Assembly (NCBI GenBank): GCA_963849325.1
Contig: CAWKHF010000010.1
Coordinates: 32,001 to 96,000 of the forward strand
DNA from: an uncultured Planctomycetota bacterium
GTDB lineage: Bacteria > Planctomycetota > Planctomycetia > Gemmatales > Gemmataceae
Direction: 5' to 3'
Length of the DNA stretch: 64,000 bases
The notes beneath the pieces were generated by a model, which was not told the DNA's origin, ran no database searches, and was given only the letters and a program-made list of their open reading frames with translations. The position numbers and the translations under genes were made by a program. Below are positions 1-64,000 of the stretch, one piece after another; position 1 is the first letter of the stretch, and each line of letters starts with the position of its first letter.

Positions 1-86
1 GGTTGGGGGTGAGGGGGAGAGAAACTCGCGGAAAGCGCACCCCCTCACCCCAACCCCTCTCCCCCGGAGTACCGGGGGAGAGGGGC
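1..86. repeat. REP-like palindromic element (CCCTCACCCC-A-ACCCCTCTCCCC...GGGGAGAGGGG family)
   Basis: Nested inverted repeats: ggggtgagggg/cccctcacccc and cccctctcccccgg/ccgggggagagggg. A second copy lies at ~22039-22084. Confidence 0.8.
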
Positions 87-193
87 TTTCGGGACAGACT
101 CTGAGACGCAAACAGCTCCGCGCACCTCCGTTGGTCTTCCGGTGTCCGTCATCTATAATCGCACCAACGCGAACCCTGGATCCAGGAGACGAC

Positions 194-1708
194 ATGGCCG
201 CCGAGAAGATCACCCCCCGCGCCAAGGATTATTCGCAGTGGTACCTGGACATCGTCAACCGCGCCGGCCTGGCGGAAAACTCCGACGTGCGCGGCTGCAT
301 GGTCATCAAGCCGCACGGCTACGCCATCTGGGAGAAGATGCAACGGGCGCTCGATCGCCTGTTCAAGGACACCGGCCACGTCAACGCCTACTTCCCGCTG
401 TTCATCCCCAAATCGTTTCTGGCCCGTGAAGAGCAGATGGCCGAGGGCTTCGCCAAGGAGTGCGCCGTCGTCACGCACCACCGCCTCAAGGCCGTGCCCG
501 GCGGCGGTATCGAGGTCGATCCGGAGGCGAGACTCGACGAGCCGCTGATCGTCCGGCCGACCTCCGAGACGATCATCTGGAACACCTACCGCACCTGGGT
601 CCAGAGCTACCGCGACTTGCCGCTGCTCATCAACCAGTGGGCCAACGTGGTTCGCTGGGAGATGCGGACGCGGCTGTTCCTGCGCACGGCCGAGTTCCTC
701 TGGCAGGAGGGCCACACCGCCCACGCCACGCAAGCGGAGGCCGAGGAGGAGACGCGGCGCATGGTCGAGGTGTATCGCACCTTCGCCGAGGAATGGATGG
801 CGATGCCGGTGCTGGTCGGTCCCAAGAGCGAGGGCCAGAAGTTTCCCGGCGCCGTCTACACGCTCTGCATCGAGGCCCTGATGCAGGACAAAAAGGCTCT
901 GCAAGCGGGCACGAGCCACTTCCTCGGCCAGAACTTCGCCAAGGCGTTCGACGTGAAGTTCCAGGACCAGCAGGGCAAGCTCGAATACGCCTGGGCGACG
1001 AGCTGGGGCGTGTCCACGCGGCTCATCGGCGGACTCATCATGACGCACAGCGACGACCAGGGCCTGGTGCTGCCGCCGCGTCTGGCGCCGATTCACGCCG
1101 TCATCGTGCCGATCTTCAAGACGCCGGAAGAGAAGGTCGCCGTACTGGAGGCGGCCCACAAGCTGGCTGGCAGCATCCGCGAGCTACCGCTGCGGGAATG
1201 GCTCAACTACGAGCCGGTGACGGTCAAGGTCGATGACCGCGAGCAGTATCAGCCGGGCTTCAAGTTCAACGAATGGGAGCTGAAGGGCGTGCCGGTGCGT
1301 GTCGAGTTGGGTCCAAAAGACCTCGCCAAAGGAGCTTGTGTGCTGGCGCGCCGCGATCTGCCGGGCAAGGAGGCGAAAGAGATGGGCGTGCCACTAACGA
1401 CGGCGGCGGCCCGCATCGGCGAAATGCTCCAGGGCATGCAAACCGCCTTGTTCGATCGGGCGCGCAAGTACCGCGACGAGAACACGCACGAGATCAATTC
1501 CTACGACGAGTTCAAAAAGATGATCGAGGAGCCGGGTGGTTTCCTGCTGGCTCACTGGGACGGCACGCGCGCGACGGAGGACCGCATCGCCGCCGAGACG
1601 AAAGCGACCATCCGCTGCATCCCGTTCGATCGCAAGGAGGAAACGGGCAAGTGCATGGTCACGGGCCAGCCGTCGGAGGGGCGCGTGGTGTTCGCCAAGG
1701 CGTATTAA
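194..1708 (+). CDS. proS: Proline--tRNA ligase, archaeal/eukaryotic type (no INS editing domain)
   Basis: [24 protein letters not shown] and [12 protein letters not shown] motifs, C-terminal FAKAY. GGAG RBS precedes ATG 194. Confidence 0.97.
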
Positions 1709-1764
1709 AAAGCGATCTTGCTTCGTCGAAATCCTGTGGTTTTCGGGCGAGCGAGGTCGCATCG

Positions 1765-1795
1765 GCGCCCCGAATACTTTTCCTCGGGGCGCTTT
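1765..1795 (+). terminator. Probable intrinsic terminator of proS
   Basis: gcgccccga / tcggggcgc stem followed by ttt. Confidence 0.45.
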
Positions 1796-1829
1796 GCTGA
1801 CCGAATGCCTTTGCGAAAACATGAACTAG

Positions 1830-1964
1830 GGATTTGTCGATACCAAGGGACGGATTTGGATAAAGGACCGAGCCCACGCGGGCGATCCGGACCATTGGGA
1901 CGTGCAAGAAGACGGCGGCAAGAAGTATTTCCGAGTCGATCCGAACGGTAATCTGCTGCCCTAG
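1830..1964 (+). pseudogene. Orphan polymorphic-toxin C-terminal tip (HWDVQ-type predicted RNase, Ntox37-like)
   Basis: Manual translation GFVDTKGRIWIKDRAHAGDPDHWDVQEDGGKKYFRVDPNGNLLP*. It is preceded in frame by ATG-AAC-TAG and is absent from the ORF track. Confidence 0.6.
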
Positions 1965-2008
1965 CACATTATCGCTATTCGGGGACCATCGCAGCAAGGG
2001 AGTAGGAG

Positions 2009-2467
2009 ATGCCTGTGCAGAGAAAGCAGCGGGGACAACCCGAAAACGATAACGAGGATCTTGGCCTGATGGCGAACGGTTCTTCGGGCGACTGGGAGGT
2101 TGCCGTAGACGAGACCACAAAGGGACCGGATCGCTGGTTTGTCCAACTCGAAGGTCCGTCGGTCTGCTTTTCGTTTGAGGTTCCTTCACCCGAGATGATT
2201 CCCAGGGCACTCGACTTCCTCGGCGGGCCCTCATCGTCCAAGGGGCCATATGCTGGGTTTCCCGCGGAGAACGGCTCGTTGGTCCTTGGCAAGCACCGAC
2301 AAACTCCCGTGATTCTTGTCCGAGACGATGAGTACAAGGGTCGCTTTTTCCTCGTGATAGGGCAAGAGGCTGATGTCGTTGTGCGCTTCACGATTGCAGG
2401 GCAGGACTGGAAGGACATCCAAGAGGCACTTCGTCAAGCGACGGAAGACCTTGAAGATGAGGACTAG
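2009..2467 (+). CDS. Hypothetical acidic protein, candidate immunity protein
   Basis: 152-aa ORF with AGGAG upstream, directly after the toxin-like fragment, with lower GC than the flanking genes. Confidence 0.65.
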   Translation: MPVQRKQRGQPENDNEDLGLMANGSSGDWEVAVDETTKGPDRWFVQLEGPSVCFSFEVPSPEMIPRALDFLGGPSSSKGPYAGFPAENGSLVLGKHRQTPVILVRDDEYKGRFFLVIGQEADVVVRFTIAGQDWKDIQEALRQATEDLEDED

Positions 2468-2592
2468 GGCCGACGCCATGAACTCGGCGCCGACGGCTCG
2501 CAAGAAGGAAGCCGACATATGCAGACATGGTCACGGGCCAACCATCGCAACCCCGCTCGCCAGAGTCTCGACAGAGCAAGGCGATCTCCGAG

Positions 2593-2654
2593 CCAGCAAC
2601 TCGGAGGGCCGGTGGCGGGTCTTTCGGCCCGTCGTCGGCCCTCCGAGTTGCTGG
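2593..2654. repeat. Long hairpin between convergent genes
   Basis: 19-bp perfect arms ccagcaactcggagggccg / cggccctccgagttgctgg, extended by 10 further pairs including G-U pairs, loop tttc. Confidence 0.75.
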
Positions 2655-2715
2655 GGACACCTTCTCTGGCCCGCCGACCTACACCTACTGGCGCGCCGTG
2701 TGAGCTTGGCCCGGT

Positions 2716-5126
2716 TCAACGGAACGGAGGGGATGTGCCAAAAAATGGGGACGCTTCTGACAAGTCCTTGTCAATCAAACAATGGCGCGGAATATCGATT
2801 GGATGCGCGTCCCCATTTGGCCCTGTGATCGCCGCCCTCACCAGCCATTCGACGTGGGGATGGCCATCTGGTGCAGCGTCCAGCGGCAGGCGGCGCGGAT
2901 CGACAGACTCCGGATCGGCCAGGCCATCGAGCAGGATGGTCCGATGACTCGGGTCGCCGCTGCCGAGCTTGGCCAGGGCCAGGGCGGCATTGCGGCGCAC
3001 GACCGGCGACAGCGATCGTTCTCGACGATAGTCCGGCCAGCGCCTGCACGAAGGCGACTCGATGCAGGCCGGGGTGGACGCGCTGCAGACGATACAGGCT
3101 CGTCTCCAGTTCCAGCGGCGGCGCATCCGGCCGGCGCAGGATCGCCAGGTCGAGATCGAGCGTGGCGCGCGAGTAGGACGCCGCAGTCCATGACCTTTTG
3201 CGCGCCAGGTCCAGCGCGGCCAGCAGCGAGGCGAAGACCGGAGACAGACCGTTGGGGATGTCCGTCTGCATTTGCTGGAGCATTTGCCGCTGCTCGGCCA
3301 CCTGGATGTCGGTCAGGGTGCCGCTGCCGGCGTCGAAGAGCAACTCCTTCAGGCGCTCGTCCAGCAGCGTCATCAAGCGCGGCAGCGACGTGTCCGGGGC
3401 GAAGAACTCCGCGCCCAGCCCCTGCTCGATGAGCGAGAGCAGTTGCACTTTCAGGGCACGGACGCCGCGCGCCAGGGAGCGCACCAGCTCCAGCGGCGTG
3501 CGTTGATGGCCGGACGCGACCAGCTCGCGCATCAGCCAGCGCGTGTTGCTGCGGGCCAGGTCTTCGAGGATGGCGATGGCGAAGGCGCGCGTCTCGTCGC
3601 GGTCGAGCGGCGGTCCCGGCAGGCCGGAGCGCAGCCAGTCCAGCGTCCAGCCCAGGTCCACGTCCGTGCTCAGTGGCGCCAGCGCCGCGCGGACGCGCTC
3701 TTCCACCTCGGCGAACGGCAGCCGGCACTTGGTCGATTCGCGGAACAGCGCTTCGAGCGTGGAACTCTTGACGCCGCCCCAGTTGAGGGCTTGGCCGGGC
3801 AAATAGAGAATGCCTAGGCGGTGCAGCACGTCCTCGACGTGCGGGACAACGGCGTTGTTGGCCCCCTCGGCCACCAGCTTGACGCGCAGCCGCTGGGCCA
3901 CGGCCGCGTCGATCACGTTGGGGATGGCGGCCGGGATGAAAACGTCCGCCTCCTGCACGATCAACTCTCGGCTATCGGGACCGCGGAAGCCGGGCCGGGC
4001 CGCATCCGTCGTCGGTCGGCGCGGCGACCCACAAAGCATCCACGGCGCCGGCGTACTCGACGATGGGGCGACGCGCGGCGCGGAGGCGCAGCAGGGCGGG
4101 TACATCCAGACCCTCCGCCCGATAGACGGCTCCGAACTCATCGGCCACTCCCGCGATCTGAAATGATCCCGCCGGCGTCTCCTCGGTCAGCAGTCGGGCC
4201 ACGGAGCCGCCCACGTCGCCGAAGCCCTGGATGAGGACGCGGATCGGCCGGCGCTCGGCGAGTCCGTAATGGGCCATGCCCGGATGGCGCAGCGCTTCCT
4301 GCAGCGAGGCGGCCACGGTTCGGCCGGTCAACTCCCAGGCCTGGTGCGGAAAGCCGCCCGCCTCGGCAGCCAGGCCGGTGACAGGCGGATGCTGGCGGAT
4401 GCCGCGTACCGCGCCGATCTCCCGCGCCGCCGCATCGACCCAGGCCATCTCCTCTTCGCCCATGCGCATGTCCGGCCCGCCGATGTAGCGCTGCGACAGC
4501 ACGCCGGCCAGCACCGACGAGGCCGCCCAGCGCTCCAGCGCCGTCCGTTTCTCCGCGGTGCCGACCGGGCCGTTCGTGTAGTAGCGCACGCCGCCCTTTG
4601 CCGAGGATGAAGAGCGACATGCCCAGCGCGCCGAACAGGGCGGTCACGGCCTGGAAGTGCGTCCCTTCCTGCACGAGGATCGTTTTGCCGCCATCGAAGG
4701 GCACTTCGCCGAACGGGTTCTTGTCGTGCATGGCCTCGGCCAGGCGGATCACTTCATCGAGCAGCCGCGTCCGCGCCGGCGAGGCGGCCGACCGCGCCGC
4801 CATCGGTGTAGCACAGCCGCCAGGCGGCCTCGCCGATGCGGTTATCGCCCTCGAAATAAGCTGGATGGACGCGGGCGTAAAAGAGGACCGTCACCGGCAG
4901 CCGCCGCTCCAGGCGCAGCGGCTCGAAGGCGTTGGTGCCGGCCGCATCGTCGAGCAGATCGAGCGCTTCGCGCCGGCCGTTCCTCCGCCGGCAACAGCTC
5001 GGCGAAGTGCTCCAGCGCCGTCCAGCACTTCGTCCGCGCCGCTCGCGCAGAGAGTGTGTCATCCACTCGTTCGGCCGAGAGCCGAAATTGCTTGCGCATC
5101 CTCGGCAGCACGCTCTCTGCTTGCAT
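2716..5126 (-). CDS. Divergent Glu/Leu/Phe/Val dehydrogenase-family protein with long C-terminal helical/HEAT-like extension (frameshifted; ends approximate)
   Basis: Across frames: AEAMHDKN, FDGGKT, GGPDM, IQGFGDVG, FIPAAI, VAEGANN and NWGGV, then a HEAT-like VRRNAALALAKLG. Confidence 0.75.
2743..2818. repeat. Short MITE/REP-like element
   Basis: 12-bp terminal inverted repeats aaatggggacgc / gcgtccccattt around an AT-rich core with an inner tgacaag/cttgtca palindrome. Confidence 0.55.
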
Positions 5127-5134
5127 GATCGACT

Positions 5135-5705
5135 CCACACTCCGACCGGATCGTCGAACGATCTTCGACCGGACAGCGCCTGGTCCAGTCGCTCCAGCAG
5201 TTCTGCCGCCCGTGGCGGCGAGGTCGGCGCTGCCGTCCGACCCCTTCGGCAACCCCCCGAGCACCGGCACGCACGCGGCCAGGTAACTCCGCAGCTCCGT
5301 GAGCAGGCGTTGGCGTTCGACGAGGTGATCGTAGGCGGCGCAGGCCTGGCGCAGCACGCTCAGCAGCTCGTCGGGATCCCACGGCTTGGTGATGTAGCGA
5401 TAGATGTGTCCCTCGTTGACGGCGTCGATCACCGCCTTGATGTCGGCGTAGCCGGTGAAGACGATGCGGATCGCCTGCGGGTACTCGCCCTCCACGCGAT
5501 GCAGCAGCTGCACGCCGGTCATGCCCGGCATCCGCTGGTCCGTCATGATGACGTGGATCGGATGCTGCTTGAGGACTTCGATGGCCTCCGCTCCGCTCTC
5601 GGCGGTGTGGACCTCGAACTCCCTGCGCAGCAGGCCGCGCAGCGAGAACAGGATCTCCGGCTCGTCGTCCACCAGCAGAATCGAATGCTTGGTATTCTCG
5701 GCCAT
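5135..5705 (-). CDS. Response regulator (REC plus short helical tail; 3' end approximate)
   Basis: ILLVDDE, MTDQRMP, FTGY and ITKPWD motifs. GAGGAG RBS. Confidence 0.88.
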
Positions 5706-5719
5706 CGCTGTTTCTCCTC

Positions 5720-6973
5720 TCAACCTGGTGATGGCGCCGCCGTCCCACGCGGCGGCCGCAAGGGCAGCCGGATGCGGAACAGCGTGCCGCGCCCGACCTC
5801 GCTCTCGACCTCGATCGTCCCGCCATGATCGCGGATGATCCCGTAGCTCACCGACAGGCCCAGGCCCGTGCCCTGGCCGACCGGCTTGGTGGTGAAAAAC
5901 GGATCGAAAATGTGCGGTAAATGTTCCGGCTTGATGCCGCAGCCGTTGTCCTGGATCTCGATGGCGACGCCGCCGTCCGCGACCTGTCTCGTCCACCCGC
6001 GTGCGCACCTCGATGACGCCGCCCTTCGCCGACGCCTGGATGGCGTTCAGCAGCACGTTGAGGAACACCTGATTGATTTTGCCGGGATGACACAGGACCG
6101 GCGGCAGCTCGGCGAGGGAGGTCCGCAGATCGATCGCGTTCTTCTTGATCTCGTGGACGACGATCTCCAGGGTGGATTGCAAGTGCGGCGTTGAGGTCGG
6201 CCTCCTTGAAGTCGGCCTCGTCCAGCCGGGCGAAGTCGCGCAGGTTCTTGACGATGTCGCGGACTGCGCTTGAGTCCGTCCAGCGAGCGCTCGAACAGGC
6301 GCGGCAGGCTGTCGCGGATGTAGGGCAGGTCGATGTCCTCCTCCATCCGCTCGGCCTCGGCGGCCAACTCCGGGGCGACGCTCCGCAGACGGTCGCGCCC
6401 TTCGCGGTACTTGTCGAGCACTTGCAGGGCGGCCGGCACGTCGCGGCGCAGCACGGCGAGGTTGTTGGCGACGTAGGCGATGGGATTGTTGATCTCGTGG
6501 GCCATGCCGGCGGCCAGTTGGCCCAGGCTGGCCAGCTTCTCGGTCTGCACCAGCGCCGCCTGCGCCTCGCGCAGCGCCCGGTTCTGCGCCGCCAGCGCCT
6601 GCTCCAGCTCGATGATGCGCTCGCCGGCGCGGAGCGCACGCGCAGCTCGCCGCGGTCGAACGGCTTGGTCACGAAATCGTTGGCGCCGACTTCCAGCCCC
6701 TCGATCACGTCCTGCTTCTCCGACTTGGCCGTCAGCAGAATGATGTACACGTAGGCCCCGGTCGGCCGCGCCCGGATGTGGCGGATCAGTTCCAGGCCGT
6801 CCATCTCGGGCATGACCCAATCGCTGAGGACCAGCGGAAAGTCGCTCTCCTGAAAGAGCCGCCAGGCGGCGGCGCCATCCGGGGCCGCGACGACCTCGAT
6901 GACCCCATTGCTGCAGGTAGCTTTGCAGCAGATGACGGGAGACCGGTTCATCCTCGGCGATCAGGACTTTCAC
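5720..6973 (-). CDS. REC-HisKA-HATPase hybrid kinase, NtrB-like (frameshifted)
   Basis: VLIAEDE, SDWVMP, EKLASLGQLAAGMAHEINNP and QVFLNVLLNA motifs, plus G boxes. Confidence 0.88.
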
Positions 6974-6992
6974 GATCACCTCCGCAGACGGA

Positions 6993-7026
6993 GTCGTTCG
7001 CGGCTTCGCGCGAAGCCGCGAACGAC
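6993..7026. repeat. Perfect 34-bp palindrome (GCGGCTT/AAGCCGC family)
   Basis: gtcgttcgcggcttcgc|gcgaagccgcgaacgac. Related copy at 14192-14223 and half-copy at ~34137-34153. Confidence 0.8.
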
Positions 7027-7031
7027 CGAGA

Positions 7032-7949
7032 TCACAGCCGCCGTCGTTTGACCAGGACGATTTCGTTGCCCTTGTCGTTGTGGCGTACCTCGTCCATGAA
7101 CGTGCGGATGAGCAGCAGTCCGCGGCCGCTGACCTTCTCCAGGTTGGCCGGGTCGGTCGGGTCGGGCAGGCGCGTCGGGTCGAAACCCGGACCCTCGTCG
7201 CGGATGATGTAGCGCGCTTCGACGGGCGATTCGCGGGCGCGGACGTGGACGCGGCGATCGGCGTAGGGCTTGCTACGACGGCGTTCTTCCAGCAGCCGGC
7301 GATAGGCCTTCTCGTCGCGTCTCGCGCAGCTCGGAGTTGACCTCCAGGTTGCCGTGGTACATGGCGTTGAGGAGCGCCTCGCTCAGGGCCACCGTCACGC
7401 GCAGCCGCTCGTTCTCGGGGCAGCACTTCAAGCGGCGCAGGTTCTCGCAGACATGGCCGATCAAGCGCCGGGATCAGTGCCGGATCGTTGTCGAGCATGG
7501 AACTCGGTCTCGGTTCGCGTCAGGCACTCCATCAGGCGCTGCTGGCTGCGCTCGGCGGTGCTGAGGCGCAGGACTTCCTCGACGGTCTCCAGCAGGTCGC
7601 GGGCCAGGTTCTGCTTGGGAACGTAGCTGGCCGCTCCCTTTTGCAGGGCCTGCATGGCGATCTCCTCGCTGCCGTGCGCCGTCATCAGCACGACCGGCAA
7701 GAGCGGATAGCGACTGCGGAGGGTCTCGACCAGTTCCAGGCCGTTCATGCCGGGCATGACCATGTCGGTCAGCACCAGGTCCGGCGCTTCGCGCTGCATC
7801 ATCTCCAGCGCTTCCTCGCCGTCGGCCGCTTCGAGGACGCTCAGGCCGGTGCGGCATTCCAGCGCCTCCAGGCCCGGCCGGCGTTCGAGCAAGCCCCGGG
7901 CCAGGACTCGATCCGTCCGGGTGTCATCCACAACAAGGATCTTCGCCAT
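7032..7949 (-). CDS. Response regulator fused to anti-sigma-factor-type HATPase (RsbW/SpoIIAB-like) domain (frameshifted)
   Basis: REC (LVVDD, LTDMVMP, MTAHG, YVPK), then EALLNAMYHGNLE, IRDEGPGFD, SGRGLLLI and KGNEIVLVK. Confidence 0.85.
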
Positions 7950-8036
7950 GAGTTTCTCCTTGCGGGGCGGGCACGGCGTTGTGCCTGCCGCCCGGAACTC
8001 GACGGAAGGATGAGCGGGACGAGCCGTCCCGAACCC

Positions 8037-11210
<3,174 letters not shown>

Positions 11211-11306
11211 AAGCCTCTCCCGATGCCTGGCCTCTGTCGCCGTTGGCCGGTTGAGCAGCAGCTTACATCGGTCCCGGCGGGTATGCAAGCCGCTTGCGGG
11301 TGTTTA

Positions 11307-11363
11307 TCCGAGCCTGAAGCGTAAGCGAAGAAGAACGCTCTTCGCTTACGCTTCAGGCTCGGA
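11307..11363. repeat. REP-like palindrome (CCGAGCCTGAAGCGTAAGCGAAG family)
   Basis: 25-bp perfect arms. Near-identical copy at 45994-46049. Confidence 0.9.
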
Positions 11364-12538
11364 CAAATACCCGCCAGCGCCGGCAGCGTGAGCGTGAACG
11401 TCGTACCCCGACCGAGCGTGCTGGCCACGTCCACGCTGCCGCCGTGCATGCGAACGAACGCCCGTACCAGGCTGAGGCCCAGCCCCAGCCCGCGCCGGCC
11501 GAACTCGAACTGTCCCGAGGCATGCCGCGACACGTCCACGTTCGGTGAAGAACGGCTCGAAAAGGTGCGGCAGATTCGTCCGCCGCGATGCCGATGCCGC
11601 TGTCGCGGACCTGGAGACGCACGACGCCATCGTCGCGCCGGCCGACTACCTCGATCGTACCCGCCGTCGGGCGTGAACTTGATGGCGTTGATCAGCAGGT
11701 GGTCGAGGCAGATGCGGATCTTGCCGGCTTCGACTTCCATGGTCCCCAGGTCGGGAGCGAGGTCGACGACTGAGCTGTTGGCGGCGCTGCTCGACGAAGG
11801 GACGGACGTCCTCGACGGCCTCGCGCACCAGGGCGGCAGCGTCGGTGGGTCGCCGGTCGAGCGGCCGCTCGAAGCGGCCGGCCTGGAGCATTTGCAGCAG
11901 CTGTTCCACCAGCCGGTGCAGGCGCTGCCCCGCCTGTCGGATGCGTCGGAACCACTCCGCCGTCGTGCGCGTTCAGTCCCGGCATCCGCAGGGCCAACTC
12001 GGGCAGGGCGAGCAGGATGGTCAACGGCGTCCGCAATTCGTGGCTGGCCACGCGGATGAACGCCTCCTTCAAGGCGTTGGCCTGCCGCAGCTCGGCGTTG
12101 GCCTGCTCCAGCTCCTGGTTCTTGCGTTGCAGATCGTCCAGCAGACCGCTGGCGTTCCTGCAGCAGGTCGTACTGTTCGCCGGCCTGGTGCAGGACGGTC
12201 AGCAACTCGTCGGGATCCCACGGCTTGCTGATGTAGCGATAGACGTGGCCCTCGTTGATGGCGTCGATGACGGCCTTGATGTCGGCGTAGCCGGTGAACA
12301 GCAGACGGATGGCGTCGGGCCGATCGCGGCGGACGCGGCGAAGGAACTCGATGCCGCTGATGTCCGGCATGCGCTGGTCGGTCATGACGACGTGGACTGG
12401 CTGCTCGTGCAGCAGGCGCAGACCATCCCGAGCGCGGGTGGCGCCGAGCACGCGGTACTCGCGGCGCAGCAAGTCCTGCAAGCTCTGCACCACGTCGGGT
12501 TCATCATCGACGACCAGAAGCGTGTGACGCCGGACCAT
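11346..12538 (-). CDS. REC-HisKA-HATPase hybrid kinase (frameshifted; 3' end runs into the repeat and is approximate)
   Basis: LLVVDDE, MTDQRMP, ASHELRTPL, NAIKFTPDGG and GLGLGLS motifs. Confidence 0.88.
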
Positions 12539-12651
12539 GACTCCAAGCTCCGCCGAGGGTTGACAGTCGCCGCCACGGCTGGAACACTGAATAGTATTAT
12601 CCCCCGTCGCCGCCTCGGATGCTAGAGTCTGTTCCGGGAGGCCGTCGCGCC

Positions 12652-13105
12652 ATGCACGGGTTGACGACTGCCTCTGCTGGATCGAGCCTGCCGCATCTTT
12701 CTGGAACGGGCTTACCCGGAGGGAGGCCCCTCGGTCCCGCCCGTCAGCACAGCCTACCTCGGTCTCCACGCTGATCGGCCGCTGGAGTCGGTGCTGGTCC
12801 CGCCGTTGTGCCAGCCGTTGTTCGACCGCGACGGCGGCCTCCGCGGCTACAGCCTGCGCCTGGGCAGTGCTTTCCACCCCCACCTCAAAATGCAAATCGT
12901 GAGCCACGACCACGACGACTGCGTCTTCAGTGTCGATACGCACGACACGCTCTCTCTCGAACCCCGCGACCCGGACTCGCCGCGCTGGGACCGGTTTCAG
13001 ACGATCAATCGACGCCTCAAGGAAGAGATCGAACGCGCCTGGGAGGAGGCGGGACTGCTGACGTTCAACGCCCTCTTGCGGCGCGAGCTGGGGCGAAAAG
13101 GATAA
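12652..13105 (+). CDS. Hypothetical protein (one frameshift near N-terminus)
   Basis: Reconstructed MHGLTT..LDRACRIFLERAYPEG joined to the 104-aa ORF ending LLTFNALLRRELGRKG. Confidence 0.65.
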
Positions 13106-13114
13106 GGCCAAACC

Positions 13115-13166
13115 GAGCCGCGACCGTTAGGGAGCGGGGAACACCGCTCCCTAACGGTCGCGGCTC
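13115..13166. repeat. REP-like palindrome (GAGCCGCGACCGTTAGGGAGCGG)
   Basis: 23-bp perfect inverted arms just after a stop codon. Confidence 0.88.
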
Positions 13167-13310
13167 CGACGGGCGGGGACAACGCGACCTCCGCGGTCGC
13201 CATTGTGGATTTGTCGTGGAGATAGTTGACGCCTCGGGCGCCGGCGGTTACGGTGGAATATAGCCCCCTATCCGGGTTCATCTCCTCCGAAGGCTCAGGG
13301 AGGTCCTCTC

Positions 13311-14174
13311 ATGTCTGTCCCTCGCTGGTTCCAACGCATCCTCGAGTATCATCGCGTGCCGTATCAGGAACACTCGCATCCGCCGGTGTTCTCGGCCTCT
13401 CACCTGGCGCACGTCGAGCACGTCACCGGCCGCCGCGTGGCCAAGGTGGTATTCGTCAACGCCCGCAACCATCCGATCATGGTGGTGCTGCCGGCGATCG
13501 CGCGCCTCGACCTGGACCGCGTCAAGGCGGTGCTGGGCGAGCCGGAGCTGCGCCTGGCGACCGAGGCGGAGATCGTCGGCTGGTTCAAGGGCTGTGAGCC
13601 GGGCAGCGTGCCGCCGTTCCGCCTGCGGAACGACGTGCGCGTCCTCATGGACCGCGAGCTGGCGCACCTGGGCCGCATCGTCCTGCCGGCCGGCGCTCCG
13701 GACGTCGCCATCTCCGTGCGTTTCCGCGACTGGTATCGCGCGGTTCGACCCGGCGTCGGCCGTTTCGCCGCCGGCGGCGACGGCCGGGCGATGAACCGGG
13801 AGGCGCCGGTCCTCGTCGTCGAGGACGAGACGGAAACGAATCAGTTGCTCTGCGAGTTGCTCCAGCGTGAGGGGGTCGTCTGCCAGGGCGTCGAGGAAGG
13901 CGGACAAGCACTCGCCGCGGCCGTGCAAGCTCGACCGGCGGCCATCCTTCTTGACCTTATGCTGCCCGATATGTCCGGTTTGGAGATGGTGCAACGGCTG
14001 CGGTGCGAGGGTTCGCTCAAGCGCATCCCGTGGATCGTGCTGACCGCCCTGGACGATGACGCTTCGCGCCAGCGCGTTCAGGAGCTGGGCGCGGATGCGT
14101 ACCTGACGAAGCCGCTGCAGCCGCAGACGCTGGTCGCCGAGGTGCGCGAGCTTCTGGCCGAGGCGAATGCTTGA
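13311..14174 (+). CDS. YbaK/ProX-superfamily aminoacyl-tRNA deacylase domain fused to C-terminal receiver domain
   Basis: N-terminal VAKVV, LRLATEAE and GCEPGSVPPF. C-terminal VVEDE, LLDLMLPDMSG, VLTA and YLTKP. Single uninterrupted ORF with GGAGG RBS. Confidence 0.88.
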   Translation: MSVPRWFQRILEYHRVPYQEHSHPPVFSASHLAHVEHVTGRRVAKVVFVNARNHPIMVVLPAIARLDLDRVKAVLGEPELRLATEAEIVGWFKGCEPGSVPPFRLRNDVRVLMDRELAHLGRIVLPAGAPDVAISVRFRDWYRAVRPGVGRFAAGGDGRAMNREAPVLVVEDETETNQLLCELLQREGVVCQGVEEGGQALAAAVQARPAAILLDLMLPDMSGLEMVQRLRCEGSLKRIPWIVLTALDDDASRQRVQELGADAYLTKPLQPQTLVAEVRELLAEANA

Positions 14175-14191
14175 CAAACGATCCCGCGACA

Positions 14192-14223
14192 TCGCTTGCG
14201 GCTTCGCGCCAAGCCGCAAGCGA
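14192..14223. repeat. Palindrome between convergent genes (REP or bidirectional terminator)
   Basis: tcgcttgcggctt / aagccgcaagcga. Confidence 0.75.
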
Positions 14224-14225
14224 CA

Positions 14226-15692
14226 TCAACCCTTGATGACGCCGATCGGCCGCATGCGCGCCACCTTGCTGCGACAGTCCCGCCTGATCGACAACCTCAA
14301 CCACGTCATCGACGTTCTTGTACGCCTTGGGCTGTTCCTCCGCGAGACCCTTTCGGCTCTGCGACCGAGCGATGACGCCGCGCGCCTCCAGCTCCTTGTC
14401 GATGCGGCGGCCGGCGGCGTCCTTGACGGAGGCGGTACGGCTCATGGCCCGACCGGCGCCGTGACAGGTGGTGCCGAACGTCTTCTCCATGCTGCCGGGC
14501 TGGCCGACCAGCACCCAACTGGCTCGGCCCATGTCGCCGGGGATGATGACCGGCTGGCCGATCTTGCGATACATCGCCGGGACTTCGGGATGTCCCGGCG
14601 GGAAGGCGCGCGTCGCGCCCTTGCGGTGGACCCACACCTTCTTGCGCTTGCCGTTGACGACGTGCTCCTCGAACTTGGCGATGTTGTGGCAGACATCGTA
14701 GACGAGGTTCATCTGCAATTCCTGCCACGAACGGCCGAAGACGGCCGCGAACACCTCGCGGGCCTGCTGCATGAGCAACTGGCGATTGCACCAGGCGAAG
14801 TTCGCCGCCGCTCGCATGGCGGCGATGTAGCGCTGTCCCTCCGGGCTGTCGACCGGGGCGCAGGCGAGCTGCCGGTCGGGCAGGTCGATGCCGTACTTCT
14901 GCGGTGCGTTGCGCAGCATGGGCCAGGGCGTCGTCGCAGACCTGATAGCCCAGGCCGCGCGAACCGCTGTGGATCATGACGCACACCATGTCCTTCTCCA
15001 GTCCCATGACCCGCGCCGCCTCCTCGTCGAAGACGTGATCGACGATCTGCACTTCCAGGAAGTGGTTGCCGGAGCCGAGCGTGCCGCACTGCTCGGCGCC
15101 GCGCGTCAGGGCGTGATCGCTGACCATGTCCGGGTCGGCCCCGTCGAGCCGTCCCTCCGCCTCGGTATGCTCGATGTCGCCCGGCGTCGCCAGGCCGCGG
15201 CCGAGCAGGTAGCGCGGCCCTCTGCGAAAGGATATGATGCAGCTCCTTTTTGTCGAATTTGTAATGTCCCGAACGGCCGACGCCGCTGGGCACGTTGCGG
15301 AACAGCTCTTCCACCAGCGTGCGCAGGTGCGGCTTGACGTCGCGGTAGAAAAGGTTCGAGCGGACCAGGCGGACGCCGCAATTTATATCGTAGCCCACGC
15401 CGCCGGGGGAGATGACGCCGCCTTCATCCGGGTCGGTGGCGCAGACGCCGCCGATGCAGAAACCATAGCCCCAGTGAATGTCCGGCATGGCCAGGCTGGC
15501 GTACTGGATGCCGGGCAGGAAGGCGACATTGGCCACCTGTTCCGGAGCTTGATCCGCCATGAGTTGCGCGAGCAGGCGCTCGTTGGTGAAGATCAGACCA
15601 TCAACGCGCATGCCCGGCTTGTAACTCTTGGGGATGCGCCAGCAGCAGGCGTCAACCTGTTCCAGCGGCCCCCGAAAGGTGTCCTTGCCCAT
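14226..15692 (-). CDS. rtcB: RNA-splicing/repair ligase RtcB (frameshifted)
   Basis: MPDIHWGYGF, VGYDINCGVR, GTLGSGNHFLE, IHSGSRG, HRKGAT, HGAGR and AYKNVD motifs. Confidence 0.95.
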
Positions 15693-15705
15693 GAGTCGTG
15701 CCCTT

Positions 15706-16116
15706 TCAAATGTCCACGATCAATTCCGCCAACCAACCGTCCGCGTCCGGTTCGACGCGCAGGCCGTGATAAGTGATGGCCTTCACTTCGTTCGCCAGGT
15801 GGTGCCGGGCGCGGTCGAGCGGTTCGCCCCAGGCGCTGCCCTGCAGGCCGTCGTCGCCGATCCGAACCTCGAAGCGAGACAGCAGCAAATGCTCGGCGTC
15901 GAAGTGATACAGCAGCTCCTTCAGCCAGTCGAACAGCAGGTAATCGCGGTCCTTCCCAGCGATCGTCACGTCCAGCTGGCGGACGGGCGCGACCGTGTCG
16001 ATGTCCTCGACGAGGGTAGCGAACAAAGCTCGCGCCGCCTCGGCGAACAGCGTGTTCAGGTCGGCCGCCCGGATGCGCAAGCCGAGGTCGGCCGTGTGGT
16101 CGAAGGTCTCGTACAT
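15706..16116 (-). CDS. Archease (RtcB activator)
   Basis: DHTAD N-terminus, EVKAITYH, C-terminal VDI. Lies immediately upstream of rtcB. Confidence 0.95.
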   Translation of the reverse strand: MYETFDHTADLGLRIRAADLNTLFAEAARALFATLVEDIDTVAPVRQLDVTIAGKDRDYLLFDWLKELLYHFDAEHLLLSRFEVRIGDDGLQGSAWGEPLDRARHHLANEVKAITYHGLRVEPDADGWLAELIVDI

Positions 16117-16298
16117 ATTAAGATGCTACCGCACCGCGCCAGGCGACGATAGACGGCAGACACGGCAGACGGTCCCCAAGTTCGCGGTTCGTGTGAGGAC
16201 CGTTTCGGGGTGTTTGGATTTCCTTGGCAGCGTCCGCATCCTTCGCGTACAACAAGGACGAACCTGAAACCCGTGGCCCCGACTCGGAGGAATGTTCG

Positions 16299-17525
16299 AT
16301 GCGACCGAAGCCGATCATCCGCGGAGCTTGCTTCCTTGCCCTGACTCTGGCCGTCCTGGCACCGACCGTTCGCGCCCTCGATTCCACGGACTTCGACAAG
16401 TCCAAACTGGCCCTCATCGGTTCGCGCATGCAGCGCTTCGTGGACGAGCAGCAAATTGCCGGCGCTGTCACCGCCGTCGGCAACGCCCAGAGCATCGTCA
16501 GCCTGGAGGCGGTCGGCAGTCTGCGTCTCGATTCCAAGGAGGCGATGCCGAAAGACGCCCTGTTCCGCATCGCCTCCATGACGAAGCCCATTACCGCCAC
16601 GGGTATCCTCATCCTGGCCGACGACGGCAAACTGTCGGTGGACGATCCGGTCGAGAAGCACCTGCCGGAGTTCCGCGGCCAGATGCTGGTGGCCGAGCGC
16701 ACGCCGGATCGGTTGACGCTGAAAAAGCCGCCGCGGCCGATCACCTTGCGCGACCTGCTGACGCATACGTCCGGCCTGCCGGGCTATCCGCCGGGCCTGG
16801 GCGACCTGTATCGCCGACGCAACCGGACCTTGGCCGAGTCCATCCTGGCGGTCTCGCAACGGCCGTTGGAGTTCGAGCCGGGCAGCCGTTGGTCGTACAG
16901 CAATTCCGGCATCGACACGCTTGGCCGCGTCATCGAGGTAGCGTCCGGGAAAGATTACGAGACGTTCCTGGCGGAGCGCATGTTCGCGCCACTGCGCATG
17001 AAAGACACGACGTTTCGGCCGAACAAGGAACAGTTGCGCCGCCGCGCCGGACTGTATGGCATCAAGGACGGCAAACTGGTCGCCGCCCCCGATGCGTTGA
17101 TCGGCCCGCCGGAGAACATGCGCCATCCGATCCCGGCGGGCGGGTTGTACTCGACCGGGGCCGACATGGCGCGGTTCTATCGCATGATGCTCAACGGCGG
17201 CGCCCTCGACGGCGAGCGGATTCTGTCGGCGGCGAGCGTCAAGGCCATGACCAGCGTGCAGACCGGCGAGTTGAAGTGCGGTTTCACGCCGGGCATGAGT
17301 CATGGCCTGGGCTTCGCCGTGGTGCGCCAGCCGCAGGGAGTGACGGCGATGCTGTCGCCCGGCTCGTTCGGTCACGGCGGCGCCTTCGGGACGCAGAGCT
17401 GGGCCGACCCCAAGCGCGGCCTGTTCGTCATCCTGCTCATCCAGCGCACCGGCCTGCCCAACTCCGACGCTTCGGAAATGCGGAGGGAATTGCAGCGCCT
17501 GGCCGTCGAAGCGGTCAAACGCTGA
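16299..17525 (+). CDS. Secreted serine hydrolase, beta-lactamase class C-like
   Basis: Signal peptide, FRIASMTK (SxxK), LLTHTSG, YSN and HGG motifs. Confidence 0.92.
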   Translation: MRPKPIIRGACFLALTLAVLAPTVRALDSTDFDKSKLALIGSRMQRFVDEQQIAGAVTAVGNAQSIVSLEAVGSLRLDSKEAMPKDALFRIASMTKPITATGILILADDGKLSVDDPVEKHLPEFRGQMLVAERTPDRLTLKKPPRPITLRDLLTHTSGLPGYPPGLGDLYRRRNRTLAESILAVSQRPLEFEPGSRWSYSNSGIDTLGRVIEVASGKDYETFLAERMFAPLRMKDTTFRPNKEQLRRRAGLYGIKDGKLVAAPDALIGPPENMRHPIPAGGLYSTGADMARFYRMMLNGGALDGERILSAASVKAMTSVQTGELKCGFTPGMSHGLGFAVVRQPQGVTAMLSPGSFGHGGAFGTQSWADPKRGLFVILLIQRTGLPNSDASEMRRELQRLAVEAVKR

Positions 17526-17625
17526 TCGTTCGGGCAAGACGGCGCGTCCATTCATCCCCTTCTCATGGGCGCTGTGCTAGCCTGATCTGCCGATTTCCCC
17601 TTTGCTTGAAGAGAAGGATTCCGCC

Positions 17626-19026
17626 ATGAATCGGAAGTGGCTCGTTGGAGGAGTGTTCGCCGTTGCTGGCCTGACGGTCGCGGCGCGGGCAGGGGATTGG
17701 CCGCAGTTCCGAGGACCGAACAGCATGGGGCTGTCCGAGGAAAAGCAGCTACCGAGCGAATGGAGCACCACCAAAAACGTCCGCTGGAAAAAGAAGCTGC
17801 CCGGCTATGGCTGGTCTTCGCCCATCGTCTGGGGTGACAAAGTGTTTGTCACCACGGCGGTCTCCGACAAGCAGACGAAGCCGGCGGGCTTCGGAGGACG
17901 CGGCGGCTTCCGTCCCGGCGGTCGATCGGAGGAACGCCCGGAAGGCGGGCAAAGCGAACAGCCGATGCGTCCGCGCGGCGGCCGCGGCGGCCGCAGCCGA
18001 ACGCCCGACATTGTCTATCGCTGGGAGGTCTACTGCCTCAACCGCACCAATGGCGAAGTGCTGTGGAAACAGGTCGCCGCCGAGCACAAGCCGGCCATCC
18101 CCATCCAGCGCGCCAACACCTACGCCACGGAAACGCCCGTGACCGACGGCGAGCGCATCTACGCCTATTTCGGCATGACCGGCGTTTACTGTTACGACTT
18201 CAACGGGAAACTTCTGTGGAGCAAGGATCTCGGCGCCTATTCGATGCAGATGGGCTGGGGCACGGGCAGTTCTCCGACGCTGGACGGCGACCGGCTTTTC
18301 ATCCAGTGCGATAATGAGGAGAAATCGTTCCTGGCGGCGCTGGACACGAAGTCCGGCAAGGAACTATGGCGGGTCCCACGTCCGGAACGATCGTCGTGGT
18401 CCACGCCGTTCGTGTGGAAGACGAAGAATCGGACGGAGCTGGTGGCCTGCGGCAATGGCCGAGTGCGTTCGTATGATGTGGCGACCGGCAAGCAACTCTG
18501 GGAACTGGGCGGCCTCAATGGCCAGGCCAACGCCACGCCGGTGGCCGGCGACGACATGCTCTTCCTCGGCGTGGGCCGACGGGGCAGCCGGCCGTTGTTC
18601 GCCGTGCGTGCCGGCGCCTCCGGCGACATCACCCTGAAGGAAGGCGAGGAGTCCAACGTCGGCGTCGCCTGGTTCCGCCGCCAGGCCGGACCCTCGATGG
18701 CGTCGCCGCTGTACCAGGACGGCTATTTGTACGTCCTCGAAGAGAACGGCGGCATGTTGAGCTGCTACAACGCTCGTACCGGCGAGCCGGCCTACAGCCG
18801 CGAGCGTCTCCCGCAAGCGCGCGGCTTCACGTCGTCGCCGTGGGCTTACGACGGCAAAATCTTCTGCCTCGCCGGCGACGGGCAGACGTTCGTCGTCCAG
18901 GCCGGGCCGACATTCAAGCTGCTGGGCACCAACACGCTCGACGAGATGTGCTGGTCGTCGCCGGCCGTCGCGCACGGCGCCCTGATCCTCCGCGGCGTCG
19001 ATCACCTGTATTGCATCCAGAAATGA
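17626..19026 (+). CDS. PQQ-like beta-propeller repeat protein
   Basis: Signal peptide, DWPQFRGP, repeated GxxxW blades. Confidence 0.9.
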   Translation: MNRKWLVGGVFAVAGLTVAARAGDWPQFRGPNSMGLSEEKQLPSEWSTTKNVRWKKKLPGYGWSSPIVWGDKVFVTTAVSDKQTKPAGFGGRGGFRPGGRSEERPEGGQSEQPMRPRGGRGGRSRTPDIVYRWEVYCLNRTNGEVLWKQVAAEHKPAIPIQRANTYATETPVTDGERIYAYFGMTGVYCYDFNGKLLWSKDLGAYSMQMGWGTGSSPTLDGDRLFIQCDNEEKSFLAALDTKSGKELWRVPRPERSSWSTPFVWKTKNRTELVACGNGRVRSYDVATGKQLWELGGLNGQANATPVAGDDMLFLGVGRRGSRPLFAVRAGASGDITLKEGEESNVGVAWFRRQAGPSMASPLYQDGYLYVLEENGGMLSCYNARTGEPAYSRERLPQARGFTSSPWAYDGKIFCLAGDGQTFVVQAGPTFKLLGTNTLDEMCWSSPAVAHGALILRGVDHLYCIQK

Positions 19027-19056
19027 GAATCTATTTCAAGAGGCGTTTGCGGCCCT

Positions 19057-19124
19057 CGTTTCGCCGCGACGCGCAGCGGAGCGCGGGAGTATTCCCGCGC
19101 TCCGCTGCGCGTCGCGGCTAAACG
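19057..19124. repeat. REP-like palindrome (CGTTT.GCCGCGACGCGCAGCGGAGCGCG)
   Basis: Arms of ~32 bp with one mismatch, between convergent genes. Confidence 0.85.
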
Positions 19125-19140
19125 AATGGCGACGGAGTTC

Positions 19141-21444
19141 TTAACCCGCCTCCTCCGTGGCGCCGCCGCGCACGGCGGCCCACTGCTCCGGCGTGTACAG
19201 CACTTCGCGGGCATTGCTGCCGTTGTAGCCGCCGACGATGCCGTCCTCGGCCATGAAATCGATCAGCCGCGCCGCCCGTCCGTAGCCGATGCCCAGGGCA
19301 CGCTGCAACAGCGACACGCTGCCGCGCCCCTCGCGCAGAATGATCTCGATGGCCGGCTCGTACAGATCGTCATTGCGGCTGCGCAGACGATCGCTCAGCG
19401 AGCCGCCCTGCTCGCCGACTTGCAGCTGCATCAGCTCCGGCGCGTAGCACGGCTCGCACTCCAGGCAGGCGACGACATCCTGGATTTCCTTGTCGCTGGC
19501 GTAGGTGCCCTGGGCGCGGATCAGGTCGCTGGTGCCCGGCGGCAAAAACAGCATGTCGCCCTTGCCCAGCAGCTTGTCGGCGCCCATCTCGTCGAGCACG
19601 ACGCGGCTGTCCGACTTGTTCGTCACCTTGAAGCAGATGCGCGACGGCAGGTTCGACTTGATCAGGCCGGTGATGACGTCCACGGTCGGCTTCTGCGTGG
19701 CCACGACCAGGTGGATGCCCGCCGCCCGCGACTTCTGGGCCAGGCGGATGATGTGGCCCTCCACCTCCTTCTTCATCTGCAACATCAGGTCCGACATCTC
19801 GTCGATGACGATGACGATGTACGGCATGTGCCGGGGAATGCGCTGGCGCTCCTCGTCGTCCTCGGGCTGGACGCGGCGGAGGACTTCATCGGGCTTCAGC
19901 TCGTTGTAGCCGGCGATGTTGCGGACGCGGGCGCGGCGAAGCAGATCGTAGCGCTCCTCCATCTTGTCCACCGCCCAGGCCAGGATGGCCTCGGACTTTT
20001 TCATGTCGGTGACGACCGGGTGCATCAGGTGCGGGATCTTGCCGTACACGCTCCAGCTCGACGCCGCCCTTGGGATCGATCATGATCATCTTGACCTCGT
20101 CGGGCCGGCGGGTCATGAGGATGCTCAGGATGATGGTGTTCAGGCAGACCGACTTGCCGGTGCCGGTGGTGCCGGCGATGAGCAGGTGCGGCATGTCGGC
20201 GAGGTCGTGGACGAGCGGCCGGCCCTCGCTGTCCTTGCCGAGAAACAGCGGCACCTTGAACTTGCGCGACCTTCTTGGCCGAGGCCAGGAGGACTTCCTT
20301 GAGGCGGACGTCGGCGCGGCAGCTCGTTGGGCACCTCGATGCCGACCGTGTTCTTGCCGGGGATCGGCGCCACGATGCGCACGCTCGGCACCTTGAGGTT
20401 CAGGGCGATGTCGTCGGCCAGGCGGGTGACCTTGTTCACGCGCAGGCCGGTCTCCAGGGCGATCTCGAACTGCGTGATGACCGGCCCGGTGTTGATGCCG
20501 ACGACGCGGACGTTCAGGCCGAAGTCGGTGAAGGTCTTCTCCAGCAGCGCGGCCCGATCGCGCAGCTGTTCGTCGTGCTCGCTGTAGTCGAACGGCCGGG
20601 CGTCCTCCAGAAGGGTCAGCGCCGGCAGCTCGTAGTCGGCGAAGCGCTCCTGGTCGGACACGGCGCTGACCGCCGCCTTCCGCCGCGCGGGGGCGAACAG
20701 GTGCGGCCCTTGGGGGTCGTGACCGGCGATCTCGTTGTGATGGTGAATGGGGATGATGGAGGGATTGGCCGGCCGGTCCTCCTCGGCGACTTCGGAGGGT
20801 GCGGGTTCTTCCGCTTGTTCCGAGTCTTCCGGTTCCTTCGCTACTGTCGTTCGGACGATGGTCGGCGACGATAGCGTTCGGGAAGTAGGACGTTTCGCGG
20901 CCGTGGCGGAGATGCCCAGGTTGACGCGGAGACACCACCAGAGTAGGCGCCCCAGACGTAGTAGGAACGTATCCAGGCTCAGGATCACGCCGAGCAGGAG
21001 GCAACTACCGAGAAGGAGATACTGGCCCGCCGGCCGCAGCGAAGCATTCAGGATCTCGTTCAACCAGGCTCCCAGGCTACCGCCCGGTCCCAGGGGCGGA
21101 GGGGCGCCCGGAGGGACGAGCGCCGGCCAGCGTTCGGCGAACACGGTCGCACAGGGAACCAGCAGCAGCCAGCCGATCGACCGCAACGACCAACTCAGCC
21201 AGCTCCGCCGAAGTATCAGCCGGGCCGCGACGACGAACCAGCCGGCGAGGAAGACGTAAACGGCGACGCCCAGCGTTAGCCGCAGCTCATGGGCGATGCC
21301 GGCGCCGAGAGGACCGAGACGATTGCGTGACGTGCCGGACACGTCGGCCGGAGCGGAATCGAGTACGCTGAGAGTCAGGAGCAGGCCGCCACCCAGAAGG
21401 ATGCACGCGGCCAGGTACAGACGCCAGTGGCGACGATCCGGCAT
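19141..21444 (-). CDS. ftsK: DNA translocase FtsK (frameshifted)
   Basis: N-terminal TM region, [37 protein letters not shown], and gamma domain with [11 protein letters not shown]. Confidence 0.95.
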
Positions 21445-21572
21445 GGAGAGACTCCGAGGGGTTCGGGCCGCTTGCGGCTGGAGGCGCCCTGACACGGCGC
21501 GTCCCTCTCCATCGTCCCGCCGTGGCGGCTTCATCTAGGAAAAAAACGAGGTTGTTTCTCGATCGGGGCGTC

Positions 21573-22027
21573 ATGTTTCACATCGCACTGCTGGAACCGG
21601 AAATCCCGCCCAACACCGGCAATATCATTCGCCTGTGTGTGGCCACCGGCGCGACCCTGCACGTCATCGGCCGTGCCGGCTTCCCGCTCGGCGAGCGCAC
21701 GGTGCGCCGCGCCGCCGTCGATTACTGGGACGAGGTAGACTTGCACCGTCACGCCACGCTCGAAGAGTTCGAGTCCAGCCGCGCGCCGGTCGCATGTTCT
21801 GTTTCAGTGCCCGGGCGTGTACTCCCTACACGCGCGCGGCCTATCAGGCAGGCGACACGCTGTTGTTTGGCAGCGAATCGACCGGACTGCCGACTTCCGT
21901 GATCGCGCGCTACGGCGACCGCGCCTTGTGCATCCCCATGCCAGGCGGCAAAGTCCGCAGCTTGAACCTCGCCAATGCCGTCGGCATTGTGCTCTACGAG
22001 GCGCTGAGACAGGTTCAGGGCTGGTAA
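21573..22027 (+). CDS. trmL: tRNA (cytidine/uridine(34)-2'-O)-methyltransferase (frameshifted)
   Basis: EPEIPPNTGNI, FGSESTGLP and RSLNLANAV motifs. Confidence 0.9.
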
Positions 22028-22038
22028 ACGCTTTTCCT

Positions 22039-22084
22039 CCCCCTCACCCCCAACCCCTCTCCCCCGCTTCGGGGGAGAGGGGGG
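22039..22084. repeat. REP-like element, same family as 1-86
   Basis: ccctcacccccaacccctctcccccgcttcgggggagagggg. Confidence 0.8.
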
Positions 22085-22188
22085 ATGCGCGGGTTCACTG
22101 CATCTCAAGGACGTGCGAGCCGATAAAGAATGGCGAACGCGAGGGCGCTCCCAGCTCCCCTCGCCGTCTCGGAGGCCGTGAACCGCGC

Positions 22189-22482
22189 ATGAGCACCGTT
22201 GTTTGTCTGCCTACGCTCGACGTTCTCCGCGAGCATGTCCGAAAAATCCTGTGCGCCCACGATCAGCTCGACCCCGAGCAGACGCCCATGCACCAGGCCG
22301 TCATCACGCGCTCGGGCCGGCCCTGCGGTCTGTTCTTCCAGGTGCAGGGGCCGCGCATGGTCAAGACCTATGCCGTGTGGGCCGGCGAAGAAGATCGCAT
22401 TCTCTTTTACGACTCCAACGGCCAGCGCTTCGCCGAGGTGCGTCTCAGCGAGGCGCCGGACCCACGCAAGTTGGCCGCCTGA
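22189..22482 (+). CDS. Small hypothetical protein (97 aa)
   Basis: Protein-like ORF MSTVVCLPTLD...RILFYDSNGQRF, with GGAGG upstream. Confidence 0.75.
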   Translation: MSTVVCLPTLDVLREHVRKILCAHDQLDPEQTPMHQAVITRSGRPCGLFFQVQGPRMVKTYAVWAGEEDRILFYDSNGQRFAEVRLSEAPDPRKLAA

Positions 22483-22745
22483 GCAGCTGCTGCCTCTTTC
22501 TCGCCACGTCGCAATTGTTTGACCCCAACGGACGCTCGCCCATTCGTTCCCTTCCGGTTCCGCATTACCGTGGGTGAATTTGCCCTCGGTCCCGCCTCCT
22601 CGCGCCCACGGTCTCGTTCCCATGCTAGGCTTGCGGAATGAGGACAGGCGTCACGCCTGTTCCCTCCGCGTTGGTCCGCCCTGCAACGGAGCAGGGCCGG
22701 CGGTCCTCCCGCCGCGACCACTCGCCTAGCCGCGAAGGATCAATC

Positions 22746-25789
<3,044 letters not shown>

Positions 25790-25808
25790 CGGGGAGGCGA
25801 AGGAGCCT

Positions 25809-26416
25809 ATGCGTTCGCCACGTTTCTTCTGGCTGCTCGGCGTCCTGTGGGTGGCGTCCCTCGCGGGGGGCTGGTTCGCCCTGCTGCGGCATCAACTTAC
25901 GCCGGGTTCGCCGGGGCGCGTGCCCGAACGCTGGCCGGCGGACAGCGCGCTGCGGCTGGACGGCGAGCGACCGACGCTCGTACTCTTCGCGCATCGGAAC
26001 TGTCCCTGTACGCGGACCACCCTCGGGGAGTTGGAACACATTCTGACGCACGCTTCGAGGCGGGTCAGCGTCCGGGTTGTCCTGTTGGCGCCCTCGGATG
26101 CACTGTCGGATCGCGTGGGCGGGGACATCGAGGCGCGAGCGCGGGCGCTGCCTGGAGCGGAGGTCGTGGTCGATTCGGACGGCGCCGAGGCACGGCGATT
26201 TCACGTGCGCATTTCGGGGCACGTCGTCCTGTACGGCGCGGACGGCCGCTTGCGTTTCGGCGGCGGCATCACGGACGGACGCGGACACGCCGGAGAAAGT
26301 GAGGGCCGGCGTGCCGTGCTGGCCTGGTTACAAGAGGGGATCGCGGAGCGGTGTACCGCTCCGGTATACGGCTGCTCCCTCTTCACCGACGAAGAGGATG
26401 CGGCGGAGGAACAGAC

Positions 26417-26429
<13 letters not shown>
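25809..26429 (+). CDS. Membrane-anchored thioredoxin-fold protein, RedB-like
   Basis: N-terminal [23 protein letters not shown] and C-terminal PVYGCSL. Overlaps the start of the next kinase gene. Confidence 0.75.
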
Positions 26430-28704
<2,275 letters not shown>

Positions 28705-28787
28705 CGCTCAGCCCTTTGGGTCCGGCCGTCGGATTTGCTAGAATACCAGGCATTCTCGTCCCGAAACGTGGAGGAGGTGTCCGGAGT

Positions 28788-29253
28788 ATGTGTCCGTTGC
28801 GCCGCGTCGAGGATCATCGAGCTGGTTCGTCCGCCCTGGGCATTCTGGTGCCGCCGGGCCGGCACTCGTTCTTGATTGTCCGGCCGCGAGCACTGTCCTG
28901 GGATCTGCTGCTGCTCCGCTCGGAGGACGCCGCCGTTTTCCGCGACCTGCACCGCGACGAGGCGGGCGCCATCGCCCAGCAGTTGTATCACGCGCTGGCG
29001 GATACGCCCGGCGGCACGACCATTATCGAGGAAGTTGCTTGCCCAGATGGGCACGGCTTCTGGGTACGCGCCCGCGTGGGGACGTTCGCGCTCTTGCTGT
29101 GCGGACGGCAGCCGGGCCGGCCGTATCAGCCGTTGATTTTCTCGGACGTGGAAGCGGCCCGGCAAGCGGCCGAGCAGACTGCGCGGAATCCTCATTCCCC
29201 GGCCGGATGTCGAGCAGGAAGTGTATCTCAATACTCGCCATTTCACGCGCTAA
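28788..29253 (+). CDS. Hypothetical protein (frameshift near C-terminus)
   Basis: GGAGG/GGAG RBS, then MCPLRRVEDHRAG...ALGILVPPG...RQPGRPYQP...QEVYLNTRHFTR*. Confidence 0.65.
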
Positions 29254-29267
29254 GGAAGTATTTCCTC

Positions 29268-29324
29268 ACTAGCCCGGAGCGCAGCAACGGGCAGACCAAC
29301 CCGTCGCTGGCGCTCCGGGCTAGT
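29268..29324. repeat. REP-like palindrome
   Basis: actagcccggagcgc / gcgctccgggctagt arms. Confidence 0.8.
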
Positions 29325-29346
29325 ATTTTTGAAATAGACCGCGCAC

Positions 29347-29835
29347 ATGCCTTACACTCCCATCCTCGCCACGCTGGGTTACATCCTGTCGCCGGACGGC
29401 CGGCGCGTTCTGCTGATCCATCGCAACCGTCGCCCGGACGATCCGCACTTCGGCAAGTACAACGGCCTGGGCGGCAAGATCGATGCGGGCGAGGACGTGA
29501 TAGCTTGCTTCCGCCGCGAGGTCCGCGAGGAGAGCGGGCTGGAGTGCGACGAACTGGTGCTCCGCGGCACGGTCAGCTGGCCTGGCTTCGGCAAATACGG
29601 AGAGGATTGGTTCGGCTTCGTTTTCCGCGTCGATCGTTTCCACGGCCAACCTCTCGCCGGCAATGCGGAGGGCAGCCTCGAATGGGTCGAGGTGGCGCGC
29701 GTGCTGGAGCTGCCGCTGTGGGAAGGGGATCGCCACTTCCTGCCCCTGGTCTTCGAGCGCACGGAGCGACAATTCCACGGCGTCATGCCTTATCGCGATG
29801 GACGTCCGGTCTCTTGGAGTTACAGCCTGTTGTGA
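29347..29835 (+). CDS. NUDIX hydrolase, 8-oxo-dGTP diphosphatase (MTH1/MutX-like)
   Basis: YNGLGGK, Nudix box REVREESG, LWEGD. Confidence 0.9.
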   Translation: MPYTPILATLGYILSPDGRRVLLIHRNRRPDDPHFGKYNGLGGKIDAGEDVIACFRREVREESGLECDELVLRGTVSWPGFGKYGEDWFGFVFRVDRFHGQPLAGNAEGSLEWVEVARVLELPLWEGDRHFLPLVFERTERQFHGVMPYRDGRPVSWSYSLL

Positions 29836-29847
29836 ACCGGGCCGACT

Positions 29848-31923
29848 TCACTTCAACGCCGCCTCCGCCGCCTCGACGCCGACAAGCGGCGCCTGACAGG
29901 TGAAGTTCTGACAGACGTAGGTTGTAACCGTCCCCTGGCCGGTCTTGCCGGCGAGCAGCGGCAGCATCTCTTCCAACTTTTTATCATCTGAACCTGGGGC
30001 TTTCAGGGCCACGACGCAGTTGGGGCGGAACGAGGCGCAGGAGGAGGCGCAAGACGCGGCGCGTGTCCTCGGAAGCTGGGTCGCCGACGACCGCAATCTC
30101 TTGGACCGGTCCCAAATGGAAATCCAGGGCGAGGAGCATCTGTCCCGCCGCCAGCGGATGCGCCGCCAGTAGTCCGCGATACAGCCGCAGCGTCGTCTCC
30201 GCCTTCTCTTGCAGGTCCATGCGGCCAGTCAGTTTCACCAGCCGCAAGAGAGCCGTCACGGCCATCGAATTGCCGGACGGGATGGCGTTGTCGTGGGGAT
30301 CCTTGCCGCGTGCGATCAGCGACTCATGATCGCGTCCGGTGTAGAAGAAACCACCGTCGGCCGTGTCCCAGAACTGATCGATCATCGTCTCGGTCAGGTC
30401 CAGCGCCGTCTCGATCCAGCGCGGCGCGAAGGTCGCCTCGTACAGCGACACCAGGCCGTCGAGCAAGAACGAATAATCTTCGAGATAGGCGTTCAGCTTC
30501 GGCTCGGAACCGGCGCTCCAGGTGCGCAGCAGCCGGCCGTCCTTGGTGCGCAGGCGCGTGAGAAGGAAATCGGCGGCGCGGGCGGCGGCCTCGGCGTAAT
30601 CGGGGCGGTCAAGTACCTGCGCTGCCTGGGCCAGCACGCCGATCATGAGGCCATTCCACGAGGTCAGCGCCTTCTCGTCCCGTCCAGGCCAGACGCGCTG
30701 GCTTCGCACCTCGAAGAGCTTGCGCCGACAGACATCGAGTCGGCGCGCAGGTCCGGCTCGCTTCGTCCGTGGAGACGTGCATACTGGGCGAACGTCTTGA
30801 CGCGATGGAGGATATTCTTGCCATCTTCCCAGTTGCCTTCCGGCTCGATGCCGTAAACGACGTTGAAGAGTTCCGCGTCCTCTCGGCCGAGGATCTGCTC
30901 GATCTCCGCCGCCGACCAGACGTAGAACTTGCCCTCCTCGCCCTCGCTATCGGCGTCAAGCGTGCTGTAAAAAGGACCGTCGGGACTGGTCATCTCGCGC
31001 AGCACCCAACCCAGGGTCTCCTCGACGACCTCGCGGTAGAACGGCTCGCCGGTGGCCTGGAACGTCTCCAGGTAGCAGGGCAGGAGCAGGGCGTTGTCGT
31101 ACAGCATCTTCTCGAAGTGCGGCACGAGCCAGCGTTCGTCCGTACTGTAGCGAGCGAAGCCACCGCCGAGGTGGTCGTAGATGCCCCCCCGCGCCATGTG
31201 GTCGAGGGTGACGCGAACCATCTCCAGGGCTTGCGGGTCGTCGAAGCGCCGCCAGCAGCGCAGCAGCAGGCGCAGGTCCATCGGATGCGGAAACTTGGGC
31301 GCCTGTCCGAAACCGCCGTGCCGCGAATCGAACGCCCGCGATAGACCGCTCAGCGCCTGCCGCAACAGCGTGGCATCGAGTTCGCCTTCCTCGGCTTCCA
31401 GCCGGCCGAAGTCCTGCAAGTGTCCCGTGATCTGCGCCGCCGCCTCGTTGACCTCGGCGCGGCGCGTCTTCCACACTTCCGCGATGTGCAGCAGCAGCCG
31501 CTTGAAACCGGGTCGGCCATAGCGGTCGTCCGGCGGGAAGTAGGTGCCGCCGGTGAAGGGGCGCAGGTCCGGCGTCAGAAATACCGACATCGGCCAGCCG
31601 CCCGAACCGGTCAGCATCTGCACCGACGCCATGTAAATCTGATCGAGGTCCGGCCGCTCCTCTCGATCAACCTTGATGCTAACGAAGTAGTCATTGAGGA
31701 TTTGGGCGATCTCTTCATTCTCAAAACTCTCGTGCTCCATGACGTGGCACCAGTGACAGGCCGAGTAGCCGATGCTGAGGAAGATGGGCCGGTCGAGCCG
31801 CTTCGCCCGCTCCAGCGCTTCCGGTCCCCAGGGAAACCAGTCCACGGGGTTATGGGCGTGCTGCCGCAAGTAGGGGCTGGTTTCGTGGCTGAGCCGGTTG
31901 GTGAAGGTTGCGTGCTCGGACAT
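29848..31923 (-). CDS. Thioredoxin-domain protein YyaL/SSP411 (DUF255) (frameshifted)
   Basis: [41 protein letters not shown] and YVCQNFTC motifs. Confidence 0.93.
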
Positions 31924-32032
31924 GGTTCATCTCCGCGGGCGGCGCGATCGTGCTCCCTCCTAGCATGTTATGAAACTCGGCCCTCGATGCGGGGAAGGGT
32001 TTCCTTCGAGGGGCACAGACAGATGAGGCTGG

Positions 32033-33221
32033 TTATCGAAGGGGCTGTCCGTCCACGAACACCTGGCAAACCTCCATCTCCTCGTTCAGCACGAGTAAAT
32101 CCGCCCGTTTGCCGGCGGCGATGCTGCCGAGTTCGTGGTTCCAACCGGCGATCCGCGCCGGCGTCAGGCTGGCCATGCGAATCACTTCAACCAGCGGCGC
32201 TCCCGTCAGATGCCGGAACGTCCGCACGCCATGATCCATGCCCATCACGCCGGACGCCAGCGCCTGGCCGTCCGGCATCACGCCGACGCCGTCGCGGCGC
32301 AGGATCGGCTCGCCGCCGTCGGATGGGCCGAACAGATATTCGCCATCCGGCATGTCCAGGGCGCGATTGCAGTCCGTCACCAGGGCCAGGCGATCCGGCC
32401 CCTTGATCTTGTAGGCCAAAAGCAGCAGCTCGCGCGTCAGGTGTTTGCCGTCGGCGATGACTTCGGTCGTTAGTGCGTCGAAGAAAAGCGTTGCTTCCAT
32501 GAGTCCGCCGCGCATGGGATACGTCTGCGTTGGCCGCAGGCGGGCGCGGTCGGACATGGCGCAAAACAGGTGATCGACGTGCCGGACGCCCCAGCCGACC
32601 GCCGCCTCCACCTGATCGAAGGTCGCATGGGAATGGCCGGCATTACAGCGGATGCCCCGCGCGGCAGGCGCGGACGAACGCCTCGGCGCCGGGCAATTCC
32701 GGAGCGACGGTCGCCGTGGCGATGCAGTCGGCGTAATCGAGGAACGGCAGATAATCGGCCGGTTCCGGCGGACGCACGGCCGCGCCGGGGTGACAGCCGC
32801 GCGCCTCCGGAGCGAAATAAGGTCCGTAGAAATGAGCGCCGAGGATGGCGGCGCCGCCGGTGCCCTCCGTCTTCAGTTGCCGGCACACGTCGAGAAAGGT
32901 CCGGTGCTGCTCGTGCCGAGCCACGGTCGTCGTCGGCAGCAAACTCGTGGTACCGTGACGAGCGTGCGCGCGACAGACCGTGCGGAAGGCGTCGTCCGTG
33001 CCGTCCATGAAGTCGGCGCCGGCGCCACCGTGGACGTGCAGATCCACAAAGCCGGGAGATAGGTAGCCGCCTTGCAGATCGATGACCTCCGCACCCGAGG
33101 GGGCCGGCACGGAGGCGGCGTCAACCGCAGTGATGCGCGAATCCTCCACGGTCACTGAACCGCCTACAAGCAGATGGTCGGCGAGAAGGATAGTGCCGGC
33201 CGTGAAGTGCCGAATGGACAT
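32033..33221 (-). CDS. nagA: N-acetylglucosamine-6-phosphate deacetylase (frameshifted)
   Basis: PGFVDLHVHG, HGTT, TVAPE, DHLFCAM, IADGKH, LVTD and GKRADL motifs. Confidence 0.88.
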
Positions 33222-33261
33222 GCGCGGTGATCGCTACAGGAACTCCTTGACTACGCCCCAA

Positions 33262-33645
33262 TCAAATTCCATATCGCCTAACGGATCGATGGGGCAAATC
33301 ATCCACCTCTTTCCGATCGAGCAGCCAGGCTTTCACCAACGCGAACGCCTGTTCCATGTTGTCAAAAGCGCCCGCCTCGGTCCAAGCTCCATGGAAAGCA
33401 CTGGCAGACTCCTTCAGTTTACTTGGCAACACGGAGATGGCCCCCTGCATGTTGTAATGCAGAGTTCCCAGCGGTTCCTGGGCAGGGCCCGTCCCAGGTA
33501 AGGAATCCTTTCGCCACACATCGATCCATCTGCGGTCCTTTTGAAACGTGAAATCCCTTCGGAACGGCTCCAGATCGATTCCTTGCTGTTGGGCAAAGGA
33601 AACGAGTTCTTGTGCGGTTGCTCGAAAACTGTCCAGAGGGTCCAT
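33262..33645 (-). CDS. Hypothetical protein, candidate immunity/antitoxin (start could be 33693)
   Basis: Lower-GC ORF immediately downstream of the small kinase-like gene. Confidence 0.65.
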   Translation of the reverse strand: MDPLDSFRATAQELVSFAQQQGIDLEPFRRDFTFQKDRRWIDVWRKDSLPGTGPAQEPLGTLHYNMQGAISVLPSKLKESASAFHGAWTEAGAFDNMEQAFALVKAWLLDRKEVDDLPHRSVRRYGI

Positions 33646-33685
33646 TCGTCGTGCCCTTTCCGCTCGCTCAGAAAACACGGTGCTG

Positions 33686-34090
33686 CTACTCAAGTAATAT
33701 CCATCGGAGCGTAGGATTGTCTACCGTAGTGCCCCACATCAAATTACCTCCAGCATCGGGGATTTGGGGAAGGAAGTCTTGAAGCACCTTGGCTTTTTCG
33801 GCCAAATCTTCCGGCACATCCGTAGGCAGCACTTTCTCTTTGACAAGGAAGCCCTGTCGGAGATCAGCAGGGGTCTGAGCCTTGACCACGTTATCCGGAC
33901 GAATGGCCCGTGCTTTTGCCAGATTGGCGAACTCGTTTCCCGCTTGGAGCGGAGATGTGCCGCCTGGGTGGAACTCCTTCACCACCCAACCGGGCTGATC
34001 GAGGTTTTCGTAGACGACGCCCTCCGCACCCCGTCCCAGTTCTCTCCCCATCCGAGGTTTTCCCGTTTGGGGATCGGGAATAGGGCCCAT
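33686..34090 (-). CDS. Minimal protein-kinase-like protein, candidate toxin
   Basis: LGRGAEGVVY Gly loop, VVKEF lysine, NEF alphaC Glu, LVKEKV hinge, DAGGN catalytic loop. Ends at WILLE. Confidence 0.65.
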   Translation of the reverse strand: MGPIPDPQTGKPRMGRELGRGAEGVVYENLDQPGWVVKEFHPGGTSPLQAGNEFANLAKARAIRPDNVVKAQTPADLRQGFLVKEKVLPTDVPEDLAEKAKVLQDFLPQIPDAGGNLMWGTTVDNPTLRWILLE

Positions 34091-34160
34091 GCCCGACGGA
34101 TTCGGCGCCAAGACCTACGTCTCCGCGGAAAAGATCGCTAAGCCGCAAGCGGCGCTGGAA

Positions 34161-36675
34161 TCAATGCCGGAACAGAAACTCCTTGGCATTGAGCAGAGCC
34201 CAGTGAATGTCCTCCCACGCCTTGCGCTTGTCCGCCGCCCGCGCCACGTGCTCCAGCGCGACCTTGACATCGTTGGACGTTGGCGGACGCGATAGCGTGG
34301 ATAAGTACAGTTCGTTGAGGATCTCCCGTTCCGACGTTTTGGCGCTCAGCAATCGCCCGATGCGATTGTTGGGGTTGCGCAGCTTCTCGTTGACCGTTGG
34401 GCCGTTGATGAGCTGCAGCGCCTGGGCGAGATTGCTGTCGCTCTCGCGCTCGCACTCACACGCCAGCTCGCGAGCCGGCTGGCCGAACGTCTTGAGGAAC
34501 GGGTGATTGGCGTCGCCGTCGGGCAGTTGCACCGCATGAGTACCCAGCGGCAGGCCGGTGAACTTCTCCGGCACCTCCGTCACGACGCACAGGGCGTCGA
34601 GCAACTGCTCCGCCGTCAAGAGCTTCGTTACGGCGTGCGAGAAATACTTGCTGTCGTCCTTGTTGAACTCATTGCCCTGGGCGCTGAGCTGATACGTCCG
34701 CGAGTTCATGATGACGCGGATCAGGTGCTTGACGTCGAACTTGCTGGCGACGAAATCCTTTGCCAGTGCGTCGAGCAGCTCGTCGTTGGCCGACGGGTTC
34801 GAGTCGCGGAAATCGTCCACCGGATCGACGACGCCCTTGCCGTTAAGGTGATACCAGATCCGGTTCGCGACCGACTTGGCGAAGAAAGGGTTGTCGCCGC
34901 TGGCGAGCCAGTCGGCAAGGACTTGCCGGCGGTCCTTGCCGGGCGGAATGACCGGCACGGCCCCGCCCATGAACTTCGGCTTCATCACCTGGCCGGTACG
35001 AGGCTGCGTCACCTCGCCGGAGCGGCTGTCGTAGACGATCTCGGCGCCCGACTGCTGCGGTGTCGGTGCCCGGCTCCCGCGCGTCCTTCTTCTGGCGGAC
35101 GCGAGCGAAGAACGCGGCCGTGCTGTAGTAGTCGTCCTGCGTCCAGCGCTCGAAGGGGTGATTGTGGCACTTGGCGCACTGCATGCGGATGCCGAAGAAC
35201 AGTTGCACCGTCGTCTCGGCGAGGTTCTGCGGGTTCGCGGGCAATGCGGTAGTAGTTGGCCGGCGGATTGGCGAAGGTGCTGCCGCTGGCCGTCAACAAC
35301 TCGCGCACCACCGCGTCGAAGCCGGTGTTCTTGACGAGATGGTCGCGCAGCCAGTGCTGGAAGACGTGCGTCCCCTTGACCTGGATCGCCTTACGGCTGC
35401 TGCGGAACACATCGGACCATTTCAGCGTCCAGAAGTCCGCGTATTCCGGCCGTTCGAGAAGAGTGTCGATCAGCCTGTGCTCGCTTGTTCGAGGCGTTGT
35501 CGGCGAGGAACGCGCGTACTTCCTTCGGCGACGGCAGCAGGCCGCACAGATCGAGGTAGACGCGGCGAATGAACTCCTGGTCGGTGCACACGTCGGAGGG
35601 CGGGATACTGAGCATCTTCAGCTTGGCGAAGACGAGCTTATCGACGTAGTTGTTCTCCGGCGGGTTGGGCCAGACGAAGCCCGGACGCGGTTCGAGATAG
35701 GTCAGCCGGACGGTTTGCAGTTCCATGAGGATAGCGGCACAGGATGGCGACCTCGCCGGCCTGTTTGAACTCGACGAGGCCGGTACTGTTGACGTCGGCG
35801 ACGGCGGAATCGCTGCTGCTGAAGACGGTCAGGCGCGTAACGTCGCGGACGCTGCCGTCGGCGAAGTGCCCCATCACGGTCAACTGCTGCCACCGCGCCG
35901 GCGCCGACCTGGACGCGCGAACCGGGCAGGACTTCGATGCTCTGGAGTACCGGCAGCGTCGGCCGGGTCGTCGCGCAGCCCCTCGGCCAGCCAGTCGTGC
36001 ATGGCGCGTCCGGGAACGCTGCCGGGAAGGTAGCGCTGCGCCGCCCTCGTGCGGCACCCGGCCGAGGGCCTTCTGCAAGATCAGGCTGGCGTCCGGCTCC
36101 TGGCGATCCGTGCGACGGCCGAGCACGTCGCGGGTCAGCTGGATGTAATCGGCGGCCGGGTCGAAACCCCGCAGGCTGAGCTTGAAGCCGTTCTTGCCGG
36201 AAGGCGTTCCATGACAGGCGCCGGCGTTGCAACCGCCGACGTTGAGAGCGGCGATGACCTCGTTGCGGAAGCTCGTCGCGTGCGGCTTGTCGAGAGCCTG
36301 GACCGTCACCGGCACACGCACGTTCTGGCCGCCGGCCTTCACGACGAGGGCCGTGCTGCCATTCTTTTTCGGCGTTACGAAGCCGGTCTCATCGACCGTG
36401 GCGATGGCCGGCGCCTCGCTCGCCAGTTCGCATACGCCGGTCAGGTCGCGGAGGGTTCCGCCGGCGTAACGGCCGGTGACGACGAGCTGCTGATGGGCAT
36501 GTCCGCCGGTGAGTACGATGGACTGCGGCTGGACCTGCAGCGCGGTGGGCTGGCCGATGACGGCAGCCTTGCCGGCGGCGTCGGCGGGCGTGCCGGCCGA
36601 TGCGGGCAGGACGGACAAACAGGCGAAGAAACCGGCGAGGAACGGGCGGAGGAAACGCGGCAACGAACCGTTCAT
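34161..36675 (-). CDS. DUF1549/DUF1553 protein with Ig-like (BIG2) domains (frameshifted)
   Basis: CNAGACHG, FIRRVYLDLCG, CAKCHNHP, CECER and EFLFRH motifs. Confidence 0.9.
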
Positions 36676-36873
36676 GGGATGTCGCCCTCTTGCGGATTCG
36701 AGTACTTCCAGTCGGTAGGGTGAACCGGCGGGCCTGGCGGTGAGCTTCTTGGTTCAGTCTACTCACTCGAACCCGGCAAAGCGACTCTATTTTGCCGGAA
36801 TTCAACGATCGTCGCTTCTCGTCGCCTGGTTTGGCCAGAGAAGTCTTGAATGTTCCCTTTCGCACGATGCCAT

Positions 36874-36958
36874 TTTGAACCACGGATAACACGGATGGCA
36901 CGGATAAAGACAACCAGAATGTTTCTCTTGTTTTTGTCCGTGTTATCCGTGGTTCAAA
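36874..36958. repeat. Inverted repeat of iterated CACGGA(T) units
   Basis: 22-bp perfect arms tttgaaccacggataacacgga / tccgtgttatccgtggttcaaa. Confidence 0.85.
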
Positions 36959-37126
36959 GTGCATTTTGTTCGTGGCTCTTATCCCTCCTGGCCTTCTACC
37001 GCGCCTGGTTGAAGGCGGCGTTCAGTAATGGCTCCCACGAGGACGGCAAGGATCGTCAATCCTTCATCCTGTCGGACCTCCCTACGGTGCTTCGCTACCA
37101 ACTCAAGAGAGCGACACGGCCCCTCC

Positions 37127-38857
37127 TCACAGGGCACTTGCCTGATGGAGCCTGTCCGCAAAGCGGTCGATCAGTGTCTCACGCACGAGCTTGTCCACTT
37201 GGCCGAGCTGCGCGATGGCCAGGAAGCCGTAGTGGATCGTTTTTATGCCGTTGTTCCACAACCCCGGTCGGATTTGCGTCCGCGTCACGACTTGCACGGT
37301 ACGGAAAATCAAATCCCCGCTGTCCGCGACCAGCCAGGAACCGCTACGTCTCATGCCGGAGACTTCGAGAGGCGAGTAGCTCTCGCGCGTCGGGCCAAAC
37401 AGGCTCTCCTTGTAGACCAGCGCGCGGCGATTGGTGAGCACGTAGCAGGTACGCCGGGCCAACTTCCAACGCACCAGCGTCACCGCCGACACGCCCACGG
37501 ACACGAAGAACAGGCCAATCGGAAGCAGGGGGTTGCCCCGTTTCGGCGTCGCCGGGGGAACTACCATCCGCTTGCCTGGCTGGAAGCGCGGCGGCGCGAC
37601 CTTGGGCGGCGGCATCAGCGTGACGGCCAGCCAGAGCAACGCGATCAGAACCCCGACACCGCCCACCGCCAGGTAGCCGCTGCCGCGGACGAGGACCAGC
37701 TTGGGAAGCGGCTGGCCGATCCAGACCGGCATCTCCTTCGGCTCCAATCCCGCCAGTGCCTTGTCCTGGAGGTCCGCCGGGATCGAGCCGTCTGCCCGGC
37801 AGGAGATCGGAGCGTCGGCACCGGCATCGGCCTGACGCGGAGCCATCGGGACGGCGGCCGCGCAGCGGGGACAATGGACCAACTTCCCGGGCAGCGCGGG
37901 CGGCGCCTCGATGGTCGCGCCACAAACACAGACTACCGAGGCCGCCTGGGCCGGCCGCTGTCGATCGTCGCGGTTGGACGCGGCGGGTTGCGGCGTGTCC
38001 AGCGCTTGCTCGAGCGGCAGCAGCAACCTCGTGCGGATGAGGTCTTCCACTTCGCGCACCTGGTCGAGGCACATGAATCCGCGCGGGACTCGCTGGGGCG
38101 AGTTGGACAGGCCGCCGATCGAGTTTTGCTGGAGGAAGGAGCCGGTATTCAGATTGAGGGTATTTCCGGGGAGAACGAATTCGTATCCCAAGATCAAATC
38201 GCCCGCGCCGGGGACGGTGGCATGGCCCCGGCGCTCCAGGCCGAGTAGCTGCTGCGGGAGGTAGCTGCGGGCCACAGGCGCCCGTTGCCACACCGACGGC
38301 TCGACGAGCAGCGCGCGGCGGTTGGTGACGACATAGCAATATCGGCAGGATTTCGCCGGGTTGACCAGCAAGGGGAGCAGGAAAACCAGTCCGATCACCC
38401 CCAGGGCGCCGGCGAATACGTAGCCAAACAGCTGTCCGCCACCCTGTTTCGCCGGCTGCCCGCCTGCCGACGAGACCAGCATGAACCCGACGAGGATGAC
38501 GGAGAGGAGGATCAATCCCCCGCCCATCACCGGCAGCATCGGATTGCGCGGATGGACCTGAGGATTGCGCGACGGCCGACCCAGCCAGAGCATTTTTTCA
38601 TCGCCGGTCAGCTCCTTCTCGACAGCCAGGCGGAAGGAGTCCGGGATCTCCAACTCCGCGAACGTTTGCGCGGTCGGCGGCCGCAGGTTCGAGGGCGCAA
38701 CGGCGTCTACGGGGGGGACGCGGACGACGGCGCTGTTCGGTTCGCCCTGGCCGGGCAGCTGTTCGCGGCTCGCGGAGCACGACAGGTTAGCTCCTTCCGT
38801 GGAGCCACCTGCTTCGGTCGGACGACCACCCACGGACGAGAGGGTGTTTGCATTCAT
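37127..38857 (-). CDS. Membrane protein with two tandem 2TM plus PH-like modules separated by a zinc ribbon
   Basis: Internal repeat WxGxP...CYV(V/L)TNRRAL...SY.P...GDLI...GF occurs twice, with a central CVC...CPRC. Confidence 0.75.
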   Translation of the reverse strand: MNANTLSSVGGRPTEAGGSTEGANLSCSASREQLPGQGEPNSAVVRVPPVDAVAPSNLRPPTAQTFAELEIPDSFRLAVEKELTGDEKMLWLGRPSRNPQVHPRNPMLPVMGGGLILLSVILVGFMLVSSAGGQPAKQGGGQLFGYVFAGALGVIGLVFLLPLLVNPAKSCRYCYVVTNRRALLVEPSVWQRAPVARSYLPQQLLGLERRGHATVPGAGDLILGYEFVLPGNTLNLNTGSFLQQNSIGGLSNSPQRVPRGFMCLDQVREVEDLIRTRLLLPLEQALDTPQPAASNRDDRQRPAQAASVVCVCGATIEAPPALPGKLVHCPRCAAAVPMAPRQADAGADAPISCRADGSIPADLQDKALAGLEPKEMPVWIGQPLPKLVLVRGSGYLAVGGVGVLIALLWLAVTLMPPPKVAPPRFQPGKRMVVPPATPKRGNPLLPIGLFFVSVGVSAVTLVRWKLARRTCYVLTNRRALVYKESLFGPTRESYSPLEVSGMRRSGSWLVADSGDLIFRTVQVVTRTQIRPGLWNNGIKTIHYGFLAIAQLGQVDKLVRETLIDRFADRLHQASAL

Positions 38858-39077
38858 GGCGACTCCCCATTATCCCAAAGTACCGGTTCACGGAGCCGCG
38901 AAAGTATAGGCCGTGAATAAGAAGATCGCAAACATTGCGAAAAGGGGAGGCGCTGGAGAAACATCCGAACGGGACGCCACGGATTTCGGCGGAACCACAA
39001 CCGATGGAATAAGGGTAAGCTCCATCGAGCTTTGCAACGCATTGACCTATTTTCATGTCAATGCGTTGCAGCTTAAC

Positions 39078-40363
39078 CTAATGCGTTGCAGGCGGCGCAA
39101 AGCGAAGAATCGCCCGCTCGCCGTCGTGCCGCTCCTCTGGCTCCTCATCCTTCCAGAATCCGGGCACGATGCCAAGGGTTTCCTGCTCCATAATCAGGCA
39201 ACTCAGGTTGTGGCAGATGATCTTGCACAGCACCTCGTTCACCATCGCTATCTCGTTCTTGCTGGCCACGCTCGTCGCCGAACTTCCGCTTGATTGCCGA
39301 GAAGGTCGATTCGACGTTAGAGCGCTTGTGGTAGTGGGTCATGTACTCTTCCTGCCGCATCTGGAAGTAGTGATAGGCTTTCTCGAAAGCGCCACCGATC
39401 GCGCCTGTGCTGTTGGACTTGAAGGCGATGAACGCCTGAGCGCCGCACTTCAGCTACTTCCTCAAAGTTCTCCACGGAGAGGTAAGCCTTGTCCGCAGAG
39501 ACTTCGCCGATCTCGAAATGAGTCTTCGTCTCCTTCACGAGCGGAACGAATTGCGGGCAGTCGTGTGCATCCTTGTCCAGAATGCGGACGGCGGTAACGA
39601 CGTTCGTTTTCACGCCAGAGGCAATGTGCGTCTTCACCCAAATGCCGCGCGTCGCGGGTGATGCCGTACTTCTGATCGTACCATCGTTCATAAACGCAAG
39701 TGCTGAATCCGCTACTGTCGATGGCGAAGTCTCGCTCAACAGAGCGGAGCGGTCGGGCGCTGTAGCCGATGAGTTCCTTGAGGATCGGCGTGTAGTACGG
39801 GTCTGTCAAAAAGGCCGTCGCCTTTATGCCGGGTATCGGTCTGCTGATGAATCCCTTTTCGTAAGCCTCAAGCAAGTCCGTGGAGAAACGCCGGGCGCTG
39901 TAACCGCAGTACACCTTGTAGGCCATCGTGAAAATCGCATCAGAGACCGCGTGCGGCTTCTGGCCGGTCGTGCTTGCCGGGCGTCCCGCTCCGGCACAAG
40001 GCGGCAGAGGTCGTGCAAAAGGACGCGCAGACGACACTTCTCCGTAGCCTGCGCCATGTTGTACGCTGGCCAGTCCTGCTTGTAAGTCTTCCGCTCCGTC
40101 AGCGTAATCGTCTTCGTCTCAATCACGGTTCCGTCCGGCAGCACGTCCCGCTTGTGGACGATTGAAGCGGCGTAGTAGTGCTTGCAGGTGTTGCCGCCGT
40201 CCGTGTGGTCCAAGCAGGTGCAGGTCTTCGCTTCCAGGTTGACGCGGTACGTCGCGTTACCGCTTTTGTTCGATTGACTCGGAACGAGCCAAGTGCCATC
40301 GTTCAGACGGTTCAGGCGACAGGTCGCCGCGATGATGAGGCCGCGTTCTTCTCTGGCGTCCAT
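39078..40363 (-). CDS. DDE transposase (IS4/IS5 superfamily) with N-terminal SWIM zinc finger (frameshifted)
   Basis: SWIM CTC-x9-CKH, D1 FAIDSSG, WVKTH, D2 SADKAY, and YREK signature YHKRSNVESTFSAIK. Confidence 0.9.
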
Positions 40364-40378
40364 ATCAGTTGCCCCTTG

Positions 40379-40413
40379 ACTACCAATCTATACTAATAGT
40401 ATAGATTGGTAGT
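40379..40413. promoter_or_regulatory. Perfect 35-bp AT-rich palindrome in divergent promoter region (candidate operator)
   Basis: actaccaatctatacta-a-tagtatagattggtagt. ttgact and ttgaca -35-like boxes lie at 40376 and 40416. Confidence 0.7.
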
Positions 40414-40472
40414 TATTGACAATCAAGGGCAAGAGGATATATTTTTAGTATATCCTTTAAGGGAGTTGACTA

Positions 40473-40645
40473 ATGGACGAGAAAAAAATCGGCATGGTGC
40501 AACTACTCGGTTGTCGCTGCCGCTGTGGTCACGAGTGGTTGCCGCGCAAAGCAGAGAAGCCGCGCGTCTGTCCGAAGTGCAAGAGCAGAACTGGGATCGA
40601 CCTCGCAAGTTCGTGGGCAAGGCCAAAAAGAACGGGCAGAAATAG
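40473..40645 (+). CDS. Small basic zinc-ribbon protein, ~57 aa (one indel)
   Basis: GGAG RBS, then MDEKKIGMVQLLGCRCRCGHEWLPRKAEKPRVCPKCKS-(shift)-NWDRPRKFVGKAKKNGQK*. Confidence 0.7.
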
Positions 40646-40833
40646 GACGCGGATTCGGTCTGGCTCATGAACGCTTGACACGTCGATATGTCTTTTGGTT
40701 CATCCGTCGCTGAATCGTCGAGCATAGCAGCTAAGTAGCGAGTGCTACAGCGACGAATAGCACAGAACAATACTCGACGATTCTTGTTGAATATAACCTA
40801 TTAAAAACCATGAACTAATGACAGGACTCGACG

Positions 40834-42399
40834 ATGCCACAGTTAGAATTCGACTGGAATCCTGAGCCGCAAAGCCGGCTAGAACTGCTCACCGTCGAGG
40901 ACATCTTTGAACAAGCTGACCAGCAATTGCTTGAGGCTCTCAGAGAAGACCGGAGGTTAGAAAGGAAGCCTCCAGGCTACTCAGGTGAACCCCTAGGCGA
41001 GTACCTCTCCATGTGGGCCAACACCGCGCCCGATGGAGGGTTGATCTGCTTGGGAATGGAGGATGATGGTACACTGACGGGGTGCCATTCTCTCAGCCAG
41101 ATTCAACTGAATAGATTAGAGGCACTGCAAGACCTGTGCCCAGATGCCCGATGCGAGACGAAGCGCATTGGCATTAGCACGCCAGACGGAACCGCGAGTT
41201 ATGTGGTGCTTGTCCGCGTGCGTTACCAAAAAGAGCGAGTTGCCAAGACACCGCAGGGCAAAGCATTTATCCGGCGCGCTGATCGCAAACACAAACTTTC
41301 GGCAGAAGAAGTCAGGGAGCTTTCGGTTGATAAAGGCGAAGTGCAATTCGAGCAAGAGCCGTGCAAGCAGATCGTATATCCGCAAGATTACGACCATGAT
41401 GCGATTCGATCATTTGCGGCTAGTCTCCGGGAACGCCTAGAATTAGTCACTCAGATTTCTGACGAAGAGGTTCTTGCTGTAAGGCACTTGGGGACTGTTG
41501 GCACGGACGGTAAATTCCTCCCTAACATTGCTTGCGCTTTACTCTTCGCAAATGAGCCGGACAAGGTGGTTCCTGGATGTAAAATTAGGTTTCTGCGGTT
41601 CGACGGAGAAACGGAAGGTACGGGTGATAGGTTCAATGCAGTCAAAGATATTTGGATCGAAGGTCTGAGTGTCCCACGATTGATCCACAAGGCCGAACAG
41701 ATTCTTGACGCACATATCAGGACGTTTGCACCGCTTGAAAAGGACAAGAAGTTTCGTGCCTCTCCAGAGTATCCAAAGGCTGCATGGTATGAGGCCATAG
41801 TGAACGCTTGCGTTCACAGGTCGTATGGGAATGGGCTGCGGAATATGACCATTTATGTGAAGATGTTCGACGACAGACTGGTAATAGAAAGTCCTGGTCC
41901 TTTCTTGCCCTTCGTGACTCCCAAGAATATCTACGGAACATCTAACCCGCGCAATCCGAAGTTGATGGGAGCTATGTACTTCATGAATTTCGTAAAAATG
42001 GCCGCAGAGGGAACAAGACGAATGCGAGATACGATGAAAGCAGCAAACCTTCCCGAACCTGAGTTCGCGCAGAAAGAGGAAATAAGTTATTCGCGGGTTC
42101 GCGTTACCTTGCGAAACAATATCCGCCAGCGGCGAGTGTGGGTTGACCTTGATGCGGTAGCGATAGTCGGAGCTGCCCTTGCAAGTAGTTTGGACGAAAA
42201 GGAGAAACGAATCATCAACTACACTGCTGAACACGGAAAAATTAATGTAACGGACGCAGCTCGAATTGCCGAAGTCGGCTGGGCAACAGCCAAGCGGATT
42301 CTTGAACGATTGGTGAAGCGAAGTATCCTTGAACATCACCACAGCGCGAATATCGAGCGCGATAGCAAGGCATTCTACAAGCTACCAGCGGTCAAGTAA
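40834..42399 (+). CDS. Schlafen/AlbA_2 + HATPase_c_4 (RecG-C-like) + winged-HTH protein
   Basis: EDRRLERK (E-x4-E-x-K), WANT..GG...GMEDDG, EAIVNACVHRSY, ESPG, PRNP, and a C-terminal wHTH. Confidence 0.85.
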   Translation: MPQLEFDWNPEPQSRLELLTVEDIFEQADQQLLEALREDRRLERKPPGYSGEPLGEYLSMWANTAPDGGLICLGMEDDGTLTGCHSLSQIQLNRLEALQDLCPDARCETKRIGISTPDGTASYVVLVRVRYQKERVAKTPQGKAFIRRADRKHKLSAEEVRELSVDKGEVQFEQEPCKQIVYPQDYDHDAIRSFAASLRERLELVTQISDEEVLAVRHLGTVGTDGKFLPNIACALLFANEPDKVVPGCKIRFLRFDGETEGTGDRFNAVKDIWIEGLSVPRLIHKAEQILDAHIRTFAPLEKDKKFRASPEYPKAAWYEAIVNACVHRSYGNGLRNMTIYVKMFDDRLVIESPGPFLPFVTPKNIYGTSNPRNPKLMGAMYFMNFVKMAAEGTRRMRDTMKAANLPEPEFAQKEEISYSRVRVTLRNNIRQRRVWVDLDAVAIVGAALASSLDEKEKRIINYTAEHGKINVTDAARIAEVGWATAKRILERLVKRSILEHHHSANIERDSKAFYKLPAVK

Positions 42400-42495
42400 T
42401 AGAAATCAACCTTGAATGCGTTGCAGCCAGCCTCAAAACATTGCAGCTCGCCAATGCGTTGCAAAGCTGCCCCATCGGTCAGGCGCAGCGTTTTG

Positions 42496-43551
42496 TCAGA
42501 TGGGCTTGGGGATCTTGGCCTGTTCCAGGTTGAGCAAATATTGCTTACGCCGTAGACCGCCGCCATAGCCGCCGAGAGCGCCGCTCTTGTTGACGACGCG
42601 GTGACACGGGATCAGGATGCCGATTCGGTTGAACCCGTTCGCGCGGCCGACCGCCCGCACCGCCTTCGGATCGCCGATGGCCGCCGCCAACTCGTGATAC
42701 GAACGGGTCTCGCCGTAAGGGATAAGTAACAACTGCTCCCAGACTCGCCGCTGGAAGGGCGTGCCGGGGAACACCAGCGGGACCGAAAACTCGCGGAGGG
42801 TGCCGGCGAAGTAGCTGTCGAGTTCCACCCGCAGCCGTTCGAGGTGCGGGTGGGCGCCGGGCAACACCGGCACCCGGAACAACCGCCGCACCGTCTCGAA
42901 CTGAGCCTCCAGCATCCGCCGATCCGTAAACTCCAGCAAACAGACTCCGCCGTCGGTGGCACCGGCCACGAGTGGGCCGAGCGGACTCTGCAACCAGGAG
43001 AGGAACACGCAGTCGTGGCCATGGCAGTCGCCCGGCGTGCAACCGACCGACTGCCCGAACGCCTCGCGGAAGCCGCTGAGAGATTCGTAGCCACTGGAAT
43101 AGGCGGCGCCGTCCAACGTCCCTCCGTTTCGGATGTCGGTGAAGGCGACCGAAAGCCGTCGGGCACGGGTGTAAGCCTGGAACGTCATGCCGTAGTGTTT
43201 GAGGAAGTGACGGCGGACGGTCGCCGGATCGATGCCGAGAGCCTGAAGGTTGCCATCGGTGATTCGCGCGGAAGGCTCGGCCTCGACCCGCGCCAGGAGC
43301 GCCGTCGCCCATTCCGGCTGGTTCGCCAGGGCCATCGGCCGACAGCGCTTGCACGGTCGGTAGCCGGCAAAGAGCGCTGTGGCGGCTGACGGGAAGTATT
43401 CGACGTTCTTGGGCAATGGACTCCGTGCGGGGCACGTCGGGCGGCAGAAGATTCCGGTCGTGCGGACCGCAACGAAGAAGATGCCATCGTAGGCGGGATC
43501 TCGGCGGAGATACGCCCTTTCCATTTCGACGACGGGTGGAAGTGTGTTCAT
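42496..43551 (-). CDS. ada: Bifunctional Ada regulator / O6-methylguanine-DNA methyltransferase
   Basis: TTGIFCRPTCP, RPCKRC, AraC HTH and IPCHRV active site. Confidence 0.95.
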   Translation of the reverse strand: MNTLPPVVEMERAYLRRDPAYDGIFFVAVRTTGIFCRPTCPARSPLPKNVEYFPSAATALFAGYRPCKRCRPMALANQPEWATALLARVEAEPSARITDGNLQALGIDPATVRRHFLKHYGMTFQAYTRARRLSVAFTDIRNGGTLDGAAYSSGYESLSGFREAFGQSVGCTPGDCHGHDCVFLSWLQSPLGPLVAGATDGGVCLLEFTDRRMLEAQFETVRRLFRVPVLPGAHPHLERLRVELDSYFAGTLREFSVPLVFPGTPFQRRVWEQLLLIPYGETRSYHELAAAIGDPKAVRAVGRANGFNRIGILIPCHRVVNKSGALGGYGGGLRRKQYLLNLEQAKIPKPI

Positions 43552-43641
43552 GCCGTAGATGTATCACGTCAACCGACCGTATCGCTACCGGTTTTCAGGC
43601 GCGGTCATCGGAAACTTCATCCCCCGCGGATTCCTCTACCG

Positions 43642-43684
43642 CCGAACCCTTTCTTCGAGCGCGGCGGCGGACCCTAACACCGCT
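43642..43684. repeat. 43-bp imperfect direct repeat, copy 1
   Basis: 37/43 identical to 44187-44229, with the first 20 bp identical. Confidence 0.8.
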
Positions 43685-43781
43685 TCCGGCGTCTTCGACT
43701 GTGACTTTCGACGCCTCGATGACTGCAGTGTGGACACCAAAGTTACCGGCTTACTCTTCTCGTGCCAAGAGGCGACTGCGG

Positions 43782-44171
43782 TTAAAAGCGAATCCCTTCC
43801 GCGGTGAAGAACGAAGTTGCCAGCCAATTCAGGCCATGCCAACCGGCGGACAACAACCATACAACGCCTACAACCACGCCGAACACTCCGAGCCGGCCAC
43901 GCTTTCCTGCCCAACACAACGCCACGTAAGCCAAACCCTCCATCGCTATCGCTGTGCCAATGTACGGCCGGAAATGGCGGGCGACGTACTTGTCGATAGC
44001 CAGCCGCTCCGGGATGTCGAGGTCGGTGCCCCACTGGGATAAATCCAGTTCACTGACCCGCTGCTCGCCAGCGGCCACCACCGCCCAAGCAGCCAGGACG
44101 AAGCCAAGCGCCAGCAGGGGCAGTATCCAGTTCCGCTTGAAGAGCCAACTCGTAGCAGATGCGGTTGCCAT
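43782..44171 (-). CDS. Small hypothetical membrane protein (3 TM)
   Basis: AAGGAGG RBS before MATASATSWLFKRNWILPLL. Fused to the upstream ORF in the track, probably by an indel. Confidence 0.65.
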   Translation of the reverse strand: MATASATSWLFKRNWILPLLALGFVLAAWAVVAAGEQRVSELDLSQWGTDLDIPERLAIDKYVARHFRPYIGTAIAMEGLAYVALCWAGKRGRLGVFGVVVGVVWLLSAGWHGLNWLATSFFTAEGIRF

Positions 44172-44186
44172 CCGTGGCCTCCTTCT

Positions 44187-44229
44187 CCGAACCCTTTCTT
44201 CGAGCGTGCTGGCGCACCCGAACGCCGCT
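44187..44229. repeat. 43-bp imperfect direct repeat, copy 2
   Basis: Matches 43642-43684. Confidence 0.8.
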
Positions 44230-44238
44230 ATCTCAAGC

Positions 44239-45176
44239 TCATGGTGATCCTCCGCTAAGCGACATCTTCCTGGTTGCCGGTTTCCCACGGTCGAAGCGTT
44301 GGGCAGGGACGAGAATGGAAACGGCCGACGTTTGCCGAGGCACAACTGGACGGGCCGCACCACTTCCACGGCGGGCCGGAAGGTCAGCCGGCAAAGGAGG
44401 GCGGTCTCGGCGTCCAGCTCGCGGGCGGCCTCCTGCCAGTCGGGCAGCCAGCAGACCAGTTCGTACTGGCCGGGTGGCACCTGTGCCAGCGCGAAATGGC
44501 CGTCGGCATCGCTCCAGGTGTAATAGGGATGATCGTCCACGAAGAGCCGGCCGCGCATCCAGAAATACCCGCAGCCGCTCGCCAGCTCAACGATGCCGGG
44601 GCGGTCGAAGTGCTGCGTGCGTGGTTGATCGGGGTCGGGGAAGGTGCGCGTGAAGAAGGCGGCGCCCCGGACCTGGAGAGCGTGGAAAATATTCTGGCGC
44701 GAGACCAACGTGACCGGTTCGCCGCGATGGACGAAGCCGCACGGGCGCTCCGCATCGCCCTGGTAGACGTGGACCTGGTAGTCGCGCAGCTCGACGCGGA
44801 CGGGCGGATGGTCCCAGGGTCGCCCCCCGTATGGATCGATGCCGCGCAGGAACACGACCGCGCCGGCCACGGCTTTCGTCCGCGGATCGATGCGCGGCGC
44901 GTTGGGGTTGGGCCAATCGCGGCGGGGGCCGCCGCTGTGTTCCACGCCCGGGCTGACCGGGGCGCGATAGGGCGGCACCACGGGGAGCGCTCCATCCCAG
45001 GTCACGCGGCCCTCGATCGATCCGGCCGACGCGGGGTCGAAATCGCGGCCAGTCTCCGGGACGGGATCGGCCGGTGTCTCGGGAAGGGGGGTGCTATCCT
45101 CGCAGCCGGACGCGATAGCCGCGCCAAGCAAAACCAGACAGCCGATGAGCCGCAGCGAGGAGAATCCGTACACCAT
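44239..45176 (-). CDS. Lipoprotein with carboxypeptidase-regulatory-like/cupredoxin-like domains (3' end approximate)
   Basis: Lipobox ASGC, GSIEGRVTW, DHPYY, DGHFAL..VPPGQYELVCW. Confidence 0.75.
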
Positions 45177-45330
45177 TACCCCATCCCGCGAAAAGGAGTG
45201 GACCCGCCGAAGAGGCGCAGTCCGGGCGCGGCCTGGGGTGTACACCAGATTGATGCGGCCGGACAAGAGAGAATTCCAGGGCAGGCGGCGCAGTCAGACC
45301 ACGCTGGACCGAAAATAGGGAGAATGGAGC

Positions 45331-46005
45331 ATGCGCGAAAAGGCCATCGTATCGTGGAGCGGCGGCAAGGACAGCGCCCTGGCGCTCTACGAGGCCGCCG
45401 AAGAATACAACATCGTCGCACTGCTCACCACCGTGACCAGCGAGTACGATCGCATCAGCATGCATGGCGTGCGGACGTGTCTGCTCGAACAGCAGGCGGA
45501 GGCGCTGGGCTATCCGCTGGAGCAGGTCGGCATTCCGCCGCGCTGCGGCAACGACGAGTACGAGGCTCGGATGCGCGCGGCGCTGGCGCGGCATCGTTCG
45601 GCCGGCGTCTCGCGCGTCATCTGCGGCGACATCTTCCTGCAAGACGTGCGACGCTACCGCGAGGAGCGCTTGCTGGGCGAGGGACTCACGGGCGTCTTCC
45701 CGCTGTGGCAGCGCGACAGCGGCGAGTTGGCCCGTCGCTTCATCGGCCTGGGTTTCCGCGCCGTGTTGTGTTGCGTCGATACGCAGGCCATCAACGCGCG
45801 TTTCGCCGGGCGCGTCTACGACGAGAGTTTGCTGGCCGAGCTACCGCCAACGGCCGATGTCTGCGGCGAGAACGGCGAGTTCCATACCTTCGTCTTCGCC
45901 GGCCCGAACTTTGCCCGGCCGGTGCCGTACACGCTCGGCGAGTACGTTCTCCGCGAGGGGCGCTTCGGTTATCGGGACTTGTTGCCGGTCGAAATCCGAG
46001 CCTGA
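45331..46005 (+). CDS. Diphthine-ammonia ligase-like PP-loop ATPase (MJ0570 family)
   Basis: SWSGGKDS, GDIFL, FPLW and CGENGEFHTFV motifs. Confidence 0.9.
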   Translation: MREKAIVSWSGGKDSALALYEAAEEYNIVALLTTVTSEYDRISMHGVRTCLLEQQAEALGYPLEQVGIPPRCGNDEYEARMRAALARHRSAGVSRVICGDIFLQDVRRYREERLLGEGLTGVFPLWQRDSGELARRFIGLGFRAVLCCVDTQAINARFAGRVYDESLLAELPPTADVCGENGEFHTFVFAGPNFARPVPYTLGEYVLREGRFGYRDLLPVEIRA

Positions 46006-46049
46006 AGCGTAAGCGAAGAAATCCCTTCGCTTACGCTTCAGGCTCGGAT
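45994..46049. repeat. REP-like palindrome, same family as 11307-11363; supplies the stop codon of the upstream gene
   Basis: atccgagcctgaagcgtaagcgaag / cttcgcttacgcttcaggctcggat. Confidence 0.9.
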
Positions 46050-46252
46050 CATTTCGTGAACCCGGCGAGCGTCCACTGCGTAAAATGAAATAGAAGAGGT
46101 CTCACGGCCTTCGCCCCCTGACACGTCTTGACGGCGGGCAAGCCTCGGAACGGCCCTCTTCCATACGGAACCCTCAACCTCCGGTCCTTCGTGCCCCGCT
46201 CAGTCCGCGCGCCGGCCTGACCGTGGGCCGTCACCTGAAAGGATCCACATCG

Positions 46253-47809
46253 ATGGGACGAAAGAGTATCGTCAGCGTCTGTCTCTCGGCCGGCGTCCTG
46301 GCCGGCACCATCCTCGGCGGCTCATTCCTCAAGGGACAGGTCCAGCCGTCCCCCGCCGCTCCGCCCGAAGTGACGTCTTTCCGCGACGTGGTTCAGAAAG
46401 TCCTGCCCGCCGTCGTCAGCATCGAACGGCGTTTCAAGCCCGTCGCCCACACCAGGGCATCCGATTCCGCCGCTCAACCGGAACAAATGCGGAAGTTTTT
46501 CAAGGAATTCTCCCTGCCCGGCTCTACCGACCGGCAGCTTCCCGACGACCTGCGTAAATTCTTCGAGCAATTCCAGAATCAGCCGTTCGACATGCCCGAG
46601 ACGCCGCGACGCCAGCATGGCTTCGGCTCCGGCTTCCTTATCGACCCCAGCGGCGTGATTGTCACCAACCATCATGTCGTGGACGGCGCCGACGAGGTGG
46701 TGGTCGAGCTGCGCGACGGCCGCAAGTTCGTCTCGCACGACATCAAGAGCGATCCGAAAACCGACCTGGCCATCGTCCGCATCCACAGTAAGGAGCCGCT
46801 GCCCTCGCTGTCGTTCGGCGACAGCGGCCAGATGGAGATTGGCGATCGCGTGCTGGCCGTCGGCGCGCCGTTCGGCCTGGCGGGCACGGTCACGTCCGGC
46901 ATCGTCAGCGCCAAGGGCCGCAACATTCACCTGAACATGTACGAGGATTTCTTGCAGACCGATGCAGCCATTAATCCCGGCAACAGCGGCGGCCCGCTGG
47001 TCAACGTGCGCGGCGAAGTGATTGGCGTCAACTCGGCGATCAAGAGCCGCAGCGGCGGCTTCCAGGGCGTCGGATTGGCCATCGCTTCCAACCTGACCCG
47101 CACGATCACGCGGCAGCTGCTTCAGGATGGTGTGGTGCATCGCGGTTATCTCGGCGTGCAGATCAAAGACCTCGATGCCGCGGTAGCCGCTCGCCTCGGT
47201 CTGGACAAGCACAAGGGCGTGCTGGTGGCGAAGGTGTTCGATGCTTCGCCGGCCGCCAAGGCCGGCCTGAAGGACGGCAACGTCGTCACGGCGCTGGCCG
47301 GCAAGCCGGTCGAGAATGGCCGTGATTTACAAACCGTCGTCGCTGCTCTCCCGCTGAACAAGCCGGTGAGCGTGACCATCGTGCGCGATGGCGCATCCAG
47401 GGAACTGCACGTGACGGTTGCGGAACAGCCGTCCGAGTTCGGGGTGGCCAAGGAGACGCCGCGGCAGGGGCCGAAAACAGAGAAGAAGACGGAGGAGCTG
47501 GACAAGCTCGGCATCGAGGTCGCGGACCTGACGCCGGAGATGGCGAAGCAGCTCGGCCACAAGGAGGGGACCACTGGCGTCGTCATCATGAGGGTGCAGC
47601 CGGACAGCCTGGCCGCGGAGGCGGGACTGCGTCGCGGCATGTTGCTGGTCAAGGTGGACCGTAAGGCCGTCAAGGACGCCGCGGCCGTGCGCGAGGTCGT
47701 CGCCAAGGCGGCGCTCGACAAGGGCGTTCTGCTGCAAGTGCGGACCTCCGAGGGCGCCACGGATTTCGTGCTGGTCAAGGTGCCGACGGCGACCGCCGAG
47801 AAGAAATAA
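46253..47809 (+). CDS. HtrA/DegP-family serine protease with two PDZ domains
   Basis: GSGF, TNHHV, DLAIV and INPGNSGGPL motifs, two PDZ domains. Confidence 0.95.
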   Translation: MGRKSIVSVCLSAGVLAGTILGGSFLKGQVQPSPAAPPEVTSFRDVVQKVLPAVVSIERRFKPVAHTRASDSAAQPEQMRKFFKEFSLPGSTDRQLPDDLRKFFEQFQNQPFDMPETPRRQHGFGSGFLIDPSGVIVTNHHVVDGADEVVVELRDGRKFVSHDIKSDPKTDLAIVRIHSKEPLPSLSFGDSGQMEIGDRVLAVGAPFGLAGTVTSGIVSAKGRNIHLNMYEDFLQTDAAINPGNSGGPLVNVRGEVIGVNSAIKSRSGGFQGVGLAIASNLTRTITRQLLQDGVVHRGYLGVQIKDLDAAVAARLGLDKHKGVLVAKVFDASPAAKAGLKDGNVVTALAGKPVENGRDLQTVVAALPLNKPVSVTIVRDGASRELHVTVAEQPSEFGVAKETPRQGPKTEKKTEELDKLGIEVADLTPEMAKQLGHKEGTTGVVIMRVQPDSLAAEAGLRRGMLLVKVDRKAVKDAAAVREVVAKAALDKGVLLQVRTSEGATDFVLVKVPTATAEKK

Positions 47810-47840
47810 AAAAAGCGAACGGACAGGAAACCGTCGGATT

Positions 47841-47884
47841 CCGCAGCGTCAGCGAGGGAAGGTCAACCCTGGCTGACGCTGCGG
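47841..47884. repeat. REP-like hairpin or terminator downstream of htrA
   Basis: ccgcagcgtcagc / gctgacgctgcgg. Confidence 0.65.
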
Positions 47885-48024
47885 GCTCTTTTCGGTGTAT
47901 GATGATGGGAACGGCCCAGTCGGCGAGCGAAAGCCGCCATGCTTGGCCGTTGTCTCCAGGAGGGTTCGCCTCCGAGACGAGAATCAGAGGACGGCCTCGT
48001 CCCCCTCATCGCAAGGAGGCTCCC

Positions 48025-48960
48025 ATGCCCTCGGAACGCGCCGCCCAGTACACGGCCCTGAGCGACGACATCCAGGCGTTTCGCCATTACATCCAGTCCG
48101 AGCGCGGCCTGGCCGCGAACACCCTGCTGGCCTACGGCCGTGACCTCGACCGCTACGCGCAATGGGTCGCCGGCGATGGTTTGGCGTCCTACCTGTCGCC
48201 CAGCTTGCGCGACCTGAGCCACTACCTCGAATTCCTGCGCGGCGAACGTCTGGCGCCGCCGAGCGTCGCCCGTCACCTCGTCGCCCTGAAAATGTTCTAC
48301 CGCTTCCTCCGCCTGGAGGAGCGCACCACGGAGAGCACGGTTGAGCTGCTCAGTTCGCCGGCCCTGTGGGAACGCATCCCGCACGTGCTCAGTCCCGACA
48401 GCGTGACGAAACTGCTGGCGGCGCCGCAGCCGCTGGACCGCTATTTCTTGCGCGACCGGGCCATTCTGGAGACGCTTTACGCCACCGGCAGCCGGGCGTC
48501 GGAGGTGGTCGGGCTGAAGATGGAGGATCTGTACCTGGATTCGGCCTTCTGCAAGTGCTTCGGCAAAGGCAGCAAGCAGCGCATCGTACCGCTGGGTCGT
48601 CCGGCGATTGCCGCGCTGCGGAGTTATCTGGAAGAACTGCGGCCGCGTCTGGTGCGGACGGCGCAGGAGGCACCGTGGGTGTTCGTCAGTCGCGGCGGAC
48701 GAGTACTGACGCGCGAAATGCTGTGGATACTGGTCAAGAAGTACGTCCAGCGTGCCGGCATCAACGGCAAGGTCAGTCCGCACACGCTGCGGCACAGTTT
48801 CGCCACGCACCTGCTGGCCGGCGGCGCCGACCTTCGCACCGTACAGGAGCTACTCGGCCATGCCAACATCCGCACCACCCAGCAGTACACGCACGTCGAT
48901 CGAGAGCGCCTTCGTGCCATCCACCGCCAGTTTCATCCGCGCGGCAACTCCGAGTTCTGA
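48025..48960 (+). CDS. xerD: Site-specific tyrosine recombinase XerD
   Basis: AAGGAGG RBS, LYATGSRASE, GKGSKQRIVP, HTLRHSFATH, LLGHA, TTQQYTHV and HPR tail. Confidence 0.92.
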   Translation: MPSERAAQYTALSDDIQAFRHYIQSERGLAANTLLAYGRDLDRYAQWVAGDGLASYLSPSLRDLSHYLEFLRGERLAPPSVARHLVALKMFYRFLRLEERTTESTVELLSSPALWERIPHVLSPDSVTKLLAAPQPLDRYFLRDRAILETLYATGSRASEVVGLKMEDLYLDSAFCKCFGKGSKQRIVPLGRPAIAALRSYLEELRPRLVRTAQEAPWVFVSRGGRVLTREMLWILVKKYVQRAGINGKVSPHTLRHSFATHLLAGGADLRTVQELLGHANIRTTQQYTHVDRERLRAIHRQFHPRGNSEF

Positions 48961-49007
48961 GTTCTGAGTGAAAAACGAGGGTTCTTTTTCACTCAGAACT
49001 CGGAACT
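48952..49007. repeat. Heptamer-iterated inverted repeat (GAGTTCT)n / (AGAACTC)n overlapping xerD stop
   Basis: gagttctgagtgaaaaa / tttttcactcagaactc. Confidence 0.75.
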
Positions 49008-49142
49008 TGATTTTTTCAGGGGGCGAGCTTGATGACCTCCGGCGGGATAGGATGCGGCACCGCCTCGGCCGGCATCTTGGCCAGGACTTTGCGAACGGGC
49101 TTCGTCGGCCAGGGCACGGACCAACAATAGGCATACTTCTCT

Positions 49143-50204
49143 TCATCGTGCCGGCGGCGGATTCTTGATGCCGCGGTCCTCCATCACCTTGTTCAGTTGC
49201 TTGATGATGGAGTCGATCGATCGCAGCTTGTCGTCCAGCAGTTTGCCGCCGCTGAGGCTCGTCCGCGCGATGGTCATCGTGCCGGTGTTTTTCAAATCGA
49301 CCTTCTTGCCGTTGGCGAATTGGAGGGCGTTCATGTAGTTCTTCGCCAGGTTGAAGGCGTTCTGGTCGCCGTCGCCGAAGACGAAGGCGGTGGGGATCTT
49401 GCTTTCGCGGGCCACGTCCACCAGGGCCGAACGGACGGCCTGGCTGACGGAGCGGCCGGCCAACGAGGGACTGATGGACAGCCAGATGGCTCCGGCGAAG
49501 TCCTTGCTCTCCGGCTCGTCCAGGTTCAGAAAGCGGGGATTGGACAACTGTCCCAATCCCACGGGCAGGCGGTCGGAATCCTTGTCCTTCTGCCGGCGGC
49601 ATTCGGCGGCCATCCACATGGCGCCCAGGGCGGCGCCGTCGCCGGCGCCGATGACGAACAGGTTGGAGGTATTGACGTCGCCGTTATCGTTGCGCACGTC
49701 CAGGTAGGCCCGGGCCGAGGCGATGTCGTTGATCAGCATGTTGTAATAAATGTTGGGGAAGTTTTTCTGATTGATCGCCGCCGCCGGCTGCTTGGCGCCG
49801 CCGTGAAATTCTTTGAGGATGTGGTTGGACCGGAAAGACCAGAACTTGATACCGACCGAGGTGCTGCCGCCGAAGCCGCGGAAGTCAAACTGCAGGACGG
49901 CGTAGCCTTCCTTTTGCAGACGAGCGGCCAGGTTGTCCCAGCCGTCCTTGTGACTGCCGCCGCCGCCGCGATGCGTGAAATCGTGGAGCAGGAGCACCGT
50001 CGCTTCCTTGTCTTTCTTCCCCGCCGCGGGCACGCTGGGATAGAACGTGCCGGATAGCTCCATGTTGTCGAACGTCGGCATCGTGACGCGGCTGGACTCG
50101 ACTTTCTCTTTCTCGTCCGCGGCCCAGCCACGGCCCGTCCCGGCCAGCATGGCCAGGGAGAGACCCACCCCCAGGGCGAGACGTGAACGCAACAAGGTCC
50201 GCAT
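49143..50204 (-). CDS. Secreted alpha/beta-hydrolase-fold protein lacking the canonical serine
   Basis: Signal peptide, VLLLHD, FDFRGFGGS, elbow VIGAGDGA. Confidence 0.8.
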   Translation of the reverse strand: MRTLLRSRLALGVGLSLAMLAGTGRGWAADEKEKVESSRVTMPTFDNMELSGTFYPSVPAAGKKDKEATVLLLHDFTHRGGGGSHKDGWDNLAARLQKEGYAVLQFDFRGFGGSTSVGIKFWSFRSNHILKEFHGGAKQPAAAINQKNFPNIYYNMLINDIASARAYLDVRNDNGDVNTSNLFVIGAGDGAALGAMWMAAECRRQKDKDSDRLPVGLGQLSNPRFLNLDEPESKDFAGAIWLSISPSLAGRSVSQAVRSALVDVARESKIPTAFVFGDGDQNAFNLAKNYMNALQFANGKKVDLKNTGTMTIARTSLSGGKLLDDKLRSIDSIIKQLNKVMEDRGIKNPPPAR

Positions 50205-50309
50205 GTCGATCCCCTCTTAAATGACGTGCTCCCCACCGATATACTTGTGATCTTAAAGCCTGCTCGCGCCGGTCAAGCAACAGCGGGTCGCCTCGGAGGG
50301 AGGATCGGC

Positions 50310-51081
50310 TCATCGCGGCGCACGGACGAGGAGCGGCAGCAGGTAGCCGCGCACGAACCCATCCTGCAACGTGCCATAGTGGGAGCCGCGATTGCCGCTC
50401 CATGCGACGCACGGCTCCCACGGGTGATGGCGCAGCTTGGCGTAGAGAAACTCGTCGCCGGGACAGGTCAGAAGCGGAGTGAAGCCCACCCGCCCGGCCG
50501 CGGCGGACCAGCGGTTATCGGCCGTGCCGATGATACTCGTGCCGAGGCCCAAGGCCCCCACGTCGCGCCGACTGGCGAACACGTCGATGCCCTGCCGGCT
50601 CGCGCAGGGCGGGCCGCAGATCGTAATGCCTCGACACCGCCGGGGCCAGCAAGACGATGCGTTCGATTGATCCAGGCGGCAACGTCTCGGCGGCGGCGAG
50701 GACGACGGCCGAGCCGCTGCTGTGTCCGACCAGGTAGATGGCGTGTTCCGGACAGCCCGGATACGAAGCGGCGATCCGCGCCGCGAGTCGGCGGCCCTGT
50801 TCGACGTGGTTGCAATGGTCCACGTGATCGGTCAGTAGGCGGCGGTAGCCATGCGACCAGACGAACGTTTCGATGCGCAGCGGTACGGCCTGCTCATGGA
50901 TCGCTTGGCACAGGGCGATCGAGGTGGTGCGATAGTCGCCGGAGCCGTCGGCGACGAAGACGACGTCGGACTCCGGCGCCAGGCTGCCGCACACCACCGG
51001 CCGCGGCCGAGGGCCGGCGCATCCGGCCGCGAGAGCGAGGACGCCCAGCACAAGCAGTCGTGGCAGGCAGGACGTCGGCAC
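50310..51081 (-). CDS. Alpha/beta hydrolase lipoprotein (frameshifted)
   Basis: Lipobox AAGC, LVGHSSGS, VLLAPAVS, GSHYG. Confidence 0.8.
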
Positions 51082-51265
51082 GATAGCATCCTCGCCAGGG
51101 AGGCGATGGGAAAGGCAACGCTCTATTGTAAGTGGCCCGCGCACGGCGAGAAGAGTCAGGTGGGCAAGGGGGACGGGCGAAACGGCGCGACGTGGCCGCA
51201 TGTCCGGCAGAGGCGGCAAGGTTTGCGGAGACTCGCCGAACGGGCCAAACGCTTTCGCCGGCGGT

Positions 51266-52064
51266 TCAACTGCTGGCGCTGCGATACGACTGCAAGGCGC
51301 GACGGAAAAAACGCCGACTCACCATCAGCATCCCCATCGCCGCGAAGATCGTCCAGGCGATGAAGCGCGGGTCGAGCGCCTTGATCATCGTATCGGCCGG
51401 GACGTTGACCACCACGAGAACGGGAATGATGAAGGTAAAGAACCAACCGAACGGCCGCGCCCACGGGCCGTCGTAGATGGCCCGGGGGTAGCGCATCAGG
51501 GTCGTGAACAGCCACCACATTTCCATCAGGCTCTGGTTGCGCACGAACCACACCGCCGTACACGTCAGCATCAACAGGAAGCTGTACGCCAGGGCACAGC
51601 CGCAAATCAGCAACACCAGGAACAAGGTGAGACGAAGGGGGTCGAAAGTCCAGTGCGTGACGACCAGCGCGGCGATCATGATGCCGATTCCCTGCACGAT
51701 GTTCGGCAGGGTGGACCAATCCACCCAGCGGCAACTGATGAGGAACTGTTCGTCAATTGGCTTAAGCAGGTACAGATCGAGATTGCCCGAGCGCACCAAC
51801 TCCGCGAACTCGATACAGTTGGACAGGAAGAACGTCTCGACGATGCCGGCCAGCGTGTAGTGACAGCCGATGAAGAAGAAGTATTCCGCGGCCCCAACCG
51901 GCGATGCTCGACGTGTTCTCGAACAACTTCCAGTAGAAAACCAGAAGAATGCCCAGCCAGAGCACCTCGACGAACAGCTTGACGAGGAAGTTGGCGCGGA
52001 AGGCCATTTCGGTCGCCAGGCCGAAGCGCGTGAAGGCGGCGAACAGGCGGAAGTAGCGCGACAT
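51266..52064 (-). CDS. ABC-2 family permease (DUF990 type; frameshifted)
   Basis: FRANF, VRSGNLDLYLLKP and RYP motifs, multi-TM. Confidence 0.88.
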
Positions 52065-52069
52065 GCCCT

Positions 52070-52888
52070 CTAGCCTCCATAAGCGCTGTAACGGCGTAAC
52101 CCGCGTGCGAGCAGTCCGCGCGACAGGGCGATGAGGACTACGGCCCAGGCCAGCTCCAGCAGTAAACCCTCGACCAGGGCCGGGCCTTGCACTTCGCGGA
52201 GGAAGACGACGGCGGGGAAGTACGCCAGGTACTGGAAGGGCAGGAATTTGAGCACGGTGTCCCAGGGTGGGCCGAGCAGATCGAGCGGGAACATCTGGCC
52301 GGAGACGAAGTAATTCATCGTGTTGACCACCCACAATAGCAACGTCACTTCGAGGAACCAGAAGCCGGCCATGCCCATCGACGCCTCGAAAAAGAAGCCA
52401 ATGACGAAGGCCAGCAGCAGCGCGGCCACGTAGGCCAGCAGGGTCAGCGCATCGGGCCAAAGGCCGACGAAGTAGCCGGAACAGAGGAGGAACAGGCCGG
52501 CGTAAGGCCCGGCCGAGGTCGTAATGTAGGCGACCTTGTGAGCGGCCCGGTACGACAGCAGATAGCCGATCATGTCCAGCGGTTGGAGGAGGTATTTCTT
52601 CAGCGTGCCCTCGCGGATGTCGCGGGCAATCGCCGCCGACAGGCCGGGCATGCTGGAGAACATGCGGCTAATGTGGATGAGCAGCAAGTAGGCGATCATT
52701 TTGTGCTCGCTGAAGCCGGCGATGCGCCGCTGCGGAGTACCGGCATAGACCGCCTTCCACAACAGGATGGTCGTGATGACCGGGAAGAAGCGAAGGACGG
52801 TGCCCAGCAGGAAATCGCCGCGATAGGCCATGCGCTCGATGAGCGAGACGCGAAAAATGTTGACGTACTTACGAACGGCCAGCCCCAC
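52070..52888 (-). CDS. ABC-2 family permease (DUF990 type)
   Basis: AYRGDF, IREGTLKKYLLQP, SGQMFPL and GLRRYSAYGG motifs. Confidence 0.9.
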   Translation of the reverse strand: MGLAVRKYVNIFRVSLIERMAYRGDFLLGTVLRFFPVITTILLWKAVYAGTPQRRIAGFSEHKMIAYLLLIHISRMFSSMPGLSAAIARDIREGTLKKYLLQPLDMIGYLLSYRAAHKVAYITTSAGPYAGLFLLCSGYFVGLWPDALTLLAYVAALLLAFVIGFFFEASMGMAGFWFLEVTLLLWVVNTMNYFVSGQMFPLDLLGPPWDTVLKFLPFQYLAYFPAVVFLREVQGPALVEGLLLELAWAVVLIALSRGLLARGLRRYSAYGG

Positions 52889-53204
52889 ACGTGGTCCCTC
52901 CCTCTTTCCTCCCGCTACCTCCGCTACTTGCAGCCTGTCCAGCACGCTTTTCTCTCCTCCCCGAGGATTCTTGTTCGAGGCAGCGCCTCTCTTGCAGACC
53001 ATTCCGTCTTGTTAACCGTACCTGTCCCAACCGCCTCTTCGCGGTAATCGTCAGGATCGACAAACGCCACCCGAATCGAGGAGGAATCGCTCGTTGTCGA
53101 GCGGCGTTTTTCGGAGAGGGGCGCCGGCCCTGCAAGTTCATCGGACACGAAGGTGGCGCCCAGGGCGGTCGCCTCCGTTCCGTGACCCGAGAAGGAGGTT
53201 TGCT

Positions 53205-53444
53205 ATGCGTCTCCGCTTTGCCGCCTTACTGCTTGGCCTGGCTACCCTCGCCCCTTTGGGCTGCAAATGCTGCCGTCCTTGCGACAGCGTGCCCCCGCCG
53301 CCGCCGCCCTGTCCCCTCCAGGCGAGTCCACCACCCCTGGCTTCGCCCATCGGGATGCTGCCGACGACCGACCCCGACCGTCCGCAGGCTGAACCGCCTT
53401 TGAATTCGGCCAGGCCGACGAGCCTGACGTCGTGGACCCGATAA
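53205..53444 (+). CDS. Small Cys/Pro-rich lipoprotein
   Basis: AAGGAGG RBS, signal peptide ending PLGC, then KCCRPC and poly-Pro. Confidence 0.55.
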   Translation: MRLRFAALLLGLATLAPLGCKCCRPCDSVPPPPPPCPLQASPPPLASPIGMLPTTDPDRPQAEPPLNSARPTSLTSWTR

Positions 53445-53510
53445 CGTCCGGCCGGAACAATGAGCCGATGGTCGCGGAAGGTTGCGCCGGCCGTGTCCAT
53501 CGGCCTCTCA

Positions 53511-54875
53511 TCATTGCTTGTGCAGGTCGAGGCACTTCCGTTGGCGCTCGTCGCGGAGAAACAGCCGGCCCTCGGCCAGCACCGGCATGGTCCAGCAGCG
53601 TTTGCGAAACGGTCGCGCCGACGCCTCTTCCTGATACTCCTGGGGAGTCGCCCGAACGAGGAGAAGGCGGCCGTTCTCGCCGAGCACGACCAGATGATCG
53701 TCCGCGCGGAGCAGCGACCCCTTGTTGACGCCGGCATGCGACCACGCCACCTGGCCGGTGCGGAGGTTCAGGCAAATCAAGCGCGAATCGTCGATGCCGT
53801 ACAGGTATTCGCCGCGACGGACGGGGCTGGCGAAATGGCTGTTCATCTGTTGTCCCTGGTAGACCTGCTTCGCCTCGAAGCCGCCGGCGCCGGTCGCCGC
53901 GATTTTCAGCAGGGCACAGCCCTTGCCGTAGCCCGAAGAGATGAAGACGTAGTCGAGGATTTGGCCGTCCTTGCGCGCCTGGAAGACGACGGGAGTGGCG
54001 GCATTAACGTCATAGCTCGTCGCCCACGGGAAGCGCCAGCACAGCCGGCCGTCCCGCGCCGCCACGCCGACCACGCTCTCGCCCAGGAAGAAGACGATTT
54101 GCCGCGTACCGCCGATGGTGACGGCCAGCGGCGAACTGTAGCCGGCCGGCTCGTCGAGCGCCTTCCAGGCCAGTTCGCCGCTGAGTTTGTCGAAAGCGGC
54201 GATCGAGTTGCCGCCACTGCCTCCGGGACTGGTGAACACCCGCTCGCCGTCGATCAGCGGCGAAAAGGCGATGCCCCACTTGGGTGCGGTGGCGTGAAAT
54301 TCGGCGAGCAGATCGTGCTTCCAGTGCGGCACGCCGCTGGTCGCGTCCAGGCAAAGGAACGTGCCGCCGCTGCCCACGGTATAGAGCCGATCGCCGTCGA
54401 GCGCCGGTGTGGAGCGCGGTCCCGGATAGTCGGCCGCCGTGTAGGGACAGTCGTAGGCGTGCCGCCACACCTCCTTGCCGTCCTCGACGCGCCAGCACGC
54501 CACGACTTCTTGCGTCCCCTCTTGGAACAGCGAGTAGAGCCGGCCGTCCTTGACGGCGAAGGAGGAATAACCGAGGCCGATGCGATTCTGCCACCGAAGC
54601 GGCGGTCCCTCTTCGGGCCAATCCGTCAGCAGGTCGGCGGAGTGGACAACGCCGTCGCGGTGTGGCCCGCGCCACTGCGGCCAACCCGCCGACGCGGGCG
54701 CCGACTCCTCCTCAATGAAGACGGCGCCCGCCAGTTCGGCGCTCAGATCGGCATTGACGTCCATGCGGATCGCGTAAGTGCGGTAAGCCTGGTACGCCGT
54801 CTGCACCACGAACAGGCCGAACAGAACGGCGCTGGCCCCCAGGACCACGGAACCGTTGCCGCGCCGGCCCTCCAT
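53511..54875 (-). CDS. PQQ-like beta-propeller repeat protein
   Basis: N-terminal TM, GWPQWRGP, GPRSTP, GYSSP and CWTMP motifs. Confidence 0.9.
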   Translation of the reverse strand: MEGRRGNGSVVLGASAVLFGLFVVQTAYQAYRTYAIRMDVNADLSAELAGAVFIEEESAPASAGWPQWRGPHRDGVVHSADLLTDWPEEGPPLRWQNRIGLGYSSFAVKDGRLYSLFQEGTQEVVACWRVEDGKEVWRHAYDCPYTAADYPGPRSTPALDGDRLYTVGSGGTFLCLDATSGVPHWKHDLLAEFHATAPKWGIAFSPLIDGERVFTSPGGSGGNSIAAFDKLSGELAWKALDEPAGYSSPLAVTIGGTRQIVFFLGESVVGVAARDGRLCWRFPWATSYDVNAATPVVFQARKDGQILDYVFISSGYGKGCALLKIAATGAGGFEAKQVYQGQQMNSHFASPVRRGEYLYGIDDSRLICLNLRTGQVAWSHAGVNKGSLLRADDHLVVLGENGRLLLVRATPQEYQEEASARPFRKRCWTMPVLAEGRLFLRDERQRKCLDLHKQ

Positions 54876-54982
54876 GTGAACACTCCTTCTCCCTGGTAGT
54901 CAACTAAGTATCGATCTGGGTTCGGGCGATAGCCGCGAGAAGAGCCTGTAACGTAATGGGGTATTTTTACGGCAATAAGAAG

Positions 54983-55054
54983 AGCCGACGGTGAGATTTG
55001 AACTCACGACCCATGCTTTACGAAAGCATTGCTCTACCACTGAGCTACGTCGGC
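54983..55054 (-). tRNA. tRNA-Thr(CGT), CCA not encoded
   Basis: gccgacg acceptor stem, D loop agtggta, anticodon arm atgct-ttCGTaa-agcat, T loop ttcaaat. Confidence 0.96.
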
Positions 55055-55197
55055 ATTAGTTTGTAGTCTTCATATCCTATTGAAACCACCATGAAGTGCA
55101 ACAGCAATTAGACACACCCGCGTAGGGCGAAATGAACCGGTGTTGGCCAATCCGAAGGCTCCCCAAGGCCGCCACTCGCTTGGCCCTCATTCCTTCG

Positions 55198-56439
55198 TTA
55201 CGGCGTTTCCCGGATTTCCGCGATGAATTGCTCGTGGACGTGTTCGCAAGCGGCCCGGATGACTCGATCGCTGAAACCCTTGTTGCTCAGCGCCTTGCGC
55301 ACCTCCTCCTCGATGCGGTCGGCGCCACGGTCGGCCAGGACGCTGAGGACAGCGACCGTCTCCTTGCCTTGGACGTTGTTGGCGCGGACCTGCAAGTCCC
55401 TGTGTCTTCGCACCAGTTTTTCATAGCGGGCCATCAGCCAACTTCTCTGGCCCTCCCATTCGAGGCTGCCTCCCCGCTCGGTCAACAACTGGTGCAGCGC
55501 GGCGACGAAACGCTCGCGGCCGGCATCGTCGGCCGGCGCCGGCGTCTGGCTTTTCGGAGAAGGCGCGGACGTATTCTCGGTGTCCGGCAAGTTCGGGGCC
55601 GGCAGCGCGGCCAGGTGGCGATGCAGGGCCAGCGTGGACCACAGGTTGACGGCGAGCAGTCCGGTGAGCAGCAGCAGCAGAAAGACCAGGGCGACTGGCC
55701 AACCGCGCGAGACGTGAGCCGGTCGGATCGCCGGGGTTTCGGTCGATGGGCGATCGAGCTTGAGGGCGACGCCGGCCAGATGCGGCGTCCAGGCGATGAG
55801 CGGGCCACGCTGGGCGTAGGTGGATAGCGGGAAATCGGGGCCGACCAGCGGCAGCCACTGCCAGGACGTGCCGGCGCCCTGTTCGAGCAGACGCAGTCGA
55901 TGGTCCGGGTCGGCCGGCGTGCTGGCGGCGAACAGCAGCGCCCCTTCCTGCCAGAGGCGGATTGGCAGCACGGGGAGCGGGTCGGCGTGCGGCGGCGGGA
56001 GTTCGACGCCGGCTACGACCTCCGCCAACGAAAAGCGTCCGCCCAACGGGTGCAGGTCGTCGGCGCCGGCCCGGCGCTGCCGCAGCCAGTGGTAAACCGC
56101 CAGGGCGGAGTCCACGTCCAGGTCGGCCGGGGCCACGACGCCGACCAGTTCGAGGCCGCCGCGCCTCTGACTGGGTGTGTGGTCGGCCAGGCCGTAACGC
56201 GCTACCGCGATGAGACGCCGGCCATCGGCCAAGAGCACGGAGCAGAACAGGTCGGTTGGCGGCCAGTGGTCGGAGTACGGTGCCGCCTGAAGTCGGCGGG
56301 CCAACGCTTCCACCTCGGCGCACCACGGCTCGGCGCGGGGCGGCGCCAGCAGGCGGTAGCCCAGGCTGCGCAGCGATACGCCTTCGAGGTCTTCGCCATA
56401 AGCGAAGCCGGACAGATCGTCCGGTGCAGGGTCGGACAT
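55198..56439 (-). CDS. Hypothetical single-pass membrane protein
   Basis: 413-aa ORF: globular N-terminal part, TM segment (VALVFLLLLLTGLLAV), Pro-rich linker and helical C-terminus. Confidence 0.75.
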   Translation of the reverse strand: MSDPAPDDLSGFAYGEDLEGVSLRSLGYRLLAPPRAEPWCAEVEALARRLQAAPYSDHWPPTDLFCSVLLADGRRLIAVARYGLADHTPSQRRGGLELVGVVAPADLDVDSALAVYHWLRQRRAGADDLHPLGGRFSLAEVVAGVELPPPHADPLPVLPIRLWQEGALLFAASTPADPDHRLRLLEQGAGTSWQWLPLVGPDFPLSTYAQRGPLIAWTPHLAGVALKLDRPSTETPAIRPAHVSRGWPVALVFLLLLLTGLLAVNLWSTLALHRHLAALPAPNLPDTENTSAPSPKSQTPAPADDAGRERFVAALHQLLTERGGSLEWEGQRSWLMARYEKLVRRHRDLQVRANNVQGKETVAVLSVLADRGADRIEEEVRKALSNKGFSDRVIRAACEHVHEQFIAEIRETP

Positions 56440-56489
56440 GGTGCCGTCCTCTCTCGCTGGGGTTTCGTGGTGCGCGAGGACCACCGCGC

Positions 56490-58232
56490 TTACTCCGCCA
56501 GTTCATTGGTCACGAGCAGGATTTCGCGGCCGTTGTAGAGATCGCGGTGCCGGGCGACCAATCGATACGACGGCGGCGCGAATGCCCGGAGCTGGTCCCA
56601 GCCCTCCTGGGAGACGAACAGGTACACCGGCAGGGGCGTGCGCAGAAGTTCGCAGGCATAGAGGAGGTTCTGCGGGCAGGACACCTCACGCTGGCAATAA
56701 AAGACCAGGCTGGGCTGAAAATAGTCGAACGCCCCCACTCGCAGCTCGCGGCGGTTGTGGTCCTCGGGCAGAGACTGGACCAGCGCTCGCGGCGCCTTGA
56801 AACGGTCCACGGCGTCGGCGCCCCAAAGGGCGATCCCGGCGGTGAAGACGAGGCCCGTCGCCGTCACGCAGCCGATCAGGCCGCCGCGCCGGCCGCGACG
56901 CAGGCACCATCCGGCGGCGACAGCCCCTGCCAGGAACACACCCCCCAGCCAAGCTCCTCTCTCTAACCCCGGAAAAGAGCGGCCATGCAGAGACGATACG
57001 GGGACCGTACCGCCCGCGATCAGCAGGCCCATGCTCACGCCGACGCCGATCAGCGCCAGGCAGGTCAGGCTCGTCGGCATCACCCAGGCCGGCAGCGTGA
57101 CCCGGCCGCGCCGCCAGTCGTCGAGGAAGGACGCCATCAGCAGGGCCACGGCTGGATACGCCGGCAGGATGTAATTGGGCAGCTTCGTCCGCACCACGGT
57201 GAAGAAGACAAACCAGACCGCCAGCCAGCACAGCAGGAACTGCGCCGCGGCCCGCGAATCCCCAGTGGGACAGGGGTCTCGCCTGTCTCCAGCCTGGACA
57301 GGCGTGACGCCTGTCCCACCGCGCAGCCGTTTCCAGAAGTGCCAGCCGGTCGAGCCGAGGAACACCGACCACGGCGTCAGCCCGGCGAAAAGGACGAGGA
57401 CGTAATAGTAGAACGGCCCACGGTGGTTCTCCATCGCGTGGAGGCCGCGCTCGACGTTGTGCTTCCAGAAGAAGCCGTCGAGCCATTCGCCCTTCGTCTC
57501 CACCCCGACCCAGACGTACCAGGGCGCCGCGACGAGAAGGAACAGGGCGGAAGCTCCCAACACGCGCAGGTCTCCCAGCCGCCGCAGTTCGCGGCGTCCC
57601 AGCAGGAACAGTATCGCCGTCGCCAGCGGCAAGAGGAGTGCGACCGGCCCCTTGGCCAACATGCCCAGGCCGGAGGCGACGCCGGACCCCAGCAGCCACC
57701 AGCCGTCCTCGCGCCGGTAGTGGTTCCAGAAGCACCACAGCGTTAGCACGGTACACAGGTTGAGGAAGGCGTCGGGGTTGGCGAAATGGGCGGCGGCGCC
57801 GAACGCGACCGCGCCGACCAGCACCAGTCCCGCCAGCAGGGCCGTGGACTGGTCGAACAGACGTCGGCCCAGCTCGTAGGTAACGAGGACGGCCAGCAGG
57901 GCGGCCAGCGCCGACGGCAGGCGGGCGGCGAACTCGGTGACGCCGCAAACGTGGTAGGCCGACGCTTGCAGCCAGTACAGCAAGACCGGCTTGTCCACGC
58001 GCAGTTTGTAGTTGAACGTCGGCACGATGAAGTTGCCGGACTCGTACATCTCTCGAGCGCACTGGGCGTTGTTGCCCTCATCGATGTCCCACAGGCTGGG
58101 ACCGCCGAGGTTGGGCAGGCACAGTGCGGCCCACACCAGGGCCAGCAGGGTGTAGTGCCCCCCTCGACCTCGAATGACAAGCTGACAAGCTGACAAGATG
58201 ACAACCCTCTGCCAGGGTGAGAAGTTCTCCAC
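56490..58232 (-). CDS. ArnT/GT39 (PMT_2)-family membrane glycosyltransferase
   Basis: LWDIDEG, DKPVLLYW, AARLPS, LAKGP and TKLPNYILP motifs. Confidence 0.92.
   Translation of the reverse strand: MENFSPWQRVVILSACQLVIRGRGGHYTLLALVWAALCLPNLGGPSLWDIDEGNNAQCAREMYESGNFIVPTFNYKLRVDKPVLLYWLQASAYHVCGVTEFAARLPSALAALLAVLVTYELGRRLFDQSTALLAGLVLVGAVAFGAAAHFANPDAFLNLCTVLTLWCFWNHYRREDGWWLLGSGVASGLGMLAKGPVALLLPLATAILFLLGRRELRRLGDLRVLGASALFLLVAAPWYVWVGVETKGEWLDGFFWKHNVERGLHAMENHRGPFYYYVLVLFAGLTPWSVFLGSTGWHFWKRLRGGTGVTPVQAGDRRDPCPTGDSRAAAQFLLCWLAVWFVFFTVVRTKLPNYILPAYPAVALLMASFLDDWRRGRVTLPAWVMPTSLTCLALIGVGVSMGLLIAGGTVPVSSLHGRSFPGLERGAWLGGVFLAGAVAAGWCLRRGRRGGLIGCVTATGLVFTAGIALWGADAVDRFKAPRALVQSLPEDHNRRELRVGAFDYFQPSLVFYCQREVSCPQNLLYACELLRTPLPVYLFVSQEGWDQLRAFAPPSYRLVARHRDLYNGREILLVTNELAE
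57265..57319. repeat. REP-like palindromic doublet inside the glycosyltransferase ORF
   Basis: gtgggacaggggtctcgcctgtc ... gacaggcgtgacgcctgtcccac. An intergenic arm copy lies at 22642-22660. Confidence 0.8.
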
Positions 58233-58413
58233 CCCAGGCGATAACGCGCCAACCGCGTAATTGTCAAGCTCTTCGTCACCTTGTCCGCATGGCGCGGAGG
58301 CGCGGCTCCTCTTGCTTTTTCCGATTCCATGTGGGCATTATCCGCGGCGCCCTATCGGCTGTCGAACCGGAATCCCGGCGGCAGTCCTCTCCGGCCGAGG
58401 GAGGTCCACAGCG

Positions 58414-59061
58414 ATGTCGAAAGGAGTCGAGCAGAAGACGGTCCTGTACCTGATCCGTCACGGCGCGACCGAGGCCAACCTGGCTCGTCCGGCCCGCTTG
58501 CAGGGGCGGCGCCACAATCCGCCGCTGGCCCGCCTCGGCGTGCGCCAGGCCGAGGCGACGCGCGACTTCCTCGCCATCCGCCCCATCGATCACTGTTATT
58601 CCAGTCCGCTGTTGCGGGCCGTGCAGACCGCCGCCATCGTCGCCGCGCCGCACGGTCTGTCGCCGCAGCCGCTCGACGCATTGACCGAGTGCGACGTCGG
58701 CCGCTGGGAGGGGCTGGACTGGCAGACCATCCACGCCCTCGACGCCGACGGTTTCCAGCGCTTCCACGCCAACCCGGCGGAGTTCGGCTACCCCGGCGGC
58801 GAATCGTTCCGCGACGTGTACCAGCGCGTGACGCCGGTCCTCGACGAACTGCTGAGCGTGCATGACGGCCAGTCGGTCCTCGTCGTCGCCCATCACATCG
58901 TCAACCGCACGTATCTTGCCGGGCTTCTCGGCCTGACTCCCGACCAGGCGCGGCAGGTGACGCTGGACAACTGCGGCATCTCGGTCATCGTCCGCGACGG
59001 CGCCCAAACGATGGTCAACACGCTCAACGCCGCCTTCCATCTCCAGGGTGTCGCCGCCTGA
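58414..59061 (+). CDS. Histidine phosphatase (phosphoglycerate mutase family)
   Basis: LIRHG, SSPLLRAVQTA, GGES and VVAH motifs. Confidence 0.93.
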   Translation: MSKGVEQKTVLYLIRHGATEANLARPARLQGRRHNPPLARLGVRQAEATRDFLAIRPIDHCYSSPLLRAVQTAAIVAAPHGLSPQPLDALTECDVGRWEGLDWQTIHALDADGFQRFHANPAEFGYPGGESFRDVYQRVTPVLDELLSVHDGQSVLVVAHHIVNRTYLAGLLGLTPDQARQVTLDNCGISVIVRDGAQTMVNTLNAAFHLQGVAA

Positions 59062-59072
59062 CGGTGAAGGGT

Positions 59073-61451
59073 TCACCTCTGCGGTACGATCTCCAGTTTC
59101 GTCTCGGCGACGCCGGACCCGCCGCGTCGTCCAGCGTCGCCCGCAGCACCACCGGCATGTTGAACGGTCCCAGCGCGGCGGAGGCGAAACGCAAGGTGAA
59201 CGTCCGCCCGCGACTTGCTCGGCCGGGATGACGACCGGCTCGGCGTGGAGGCCGCGCACGTGTTCGGGCCGGATCAGTTCGAGCTTGACCGGGCCGGCCA
59301 GACCCTTGCCGCGACGTGACCCGCACGTGTCACCGTCGTCTGCCCGCCAGGCACGGCGGCGACCGATTGCCGGTCGATCTCGATGCCGAGCCGGCCGGTC
59401 TCCACCACGGCGATGACCTGATCGTTCTGTCCCTCCGAGCTGTAGCCGACGGTGTACTCGGCTCCCGCCTTCGCGGACGACGCCGACGGCCATGATGCAG
59501 GCGCGCGAGGTGCGGCCGGTCTCCATCCACGGCGGCAGACGCACGGCGTACTCGAACTCACTCGACGTCCGGCGGGACCGTGAGGGTCGGCCCCGTGACG
59601 CCTTGCAGGTGACGCATCTGGTGATCGGCCAGGCTCACTTCCAGAGGGCCGGTGAAGCCGTTGCGCTCGATCTTGTAGCGGCGGCGGAACACGCTGCCGC
59701 GCGGCGCCAGGCGCAGATCGTAGGCGCCGACGATCTTGAACGGCGGCTTCAGGGCCACCGCCAGCAGCACGGAATCGATCGGTCGTCTCGCCCTGCGCCA
59801 CCGGCAGTGTCGCCGTCCGAGTCACCGTCTGTCCGTCGACCGACGCGCTGCCGTGGATGGTCAAATGGGCCGTGCCGATGGCGGCGAACGCCGTGGTCGT
59901 CAGCGTGATGTCCGCCGCGTTCTGTCCGGCCGCGATGATGGCGTTCGAGGCCGTGACGCCCGCCGGCAGTCCGGCGACGCGAAGCGCGATCGGCCCGGCG
60001 AAGCCGCCCTGTCTCTCGGCGACGACGTGCAGCCGCGCCTGCCCGCCGCGCGGCAGCGTCACGACGTCCGCCGACGCCCCGCGTTGCCGGCCGTTGCCCG
60101 CCAGATGCAGTTGAAAACCCGGCACGGCCGGCCCCAGACGCAGGCGGTAGGCATACTCCGGCCCGCCGCGCGTTCGGAAGCGATCGGCGACGCGGACGAG
60201 ATACGTCCCATCGGCCGGCGGCGTGAACGTCAGCATCGGGATCGAGCGTGCCCGTCGCCGCCTCGGCGCGAGCCAGCTCCTTGCCGGCGGCATCGCTCAC
60301 CGTCAGCACGCCTTGCAGCGGCGAACCGAGTTGACGCGCCCGCAACTCCAGCGTCACCGCTTCTCCCTTGCGTGCCGGGAAGCTCCAGGTATCCACATCG
60401 CCCGGCCGGTCGATGCGGCCGTTCACCACGCACGGCAACTTCACCGGTTTCGCCTGCGCCGCCTCGTCGTTCGGCTCGGCCTCCTGATGCTCGGGCGAGA
60501 TCATCGAGATCGAGCAACGACCGGGTTCGTCTCCTTGCCTGCAGAGGAGGAAACGATGCCGATAGTCGCCGGGCGCATCGGCGGGCAGGTCCAGTTCCAC
60601 GCCCTCGGCCGGTACGCCCTGCCCATGCAAGGGAAAAGTGCACCTTGCTGCCGCGCCGGCCGCCGAGGGGATAGACGCGATCGACGAACGGATCGGCGGT
60701 CAGCGTCAGGCGATAGACGTAGGCCGGGCCGCCCTGGAAGTTCGACGTCGTGGATGCGGACCTGATAGTCGCCGTCTTCCGGGGCGGTGAAGCGCAGACG
60801 CGAATCGGCGCCGTCGGCGTCGTCATTCTCGGCGATCTTGCGGCCGTGCGGGTCGAACACTTCCAGGTGCGAATCGAGCGGCGAGCCGAGGCGGGCGGCG
60901 TGGACCTCGGCGGTGATACGTCTGGCCCTTGCGCGCGGCGAACGTCCAGACGTCCACGTCCTCGCGCGGGAAGATGCGGCCGTTGATCGTCACCGGCAGC
61001 GTCACGTCCACCGGGATCGGATCGCCGTCGATCTCGTCCTCGACGATTTCGGGCAGATCGCCGACGACGAACGCAGTCCGCCAGCGGCGCCCTCGGCGGT
61101 CCACAGCCGGCCGCGGCGCACGCCCGAGCGGGGCATCGGCGGCGATGCGAACTTCGCCGGCCATGTCGCGCGGATAATCTTCCGCCTGCTGCGAATCCGG
61201 CAGCGGCAGCAGCGGCCCCTCGAACCACACGCGTTGGCGTGCTCCGCAGTTGCTTGCTCGCCTCGACGCCCGGCCCGAGCAGCTCGAAGGAGCAGTTCTT
61301 GTACAGGTACAGGCCGCCGACGCGCACCTTCACCGTCGTGCCGCGCTGGCCGCCCGCCGGGAAGATGTACGACGCCACCGGCGGGTTCGGCGAAGAGAGA
61401 TTCACCACAGAGGACACAGAGAACACAGAGAAAGACAGAAGAACGATTCAA
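59073..61451 (-). CDS. Secreted PPC (pre-peptidase C-terminal) repeat protein (frameshifted; start approximate)
   Basis: [33 protein letters not shown] and YRLRL motifs. Confidence 0.85.
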
Positions 61452-61538
61452 ACCGGACGAGCGATAGATCGACGATAGAGAGCATACCGCTTTCTCGCTT
61501 CTCTTTTGTCTTCTCTGTGTTCTCTGTGTCTCTGTGGT
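61404..61538. repeat. Inverted repeat of iterated (A)CACAGAG units
   Basis: accacagaggacacagagaacacagagaa / ttctctgtgttctctgtgtctctgtggt. Confidence 0.85.
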
Positions 61539-61548
61539 TAACTCTTCT

Positions 61549-62890
61549 TCACAGCAGATCATCGATGACGCGGCCGTTGTTGACGATGGCGACCGGCCGG
61601 CCTTCGGGCGTGAGGAACTCGTCCTTGGGGTCGATGCCCAGCAGGTGGCAGATCGTCGCCGACAGGTCTTCGGGGCCGTGCGGGTCGGCGGCGGGCGTTC
61701 GGCGCGGGCGTCGGTCTTGCCGACGACGCGGCCGCCCTTGATGCCGCCGCCGCCCAGCGCCACGGTGAACGCCGGCCCCCAGTGGTCGCGGCCGGCGTTC
61801 TTGTTGATGCGCGGCGTCCGGCCGAACTCGCCGGTGACGACCACCAGCGTCGTGTCGAGCAGGCCGCGGTCGGCCAGGTCGCGCGAAGCAGCGTCGAGAG
61901 GCCGGCGTCGAGCCAGGGCAGCAGTTGCCGCTTCAGCGTGGCGAAGTTGTCGTCGTGCGTGTCCCAGTTGCTGTGGTCGATGGTCACGCAGCGCACGCCG
62001 GCCTCGACGAGCCGCCGGGCCATCAGGCACGACTGGCCGAGCGTGTTGCGGCCGTACTCGTCGCGCAGCTTGTCGGGCTCGGCGTGGATGTCGAACGCCT
62101 TCTTGGCCTGCCGGCGAGGTCATCAGGTCGAACGCCTTCTGCTGGAAGACGCTGACGGTCTGGGCGCGTGGATTGGCCTGCAGCCTCGGCCGACTTGCTG
62201 GAAGCGGTCGATCTGGGCGAGCAGTTCCTTGCGCGCGTCGAGCCGGTCGGCGTCGAGCGCCGGCGGCGGCACGACGTCGGGCACGGCGAAGTCGGGGGCG
62301 TTGGGGTCGGCGTCGATGACGAACGGGGCGGCGGCGGCGCCGAGGTAGGCCGAGCCGGTGCTGGGGTGCATCTTGGGCAGGCAGACGTAGGGCGGCACCG
62401 AGCCGCGCGGCCCGAGCTTGCGGGCGATGATCGCGCCGTGGGCCGGCCGCTGGTTGTTCGGGCTCAGGCCGGGATTGAAGCCGGCCTGCGGGAAGTAGCC
62501 GGTCAGCATGTAGTGGTCGGCCGGCCCGTGGTCGGAGTTGTGATGGCGGAACGAGCGGATCAGCGAGAGCTTGTCCATCTGCCGGGCGAGCGCGGCAGGT
62601 GCTCGCCGATCTGGATGCCGGGCACGTTGGTGGCGATCGGCTTGAACTCGCCGCGGAACTCGGCCGGGGCGTCGGGCTTGAGGTCCAGCGTGTCGATGGT
62701 GCTCAGGCCGCCGTGCAGGAAGAGGAAGATCAGCGAGACGTCGCGCGGCGACCGCGCCTCTTCGGCGGCGCGGGCCTGGCGGGCCGAGGAGCTCCGGCAG
62801 CGTCAGGCCCAGGCCGAAGAGGCCGGCCGTCCCCAGACGCAGGAAGTCGCGGCGGCGATGCCGTCGCAGAAAGCTTCGGTGATGCGTCAC
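61549..62890 (-). CDS. DUF1501 protein (Tat signal; frameshifted)
   Basis: [21 protein letters not shown] and [10 protein letters not shown]...GRDHW motifs. Confidence 0.92.
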
Positions 62891-62935
62891 GATGCAGCCC
62901 CCTTTGCGATCGCCTCTCGCCATCGTTGCTCGTTC

Positions 62936-64000
62936 TCAGTGATTGAAGAGGAACTCCAGCGAGTTCAGCAGGCTCCAGGCCAGGTCTTCCGCCGCCTGCC
63001 GGCGGTTCGTCCGGTGCTCCCGCAGGTACGCCAGCGCCGCCTGCCGTTCCCTCTCCCGCGGCAGCCGGCTGAAGAAGGTCAGGTACAGCTCCTCGACCAG
63101 CGGCTCGTCCGCCGGCTGGCGCTTGACCAGCTGGGCCACGTAGCCGCCCTCGTGGCTGAGCTTGGCGTGGATCTCCGGCGCGTTGAGCAGGTGCAGCACC
63201 TGGGCGACGCTCGGCTCGTGGTTGCGCTCGCACTCGCAGGCGCTGACGCGCTCCGGCCGGCCGAACAGCCTTGAGGAAGTAGTGCGGCACCTTGCTGTCC
63301 CACAGCTGGATCGCCCGCGTGCCCGGCGGCACGCCGGCGAAGTGCTCCGGCACGCCGGTCGTCTGGCACACCATGTCGAGCAGCACCTCGGCGTCGATGC
63401 GCTTGAAGCGCGCCCGCGAGTAGTTCTGCTCGTCGCGCTCGTTGGTCGCGTTCGGCTGCGACGACAGCTGATAGACGCGCGAGGCGGTGATGACGCGGAT
63501 CAGGGCGTGCAGATCGTACTTGTTCTCGACGAGATGGTCGGCCAGGGCGTCGAGCAGTTCGGGATTGCTCGGCGGGTTGGTGGCGCGCACGTCATCGACC
63601 GGCTCGACCAGGCCGCGGCCGAGGAAGTGGGCCCAGACGCGGTTGGCGAGGTTGCGGGCGAACCACGGGTTGTTCGGACGCGTCAGCCAGTCGGCCAGCT
63701 GCGCTCGGCGGTCGCCCGGTCTCGACCGTCGCCGGGCGTCTTCTCGCCCAGCGGATGGGCGGGGATGTCCGCGCCGGTGCGCGGGTTTCGCGCCTGCGCC
63801 AGCCCCCTCGCACGGACAGCGCTTCGCACGCCGCCGGCGTTCTTGACGCCGACGCCGGTGAAGAACGCCGTCATGCCGTAGTAGTCGTCCTGGCTCCAGC
63901 GGTCGAACGGGTGGTGATGGCACTCGGCGCAGGCGATGCGGACGCCGAGGAAGACCTGGGCCAGCGTGCTGGCCGCCTCGCCCGGCTTGGCGACGACCTT
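62936..64000 (-). CDS. DUF1549/DUF1553 protein, 5'-partial (frameshifted)
   Basis: CAECHHHPFD, NRVWAHFLGRG, NPELLDALA and EFLFNH motifs. Confidence 0.9.

Follow-up and report, generated by a model that had tools for sequence, protein, structure and literature searches.

A probable 3.4-kb unit transposon with a SWIM-bearing, IS903-type transposase and a Schlafen-like cargo gene

Layout and borders of the element

The element under study occupies positions 39028–42468 (3,441 bp, with three genes inside) of the window, by which the whole stretch of 64,000 nucleotides that was analysed is meant. The following features were located (TIR, terminal inverted repeat; "proximal" and "distal" refer to the transposase gene):

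39019–39027, no strand: target-site duplication, left copy, gctccatcg, read directly (8/9 identical with the right copy)
39028–39044, plus strand: proximal TIR, 17 nt, AGCTTTGCAACGCATTG; the tips of relatives are GGCTTTGC
39033–39090, no strand: proximal subterminal repeat array, with the core TGCAACGCATT at 39033–39043 and its reverse complement at 39060–39070 and 39080–39090
39078–40363, minus strand: gene of a SWIM + DDE_Tnp_1 transposase, broken as assembled (ungapped tblastn against P0001; Pfam)
40377–40415, no strand: palindrome and candidate operator in the divergent promoter region, 17 perfect bp per arm (19 with one mismatch)
40416–40443, plus strand: promoter-like site facing the Zn-ribbon gene (TTGACA, 16-nt spacer, TATATT; 11/12, a consensus match only)
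40473–40645, plus strand: Zn-ribbon microprotein gene, ~57 codons, one frame change near 40588
40834–42399, plus strand: intact cargo gene, 521 aa, Schlafen/AlbA_2 and HATPase_c_4 domains and a C-terminal HTH-like tail (Pfam)
42415–42425, plus strand: distal subterminal repeat, position 44 from the tip, oriented as the terminal site
42452–42468, minus strand: distal TIR, 17 nt, perfect partner of the proximal arm
42469–42477, no strand: target-site duplication, right copy, gccccatcg, read directly (8/9 identical with the left copy)

The TIR arms were recovered by an inverted-repeat search with 100% complementarity, at the same coordinates as in the initial annotation of this DNA, and direct reading of the flanks likewise returned the pair of 9-mers reported there. 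The 11-nt core AATGCGTTGCA occurs five times in the 64-kb window, every copy at the two ends of the element; its expectation was 0.02 (100 shuffles), and no shuffle gave five copies. The GC content is 0.47–0.60 within the element versus 0.64–0.72 outside, the low values spanning the full interval and ending at the tips. This profile agrees with the previous description of three enclosed genes of lower GC than the host, and the gene orientations, with the transposase read toward the left end and the other two genes toward the right, were also as described. The target duplication of the window element is imperfect (8/9).

No further GCTTTGC-type end was found beside the transposase start, and the element gave neither an Rfam match (E ≤ 0.1) nor a tRNA. 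When 40 relatives were searched by DNA with window positions 37200–44200 for an empty site, none turned up, and only ada and copies of the transposase were matched; ada was matched in G009, where its neighbours are not syntenic with the window.

The transposase family, its ends and its relatives

Transposases of the family (~420 aa) consist of an N-terminal domain of ~200 aa with a SWIM zinc finger, followed by a DDE domain of the IS5/IS903 type that contains the YREK motif. Only DDE_Tnp_1 (PF01609, E 2.7e-20) and SWIM were found by Pfam in the intact 425-aa protein P0001. The best NCBIfam model was transpos_IS5_2 (NF033579), with 108 bits versus a cut-off of 140; four intact family members scored 97–108 bits, and ISAba10 and a Sulfitobacter IS5-family transposase scored 363 and 368 bits. 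The transposase stays under the cut-off of every curated IS model in NCBIfam. Among 37 sequences, C47, C49, C59 and H61 of the SWIM signature and D290 are invariant, and D215, Y343, R346, E350 and K357 are nearly so. The fold search was based on an AlphaFold model from 37 sequences (pLDDT 89.3; an earlier model from 16 close sequences had reached 54) and returned DDE transposases, the highest TM-score being that of Tn5 (0.45) and the top Foldseek E-value that of ISCth4 of the IS256 family (1.1e-5, at a TM-score of 0.30), which is ambiguous with respect to the IS256 type. With the N-terminal 200 aa, 1,702 representatives of 50%-identity clusters were found at E ≤ 1e-3 and 791 at E ≤ 1e-10. IS5-family transposases on plasmids align in the catalytic part only, with 23–31% identity. 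The family is large and apparently unnamed. At the level of titles and abstracts, no description of SWIM-bearing IS5/IS903-type cargo transposons was found in the literature.

For the relatives, 78 loci were fetched. A free inverted-repeat search gave many chance pairs, and a GCTTT-anchored TIR search, which misses members with differing tips, was used instead. A TIR was located at each end in ~20 of the 78 loci, and it is for these that layouts are known. TIRs matching at 14/20 or better were combined with a 9/9 duplication in nine loci and with an 8/9 duplication in one more (elements of 2.6–5.4 kb); in five further loci the repeat is displaced by one base (8/8 in L022, L026, L041 and L047; 7/8 in L029). 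In L117, a viral (phage) contig, an element of 4,439 bp is flanked by a 9/9 duplication. Ten of the 78 loci and the phage contig thus have GGCTTTG-type ends and an 8–9/9 duplication enclosing 1.3–3.6 kb of variable cargo, which is what the initial annotation had proposed to look for; this cargo is exchangeable, and its first gene, adjoining that of the transposase, is usually a small one for a DNA-binding protein. The match returned for L067 looks spurious.

Movement of the whole unit together with its cargo, as had been supposed, is borne out in G002, a genome of the same genus, in which four copies at different sites are 99.86–99.93% identical over 4,415–4,422 bp, cargo included; three of them have their own 9–10-bp duplication, and the transposase is intact (424 aa). 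The source genome contains two further cargo elements in tandem on contig C6 (C6A and C6B), each flanked by CCGCCATGC, and a fourth element with an intact transposase at C6:233445–235958. A plain IS of 1,589 bp without cargo was found in L025. The view that IS4/IS5-type elements with passengers are uncommon is untrue within the SWIM-DDE family, where cargo is the rule. Members were found in Planctomycetota, Acidobacteriota, Chloroflexota, Verrucomicrobiota, an archaeon and phages.

The two ends of family elements are unlike each other. Subterminal repeats are spaced ~20 bp apart, with the terminal site at position 6; the proximal end has two inverted copies (~35 and ~55) and the distal end direct copies at ~24 and/or ~44. 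The proximal repeats of the window element lie at positions 6, 35 and 55 from the tip in the orientations a, b, b, and the same positions and orientations recur in C6A, G002, L021, L022, L028 and L084, with a different core sequence in each. Both proximal sites are present in 7 of 22 delimited elements (at 35/55 in the window, C6A, L021, L022, L028 and L084; at 33/53 in G002) and at least one of them in 13 of 22.

The terminal repeat of IS903 itself is of the GGCTTTG type. With the IS903 group (IS903, ISAba10, Paracoccus ISPam1/ISPko1 type; we take ISAba10 to be a member) the family shares DDE_Tnp_1 with Y-2-R-3-E-6-K and the best NCBIfam model, which is the one matched by ISAba10 at 363 bits. 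The ends of the window element and its relatives start with GGCTTTG, as do those of ISAba10 (GGCTTTGTTGCATAAATA; also given as GGCTTTGTTGCA), and the 17-bp ends of the window element lie within the range of 15–27 bp, starting with GGCTTTG, that was used as a TIR test. The 9-bp duplication is also shared (8/9 in the window, 9/9 in nine loci and in L117): according to Table 2 of PMC3281130, every IS5/IS903 element listed makes a 9-bp duplication, versus 2–6 bp in other IS5 groups. The same table gives IS903-group elements as ~1.05 kb long with one transposase gene. The present family differs in its size (elements of 2.6–6 kb with cargo; 3,441 bp and three genes in the window), in the length of its transposase (~424 aa, versus ~300 aa in the group and 309 aa in ISAba10), in the extra SWIM-containing N-terminal domain of ~200 aa and in the asymmetric subterminal repeat arrays at its ends. 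From the end sequence, the 9-bp duplication and the best-matching profile, the catalytic core is therefore placed beside the IS903 group of the IS5 family. The suggestion that the family may be unclassified accordingly requires qualification.

Transporter IS (tIS) are described in PMC9330008 as one transposase with passengers in a single inverted-repeat pair, moving as one piece. The family resembles them and other unit transposons in having one transposase with passengers, one TIR pair and one duplication, and in the movement of the G002 copies as whole units; as described there, however, tIS are ordinary IS with acquired passengers, whereas here cargo is normal across the whole family and a small DNA-binding gene recurs at the transposase–cargo junction. 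Tn7-like transposons are presented as carriers of defence systems by Benler et al. 2021 (PMC8649781), and their varied, defence-rich cargo bounded by asymmetric multi-site ends, as portrayed there, is similar. Unlike them, the present elements are much smaller and have a single IS5-type DDE transposase, no TnsA/B/C-like genes within their ends, and collected duplications without an evident target selector. The best-known SWIM-bearing transposases are those of the Mutator-like/IS256 type, the MULE transposases carrying SWIM C-terminally. Points of likeness are the SWIM zinc finger (CxCxnCxH), which both have within a DDE transposase, and the top Foldseek E-value of ISCth4; the catalytic domain, however, is DDE_Tnp_1 with no Mutator/IS256 domain (Pfam), the TM-score is lower for ISCth4 than for Tn5 (0.30 versus 0.45), and no IS256 model was among the NCBIfam matches of the family transposase.

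Frame breaks in the window copy

As assembled, the transposase gene of the window consists of five pieces in three reading frames, 70–94% identical to P0001 (ungapped tblastn), which implies four frame-breaking indels (near 39983, 39653, 39448–39451 and 39273). DDE_Tnp_1 and SWIM were recognised in the fragments by Pfam, and the codons of the D, D, E and YREK residues persist. With four such indels the window copy is not autonomous as assembled, contrary to what the initial annotation had inferred, and the transposon is complete in its borders, not in its transposase gene. In comparison with the intact G002 gene, four indels of +1, two of −1 and one of +3 were counted in the window copy, nine of +1 in C6A, and 17 insertions versus 3 deletions in C6B; in all three copies of the source genome the transposase-breaking indels are mostly single-base insertions outside homopolymers. 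Programmed frameshifting was rejected, since the three copies break at different places.

For natural decay such indels are unusual, and they could be a consensus artefact, in which case the term "decayed" would be wrong. The window element would then be intact and autonomous, and the breaks in the transposase and Zn-ribbon genes would be consensus errors of a long-read metagenome assembly, arising from reads of paralogous elements or co-occurring strains piling on repeated genes. The kind and context of the indels, the persistence of every catalytic residue and the distribution of the damage, with the unique cargo gene intact and the family-wide repeated genes broken, are consistent with such errors, as is the marker completeness of the few-contig assemblies of the genus (74–85%, versus 91–97% in many-contig ones). 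We nevertheless consider this explanation unlikely: the long neighbouring genes are intact (ada, 351 aa; a 576-aa ORF; the 521-aa cargo gene), two more distant family transposases are open in the same genome, and G002, likewise a few-contig assembly, has four intact copies; the flanking duplication has drifted too (8/9), as expected for an old insertion. The window copy is probably a fixed, dead member of its family, the intact Schlafen-like ATPase of which may be retained by the host. With frames lost and the cargo gene intact, it appears to be a remnant fixed in place; any function that survives would be that of the cargo.

Zn-ribbon gene, cargo and proposed role

The first 39 residues of the window Zn-ribbon protein are 82% identical to an intact 55-aa protein of L084, and the conserved tail (NWDRPRKF...) resumes in the next frame. 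The microprotein belongs to no curated family, its Pfam and NCBIfam matches being generic zinc ribbons, nearly all below cut-off; the best PDB sequence match is Pf0610 (E 0.006). The palindrome upstream of the gene (arms 40379–40395 and 40397–40413, inverted-repeat search) overlaps the −10 hexamer of a promoter-like site on the minus strand (40426–40398), and related TATAC..GTATA palindromes are located upstream of other Zn-ribbon genes.

The Zn-ribbon gene adjoins the transposase in 17 of 64 loci; in other loci the junction slot is held by RHH-like proteins (17/64, assigned by eye) or HTH proteins (8/64), and its occupant changes between sister transposases. On a quick tree (49 rows, 20 of them without an assigned regulator) no correspondence of regulator type with transposase clades was seen, apart from an HTH group of Dehalococcoidales; the Zn label required 11 changes for 13 rows, and 205 of 500 shuffles were as low. 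Of 17 strong Zn-ribbon loci in further genomes of this taxonomic family, 6 have a SWIM-DDE transposase at a distance of at most 1.5 kb; in the remainder the gene precedes Vsr and a C5-methylase, Fic or unassigned ORFs. The microgene also stands first in defence-type operons, restriction-modification and toxin-antitoxin ones among them, that have no transposase close by; it is therefore more likely a controller of the cargo than the transposon's own regulator. Of the earlier wording "its own regulator", the recurrence beside the transposase stands, while the variable slot and the transposase-free operons make the rest uncertain. A role as a transposition regulator, by which the protein would repress or assist the transposase instead of being part of the cargo, appears rather improbable. 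In the 17 loci, drawn from Planctomycetota, Acidobacteriota, Verrucomicrobiota, Chloroflexota and an archaeon, the gene lies directly upstream of the transposase and is read divergently, and in the window the overlapped −10 hexamer is that of the transposase-facing site; against this role stand the RHH-like and HTH occupants of the slot, a distribution on the transposase tree no better than that of shuffled labels, the small share of strong loci near a SWIM-DDE transposase, and the absence of the gene from L025, a plain IS, and from the active element of G002.

The cargo protein contains SLFN_AlbA_2 (residues 38–155, 32.0 bits, cut-off 25.3) and HATPase_c_4 (residues 339–415, 64.2 bits, cut-off 26). 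Among 8000 proteins scored, 1298 homologues were found at E ≤ 0.001, the nearest 74% identical, and these have the same two domains. The PADLOC pAgo profile PDLC02394 was matched at E 4.6e-48 over profile positions 57–445 of 1121, that is, in its Schlafen-like N-terminal part, which supports the assignment as conflict-type cargo made at the outset; no Argonaute (PIWI/MID) part was matched, and the element contains no further gene. Among the family elements fetched, no other carries this gene. Their cargo includes restriction-modification genes (L055, L063, C6A), PIN toxins (C6A, L029, L039) and the defence candidates PD-Lambda-2_B (L021), PDC-M19A+B (L082), PDC-M06A+B (C6A) and PDC-S13/Bro-N (C6B).

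The interval 39028–42468 is very probably one unit transposon of the SWIM + IS903-type DDE family, inserted whole, with the transposase and Zn-ribbon frames lost as assembled; the initial interpretation as a single transposon, with one transposase and passengers inside one TIR pair, is thereby supported. That the inverted ends are unrelated chance matches, and the Schlafen-like and Zn-ribbon genes ordinary chromosomal or island genes beside a dead IS, is highly improbable, for although the Schlafen-like gene comes from a very common chromosomal family and is absent from the other elements fetched, chance can hardly account for the perfect 17-nt TIR or for the core motif, each end has the repeat pattern of its own type (proximal or distal), the flanking 9-mers match at 8/9, the low GC extends from one end to the other and no further, and no additional GCTTTGC-type end lies by the transposase start.

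The unit transposon would have been inserted whole between ada and the next downstream gene, making a 9-bp target duplication. Its SWIM N-terminal domain may read the subterminal repeats, and the DDE domain would move the element by an IS903-type reaction; the Zn-ribbon protein would act at the palindrome of the divergent promoters, controlling the cargo operon and possibly the transposase promoter. The window copy would subsequently have lost its transposase frame via four indels and its Zn-ribbon frame via one, the Schlafen-like ATPase gene remaining intact.

C-proteins are controllers of restriction-modification systems. We tentatively propose that SWIM-IS903-like elements may form a major unnamed class of defence-gene vehicles, in which the family-specific SWIM domain would recognise a fixed, asymmetric lattice of sites spaced at ~20 bp, by which the two ends are distinguished, and the ~55-aa Zn-ribbon protein would be a new portable, C-protein-like controller acting at TATAC..GTATA palindromes and timing newly arrived restriction, toxin or Schlafen-type cargo, perhaps also the transposase. 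Should this picture of the family hold, restriction-modification, toxin-antitoxin and candidate anti-phage genes are regularly carried by a simple IS903-type transposase of one protein, among phyla of soil and water that are only distantly related and also into phages. This role has so far been documented mainly for the far more complex Tn7-like elements. Because the elements are small, have sharp ends and need one protein, they should be easily delimited in metagenomes as markers of new defence genes and would be attractive to test as compact cargo vectors. To this family-level picture the window's own copy adds little. Its mobilisation in trans by the intact family member at C6:233445–235958 is doubtful, as the ends of the two elements differ after the first 8 bases.

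Borders, genes and state of the window element

The window element (3,441 bp, 39028–42468) is bounded by terminal inverted repeats (TIRs) of 17 nt with perfect complementarity (AGCTTTGCAACGCATTG; 39028–39044 and 42452–42468), which form the one outstanding inverted pair. The 9-mers immediately flanking them (gctccatcg and gccccatcg) are identical at 8/9 positions, so that the borders proposed in the initial annotation were borne out. Five copies of an 11-nt core, AATGCGTTGCA, are present in the 64-kb window, each no more than 65 nt from one of the two tips; 0.02 copies were expected by shuffling, and five were reached in 0/100 shuffles. The GC content drops from 0.64–0.72 in the flanks to 0.47–0.60 within the element, in agreement with the earlier description of three genes of lower GC than the host. 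Searches of the element for Rfam families and tRNAs gave no hits. The following features were located:

39078–40363, minus strand: transposase gene, in five colinear pieces in three frames relative to P0001 (intact 425-aa relative), 70–94% identity
40379–40413: palindrome separating the start of the transposase gene from the microgene, arms of 17 perfect bp (19 with one mismatch)
from 40473: Zn-ribbon microgene, 82% identity to an intact 55-aa relative over the first 39 residues
40834–42399: cargo gene, intact ORF of 521 aa with SLFN_AlbA_2 and HATPase_c_4, both above the Pfam cut-offs

Divergent promoter-like sites surround the palindrome, and the site that faces the transposase has its −10 hexamer inside it. 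The 190-bp gap between the Zn-ribbon and Schlafen-like genes contains a 14-nt inverted repeat (40712–40725 and 40770–40783, 93% complementary), which could serve as a terminator or as another operator. To the right of the element lies a complete Ada-type regulator/methyltransferase gene (42496–43551, minus strand; Ada_Zn_binding, HTH_18, DNA_binding_1), the stop codon of which is 28 bp away from the transposon end; the insertion parts this gene from a co-directional 576-aa gene downstream of it.

The five transposase pieces imply frame changes near 39983, 39653, 39448–39451 and 39273, and with its transposase broken as assembled the element gives no support to the term "autonomous" that it had been given. 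Coding for the FAIDSSGF, SADKAY and YHKRSNVESTFSAIKRKFG motifs is retained throughout, and Pfam assigned DDE_Tnp_1 to the fragments, along with SWIM at 18.4 bits (cut-off 19.6). The conserved tail of the Zn-ribbon microgene likewise runs on in another frame, the change lying at about 40588. Indels were counted in the window gene and in those of two further elements of the source genome (C6A and C6B, on its contig C6), with the intact gene of the same-genus genome G002 as the reference.

Indels in three transposase genes of the source genome
Window copy: four +1, two −1, one +3
C6A copy: nine +1, one −1, one +3
C6B copy: 17 insertions, 3 deletions

In all three copies the indels lie outside homopolymers and are overwhelmingly single-base insertions. 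Together with the 8/9 duplication, they fit an old, decaying insertion, and the window copy is probably a dead member of its family. The frame breaks may instead be an artefact of the assembly consensus, confined to repeated genes: the insertion bias is unusual and makes an odd spectrum for natural decay, and marker completeness is low in few-contig assemblies of the host's genus, so that an artefact is therefore a possible source of the breaks alongside decay of an old insertion.

Related elements and movement of the whole unit

A search with the N-terminal fragment of the transposase gave 477 longer proteins at E ≤ 0.001 among 1,282 candidates, almost all of 415–435 aa and 63–94% identical in the N-terminus. 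All 78 loci obtained by scanning the genome collection were searched for a GCTTT-anchored inverted pair with a 9-bp flanking repeat. TIRs matching at 14/20 positions or more were found with a 9/9 duplication at nine loci (L021, L023, L046, L055, L061, L063, L075, L082 and L084) and an 8/9 duplication at L028; conserved TIRs and 9-bp target duplications, for which the initial annotation had proposed a check in homologues, are thus present at these loci. The ten delimited elements measure 2,618–5,352 bp, the stretch from the far end to the start of the transposase gene being 1.3–3.6 kb. Five further loci (L022, L026, L029, L041 and L047) have good TIRs with the flanking repeat shifted by one base, and L025 is a cargo-free plain IS (1,589 bp, TIRs 18/18). 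The remaining loci yielded no convincing GCTTT-anchored pair; many of them are truncated where the contig ends or may have tips invisible to this anchor.

The strongest evidence for movement of the whole unit is provided by G002, in which four copies at different sites are 99.86–99.93% identical across 4,415–4,422 bp. Three of these have duplications of their own (TCCTGAGCG, GTGAGGGGT and CTCTTCGAG(G)), and the fourth has unlike flanks (5/9 matching). The element encodes an intact 424-aa transposase (P0008), a 76-aa HTH protein and proteins of 319 and 323 aa; a fifth copy has the transposase alone in common (87% identity). Two of the four near-identical copies, on one contig (L111 and L112 on C5, ~68 kb apart), lie in near-identical short repeated surroundings (..gcgtttcagggggtgtga.. 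and ..gtgaggggtgtgaaatgaaacgct..), one of them without a matching duplication; this points to recombination among the copies or to a repeated sequence preferred as a target. Family transposases were also found on three viral contigs (L115–L117, IMG/VR), two of them ~100–120 kb long; L117 carries a delimited element of 4,439 bp with a 9/9 duplication.

Two relatives stand in tandem in the source genome itself:

Contig C6, 440993–447067: element A (C6A), 6.1 kb; cargo: fused PDC-M06A/B candidate defence protein, MmeI-like methyltransferase fragments, PIN toxin
Contig C6, 447077–450791: element B (C6B), 3.7 kb; cargo: unknown 283-aa protein, Bro-N/PDC-S13 protein

They are arranged head to tail as CCGCCATGC - A - CCGCCATGC - B - CCGCCATGC (C6:440984–450800; L095:84–9900), and the three identical 9-mers indicate that B inserted into the exact 9-bp target used by A; this hints that the second element inserted beside an end already in place, or that target preference is strong locally. 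Their transposase genes, 81–84% identical to the window gene at the DNA level, are broken too. In a fourth, more distant member (C6:233445–235958) the transposase frame is open; its ends read GGCTTTGTTGCCAAAC, and it contains 1.2 kb of additional DNA. A gene-free, MITE-like family end pair of 98 bp (GGCTTTGCCACGCATTAG ... CAATGCGTGGCAAAGCC) was observed on contig C7 (C7:194470–194567; L096:470–567).

Transposase affiliation and architecture of the ends

The transposase was recognised by Pfam DDE_Tnp_1 (E = 2.7e-20), with SWIM slightly below its cut-off. All NCBIfam IS models scored below their cut-offs; the top model, transpos_IS5_2, gave 97–108 bits (cut-off 140), so that IS903-group membership fails by curated score, as compared with 363 bits for the transposase of ISAba10 (309 aa; ends GGCTTTGTTGCATAAATA). 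The top matches in 72,556 plasmids were IS5-family transposases with 23–31% identity over the catalytic part, and 80% coverage of the family transposase was reached in 0/158 records. Among 37 diverse members, C47, C49, C59 and H61 (the SWIM signature CxCxnCxH) and D290 are invariant, and D215, E350, Y343, R346 and K357 nearly so. A structure model from the alignment of these members (pLDDT 89.3) gave DDE transposases as fold matches, with ISCth4 at the top by E-value (1.1e-5, TM 0.30) and Tn5 by TM-score (0.45/0.42). According to Table 2 of PMC3281130, IS5/IS903-group elements measure ~1,050 bp and make a 9-bp duplication; for the remaining IS5 groups in that table the duplication is 2–6 bp. 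On account of its catalytic core, tips and 9-bp duplication, the family was therefore placed beside the IS903 group, from which it differs in its ~200-aa N-terminal domain, multi-site ends, size and cargo.

With the N-terminal 200 aa as the query, 1,702 (E ≤ 1e-3), 791 (E ≤ 1e-10) and 82 (E ≤ 1e-30) representatives of 50%-identity clusters were matched. The family looks undescribed in print: the text covered by full-text literature searches held no description of SWIM-bearing IS5/IS903-type cargo transposons. The general concept of transporter IS is established (PMC9330008).

In a Dehalococcoidales subgroup (L055, L059, L063, L067, L068 and L077), a codon-aligned antisense frame of the transposase gene is open for ~500 codons. 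Sense TTA, CTA and TCA codons (antisense stops) number 0–1 per gene there, versus 5.5–13.6 expected from neighbouring ORFs; across all 48 transposase genes the depletion is mild (6.6% versus 9.3%).

Subterminal repeats were mapped in 22 delimited elements, oriented by transposase, with the tip of each end as the starting point for positions. At both ends the terminal site lies at position 6. The transposase-proximal end carries two inverted copies of the same core at positions ~35 and ~55, both being present in the window element, C6A, L021, L022, L028 and L084, and in G002 at 33/53; six more elements have one of the two, and in 9/22 the proximal end has the terminal site only (one mismatch allowed). 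The distal end carries direct copies at positions 24 and 44 (L022, L063), at 24 (L021, L026, L029, L061) or at 44 (window element, L023, L017, L039). The core varies by element (TGCAACGCA, TGCTCCGCA, TGCACCACA, TGTATCATA and others) at constant positions, as would be expected of binding sites co-evolving with their protein. The two ends of the window element match the proximal and the distal pattern, respectively, which speaks against their having been paired by chance or as a composite.

Junction gene and cargo

A small, usually divergent gene lies immediately upstream of the transposase, as examined in the 64 loci with a full N-terminus and sufficient upstream DNA. It encodes a Zn-ribbon protein (consensus ..RCxRCGHEWLPR..PRVCPKCKSPYWDRPR) at 17/64 junctions, an RHH-like protein at 17/64, a class assigned by eye and with weak database support (NikA-like below cut-off in both tested; one RelB match, E = 0.002), and an HTH protein at 8/64. 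The linked zinc-finger gene anticipated in homologues was thus found adjoining the transposase at 17 of the loci, with RHH-like or HTH genes at some others. When 49 transposases were placed on a quick maximum-likelihood tree, the junction occupant differed between sister rows; label changes (Zn, 11 for 13 rows; RHH, 7 for 8) resemble those of shuffled labels, and the Dehalococcoidales HTH group is the sole junction type that clusters.

Zn-ribbon profile matches were obtained in 30/121 genomes of the host's taxonomic family. Outside the window, the strongest 17 of these loci include six with a SWIM-DDE transposase within 1.5 kb; five of the other eleven are short and cut by contig ends. The microgene is followed by genes for Vsr with a C5 methylase, Fic, an MmeI-type methylase, Gp49 and an AAA_14 ATPase (AAA_14/DUF4143). 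These genes come from L122, L127, L129, L119, L121 and L124, all in further genomes of the host's taxonomic family; at L122, L127 and L129 the SWIM-DDE transposase is absent within 1.5 kb of the ~55-aa Zn-ribbon gene. A role as a dedicated transposition factor was considered less likely, since the junction occupant swaps between sister transposases and the gene heads other operons. From these swaps and the operons without a transposase, the microprotein is read as a putative portable controller heading conflict-type operons and often riding in these transposons. Palindromes based on TATAC..GTATA recur upstream of Zn-ribbon microgenes, with AGTATAT in 15/31 and TAGTATA in 12/31 upstream regions (two of the 31 being one locus); because these 7-mers overlap the expected appearance of a −10 box, the recurrence is suggestive only.

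Cargo was classified by a Pfam scan of 62 ORFs, taken from the 19 cargo regions of C6A, C6B and 17 related loci, and a PADLOC scan of 48 ORFs, among them the window cargo gene and three ORFs of the G002 element. Apart from the recognisable cargo, most ORFs belong to no family.

Cargo of related elements
L055: 902-aa N6_Mtase/Eco57I/HSDR_N enzyme
L063: CfrBI endonuclease and N4/N6 methylase
L029, L039: PIN toxins
L028: MqsA-like antitoxin
L082: SocA/Panacea; DUF488 with PDC-M19B
L021: HTH-Peptidase_M78 / PD-Lambda-2_B
L017: HNH
L046: 727-aa HATPase_c_3 protein
L041: SDH-type protease

The cargo accordingly varies among homologues, as had been suggested: restriction-modification, PIN toxin, antitoxin and other genes differ between elements. 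The window cargo gene was absent from all other fetched family elements and has only a weak paralogue in its own genome. Its 521-aa product matched the N-terminal third of the PADLOC pAgo profile (E = 4.6e-48), without the Argonaute part. Among 8,000 scored proteins, 1,298 homologues were found at E ≤ 0.001, the nearest being 74% identical, under source names such as "ATP-dependent DNA helicase RecG", "putative DNA binding domain-containing protein" and "ATP-binding protein".
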